Part shown: one piece after another, positions 1 to 23,928 of the stretch
How positions within the stretch are numbered: the first letter of the stretch is position 1
How the letters are laid out: every line of letters begins with the position of its first letter
Source: Trichoplax sp. H2
Taxonomy: Eukaryota
Length of the DNA stretch: 23,928 nt
Reading direction: 5' to 3'
NCBI GenBank assembly: GCA_003344405.1
Contig: NOWV01000133.1
Location: 186,001 to 209,928 of the forward strand
Notes under the pieces: generated by a model
What the model saw: only the letters and a program-made list of their open reading frames with translations
Told to the model about the DNA's origin: nothing
Databases searched by the model: none
Program-made: the position numbers and the translations under genes

Positions 1-111
1 AGTAATTGATATACTTATTTACTATAGTTTACCAGACTGTATTGGAACAACCATGATTCATAATCGTGTAGAGTGATCTAAATAATTTGTAAAACATATT
101 TATTTCCTCAG

Positions 112-3100
112 AGTGGCATACTGGTCGTTGACAGTCCAGGAATTGGTGAGAAGAAAGAAGTACCGCACGCCTTGAGAAGCTACATTTTTAGAGCTGTTGC
201 GTACATCATTGTCGTCAATTCTGCCAATGCTGGAGGAATTCAGGCAGCTAGGGTAAAGTGCTTAATTATACGTTAATGTAGGAGATTGCGATTTATAAAT
301 ATCTTTTATTTAATTTTGTTAGCTTCAAAAATTACTACAACAAATATCAGGTGTGCTAAGAAATGATGGGTATTTAAATTTTAATCCTTCTATGGCACTA
401 TTTATATGTAATAAATGGGATACTGTAGCCGTACCGGAAAGAGAGCTTGTAAAAACTGATAGTATCACCAAGTTGAAGCGGTGCTGGCCAGGTATGATCC
501 AAACCCAAATAATATTTCTATCCATCAAAGAATTGTTGATGGCTAGAGCCGCCAATAATAATGCATTGGTACCACCCGAAGTTGTGCAACTATTCGAAAT
601 GCTTCGTGATTTGATTCCTATTAGTCGAAAACAGAAATTATCGAAATCCTACAGGTGAACGTGATTAAACTATTAGCTTAGAAATGGTTATTCAATCTAA
701 ATTTCAAATATTAAATTTAAAATACTATCTGATTAGAGTTCTGTCTTGGATTAAATAAATCGTATTTAATATTTACTGTTCATTTTTAAGCTTTATGGCT
801 GCTTTCGTTGAAGGTGTACAAGAAACATGTCGATGTTATCTTCTGAGGGCAAAATCAATGGAGAGCGAACTAAAGGAAGATAAATCAAGATTAAAACTAT
901 TGGAAACAACAACGCAAAAGTGTATGAAAGAATTAGTTACGGAAAAAAATGCATTAATAAACGCTCTCATTGCAAAGTATCGGAAATTTGTTGAAAGTCT
1001 GAATAATGAATCCATAGTAAGTTGGTCGGAAAATGACCTTTTAGATAAAGAATTTGATGAAGATAATTTAATGAAATTACAAGAACATGCCGTTCTTAAA
1101 GTTAGGCAACGCTTAAATAATCATTTAGAACTTGTTGCACAAGAGATACATGAAGATCTTCAGATAGCAAAAGACTTATTGTTAGAAAAATTTACCACGA
1201 GACTTGATGAAATTTTTGATCAGACTCAGTCAAAATTAGTTGAATCAGCTGATATCGAAAATGATACACAAACGAATGACTTCTACTTAGATCCAAGAAC
1301 TGGGTATTCGAAATTCTCAGAATTATACGGATTATACGATGTATGGACTAATATGACCGCGGCAAGGAGGGCTGCATTTATCCTTACAAGTCCTGTATGG
1401 GTGGCCCCAGCATTCATAGCTAGCCCTATCTACTATATTACAAAGTTGGTGAAAACCCGAAATCAACAAGAAGAGATTCAGAAATTTAAACAAAACAAAC
1501 CTGAAGAAATGAAAGCTATCACGCTTCTAATTCTTGACCATATCGGTTCAGAAAACTTTGCAAGAAAATTTGTTGTTGAGAAATTTGATTCATTAGCAAC
1601 TTCTCTACTAAACAGTGTTAAAAGTACAATACTAAAATCTTTGCAAAGTAGAATTGATACCATTAAAACGGCTTTAAAGGATAAACGATGCCCTAAAGAA
1701 ATCAACAAGCTTTATAAACCGCTCAAAGAAGATGCTCGAAAACTATTAATAAATTTAAACAACTTTTACTTACAAGAATTAAGTGAATCATCGATTAAAT
1801 TCAAAGATCTACAGGGATTCAATGAAGAATCTACCCCACTGTCATTAGGATTAAAAGTAAAATTATATCGGGCAACGCTGCACAAAAATGATGAAGAAAA
1901 GAACGTTATTATACAAGTCCCTGTTGACAAATCTATGCGTGATATGCATGAATTTGTCAGTAATTGCCAGATTATCAGGTAACCTTTTAATTAATGCATA
2001 AAATAATAAGCTAATTACTTTTCATTGTACAGTGGTTAAAGTAGCTTATAATTGATTCCTACAGTTATGTCAATTGATACTTTATCTCTTACATGGCGAA
2101 TAATATCGTTACTATCTGATCTTTTAATCACCTTATTAGTACTCTGGAATCGCAAAATGTCTTGAAATTTTTAAGTATCTGCTATACTCCACCACCAACA
2201 ATAACGGCAATTGGAATTTTCGAAAATTGTAATTCAACCCTTCGAGACTTGATCTTATACAATGAAACAATTGTTAGTGAAAGCGACTCAGATACTATTC
2301 GTTTCAGAAAGATTTATTCCATGGTTAATCAAATTATACAAGGCATCGTATATTTACATGCGAAAGAATTGATTCATGCCCACTTAACGACTGAAAATGT
2401 ATTGGTATGTTATATAGCTTGTTTTATATTAATAAAATTTAGTAGCCATTAATGTCTCAAAGCTGTTCGCCAAAAAGCAGTTAAAGAAATACTGCACTAT
2501 ATTTATCAATTTTGAACCTAGTAATTATACTCGAGAGGTAATAGTCATTAAAGTATTAAACATTATATAGTGATGGCATTTAATGATCAGTTTTATTGAT
2601 GATAGGTTTCGTTAGACAAAGATCAGCACAAATTAAAGCTGTGCCATGCAACGAAACAATGCACACTCTACGAAGACATTGATTTTGAAGAGTCAATAAT
2701 CCCCTATTTGGCCCCTGAAGTTTTAAAAAGTAGATATATTTCTTTTTTTATTTATTAATACAATATCTAAGATAAATAGGCATGTGGAAATATCGAAAGC
2801 CTTAGCTACGATAACCTGGTTTATGATGCAAACCTTATCTTTTAGCAAATAGTATATCATCTCTAGCTTACTACGTGTTATTAAATCATTCTAGGCTATT
2901 ATTATAAAGAGGCTTCAGATGTCTACAGCTTTGCAATATTGTTTTGGGAAGTTTGGTACTGGAAATTGGTGACTAATTTGTTTGACTGGAATACTAATAC
3001 CTGCCATAGTCAAAAAATAAGCGATCTGTTCAAAATGCATAAACTTACTCCTAAACCTCATAGAAATGTAGACGGAATATGTTTAGATTCCTTGGCTATT

Positions 3101-3172
3101 AATCCCAATGAAAGACCAGATATTATTTCTTGGCATGATATTTTAGAAGATATTACGAAGAATCTTCAATAA
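112..3172 (+). CDS. 5'-partial multi-exon gene: dynamin-like (mitofusin/BDLP-type) GTPase - helical region with hydrophobic segment - protein kinase-like (pseudokinase) fusion, 775 aa visible
   Basis: Exons 112-252, 323-654, 791-1978, 2140-2404, 2606-2729, 2895-3172. All are bounded by AG/GT with consistent phases (0,2,2,0,1); total 2328 nt = 775 aa + TAA. Motifs: ILVVDSPGIG (G3), FICNKWD (G4), QNVLKFLSIC, QIIQGIVYLH, IHAHLTTENVL, YLAPEVLK, SDVYSFAILFWE, NPNERP. The G1 P-loop and start codon lie upstream of the window. The donor at 2730 (GTAGAT) is weaker but gives the phase needed by the 2895 acceptor. Confidence 0.88.
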
Positions 3173-4842
3173 ATATCTCATCTATCTTATGCATAATCTT
3201 TAACATGATTGAAAGATACTTAAGCTAATACACTAACGAAAATTTAATCGGCAGCATTCATGTTTATAAGGCAAATTGGTGACATTATCCATATTGATTG
3301 AATTTTTTTAACTTCTGTCAATTTCTAATTTAACGAACATTTATGTTATTCCGTCCAAAAGACATATCAAGAGGATTTACTTATTAAATTCAAAATATAT
3401 TAAATAGCTTACTTATGCGAAATGTCATGAGCTGAGAGCTCGCTCGAGTAATGAAATATAGATTTAACGTCTATTTAAAACAATTTTAATACATCGCTAA
3501 CTTCTGAACTGATAATTAATCAGTTCTCTAACTTTAATAATAAGCTAATTATCTTTAAGGTTAAATCGATGATTAATCCAACGTAGTTATGATGATTGAA
3601 TAAAACACAAAGAGCACATCTACCAGCCCTGATTAGTGAAATTACTGTGCTACAAATATCTTATTGGGCCTTATCTAAAATTTTACGATAAAGGGAATAA
3701 TGAAATGAAAGGTAGCAGATATGTACCGCTATTAATTTCACATATTAGAATATACGATATACGTGTATAAGCACGAAAGCCATCTCAGTTTCCGAAAGTA
3801 CTGTCAAAATAGTGCTAAAATTTTTTTTCAAAGTAATTATTCAGAGAAGCATAATGATTAAATTATATGCCGCTGAAGATCATTGTTGTATTCAGCGATA
3901 TAAACTGTACTGCAAGTACTGTAAATTGTAGAAAACTTTGAGAAATGCCCATTAAGGCCTCAAGAACACAAGTCAGTCATTTGCGGTACTGTATCCCCCA
4001 AAAATATTAATAATTTATACGGTACTGAAAACATTTAGGACATTTACGCTGGAATGTAAAGGTAAAAGTAAAAAATTTTGCCTGTATACAGTAGATAAAA
4101 ATATCTGATTATAGTGAGATGGTGTAACAATTAAAATCAATTTAAATTATATCACTCTTATTAATACAACCGTTAATATTTGTGCTATAAGATCAGTCCA
4201 ATAGGTTAACTGCAAGAAAAGTCGAGTAGAACTACCGCACGTTGGTTTACGTGTATGCCACAATTAATATTATATATCAGCTAGGGAATGCAAGAGAGAA
4301 GCTGCTCTGTAAAGACTACTCAAGGCTGACAACTGCTATAAAATCGCCAAACACTACTAGATAAAAGGTATACTCAGTATAAGATATGCAGTTAAACGTA
4401 TAAGGCAATACAATATCACCCATACTGTAAATTTCCATTTTATCATTTCAAATTAGATTGTGAATGTTATTAATATCGGACTTCATACTGGATATTACAA
4501 ACAGAGAATACAAGCTGTGCTAGTGATAATGATGAGTTGATCAAAATTGATCTATTCAAAGCTACCTCGGTATCTGATGTTATCTAATGTTGATTAACAA
4601 CGTACACAAGAATGTCGCCCATGAGATCTTATCGATAACTATCTTCTTAGCTGTATAGCCTTGAAAATGAGAGACAATAGAGTTTCGAAGGATTTTATGT
4701 ATATTGGTAGCTCTCGAAAGGCAGAATAGAGGAACTCCACCCAAAGACGAAGGTAAATTTATTTTTCAATTTCCTTACTTAATGAGTTTATGCTGCTATA
4801 GTGATACCAGATGACTGTGACAATATTTACATACAATACAGT

Positions 4843-5066
4843 AAGGGACTGCTCAAGAACAAATTTTACCCATTTCTATCCCATCTCATATCACATACTC
4901 GTAATTTATAATCACCAAGGATTACTCAAGTACAAATTTCATCCTTTTTCTCACGTCTCTTACTCTTACTTCATAATCCCAGGGATTAATTCCGGATTAT
5001 AAAGTAAGAGTAAGAGATGTAAGAAAAAGAATGAAATTTGTTCTAGAGTAGTCCCTAGCGATTATA
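4843..5066. repeat. Long inverted repeat (73-bp arms, 14-nt spacer) preceded by a degenerate direct copy of the left arm; foldback/MITE-like
   Basis: Left arm 4907-4979 versus reverse complement of 4994-5066: 63/73 identical by manual alignment. 4843-4905 (aagggactgctcaagaacaaatttt...) resembles the left arm. Confidence 0.85.
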
Positions 5067-5114
5067 TAGTAAAAAATAAAGTGCTTACAGTAAGAGCATA
5101 TCAGTACAATCATG

Positions 5115-5152
5115 GACTACTAAAATATTCCCTAGGGAACATTTTAGTAGTC
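5115..5152. repeat. 38-bp near-perfect palindrome
   Basis: gactactaaaatattccct|agggaacattttagtagtc: 18 of 19 pairs, no spacer. Confidence 0.85.
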
Positions 5153-5866
5153 TATGAAGTATTACAGCATGACTGCCCATTGTACATTACAGTAGCACTG
5201 TACATGCACAGAAGATGCGTCGAAACGATGTACACTGTAGTATATCGAACTAGAGTTTATACCGATTTTTTCAGATATGTCATTGACAAGTTCTAATTTT
5301 ATTAATTGAAAGTATTATTAAAATTCACTAAATATGCTAGAAATGACGATTAAAATGTATTTATGCACTATACTACAATTAAGGAATAAACTATCTATCT
5401 CTTGACATTTAATTGAACATCTAACATCGATAAAAACAATAACTTCATAATCGAATCCTTTGCTATTTACGGTTCTTAAATTACTATGCGCTATGTCATG
5501 ATAATGAAATTAGATAGTGCATCACTTTTTATTTAAAGTAAATGCAGTCGAAGGGCATATATTGTTACTTGACTTTCTCTGTTGCATTGCGAATACAGTA
5601 TGGCAATACCGTAATAATCAGTATCAGTTTACCTTTGTAGCAAACCGTAGCAAGTTTAAGCTCACATGAAAACAGTGCATGAAAGGTAAAATATTACTAT
5701 GTACTGAAAAATACACAAACACACACAATCGTACTTTTGACTTTTCATTATATATTAATAAAAGTAAAAAGTGTAAGTAAGGTACGCAAGTATTACGAGT
5801 GAAGGATGGTAAAAAAAGTAATGATAACTGTACGAGTGTACTGAATTATGTTATAGATAAATTACT

Positions 5867-8800
5867 TTAACTTTTAAAGATCATTGGCGCGTTATTTCGC
5901 CTCTGCCTTATCTTCGTAATAATTGCCTGAGCGTCTACATCCTGCAAAAATAGAAAATATTGGATGGTATAAACCACACAAAATATAAAAATTCCTAATT
6001 CATTTATCTAAATAGAGACATTTCCGTAATAGTTTCCATAATATTTAGTGTATAAAATTAGTATAGCATAACCCATCAATGCAGTTTAATTATGAATACC
6101 TTACGGTTTTAAATATAGTTATCTATACGCACGTATGTAAATACTAATTTCATGGAAGTGTATTGAACTATTGATATACTAAACTTAACTAAATGCTGCC
6201 GTAAATTAGGTTAATTTAGGTCAAGAATAACTGTCATAATCTAATTCAATGCATAAAGTTAGTATGGCAAAAACCCATTTCTAAATAAATTTTATAATTT
6301 ATTTGATATTAACGTAAGATCTAAACTAGTAAAAATCTCGAAACCGGTATGAAGGCAGAAGCTAAAATCCTTCAGTATATCTTAACAAATCGATGTCTTA
6401 TTAACTGCTCATCTTATCTCTGAGATTCCGTTAGCGACTTTGATCTTATCTTTAAAAAGGTTATATTCCTAGAGTGATGTATACCTATCATCTAGAATAA
6501 CTACCAAATCTAAAACTACAAATTTCCGTAAGCATTTTATCACGCAACTAAATCATTACCATAAACTTAGCTTAGATAGCACAGTTACTATTGCTGTATA
6601 ATTACATCATAACTTATCTATGATGCGCATACCTTGCAACTTATTAATTTAATATCTACTACGCAAATTTTTCATGGTACTTCCAAAAAGAGACTTAATC
6701 CATGACTATAGGTCTTATTTTAGTTTTTCCATTGATCGAATGGCAGCAAGTGAATAACTAACTTTAAAACTTACGTTTTTAATAAGAGAAATAAGTTGAT
6801 CAACAAAGCCATCATTAGCATCAATATTAGACCGCTTGAATGATTTTTCCACTGATTCGTTTTTGGAGTATCTTCTAGCAAAGCTACCATTAGATACGTT
6901 AGCAGCTTTCACCCTCAATTTTGCAGCCTATTATGAATCACTTACGAGCATTAATTCAAACTGAAGTATGTACTATCGCCATGGTGAGTATTAAATAAAG
7001 CGGAAAACAAAAACTGCAATTTATCCAAAAAATTCGATCATCCATAATAGTTAGATAACCATTAAGTCCATACAATACCCGTATTTATCGAAATATTAAT
7101 AATCTATCAGATTAAATTCTGTTTAAAGAATAATTCATCGTGGGTACTCATTTCATTATCAAAAATTAAATCAAAAATCTCGTATGGTCACGATCAGTGA
7201 TTTTAACTGTATAAACTTATGGCATCATGGTTACTGAAATGTTAAGTATGTATGGTAATGCATAACGTGAATATAGACTATGATTTACGATACATACTAT
7301 TACGTTTATTAAAACATGTTTCTAATATTGTTACTATTTTGGTATTCTTCTTTTCTAGCAGTGCTATCAGTCAATGTATCACCGGTACTTTACATATATA
7401 TTTACATATTACAATCGCTTACTTTTGGAACGAAGACGAGGCACATGGTAACAGTAACACCAAATATAATGAAACCGGAGGTAACTGCAAAACCAGCATT
7501 AACATTGTTGCCGAGAAGCATACTGACAATAATGCCAATTACACACAATAAAGTTGTGTTATAAATTGATAAGCCAATGTAATGGGAATCATTAAGTGCA
7601 GGAATATTAACATGTCTCGTTTCCCAGGCAAGAAATGTTCCAAAAATTAGTACTAGCACCTTTATACAATATAGAATGCCAATCCAAACATAAATGTAAT
7701 TGCAGCTACAATATGCAACATAGTAGTAGATGACCAAATTTAAATCTTCAGTTGAATCCTATCAGAATATTTGACCAGAATGTCAGCAATATTGATCACA
7801 TGATGGTGATAGTTCTGTTGAATATGCTCCAACAGGTAGTTTATACAGAATGTTAAACCATAACCATGATAACTAGTAAGACAGTGCATGGAAGTTAATT
7901 ATTGGACGATATCTAGCGAATCTATTATAAAAATGCAACGATTATGACATTTTTTGCCAATTCCAACGGGCTTAGATAGATTAGTAGATACTGTAGTAGA
8001 TGGAAATCATAACTAGCAATACGCTTACTTTAATGAAATATAGATAAAATTTTTCGTTGCTGCAGAAATAGTCCACTTAAATTAGATTAAGAATGATAAA
8101 ATGTTAAAGTAAATTATATTTTTAATTCGCTAGTGCAATTACCGTAAGGTTTTTAAAAAACACTAACGTATACTTCATAGTTATCGTTTCTACGGTTCCT
8201 ATCATTGCATTATTAGGGGCTAGCTCAAGCTACTGTCATTGACAACTTATTATCATATAGCTCAATTGTAAACCGCGCAGCGTGTTAAACTAGATCATTA
8301 GAATTAATTATAAAGTGCTTTTAATACAATTTAGCAATGAATTGTTTTAATCAACTGTTAGATAAAGTTATACAATCTACCTCAGTTCTTAAAAATCTCA
8401 GCTTGCTAGTTAATGGATCGATCAATTCCCAAATTGTCAAGTAAATAACATCAAATATTACCAAGAAAATGACCATGATGATAAGCTGATAATCTCGAAT
8501 GACCTGATAAAAACAATACTAATATATTAAGATATACGTAAATGTGTACTACAATTTATCAACCCATATGTTGCGTACATGAAGAATTTATCAACAATAG
8601 CTAGAAATTACAATTTTAGTTTTTTTGCCGCTGGTAAAGATTCGGTAAACGCGCCATGTTTTGGTTAGTAGAGATCCAAAAGCGATTGAAAATCCAACGC
8701 TTAGTAACCACACACGAACTGCACATATTGCAGGAGGAAACATCCCGCCAGCACTGTTGGAATCGATACCGAATGTTATCGCTGCAATATAACAAATGAT

Positions 8801-11800
8801 ACAGCCAAAAAGAAATAGATTGTTGATGGTAGGACTTGACATTTTGATATGTCTAACAAATAATATCAAATTCAAGAATTTTAGTAGGATTGATGCTTAT
8901 TAAAGCGAAATTATGTCCCGAGTCATAATTAAATATCCATAATTGTTTAAGGGCTTATATCAAATCAGTGAAGATTTTCCATACAAGTGTAGAGATAGAT
9001 TGCTCAGATAAAACCTTAATTGTTAATATTTTCGATAAAGGTAACAATTATCAATTTTACAGAATCATTTTCAGGTAGATTTTACATTCGCTATAAACAT
9101 CACTATGGTTGAAAGTTAATAAATTACTACGTTAAATCCAATATTAAAATATTCAGCTCACCTGAGTTTTCTGTGAGTAATATTTATTACAAGAAAAATT
9201 GAAGCGCAAATTATAGCTAATACAGCCAGAACAGTCATGGCAAGAAAAGTTGCTCTTGAAATTCCAATAATACTATCCTCGGTTTTTACTTGATCTGCTG
9301 GTACACCTCCACCTGCGATATCGCAAAAAAGAAATAGAAATTATGTCGAGAGCAAGTAATCTTAACAGGATAAAATTAATCCATCAATAGAAGTTATGAA
9401 ACGACCATATTAAATACGCTTATTATCACTAAAAGGATAATTACTGATTCATGGGCGGTAACACATAACAGATTTCTCGTATTTACTCTAACCAACTTGA
9501 TGACAGTTTGCCTTACAATCAACGGAACGCAATCTACAACACAAATATCACACTTACTAATCCAATAAATTTCATCTTCTTTGATATTCATTTTCTCTGT
9601 GAGACCAAAATGTGTCCCAACTTGGACAATTTTTGACTGATTATTCTTGACTATAGTTCATCATTAAATACAGAATTAGTATTAAAGAAAAGTAAGCTTA
9701 TACCCTCAATTGAGAGATAAATAAGGAATACTATCAGTATTAACAACTACAGTATCGCTAATTCTTGATAATCATGTAGACTTTCCGATAACAATTGGTA
9801 GTTTGTAATCATTTATACTTTGGCATTGGTAAATTCCAACGTCAGTTATTCGAGCTCCGTCAGTGAAACGAACTGGTCCCTATAGAACAACAATATAAAA
9901 TTACCTTAGTAATTGATATAAAGTATGAAACTGTTGCACATTGAAGTCTACAACGCATACTTACACTAATTCCAATAAAATTTGTGTTTGACATTTCATT
10001 AAATAAAATACTTCTTATAAAGTTATTTTTATAATGAAAATCAGATAATGTACTTCCACTTTCTTTAAGAATATTCTCAGTTTTGTTTAAAGCCAATGCC
10101 AATGCCCACATTGCATCATAACCATTTATTTGAAAATACTTATAAAGTGAAGGTGGCCGTTGAACATAACTGTAGTAGTGCTCCATGTATTGGGATGAAT
10201 TCTAATAGCATTTCAAAGTATAACATATAGATACATAAAAACATACAGTAAATATTTTAGTCAATTAGATGTAGTAAGCTACATGAATCTGGAATTTAAC
10301 ATCAAAGAAACAAGCCTTTATTTTATCTATGCCAAATTATATAAAGTTATTAATCAGATAGATTTTTGTTATCACATTCGTGTTATACAGCAATCTATTT
10401 TGGCAGCGAAAAATTCGATATAAACTCCTTACAACAGACAACATCTACTTTACGATCCAGCAGACTCGCTGTTGTTAATCAAATTAAGAGCTGATGTAAG
10501 AAGGTACAGTAGAATTAGCAGATTTAATGCATATTCCAAGAAGGTATAATAGTTGATATTAACACCTATTCAGAAACGGAATTGTAAGTTTGGATATTAG
10601 ATTAGCATCAACATGTAAAATGTTTTAGTAATACGTGATTAGTTATGCGTAAATTTCTCACAGAATTGTAACTTATGGAAATTTTACAACAGGATTATTA
10701 CTTTCTACTAACTATATTGGTTAGTCAGTGATAGCCTCATTGTCAATTAATAATTACTTTTAGTCTATAAATTAGTAATTATAAATTAGCCTTTTTTGAC
10801 AATATTCAGAACTATTGAGCCTTTAGATATATATTCCTGAGTACCGTTGCAATATTTTCATCTATTTTGTTAATTTTTCCTATTTTCTATTACCAATAGA
10901 TGAGTGCTAATCATCAAATCTCATTAACTGCCATAATACTGCTCTGTAGATATTATATGGAGTGATAATCATATAGTCTATGAATTACGTGCATTGTGAA
11001 GAAGTTTGATCATAATTTAGCAACAGTTAGTATTACAGGCGTCATTATATACAGAGTAGCATAGAGTCGTTTACGTAGTGATAAAAAATTTTCAAGCATG
11101 ATTGACTTACCATGCCAGAGATTGTGTTTGGATTAAGGCCCAATTTGATATTATTAAAAGTAAAATAGTTTGTTAAAACTTGTTCAATTTCAGCGATAGA
11201 GCAGTTCACATTCCCTTGTCCGAGATTGGATTTCCACCAATCCGTATTATGCCCATATGTAATAAACCAAATATAATGAGGCCCGTATAAACCTTGATGA
11301 TAGGCCTGAAAGCAAGTATCAAAACCATTATGAGAAATTACTATGTAATCACGGGTCATTCACTAACGTAATACGTCGATGCTACCTGTAATTAATCTTT
11401 TATTCCTTACTATTTTAGAAATCGAAGAATATGAAAAACTGAACATTTGTTCGGTATAGATGTAGCATATCATTTTTGATATTCAAATTAAAATGCTGCT
11501 ATGTTATCCCAATAGAATCAGTCAGATAAGCCTACAAATAAATTTATTACAGATTTCGTTTACTGGCTATCAAATACTACAAGACATTCATGAGATAGTT
11601 ATAGATTTCAAAATATGGCATTGTAATTTTACGATGTAGATCTCGCAATTCACTCAGGTAGCACAAACCGTAAAAATGCCAGTAGCATCGAAATACGCGA
11701 ATTATCTATGATACTTCACTAAATACTAAAGCCTTTGATAATTTTTAGGACACTAATAAGACCCGCTTATTTATTTACAATCGCTAAAAATATCCATAAC

Positions 11801-14800
11801 TTATTCCACAATCTATGCAATACGCCAACAGTAAGCCGCGATGTAAATTAGTTAGAAATCCAAAGTCTATAATTAGCCCTACTACTGTACCATATCATTA
11901 AAATTTAATTATTATATTTTTTATCTCAAATTTGAATAATTGCATTATTGATCCTACCTGACAAATAACTCTAATAGAGTTTTCTGTACTAGCGAAAAGC
12001 AAAATAATTCTTGCACCTTTTTCCTACAAAAATTAATCATCGTCACCATTATAACACAATAAAATTGCAACAATAAGTATAGGATTGAACTAATATCAAA
12101 TGATGAGACAATATTCATATTAAACTTCTAAATGTCTACAATAAAATCGTGCATTACCGTCAGTTCTATCGTTATACTGTATTTTATATTTCGTCTTACT
12201 ATAGTAGACTGATCAAAATGCATATTTTAGTCTTAGAAGAGTTACTTTACTGTGTAAAGCCACTAATCAAATACTTGTAATAATTGTCTTTTTAATTATC
12301 AAATTTTGAAATTACTGGTAGAATTCATCAAACGTAAATATCATACGTTATAAGTGATTGTAAAAAACTTATTTATTGGCGAGAAAGTGGTTATAAATAT
12401 CATTAATTTCATTTTATTAATCTCATTTCCGTACCTTAATACTTTTAACCTGAGCGACAGGATCTGTTACAAATGCTTCAGAAGTAACCAATGTGATATT
12501 TTGAGCAATGGCATCTGCAATAAAGTTTTTGGCAGACTAGATATTATAATAAGAAATAAGATAGGTCAGCAATTCATTGATTATAGGCGTAAACTTACAC
12601 ATATCCATTTTTAATAGGTTCTGTAGCACAATGACAAATACATGCTTAATAATTTAAATATCCCGATGATAGATCTAATAGAATAGTATACAGTAGAAAA
12701 AATATTTTGATATTTACATCCTACCAATTTTTATGTTCAATGTTTGGGTACAATAATCCTATTTTATGGCAGCATCTACTGTGATGTAAAACTAATAAAT
12801 AGCTTTCCAGTACCTTATGCTACTGTGATGGAGGGTTCAATATCTCAGAGGATTGATATTTAGTCGCCATTTACAATTATTACACCAAAGGGTTTATAAA
12901 AGTTATGCTTTATTGTAGGTTAGTAATGTGAAGTACAGTGAGGTAGTTACGGTAGATCAGCGTGCAAGCTGTCGTGAGTAACGAGTAGAAGTATTAGACT
13001 GTGAGAGACTAACTAGAAGACTAACTGAGAAGCTAACGAACTCTGAGGTAGAAATCGCCGATATTTATAGTTTTAAAGATAGAGCACATGCAGAGAATAA
13101 GATTGTGGAATTAGATACAACATATACCATAACAGGTTACAAAATAGCAGATGATTGTAGAAAACAGCGAGTACCTTAATAACTAAATACAGTAGTCTAT
13201 ATATGAATGTAGAGTAAGCGGACGGTAGATCTGTCTAAATATAAGAGCAATACAACATGTCTATATTTAAGGATAGAATATAGTTACAGTATATTCTAAA
13301 TACACTACGGCTACATTGCGCAATTTATCTATCTGATAGCAAGCAGCAGATATGATCACGAAGGTATTCGGAACACTTGATATACTAATATGCCCTATCT
13401 TAAAATCTATTAATAGCTAACTTCTAAGCCATTAGTATATTAACAGTAATTTAATACCGGTAACGTATCCATGATACTTGCGCTTATTTAATGCATTATA
13501 TTTCAATATACAGTATTTAAGATATCTGTTAGTAATAATTCAAGCCAAAAAATCATTTTTGTACTCATTTATGGTATTATACAGAAGAAAATTACATTTG
13601 TCACAAATCATTAATTCGAACAGTTATTATAACAAATTCTGTCTTCATTCATTAATTGCAGTATGAATAATACTTTGAAATTTAATTCATGTAAGACACC
13701 TACCGTTTCGTCAGTTTCTTCAATGTAATGGATGGTAGCAACACGGGTCCAGTTGTAGCGTTTTAAAAGGGCAATTCTAATTTGGTTCAGGGTAATATCC
13801 GTAGTTTCCGTTGTGAAAAAGTGAGGATATGTGGCTCTGTTTATTAGAGCAGCTGATGAAACTCCACTAGCTATCTATTAAAGCAGATTAAGTAGATCAT
13901 ACAATTAATTATAAGAGTTTCAGATATCCTATAATCCAGTTAAAATATCGTACTACCTCCGCTTTCAATAGTAATTCAACTAAGATTACAACGTGCTACC
14001 TCGCATTGGTCTACAGTACATATTCATTTAAGTGCAATAATAATACCTCCTTTTTGAACTTAAGCTTAGTAGCACTATTCCAAACTAAAAGTATTCAGTG
14101 ACAGCTGTTAGCCGTTGAATGAATAATGTAGCGATATAGTAAACCGAAATGTACTAAAATTATGAAATATCAATTTTACCGTTATCAAATTCCAATATTT
14201 AGCGATCGATGCAACAGGTTTCGCACAAATGCTAGTCAATGGACCGAAGGTGGCAATTTTAATAGGTCCAGTTGTGACAGCGTCGAAGAAGGATTTGGTT
14301 GTCACCCAAGTTTTATACTGAAAAGAAATTGATTACTGAGAACATATTTTTATATATAAAAGCATGACAGACCAGTAAAATAGATAGACGTCTATGTCCT
14401 AGCGAACTGTATAAACGTGGAATGCCGTCATAAATTGCAAGATAAAGATTTCTTGTAAACAACATACTCAAATACCATTATTAACAATTTAAAAATTGAT
14501 TAAATGTATTGCTAAGAAAATTAAAATATTAATCTTAACTTAACTCAGGGATCTCAGAACCTAAGTTATGCTAACTGATCAGTTATATCTTAAGAAGTTC
14601 TATTCCTTAATCAGAATTTGCATCAACTGTGTTACAACCGCATACATCAAGCTGCTATGGAGATCGCTATAATTTTGTTTGCGCCATATTCGAATATAAA
14701 TTTTATATATCAAGGACTACTGCAATCCCGTAAATATAAGTACATATGAAAAGGCTCGTACATATATAAAGTTTATTTTATTCTAGCAGCCTTTAGTTAT

Positions 14801-17480
14801 ATCATCCATTATCATTCACCCAGCAGCTGAACAAACGAATATAACATGTAACACATTTAAATATATTGATTTAAAAATTATAATATATCTTAGTGATGAT
14901 AGTTAACTCAATGCATAAAACTCATTAACTAATTAAGTTATTAAAGTATGTTCCATAAAAGCGATTCTTCATAAAGGACTTGAGTAGCCGATTAGGTGAT
15001 CAGAACCAAACAGTGGAAATTGAGCTAAAAAGCTAACAGTTAACCAGCATAGTATGCGCGTTGATAAAAAAGGTGTCTGTAGGATAAAAGGTAACGTAGT
15101 ACTGATTATATCAGTACAGAGACTAATACGTGAAGAGTAGATCTATAGTATTCCCTATGCAGTGGATTGCAACACATGAGGAAGAGAACATCTACTATCT
15201 TTAATTTAAAGCTACTGACTATACTATTGAAATCTGATATCATCTTCGAGGAAGGCATTCTTTCATCTACTGAATACAATAGCGCATATAGTAACTACAC
15301 TCACTACCCTTGTTATAAAACCTAAATAAACAGTAAATGTTTAGAAAAGATCCATGTATTCATCGTCAAAGGATTACAGTGACACAGTGGAGACTAATAC
15401 CTTATCTAGTCATATAAAAACAAATTATGGCACGGAAGTTTGAAAATCCATAATCACCTGTCTTTCAAATGGTAAAACATATAACTAATATGTTCATCAT
15501 TGAAAGATTACCGAGATATGTATGAAGGTAATGCCTAAGCTTGTAATAAAGCAATAAATTGTCATACTAGTAAAGACTGAAAATTATAAGCACCTGTCTT
15601 CCGGACGGTAAAATATGTAACTAATGTGGTCCGCGATATATAAGAGGGTAATGCTAAATCTAGTTATAATGGAATAAATTGTCACACTAAAGTCTGATAA
15701 TTATGAGCACCAACCTTTCGAACAGTAAAGCATACAACTATATACTTATTGAAACTACATTATACGACTGTGATGTACCGAAATGAATATTCGCGAATTT
15801 CAGTTTATACTATGAAATTGATCGCTGTTAGAGAGGAACAAGTCCTTCCACATTAGTGGACTTCCTGAATAATGCAGTGATACTGAATTTAAATTTATTC
15901 TGCTCAATAAGGACGTTGATTTACTTCTAGAAATCCTTAAATTGAGAAACAAACCAAAGGGCACAGCCCATCAACCTACATGTATATGTATAAAATGAAG
16001 TGGAATCTAGAGCACTGAAATCGAATTAGCCTGCGGATACTGCGTTAAGTATATTTAGTAAAGATATTTAACTTCCCATTTCCATAAAAGCATGAAATGA
16101 AAAGGTGAAATTATTGTTATGTTCTCTTCATTGGTGCATCAGATCTTATCTCGATAGAAACCTGTACACGGACAAGCCATGAATTAACCATAACACAAAA
16201 ATTTAGACTTGCAGGCGATAACAATTATTATATGATCGATTATAATTATGTCATACGAGAACAAAAAAAACTCAATTATTTATCATTCTGCTGGAGATGC
16301 TTTACTCATCCTAAAATAATTCAATTTACTCCTACGGTTTTTTGAATAGATTACTGTAATAAAAAGTAAGAAAAATTATAAACTGCTTTTCCATTTATTC
16401 TGGAATCAAATGATTATTGGTAAAACTTTTGATTTCAATGCCCGAAAGCATTAAGCATAATTAATAATGAAAATGTCATTTACGCCTTTATACAATACCA
16501 ACTTAAAATCTTATTGACGTTGAATTTATTTGACTACTGGGCTTACGGCGCCTAGATAGATTCCCTTACCATAAAGCGAATCGATACTGAAATTAACTAA
16601 GTATTATTTCTCTATTCGTAATTAAAAGATGAATCAAGTTTTACCAAATTTGCCGCACAAAAATGCTTAAAGATATGCTCTATATTGAATGATTGAAATT
16701 ACTATTTTCATTCTTGGACTCCCACATGATAGTTATCATGTTGGCCAATTCATATTAAAAACCAGAATAGACGATACTTTAATGTCTATTCTCCCCCACA
16801 TTCTAGAACTTGTGAATTATTTCTAATCTGTCACAACTGCGTCTTCTAGAAATTATTGGTAAATTGTGTCCATTGCTAGACCTTCACAGGTTAATAAGGC
16901 AAAAGATAATCTTAAATTGTTTACAAATCCATTTTCTAGACACCCAGTATTTAACGGATATACTCAGTTAAAGCGATATTAATAGAATGCATTTAATATA
17001 ATTGCCATGATGCAATTTCAAAGCCCGATGGCTATAATAAAGATAGCTCTATGATACATTGCATCATTTCAAAGCTAATCTTGATAAATTTGAATTAATG
17101 CAACAACATAAATACTGGTATGAGAAAACATTAGCTCAGGTCTCTCTCTTAATTATTTCCTCGCTCCATTAGAACACAGGATACTAAATGATTTTGCTAA
17201 TACCGAATACTTAAACGGTGACCTATTTTTTAACAATAATACCTACCTCCGTATCCCATACATCCATGGAAAGTTTATATTCAGGCAAAATATCGGATCT
17301 ATTATTGATATCTAGGATAGCCAGTCTACCAGCATCCAATGTCATTTTTCCAAGAAATGTAATGTACGTGTTACTTAATGGCAGAAAGCCCGCAATTGTT
17401 AGAGTTTTATTCTTGGCTGCAACAGTCAAGGAGAAGCTTGCTGTGAAGAGTATTATTATACTGCACCATAAAACCTTCAT
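5867..17480 (-). CDS. GABA-B receptor-like class C GPCR (signal peptide, Venus flytrap domain, 7TM resembling GABA-B2), about 791 aa, 15 exons
   Basis: Exons (minus strand): 17480-17247, 14317-14180, 13874-13704, 12536-12435, 12023-11958, 11305-11111, 10201-9965, 9879-9819, 9650-9558, 9312-9162, 8852-8612, 8503-8381, 7758-7423, 6927-6775, 5941-5867. All are AG/GT with matching phases. Signal peptide MKVLWCSIIILFTASFSLTVAA. VFT motifs: DINNRSDILPEYKL, YWNL, YPHFF, YNWTRVATI, GARII, GLYGPHYIWF, GYDAMWALALALNKT. No cysteine-rich domain (GABA-B type); stalk WI-GGVPAD. 7TM motifs: IKMSSP, KTWRVYRIF, AWETRHVNIPALNDS, FVPK. The last exon is the least certain. Confidence 0.93.
15441..15741. repeat. 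Degenerate tandem repeat (about 2.4 copies, period about 117-136 bp) in intron 1 of the GPCR gene
   Basis: Anchors tgaaaat..cacctgtcttt (15441), tgaaaattataagcacctgtctt (15578) and tgataattatgagcacc (15695). The blocks ggtaatgc and aataaattgtca(t/c)acta recur in copies 1 and 2. Confidence 0.75.
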
Positions 17481-20400
17481 AGTGGCAATTCCGAGTTATA
17501 TAAATTTAGATTCCCAAAGTGATGATCGTTGATTAGAATTAAAAGTAGGTTACGAAGATACAATCGCTCGCTTTAACTTGTCCGTAATATTCCTACGCAA
17601 ATCCCCAACGTCTACTACAAGTTGAACTAATATTACAGTAATAACGGAATTCGATTGCAATTGTACTGTCACAAATATGCATTAATGCCTACAATAATAG
17701 CTTAAAATTTGAAGGTTACTTGATTCCTTATTGTACAGTGCTAAAATAAAGGGTTTATCCATTCGAAATAAAGCAGTATATTGTTGTATTCCAGTAATCT
17801 ATATTTATCGATATAATACGTAATAATTATAAAGAACGCGAATCTTTACAATATCACAATAGTTTTTTTCGGCTACAAGTATATTCAGCTATTCATAAGG
17901 AAAAGCTGGTTATTATCTACCGCGGTTACAATCAATCATATAGCTTAATTTAGCAGGTAATTTTGCTGGCTTTGTACTTAAACACAATATCCTAAACAAA
18001 ATCAAAAATTGATATCCATGAATTAATCATAAAATGGAATAATATTACCTGCAAGGCTTACTTTATTGTTTTATTTTTACATTATAGAAAAAACTATATC
18101 TTGTGGCGAACGAAAGTATAAATTAGTTATGTTAAGCTTACATCATTATTAAAAAAATTTAGAGTCTATGTGATAATAGATTGATGTCAATCTGTCTTCT
18201 TAATACAGGATTTCATGAGGCAAAGGAATCGAATAATCTAAAAGGACGCGTTGAACTCGTAAGGTATATCCGCATAAAAATTGGAAAGATTTCTCTCAAA
18301 TATCTAAACACAATTTATTGTGTTAAAGAGCAATAAAATAGTGAAAATAATATTTTCGCAAGTTTTCAGGTTGTAGACGAGAGACTTGAAAATTTACTCT
18401 CTCGCCTTGGAAGTCAGTCCAATTATTAGTTTCAAATTGCAACAGCTTTAGCCAAAAAATTTGCTATCTTTTGGTCTAAAAGTACTTGTCGAATTTAATA
18501 TTTACTATATTATGCAAGAAAAATTTAATCAGCTTTTCAAATTTCTTGTCTCAGAATTAGCTAATATTTGGTTGTATGATAATAATTCGTGTAATCAACT
18601 CTTAAGAGAGAATCAATTCCAGCAGGATAGGCATCACAGAAGAAGTAAAACAAATGAATTTACTTCGTATTATTACAGAAACAACAAAATAAAACTGATC
18701 CAATAGATAGCAAAGCTGCCGAACTGTCAATAAGTTTTGATGGTGATGTCAATGCTGATCAATAAGTCAATAATAAATAGGAATGGATAATAGATTTAGT
18801 CAAAAGAAATTTTACATAACTGAATCTTGAATATTACAATAAGCACATAAACAGAATATATTAAGGATCAAGTATTCAATTTGCTATTTATATGAAAGTA
18901 GATTACGGCTGAGGGCAAGCTAATGGATTATAGAAATTTATCGCCATTACCACTTATAATACGATTGTACAAAAATCGCACTTTCATTATAACCTACAGT
19001 AGATTAATTCTATGTTATTCTTGCACAAACATAATCTTTCAACAACGAGTGACTCTCAAATTTATTGTCGATAAGCAGGCTGCAACTGCCAATTATAAAT
19101 GCATTGAGAGCCTGTATCAAATGATATTCAGAGGTAATTTCCTGTCGGATATTAATGAAATAATACAATAATTTGGCTATCATATATTATTAATGCACCT
19201 AGAGTTATTGATCATTAATTACGAAAACATATATAGAACCTTTTGAAACCTCTTCACTTTATTGTATCTAAACATCTCGAGGTGATCATGTAACACCTAT
19301 CTAGATCTCTATTTAATATTCTTCGCCATTCCATCACCAAGATATCATAGTTTTACATAAATAGCTCTTAACATGGATGCGAATTAGAGGCCTATGTAAT
19401 TGCCTAAGAAAAATGCCTAGGATCCCTGATAATCCTGATTGTTATGCCACAAAACTGTTTCATTTTTAATAAGTACCTAGTTGCTGTAAAATTATTAACC
19501 TTTAGCTTTAAAACACTCGCTTATTATCAGTATTATTGCTTAAACATTAACAACGAATGGGTGTATATATCTTGTTAGACACTTATTAGAATTATGAATA
19601 GGAATAATACTAATAATCAACAGACACAAACGGTAGAGTGGACTGTTAACTAAGTTTTCTTTAATATACTTATAATTCACGAAATAATTTATGTACTGAC
19701 GGTATTTAATTACCAGCCCATTTCTCTGAATTGCATTAAGAATTAAATCCTTTAATCATTTAAAATGTAAACAGCTTTTTAAATCTATTATTATCTAAAT
19801 ACAAAAATACGGACGGCCCAGATAGCTATAATTTCCTTAATATTCGTACCCGCTATAGCCTAAAATCATTGCCATCCCTGCAATATCTTCAAAACTAACT
19901 CTTTACCTATGCCTTTGCTACGCATTCGATTATTACCAATTTCTCAAGTACTACGCTAAAATGGATACAAATCATCATCGGGCCGATACTAGATCTTCCA
20001 AGACTATTTCATCGCATTGTAAGACAATAAAATAATAATTTAATAAATTGATTGATCCATAATCAAACATTTACCGTATTCTATCCAATAATCTGCTATT
20101 ATAATTTTTTAGCGATAGTCTACTAACTTACAACAGTCCATTTCACGTATTATATAGATGCAATAGCTAAATTAATTTTTGAATCCATTAGAGTAGATTG
20201 AGCTAGGCTAAGCCATATGATAATGGCCAAGCCAACATTTCAGATATTATTATTCCTTCAAGCTAAACATATGTTAATATCCATACATTTTTTATTGTTA
20301 AAATCAGGTAAATAAAAATAAGAATGAAGACGATGAGCCTAGTAGGCTACGCATACATTATCAAGTGATATTTACTAATCAATACTCGTATTGAGAACAT

Positions 20401-21708
20401 TACTTAAAATAGAAAATAATTGACGTATGAGATAAGTTTCAACATCAATACAATCAAAATATCCTTTACGATACCTTAATCTTATTGATATTTAAAATTC
20501 ATCCTAAAGAATCAATTTAGCTACTCAGTTACAACAATAATGAATTATACGAATAACTTACGGCTGGATAAGAAGATTAATGAGCATTTATTATATCGTA
20601 ATTATCTAAAATATAATATTCCGTGTATCGTTAATAGATAATATTTTCCATTATAAAATAGCTTCAGGGTATTGATTTAAGGACTATTATGCTTTTAGTT
20701 TCAGTAAACCGGAATAAAATGATTTTATTTTCTGAAATGGCTAAAACTAGCTATCTTTGCTGCAATATGCTAATTATTTTCCTGAAATAGGAGTTTTAAT
20801 ATTGCCCTAGCACCTACAAAGAACGTTTCGTTTTGCAATAGTGTAGTAAGAATCCAGCAAAATGCGATTCTAAAATATCATAAACTTGATAAGAATATAT
20901 CTTACACGAACCTAATGCCATTATTTCTGCAAATATTAGGCTGACTTATAATATTAATGTGGTAACATTTTATTAATCATATTAGATGATGTTCTTAATC
21001 ACAAAGATAGAATTTATGGCTTAAATGAGCTATTGACTCTAGACTTAAAGCCTAGAGGTGCGACTCCTTCATTTTCTTTATAATTGTAAAGGTTGCACTC
21101 TGAATTTTATTACGAATGATCTTTTGTTGAAAAAAGAATTAGAAATATTCATAAAATTAGGAAACTGCTGATATTCATTACATATTTCTGAAGTCAAATG
21201 CTCATTAGACCATTATTCTATTTCCAGTCTTCATTCTTGTTCAACATCTATACCTATTTCAGCTTTAACCTAGCCAAAGCCTTAGACATTTCAGCTATAA
21301 AATTACTCCTTATTACAACAAAATCAGATTTAAACAGCCATTATCGCTTGTCATAGCAGCTAATTAAGCTAGTTCAATAAATAACTTTATATATAATCGC
21401 ACGAAATTATCCTTGATGAGATACAGTCAAGAAAACTAAGGGAGAAAAAGACCGCAAATGTAACTCTCATTGATCGTCAAGTATTCTAATGAATATTGTA
21501 CCTTGCGGACTTTAATAATGAGAAATGTACTAATAAAATATTTTATTGATATTGGAATGTGACTAAAAATTTGTTACTAGTGTAAAATATCGAGAAACTG
21601 AACGTGAACCATCTAGATATTCATAATTAGAACCGTAGTTCAATATTTTATACAAAGAAATAACACAGCCGTAATAGAAAGTGTACACTTTTGTATACTC
21701 GTACTAAT

Positions 21709-21870
21709 TTATTTTACTCGTAAAATGTCCTATCTTAATCTCACAGCCAGAAATTGCGATACTTACTCTAACCAAAGTATAGCAGTACCCGTTATTTTAC
21801 TCGTAAAATGTACTATTCTGATTTCATAGCCATAAATTAGATACTTACTCTCAACGAAGTAAAACGGTAA
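21709..21870. repeat. Two-copy direct tandem repeat, period 83 bp
   Basis: ttattttactcgtaaaatgt at 21709 and 21792, each followed by ...agcca..aaatt..gatacttactct. Confidence 0.8.
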
Positions 21871-22637
21871 CAGTAACTTAATACTATGATTAAAGAATTA
21901 CTGTGGATTGACAACTAGTCATTTTATAAAAAACTTACCGTCTGTTACGGTGTTGCCTTACCATTAGAACAGTTTAATAAGTACAGTAGTAGCTAGTGCT
22001 GGGTAAGGTAAGTAATGCCTTAACGTGGATGTTGTTTGTGATAGTTCATTAAATATCTGATATTGATTGTTATTGTGTGATAGATGGCAGTAAGATGATT
22101 CAAGTTCTAGTTGATGATAGTTGAATTAGACAACCTACGAGCTTAGATTAAGAATAAGTATGAGTAAGAGATTCAAAATATTTACTGATAGAAAAGCCAT
22201 GCAAGGAACATCTCAGTTTGAGATGTTTCTCCTAGTAAGGCATAATTATAATACTATTGTTGTTTACAAATTAGACGGTTCCTATATAAACGGTAACATT
22301 GGAGTTGAGTGGTGTAGTAAAAAGTTGTAGATGTATCTTTGCTAATAAAAGTCTAATCTTTACAGTATTTGCTGTGTGTGTTTAACGTTAAGTAAAAGGG
22401 CGTTTAAGTCAGTAGCTACTTAAAAACTTTTACTGTATGTTACCTTGTAGCAGAAGTGAAATTGTGACACCATTATACCTAAATTGACGTCAGGTAATGT
22501 GAAAAATTTATTTCAGTCGTTTAATTGATATCAAGAAACATCCTAAATACATATTAAAAGTATTTTTAGAAGCGAAATTAGTTTCCTTTATTATAATCGA
22601 ATAAAACGTAATAGACAAATCTGATACCATAAAATTA

Positions 22638-22683
22638 CCAAGTAACGCTTGGCCATTACCGACATTGGCCAAGCGTTACCTGG
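22638..22683. repeat. GC-richer hairpin, 18-bp arms with 10-nt loop
   Basis: ccaagtaacgcttggcca / ttaccgacat / tggccaagcgttacctgg; 17 of 18 pairs. Confidence 0.85.
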
Positions 22684-23263
22684 CCAATAAATTTCTGTTT
22701 TTTAACAGTATTAGATTAATACGTTTACTATAGGATGTAAGCTTATGCTATATTATTTTGTATGGAATTGATTGCTTGTAAAAATAATCTAAGTCCGTTT
22801 ATCCGGTTTATCTTAGCCGTTTTCGACTGATTATATGAGGTGAAAATTGAATTCACTCTCACGGATAGACGGAATAATAAACGTAGTTTTAAAATTACTC
22901 TCTCGGTTGTGACGATTTATTGCATATCATAAGGATTTGCTTAACTTAAATAACTCAGATTAAGAGTTAGAGGTCGCGAACCTATAGTAATGGTAAAAGA
23001 CTATTACTCGGTCATAACAATGTTATTTAAATCTGTGTTTCTAAACAAGATGATTGTAACTGTATGTAGTAGAGCTGAACAGTTACGATGAATATTATTT
23101 ACTACATGAATCACAATTCAAATTCTGTAAATATAACGCTAAACTAATAGCTAGTATCAAAACAGGATATCGAATGTGCTTATAGAATTTAGTGATATTT
23201 TCTTACTAAAACCTTCGAGCTTAAATATGTTATTAACAAAGTGTTAGGTAAAGCTATTCTTAC

Positions 23264-23803
23264 TTTCGCTTTCTTTTCATTATATTAAGCGAAAGGAAAA
23301 CAATTGCCAAAATTATTGCCGCGATTGCCAGTATATTTACAGTGATAAAGACATGCTGGGAAACACCAATAATTCTGACTTCAACTTTAACCGTATCAGC
23401 GGGTACAGCTCCACCTAGAATTATCATTAATAATGAATTATTATTAAGTACATACAAATCACGGAAATCTGTAATCTGGAGGTAAGAAGTGCTAATTGCA
23501 GAAATATGAAAAATACGGCGATTATTAAACTATCTAACTGTCTCCATAACGAGAAAATGATATTTCTTAAGGATAAATCTCGTAAACTAACATTACTGAT
23601 TGTTAGTGTAATGGGTAGTCCTCAAAGGTAATGTTGACTTTCTTAATCTAACATATTAGCATTTAGTATTTATCGTCCAAGCTAAAAAAGTAAGACTGTG
23701 CAGGACATACCTATCCAATAGATTTTATTCTCATAAATCTGTAGTTCATTTGTTATACCATAATGTAGACTAATAGGAATAACGTTCGATTCGTTTCCAA
23801 TAA
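23264..23803 (-). CDS. Partial second GABA-B receptor-like paralog: end of Venus flytrap/stalk exon and TM1 exon (5' part outside window, 3' part not found)
   Basis: Exons 23803-23711 (93 nt; IGNESNVIPISLHYGITNELQIYENKIYWI) and 23414-23264 (151 nt; GGAVPADTVKVEVRIIGVSQHVFITVNILAIAAIILAIVFLSLNIMKRKR). They have the same lengths and phases as exons 9 (93 nt) and 10 (151 nt) of the downstream gene. About 25/51 aa are identical over the TM1 exon by manual alignment. Confidence 0.88.
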
Positions 23804-23928
23804 CTATTAGTGTAGCCAATATTGAATAATTAAACATTGCTTAAGCCTATTTACGCATATTAGCTGAATTCGTATCATTTAGTTAAAGCTTAATATATTA
23901 GTAAATCAGCCAATTTAGAAAGAATTTT

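What the first reader, a model, noticed from the sequence alone, without database searches (positions are those of the whole stretch)
112..3172. Dynamin-like GTPase fused to a membrane segment and a dead kinase domain
Seen: one continuous spliced frame links dynamin-family G3 (DSPG) and G4 (NKWD) motifs, a long helical region interrupted by a hydrophobic stretch, and a C-terminal kinase fold. Established: GTPase-helix-membrane segment-helix is the layout of mitofusins and bacterial dynamin-like proteins, which have no kinase domain. The nearest comparators I recall are DSTYK/RIPK5-like proteins, which have active kinases. Inference: a membrane-remodelling GTPase controlled by a pseudokinase switch, loosely analogous to MLKL (effector plus pseudokinase), possibly in innate immunity or cell death. 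This would be a candidate undescribed family.
Basis: partly seen in the sequence, partly recalled or inferred. Interest (0 to 1): 0.75.

Follow-up and report, generated by a model that had tools for sequence, protein, structure and literature searches.

The report
Dynamin-like GTPase fused to dead kinase
This is a real, expressed gene of the simple animal Trichoplax that joins a bacterial-dynamin-like membrane GTPase to an inactive kinase domain; it belongs to a large, unnamed and apparently unstudied gene family of marine invertebrates.

Summary

The "undescribed family" reading is half right. The same architecture occurs in at least 138 protein clusters from amphioxus, hemichordates, corals, octocorals, bivalves, a nemertean and a brachiopod. 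They are labelled "uncharacterized" or "DSTYK-like". Ten literature searches found no description.

Of 107 full-length members, 99 keep the GTPase residues and only 65 keep the kinase catalytic residues. The MLKL, immunity and cell-death ideas are untested.

Best reading: a membrane-anchored fusion-type dynamin-like GTPase with a conserved, non-catalytic kinase-fold regulatory module. A possible deep link to vertebrate DSTYK could not be tested here.

The parts
112..252 (+). Exon with the end of the GTPase core. G3/switch II DSPG is at 130-141. The gene's 5' exons (N-terminal helices, G1 P-loop, G2) lie upstream of the window.
   Evidence: acceptor AG 110-111, donor GT 253-254. (joint 252/323 in X4, X11, X5; RNA contigs continue 5' into sequence not in the window). 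(Dynamin_N E 0.017, below cut-off on this exon alone).
323..654 (+). Exon with G4 NKWD (410-421) and the last part of the G domain. It includes 39 nt (about 492-530) that the public gene model wrongly removes.
   Evidence: three RNA contigs cover 322-654 without a gap. Paralogues keep the 13 residues.
655..790 (+). Intron 2. It is spliced in all three RNA runs, but also present unspliced in short RNA contigs. If retained, the frame stops at TGA 656-658, just after the G domain.
   Evidence: joint 654/791 at depths 8.2, 32.3 and 13.1; unspliced contigs 625-818 or 625-793 at depths 6.2, 15.2 and 7.4.
791..1978 (+). Large exon holding three things in one open frame: the helical stalk (trunk/neck helices), the hydrophobic hairpin, and the first part of the kinase fold (beta1-beta3, helix C). 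Gln (1914-1916) stands in place of the beta3 Lys.
   Evidence: 100% identity to P0001; kinase Pfam match starts at P0001 residue 743; the exon covers residues 387-782.
1371..1451 (+). Hydrophobic, Pro-rich 27-residue segment (P0001 581-607). It is the family's conserved membrane hairpin or paddle candidate.
   Evidence: the top hydrophobic peak in 8 of 8 family members scanned, at the equivalent place. (consensus keeps a TSPxWxPxG pattern); this region of the model has low confidence, so its shape is not shown.
2140..2404 (+). Kinase-fold exon (hinge, helices D/E, catalytic loop). The catalytic loop reads HAHLTTEN at 2375-2398. The HRD Asp is replaced by His; the loop Asn is kept.
   Evidence: PK_Tyr_Ser-Thr 2.7e-7; joints 1978/2140 and 2404/2606.
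2606..2729 (+). Kinase-fold exon. Cys-His-Ala (2642-2650) stands in place of DFG. APE is kept (2711-2719).
   Evidence: alignment with active relatives P0006 and P0023.
2895..3172 (+). Last coding exon (kinase C-lobe), stop TAA 3170-3172. RNA contigs run on into the 3' UTR at least to 3500.
   Evidence: PK_Tyr_Ser-Thr 9e-5; joint 2729/2895; contigs reach 3500.

Best explanation
The region is the 3' three-quarters of one expressed Trichoplax adhaerens gene, TRIADDRAFT_54954. The true product is about 1017 aa.

Shown:
- The protein has N-terminal helices, a dynamin-family G domain with intact G1-G4, and a long helical neck/trunk. The trunk is interrupted by a conserved hydrophobic, Pro-rich segment.
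- Directly after the last stalk helix comes a complete protein-kinase fold. It lacks the ATP-anchoring Lys, the catalytic Asp and the metal-binding Asp.
- The first ~735 residues resemble the bacterial dynamin-like protein BDLP over its whole length.
- The protein belongs to an old, widespread family of marine invertebrates. In that family the GTPase residues are nearly always kept, and the kinase residues are lost in about 4 of 10 members.

Inferred mechanism:
- It works like a fusion-type dynamin-like protein (BDLP or mitofusin). The hairpin anchors it in the cytosolic leaflet of an endomembrane.
- GTP binding drives G-domain pairing and opening of the stalk, which tethers, bends or fuses membranes.
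- The dead kinase domain hangs from the C-terminal stalk helix. In BDLP that helix returns to the neck beside the G domain. The kinase domain would therefore act as a non-catalytic docking or regulatory module that couples a partner or signal to the GTPase cycle.

Which membrane and which process are not known. Tandem, lineage-specific expansion hints at a fast-evolving role such as endolysosomal or phagosomal handling or cell-autonomous defence.
For: One gene, expressed:
- All five joints occur in RNA contigs of two studies and are absent from the unspliced run.
- One contig (X5 record 16) joins exons 3-6 and the 3' UTR. Another (X5 record 13) joins exons 1-2 to 1447 nt of upstream sequence.
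- The kinase N-lobe and the stalk share exon 3.

Identity: 100% over exon 3 to P0001.

GTPase:
- Dynamin_N 6.6e-22. The G1 P-loop, G3 and G4 are present.
- P0001 residues 1-387 hit BDLP 2j68 at 3.4e-8, Campylobacter DLP at 1.6e-6 and mitofusin-1 only at 0.012.
- The kinase-less relative P0122 hits BDLP at 4.6e-17 and MFN2 at 1.9e-7.

Fold:
- AF2 model: mean pLDDT 74.4, pTM 0.61.
- Foldseek rank 1 is 2j69_A BDLP: E 4.0e-16, 735 alignment columns, TM 0.50 on the target. SynDLP and IniA also match.

Dead kinase under constraint:
- Gln for the beta3 Lys, His for the HRD Asp and His-Ala for the DFG region are shared by the paralogues.
- Kinase-domain identity between paralogues is 55-59%, against 61-63% for the G domain and 47-61% for the stalk.

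Family:
- 138 proteins at E<=1e-10, of which 120 are listed.
- 99 of 107 keep the G1 Lys, G3 Asp and G4 Asp; 65 of 107 keep the kinase Lys/Asp/Asn/Asp.
- The hydrophobic peak sits at the equivalent place in 8 of 8 members scanned.
Against: - No biochemical, localisation or phenotype data exist for any member that I could find.
- The hairpin region of the model (residues 533-602) has pLDDT under 50. Membrane insertion therefore rests on hydrophobicity and position alone. The Trichoplax stretch is the second least hydrophobic of the 8 scanned (1.61; range 1.38-2.27).
- The structure was predicted for the public model, which lacks 13 G-domain residues. That spot (345-359) is low-confidence.
- No single RNA contig spans the whole transcript. 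Contigs cannot show transcript ends.
- Intron 2 is also found unspliced, so part of the RNA may encode only the G domain.
- Pseudokinases that lack these residues sometimes still bind nucleotide or catalyse by other residues.
- The TM-score to BDLP is moderate (0.37 on the query, 0.50 on the target, rmsd 11 A), as expected if the hinge angles differ.
Confidence: 0.6

Rival explanations
1. It is simply the placozoan form of the DSTYK ('dusty' kinase) family. On this view vertebrate DSTYK and these proteins are homologous over their full length. DSTYK would have kept the kinase and lost the GTPase motifs, while Trichoplax did the opposite. The finding would then be a diverged member of a named, though poorly understood, family.
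For: [quoted passage not shown]
- The active members share an HRDLKL-type catalytic loop and Asp-Val/Leu-Gly in place of DFG. From memory, both are also DSTYK traits.
- From memory only, the N-terminal third of vertebrate DSTYK has a stretch resembling this family's P-loop/switch I and G3 regions, with the catalytic residues replaced.
- Passages of PMC6981171 place DSTYK on late endosome/lysosome membranes and report that overexpression promotes their fusion. That would fit a fusion-DLP ancestry.
Against: - Not tested. No DSTYK sequence could be fetched. The third homologue search was filled by coral gene fragments, and the PDB holds no DSTYK chain among the hits.
- The ESM Atlas search of the non-kinase part, with dynamin families skipped, gave no DSTYK-like cluster.
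- The automatic names of other relatives are inconsistent (MAP3K12, FGFR4, CSK, mitofusin-2-like). The DSTYK-like label may therefore reflect the kinase domain only.
Confidence: 0.35
2. The kinase domain is not dead. It would bind ATP and phosphorylate through displaced residues, as WNK-type or other atypical kinases do, so the protein would be a bifunctional GTPase-kinase like ROCO/LRRK proteins.
For: - The fold is complete.
- The catalytic-loop Asn and the APE motif are kept, and the domain is as conserved as the G domain among paralogues.
- 65 of 107 relatives look catalytically competent.
Against: - Three of the four core catalytic residues are replaced at once, and the Gly-rich loop is degenerate.
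- The replacements (Gln, His, His-Ala) are not the compensating patterns I know of.
- The same losses occur in the Trichoplax paralogues examined (P0003 lacks the catalytic-loop segment altogether).
Confidence: 0.08
3. The fusion is an artefact of reading, and the GTPase and kinase parts are separate neighbouring genes or alternative transcripts.
For: - No single RNA contig covers the whole gene.
- Intron 2, right after the G domain, is also seen unspliced and would end the frame at 656-658.
Against: - The stalk and the kinase N-lobe lie in one exon and one open frame, 759-1982.
- The joint 654/791 is seen in three RNA runs from two studies.
- The same architecture is predicted independently in over 100 proteins of seven phyla.
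Confidence: 0.02
4. The gene is a decaying copy in a tandem array, and its kinase domain is a neutral relic on the way to loss.
For: - It sits in a small paralogue group (TRIADDRAFT_54945, 54951, 54954 on one scaffold).
- The models of 54951 and of its Trichoplax sp. H2 counterpart lack the catalytic-loop segment.
- Of 9 exonic differences between strains or runs, 4 change the protein.
Against: - The reading frame is open through six exons, and the gene is transcribed and spliced in two studies.
- The degenerate motifs are identical or similar between paralogues that are only 48-57% identical overall. Kinase-domain identity is 55-59%, above most of the stalk.
Confidence: 0.05

Closest known systems
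Bacterial dynamin-like protein BDLP of Nostoc punctiforme (PDB 2J68, 2J69, 2W6D) and other bacterial DLPs (Campylobacter DLP1/2 5OWV, IniA 6J72, SynDLP 7ZW6)
   Same: - It is the best sequence match of the G domain.
- It is the best fold match, and the match runs over BDLP's full length: G domain, neck, trunk and the tip where the membrane paddle sits.
- The hydrophobic segment lies in the middle of the helical region.
   Different: - This is an animal protein with introns.
- It carries an extra ~120-residue N-terminal helical region and a ~280-residue kinase fold at the C-terminus. No bacterial DLP that I know of has these.
- Sequence identity to BDLP is only about 16%.
Mitofusins / Fzo1 (MFN1 5GOM etc., MFN2 6JFK, Fzo1 9KFD)
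   Same: The order is the same: GTPase, helical bundle, membrane hairpin, helical bundle. Mitofusins are the eukaryotic fusion-type DLPs. One relative is even auto-named 'mitofusin-2-like'.
   Different: - Sequence similarity is weaker than to BDLP (0.012 against 3.4e-8 for P0001).
- There is no Fzo_mitofusin Pfam match.
- The hydrophobic stretch is shorter (about 27 residues).
- A kinase fold is added.
DSTYK (dusty kinase, 'RIPK5')
   Same: - It also has a C-terminal TK/TKL-like kinase domain behind a long N-terminal region without a Pfam domain.
- Relatives of the finding are auto-named DSTYK-like.
- DSTYK is reported on endolysosomal membranes, with a fusion-promoting effect (PMC6981171, passages seen).
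   Different: - DSTYK's kinase is regarded as active, and it is not annotated as a GTPase (recalled; the RIPK review PMC10492769, passages seen, only says its domain make-up is different).
- Here the GTPase motifs are intact and the kinase is dead.
- Full-length homology was not tested.
ROCO proteins (LRRK1/2 and relatives): Roc GTPase + COR + kinase
   Same: They are the known paradigm of a GTPase and a kinase in one polypeptide with cross-talk between the two. Some ROCO members have dead kinases.
   Different: The ROCO GTPase is Ras-like (Roc), not dynamin-like. ROCO proteins have no BDLP-type stalk and no membrane hairpin, and the kinase is not at the same relative position. No homology outside the kinase fold is implied.
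MLKL (four-helix-bundle executioner + pseudokinase)
   Same: It resembles the finding only in logic: a membrane-acting module attached to a pseudokinase that serves as a switch.
   Different: Here there is no four-helix-bundle domain, the domain order is opposite, and the effector is an NTPase. No tool result links the two.

Membership tests
Dynamin superfamily, BDLP/mitofusin (fusion-type DLP) branch | Large G domain with G1 (P-loop GxxxxGKS/T), G2 Thr, G3 DxxG and G4 N/TKxD | tested here: met
   G1 and the G2 Thr are in P0001 upstream of the window. G3 is at window 130-141 and G4 at 410-421. Dynamin_N 6.6e-22. The G1 Lys, G3 Asp and G4 Asp are kept in 99 of 107 family members.
Dynamin superfamily, BDLP/mitofusin (fusion-type DLP) branch | Helical neck and trunk built from sequence on both sides of the G domain, overall BDLP-like fold | tested here: met
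   AF2 model. Foldseek rank 1-2 are BDLP 2j69_A and 2j68: E 4e-16 and 1.8e-14, 735-757 columns, TM 0.50 and 0.47 on the target. IniA and SynDLP also match. The TM-score is moderate.
Dynamin superfamily, BDLP/mitofusin (fusion-type DLP) branch | Membrane-inserting paddle or hairpin in the middle of the helical region | tested here: inconclusive
   A conserved hydrophobic Pro/Gly-containing segment sits at the equivalent place in 8 of 8 members scanned.
Dynamin superfamily, BDLP/mitofusin (fusion-type DLP) branch | GTP-dependent G-domain dimerisation and membrane remodelling | not testable with these tools
   Needs biochemistry. No complex prediction was run.
Mitofusin/Fzo family proper | Fzo_mitofusin C-terminal heptad-repeat domain and closest sequence kinship to MFN/Fzo1 | tested here: not met
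   No PF04799 match at E<=0.01. MFN1 gives E 0.012 against BDLP 3.4e-8.
Eukaryotic protein kinase superfamily (TK/TKL-like) | Bilobal kinase fold | tested here: met
Eukaryotic protein kinase superfamily (TK/TKL-like) | Catalytic residues: beta3 Lys, HRD Asp, catalytic-loop Asn, DFG Asp | tested here: not met
   Gln, His, Asn (kept) and His/Gln respectively. It is therefore a pseudokinase by sequence. 65 of 107 relatives keep all four.
DSTYK (dusty kinase) family | Orthology or full-length homology with vertebrate DSTYK, including its N-terminal region | not tested
   No DSTYK sequence could be obtained. The only support is automatic 'DSTYK-like' names of relatives and my recollection.
MLKL-type executioner pseudokinases | N-terminal four-helix-bundle killer domain followed by a pseudokinase | tested here: not met
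   The N-terminal part is a BDLP-like GTPase plus stalk, and the pseudokinase is C-terminal to it. Only the logic is comparable.

The most novel reading that the evidence does not exclude
Animals inherited, or acquired very early, a BDLP-like fusion GTPase fused to a kinase. This family would be the ancestral, GTPase-competent form of the lineage that became vertebrate DSTYK.

On this reading the uncharacterised N-terminal two-thirds of DSTYK are a degenerate dynamin-like GTPase plus stalk. That would explain why DSTYK sits on lysosomal membranes and promotes their fusion.

The placozoan proteins would be the mirror image, with a live GTPase and a dead kinase. The two enzymatic halves would then be separable, and each could serve as a non-catalytic regulator of the other.

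In invertebrates the family's tandem expansions would mark a membrane-remodelling arm of cell-autonomous defence.
Probability: 0.3. Interest if true: 0.8.

Novelty: new variant of a known kind. Interest (0 to 1): 0.6.

Why it matters
Fusion-type dynamin-like proteins (mitofusins, atlastins, BDLPs) are not known to carry a kinase module. The only well-studied GTPase-kinase fusions are the ROCO/LRRK proteins.

This family shows that a BDLP-like membrane GTPase was joined to a kinase early in animal evolution. The fusion was kept in at least seven phyla and expanded in tandem arrays. The kinase half lost catalysis repeatedly, while the GTPase half almost never did.

That pattern is a natural experiment on how a (pseudo)kinase can regulate a membrane-remodelling GTPase.

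If the untested link to DSTYK holds, it would give a mechanistic frame for a disease-linked 'dark' human kinase. The phenotypes include urinary tract malformation, spastic paraplegia SPG23 and scoliosis in zebrafish. These disease links come from reference titles seen and the abstract seen.

Tried and rejected
- **Whole-genome search of the window's genome.** No genome is held for this window.
- **Paralogues in the window.** A tblastn of P0001, P0002, P0004 and P0006 against the window found nothing outside 103-3169.
- **Exon 3 against 1.84 billion representatives.** Only 8 hits at E<=1e-3. Two are Trichoplax paralogues; the rest are distant family members or single-exon fragments.
- **Fetching vertebrate DSTYK to test N-terminal homology.**
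  - PDB searches with P0001 and P0006 listed no DSTYK chain.
  - The ESM Atlas with the N-terminal part gave bacterial DLP clusters (0.93) and a mitofusin cluster (0.90). With dynamin families skipped, it gave only scores of 0.86 or less to unrelated bacterial clusters.
  - The last homologue search used the C-terminal 538 residues of P0035, to exclude full-length members by length. Coral gene fragments filled its list.
  - The question stays open.
- **Literature.**
  - Ten searches found no paper on a dynamin-kinase fusion or on these loci (one search was a syntax error).
  - The Dusty-kinase paper PMC4277547 is not held.
  - The dynamin survey PMC10280142 (passages seen) explicitly left mitofusins and BDLPs out of its analysis.
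  - Supplements are closed. Gene lists there, such as Trichoplax cell atlases or coral and amphioxus expression tables, may mention family members.
- **Placement of the placozoan clade.**
  - The full-length FastTree puts it with an all-degenerate amphioxus+Saccoglossus clade (97*), but with long-branch warnings.
  - With the kinase domain removed, the position is an open trichotomy.
  - The AU test does not reject that grouping (p 0.51), and the rival grouping with cnidarians has support 56.
  - I therefore do not claim a shared ancient pseudokinase subfamily.
- **Earlier notes of this scan.** Nothing relevant.
- **VIA second look.** It listed only kinase matches, because the kinase domain fills the list. 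It says nothing about the N-terminal part.
Full report
**What is in the sequence**

The window is AT-rich eukaryotic DNA with 27-34% G+C. Positions 112-3172 on the + strand read as six exons: 112-252, 323-654, 791-1978, 2140-2404, 2606-2729 and 2895-3172. Every acceptor is AG and every internal donor is GT. The spliced frame is 2328 nt with a single terminal stop.

Exon 3 is 100% identical at protein level to the public protein 'uncharacterized protein TRIADDRAFT_54954 [Trichoplax adhaerens]' (P0001, 1004 aa). My spliced product equals its residues 243-1004, with two differences. One is a Lys/Glu difference. The other is 13 extra residues that the public model removes as a 39-nt 'intron'. The window therefore starts inside an intron of this gene. 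The N-terminal helices, the P-loop and G2 lie upstream.

**Transcript evidence**

I laid Logan contigs of three RNA runs from two studies (X4 and X11 of P2, X5 of P3) and one unspliced, DNA-like run (X1) on window 1-3500.

- Joints 252/323, 654/791, 2404/2606 and 2729/2895 occur in all three RNA runs. Joint 1978/2140 occurs in X11 and X5.
- All joints have GT..AG ends, and none appears in X1.
- One contig of X5 joins exons 3-6 and runs into the 3' UTR beyond 3500.
- Another contig joins exons 1-2 to 1447 nt of upstream sequence that is not in the window.
- Three contigs cover 322-654 without a gap, so the model's 39-nt intron is not real.
- No single contig spans the whole gene.
- Short contigs also carry intron 2 unspliced. 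That form would stop at TGA 656-658.

The kinase N-lobe (Pfam match from P0001 residue 743) and the stalk both lie in exon 3, which covers residues 387-782. This independently excludes two separate genes.

**Domains**

- On the whole protein, Pfam gives Dynamin_N 6.6e-22 (residues 129-295) and PK_Tyr_Ser-Thr 2e-25 (743-989). On single exons the dynamin match is below cut-off (0.017). The kinase matches are 2.7e-7 and 9e-5.
- G1 is intact upstream. G3 DSPG is at 130-141 and G4 NKWD at 410-421.
- The strongest hydrophobic peak of the protein is a 27-residue, proline-rich stretch at window 1371-1451. The equivalent peak is present in 8 of 8 family members scanned, usually longer and more hydrophobic.
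- In the kinase fold, Gln replaces the beta3 Lys (1914-1916). The catalytic loop reads HAH...N (2375-2398). Cys-His-Ala stands where DFG should be (2642-2650). APE is kept (2711-2719).

**Fold**

An AlphaFold2 model of P0001 was built with a 50-sequence family alignment (A1). It has mean pLDDT 74.4 and pTM 0.61. Confidence is low at 533-602 (the approach to the hairpin and the hairpin itself) and at 345-359 (where the public model lacks 13 residues).

- Foldseek against the PDB ranks full-length Nostoc BDLP first and second. 2j69_A gives E 4.0e-16, 735 columns and TM 0.50 on the target. 2j68 gives 1.8e-14.
- SynDLP and IniA also match, and many tyrosine and TKL kinases match the C-terminus.
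- By sequence, P0001 residues 1-387 hit BDLP at 3.4e-8, Campylobacter DLP at 1.6e-6 and mitofusin-1 at 0.012. A kinase-less amphioxus relative hits BDLP at 4.6e-17 and MFN2 at 1.9e-7.
- Feature search in the ESM Atlas likewise puts bacterial DLP clusters first (0.93) and a chordate mitofusin cluster at 0.90. This is a lead only.

**The family**

Exon 3 alone finds few relatives: 8 at E<=1e-3 among 1.84 billion representatives. One of them, an amphioxus protein (P0006, 1023 aa), has the same architecture with an active-looking kinase.

Searching with P0006 gave 138 proteins at E<=1e-10 among 8000 scored candidates, of which 120 were listed.

- Sources are Branchiostoma (many), Saccoglossus and Glandiceps, stony corals (Acropora, Montipora, Stylophora, Pocillopora, Oculina), octocorals (Dendronephthya, Xenia), bivalves (scallops, Mytilus), Lineus and Lingula.
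- Nearly all carry Dynamin_N plus kinase Pfam domains.
- Names are 'uncharacterized', 'DSTYK-like' (9 of 120) or inconsistent automatic labels (MAP3K12, FGFR4, CSK, mitofusin-2-like).
- Locus tags and shared contigs show tandem groups in Oculina, B. belcheri, Dendronephthya and Trichoplax (54945, 54951, 54954).

Absence from other phyla cannot be concluded from a capped list.

**Census**

I aligned the 107 of 128 then-stored proteins that are 850-1200 aa long. The other 21 were dropped for length.

- The G1 Lys, G3 Asp and G4 Asp are all present in 99 of 107.
- The four kinase residues (Lys, Asp, Asn, Asp) are all present in 65 of 107, and 42 are degenerate.
- The degenerate members are 24 of 55 amphioxus, 4 of 23 stony coral, 5 of 5 octocoral, 1 of 2 hemichordate, 3 of 3 placozoan and 5 of 11 unnamed-source proteins. 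None of the 6 bivalve proteins, nor the single nemertean and brachiopod proteins, is degenerate.
- The Trichoplax proteins are the only ones with Gln at the beta3 Lys position. Three unnamed-source proteins carry Arg there.

**Constraint on the dead kinase**

Identity between P0001 and its paralogue P0004 is 63% in the G domain, 47% in each stalk half, 49% in the hairpin and 55% in the kinase domain. Against P0003 the figures are 61, 54/61, 51 and 59%. The degenerate motifs are shared. Loss of catalysis therefore predates the placozoan duplications, and the domain has been kept since.

Among runs, 9 exonic differences were seen, 5 silent and 4 replacing. That is too few to test selection.

**Phylogeny**

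The three placozoan proteins form one clade (100*).

- A full-length FastTree joins them to an all-degenerate amphioxus+Saccoglossus clade (97*). It needs at least 5 changes of kinase state. It also warns of long branches and odd composition for exactly these rows.
- With the kinase domain removed (54 rows chosen by me to represent each clade, IQ-TREE quick), the placozoan position is an open trichotomy.
- An AU test does not reject either grouping (p 0.51; alternative support 56).

I conclude that the kinase died several times in the family. I do not claim that the placozoan and deuterostome dead-kinase groups share one loss.

**How it most likely works**

Shown:
- There is one expressed protein.
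- It has a motif-intact dynamin-type G domain and a BDLP-like overall fold.
- A conserved hydrophobic segment lies in mid-stalk.
- It carries a conserved kinase fold without catalytic residues.

Inferred from what is established for BDLP and mitofusins:
- The hydrophobic hairpin sits in one leaflet, so both ends face the cytosol.
- GTP drives G-domain pairing and stalk opening, which tethers, bends or fuses membranes.
- In BDLP the last helix returns to the neck next to the G domain. The appended pseudokinase is thus placed to sense or control the nucleotide-driven hinge, or to recruit a partner.

The target membrane is unknown.

Two weak hints exist. Tandem, lineage-specific expansion is a pattern typical of defence genes. 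The other hint holds only if the DSTYK link is real: zebrafish and mammalian DSTYK are reported on late endosomes and lysosomes and promote their fusion (PMC6981171, abstract and passages seen).

**Comparison with the known**

- It works like, and by the tests above is a member of, the BDLP/mitofusin branch of the dynamin superfamily.
- It is not a mitofusin proper: it has no Fzo_mitofusin domain and is more weakly similar to mitofusins.
- It is a pseudokinase by sequence.
From memory, DSTYK's N-terminal region resembles a degenerate version of this family's G domain. I could not fetch a DSTYK sequence, so this remains untested.
- ROCO/LRRK proteins are the closest functional analogy for a GTPase-kinase fusion. 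MLKL is an analogy in logic only.

**Novelty**

The gene and its relatives are in public databases but unnamed. Ten full-text searches found no description of a dynamin-like GTPase fused to a kinase or of these loci. A 2023 survey of dynamin-related proteins says it excluded mitofusins and BDLPs (PMC10280142, passages seen). Subscription journals and supplements were not searchable.

I class it as a new variant of a known kind: a fusion-type DLP with a kinase or pseudokinase module. It is widespread rather than placozoan-specific.

Noticed in passing
window 492-530: The public gene model (P0001) removes 39 nt as an intron. Three RNA contigs read straight through, and the paralogues and other family members keep the 13 residues, which belong to the G domain. 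The deposited protein is therefore 13 aa too short.
   Followed up: yes
window 655-790: Intron 2 appears unspliced in short RNA contigs of all three RNA runs, at roughly half the depth of the spliced joint or more. The retained form would end at TGA 656-658, right after the GTPase domain. It could be a G-domain-only isoform or just pre-mRNA.
   Followed up: partly
window 1047: The window has A (Lys). All four runs and the public protein have G (Glu). Eight further exonic differences exist among runs; of the nine in total, 5 are silent and 4 replacing.
   Followed up: partly
window about 6700-17500, minus strand: The neighbouring gene is a class C GPCR. 7tm_3 exons lie at 7402-7758 (5e-18) and 8591-8896 (1e-21). 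ANF_receptor ligand-binding exons lie at 9860-10201 and 13611-13874. An ORF at 23260-23529 (-) looks like a first transmembrane helix of another receptor, but it had no Pfam match.
   Followed up: partly
P0002 / P0003 (TRIADDRAFT_54951 and its Trichoplax sp. H2 counterpart): Both models lack about 30 residues spanning helix E and the catalytic loop of the kinase fold. Either an exon was missed or this paralogue has a further-eroded pseudokinase.
   Followed up: no
P0005, P0007, P0008, P0009 (unnamed sources, 352-399 aa): These fragments cover stalk, hairpin and kinase N-lobe, and end at about the same point in helix C where Trichoplax exon 3 ends. This suggests that the large stalk-to-kinase exon and its 3' boundary are conserved across animals.
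   Followed up: no
family members P0096, P0106 (amphioxus), P0092 (Oculina), P0018, P0037: Some predicted relatives carry extra Pfam domains (PF13365 trypsin-like peptidase, PF18738, PF00743, PF00854/PF07690). They may be true further fusions or merged gene models.
   Followed up: no
family-wide, N-terminal part: By sequence, fold and language-model features, the animal proteins are closer to bacterial dynamin-like proteins than to mitofusins. This raises the question of an early transfer from bacteria versus descent from the mitofusin stem.
   Followed up: partly
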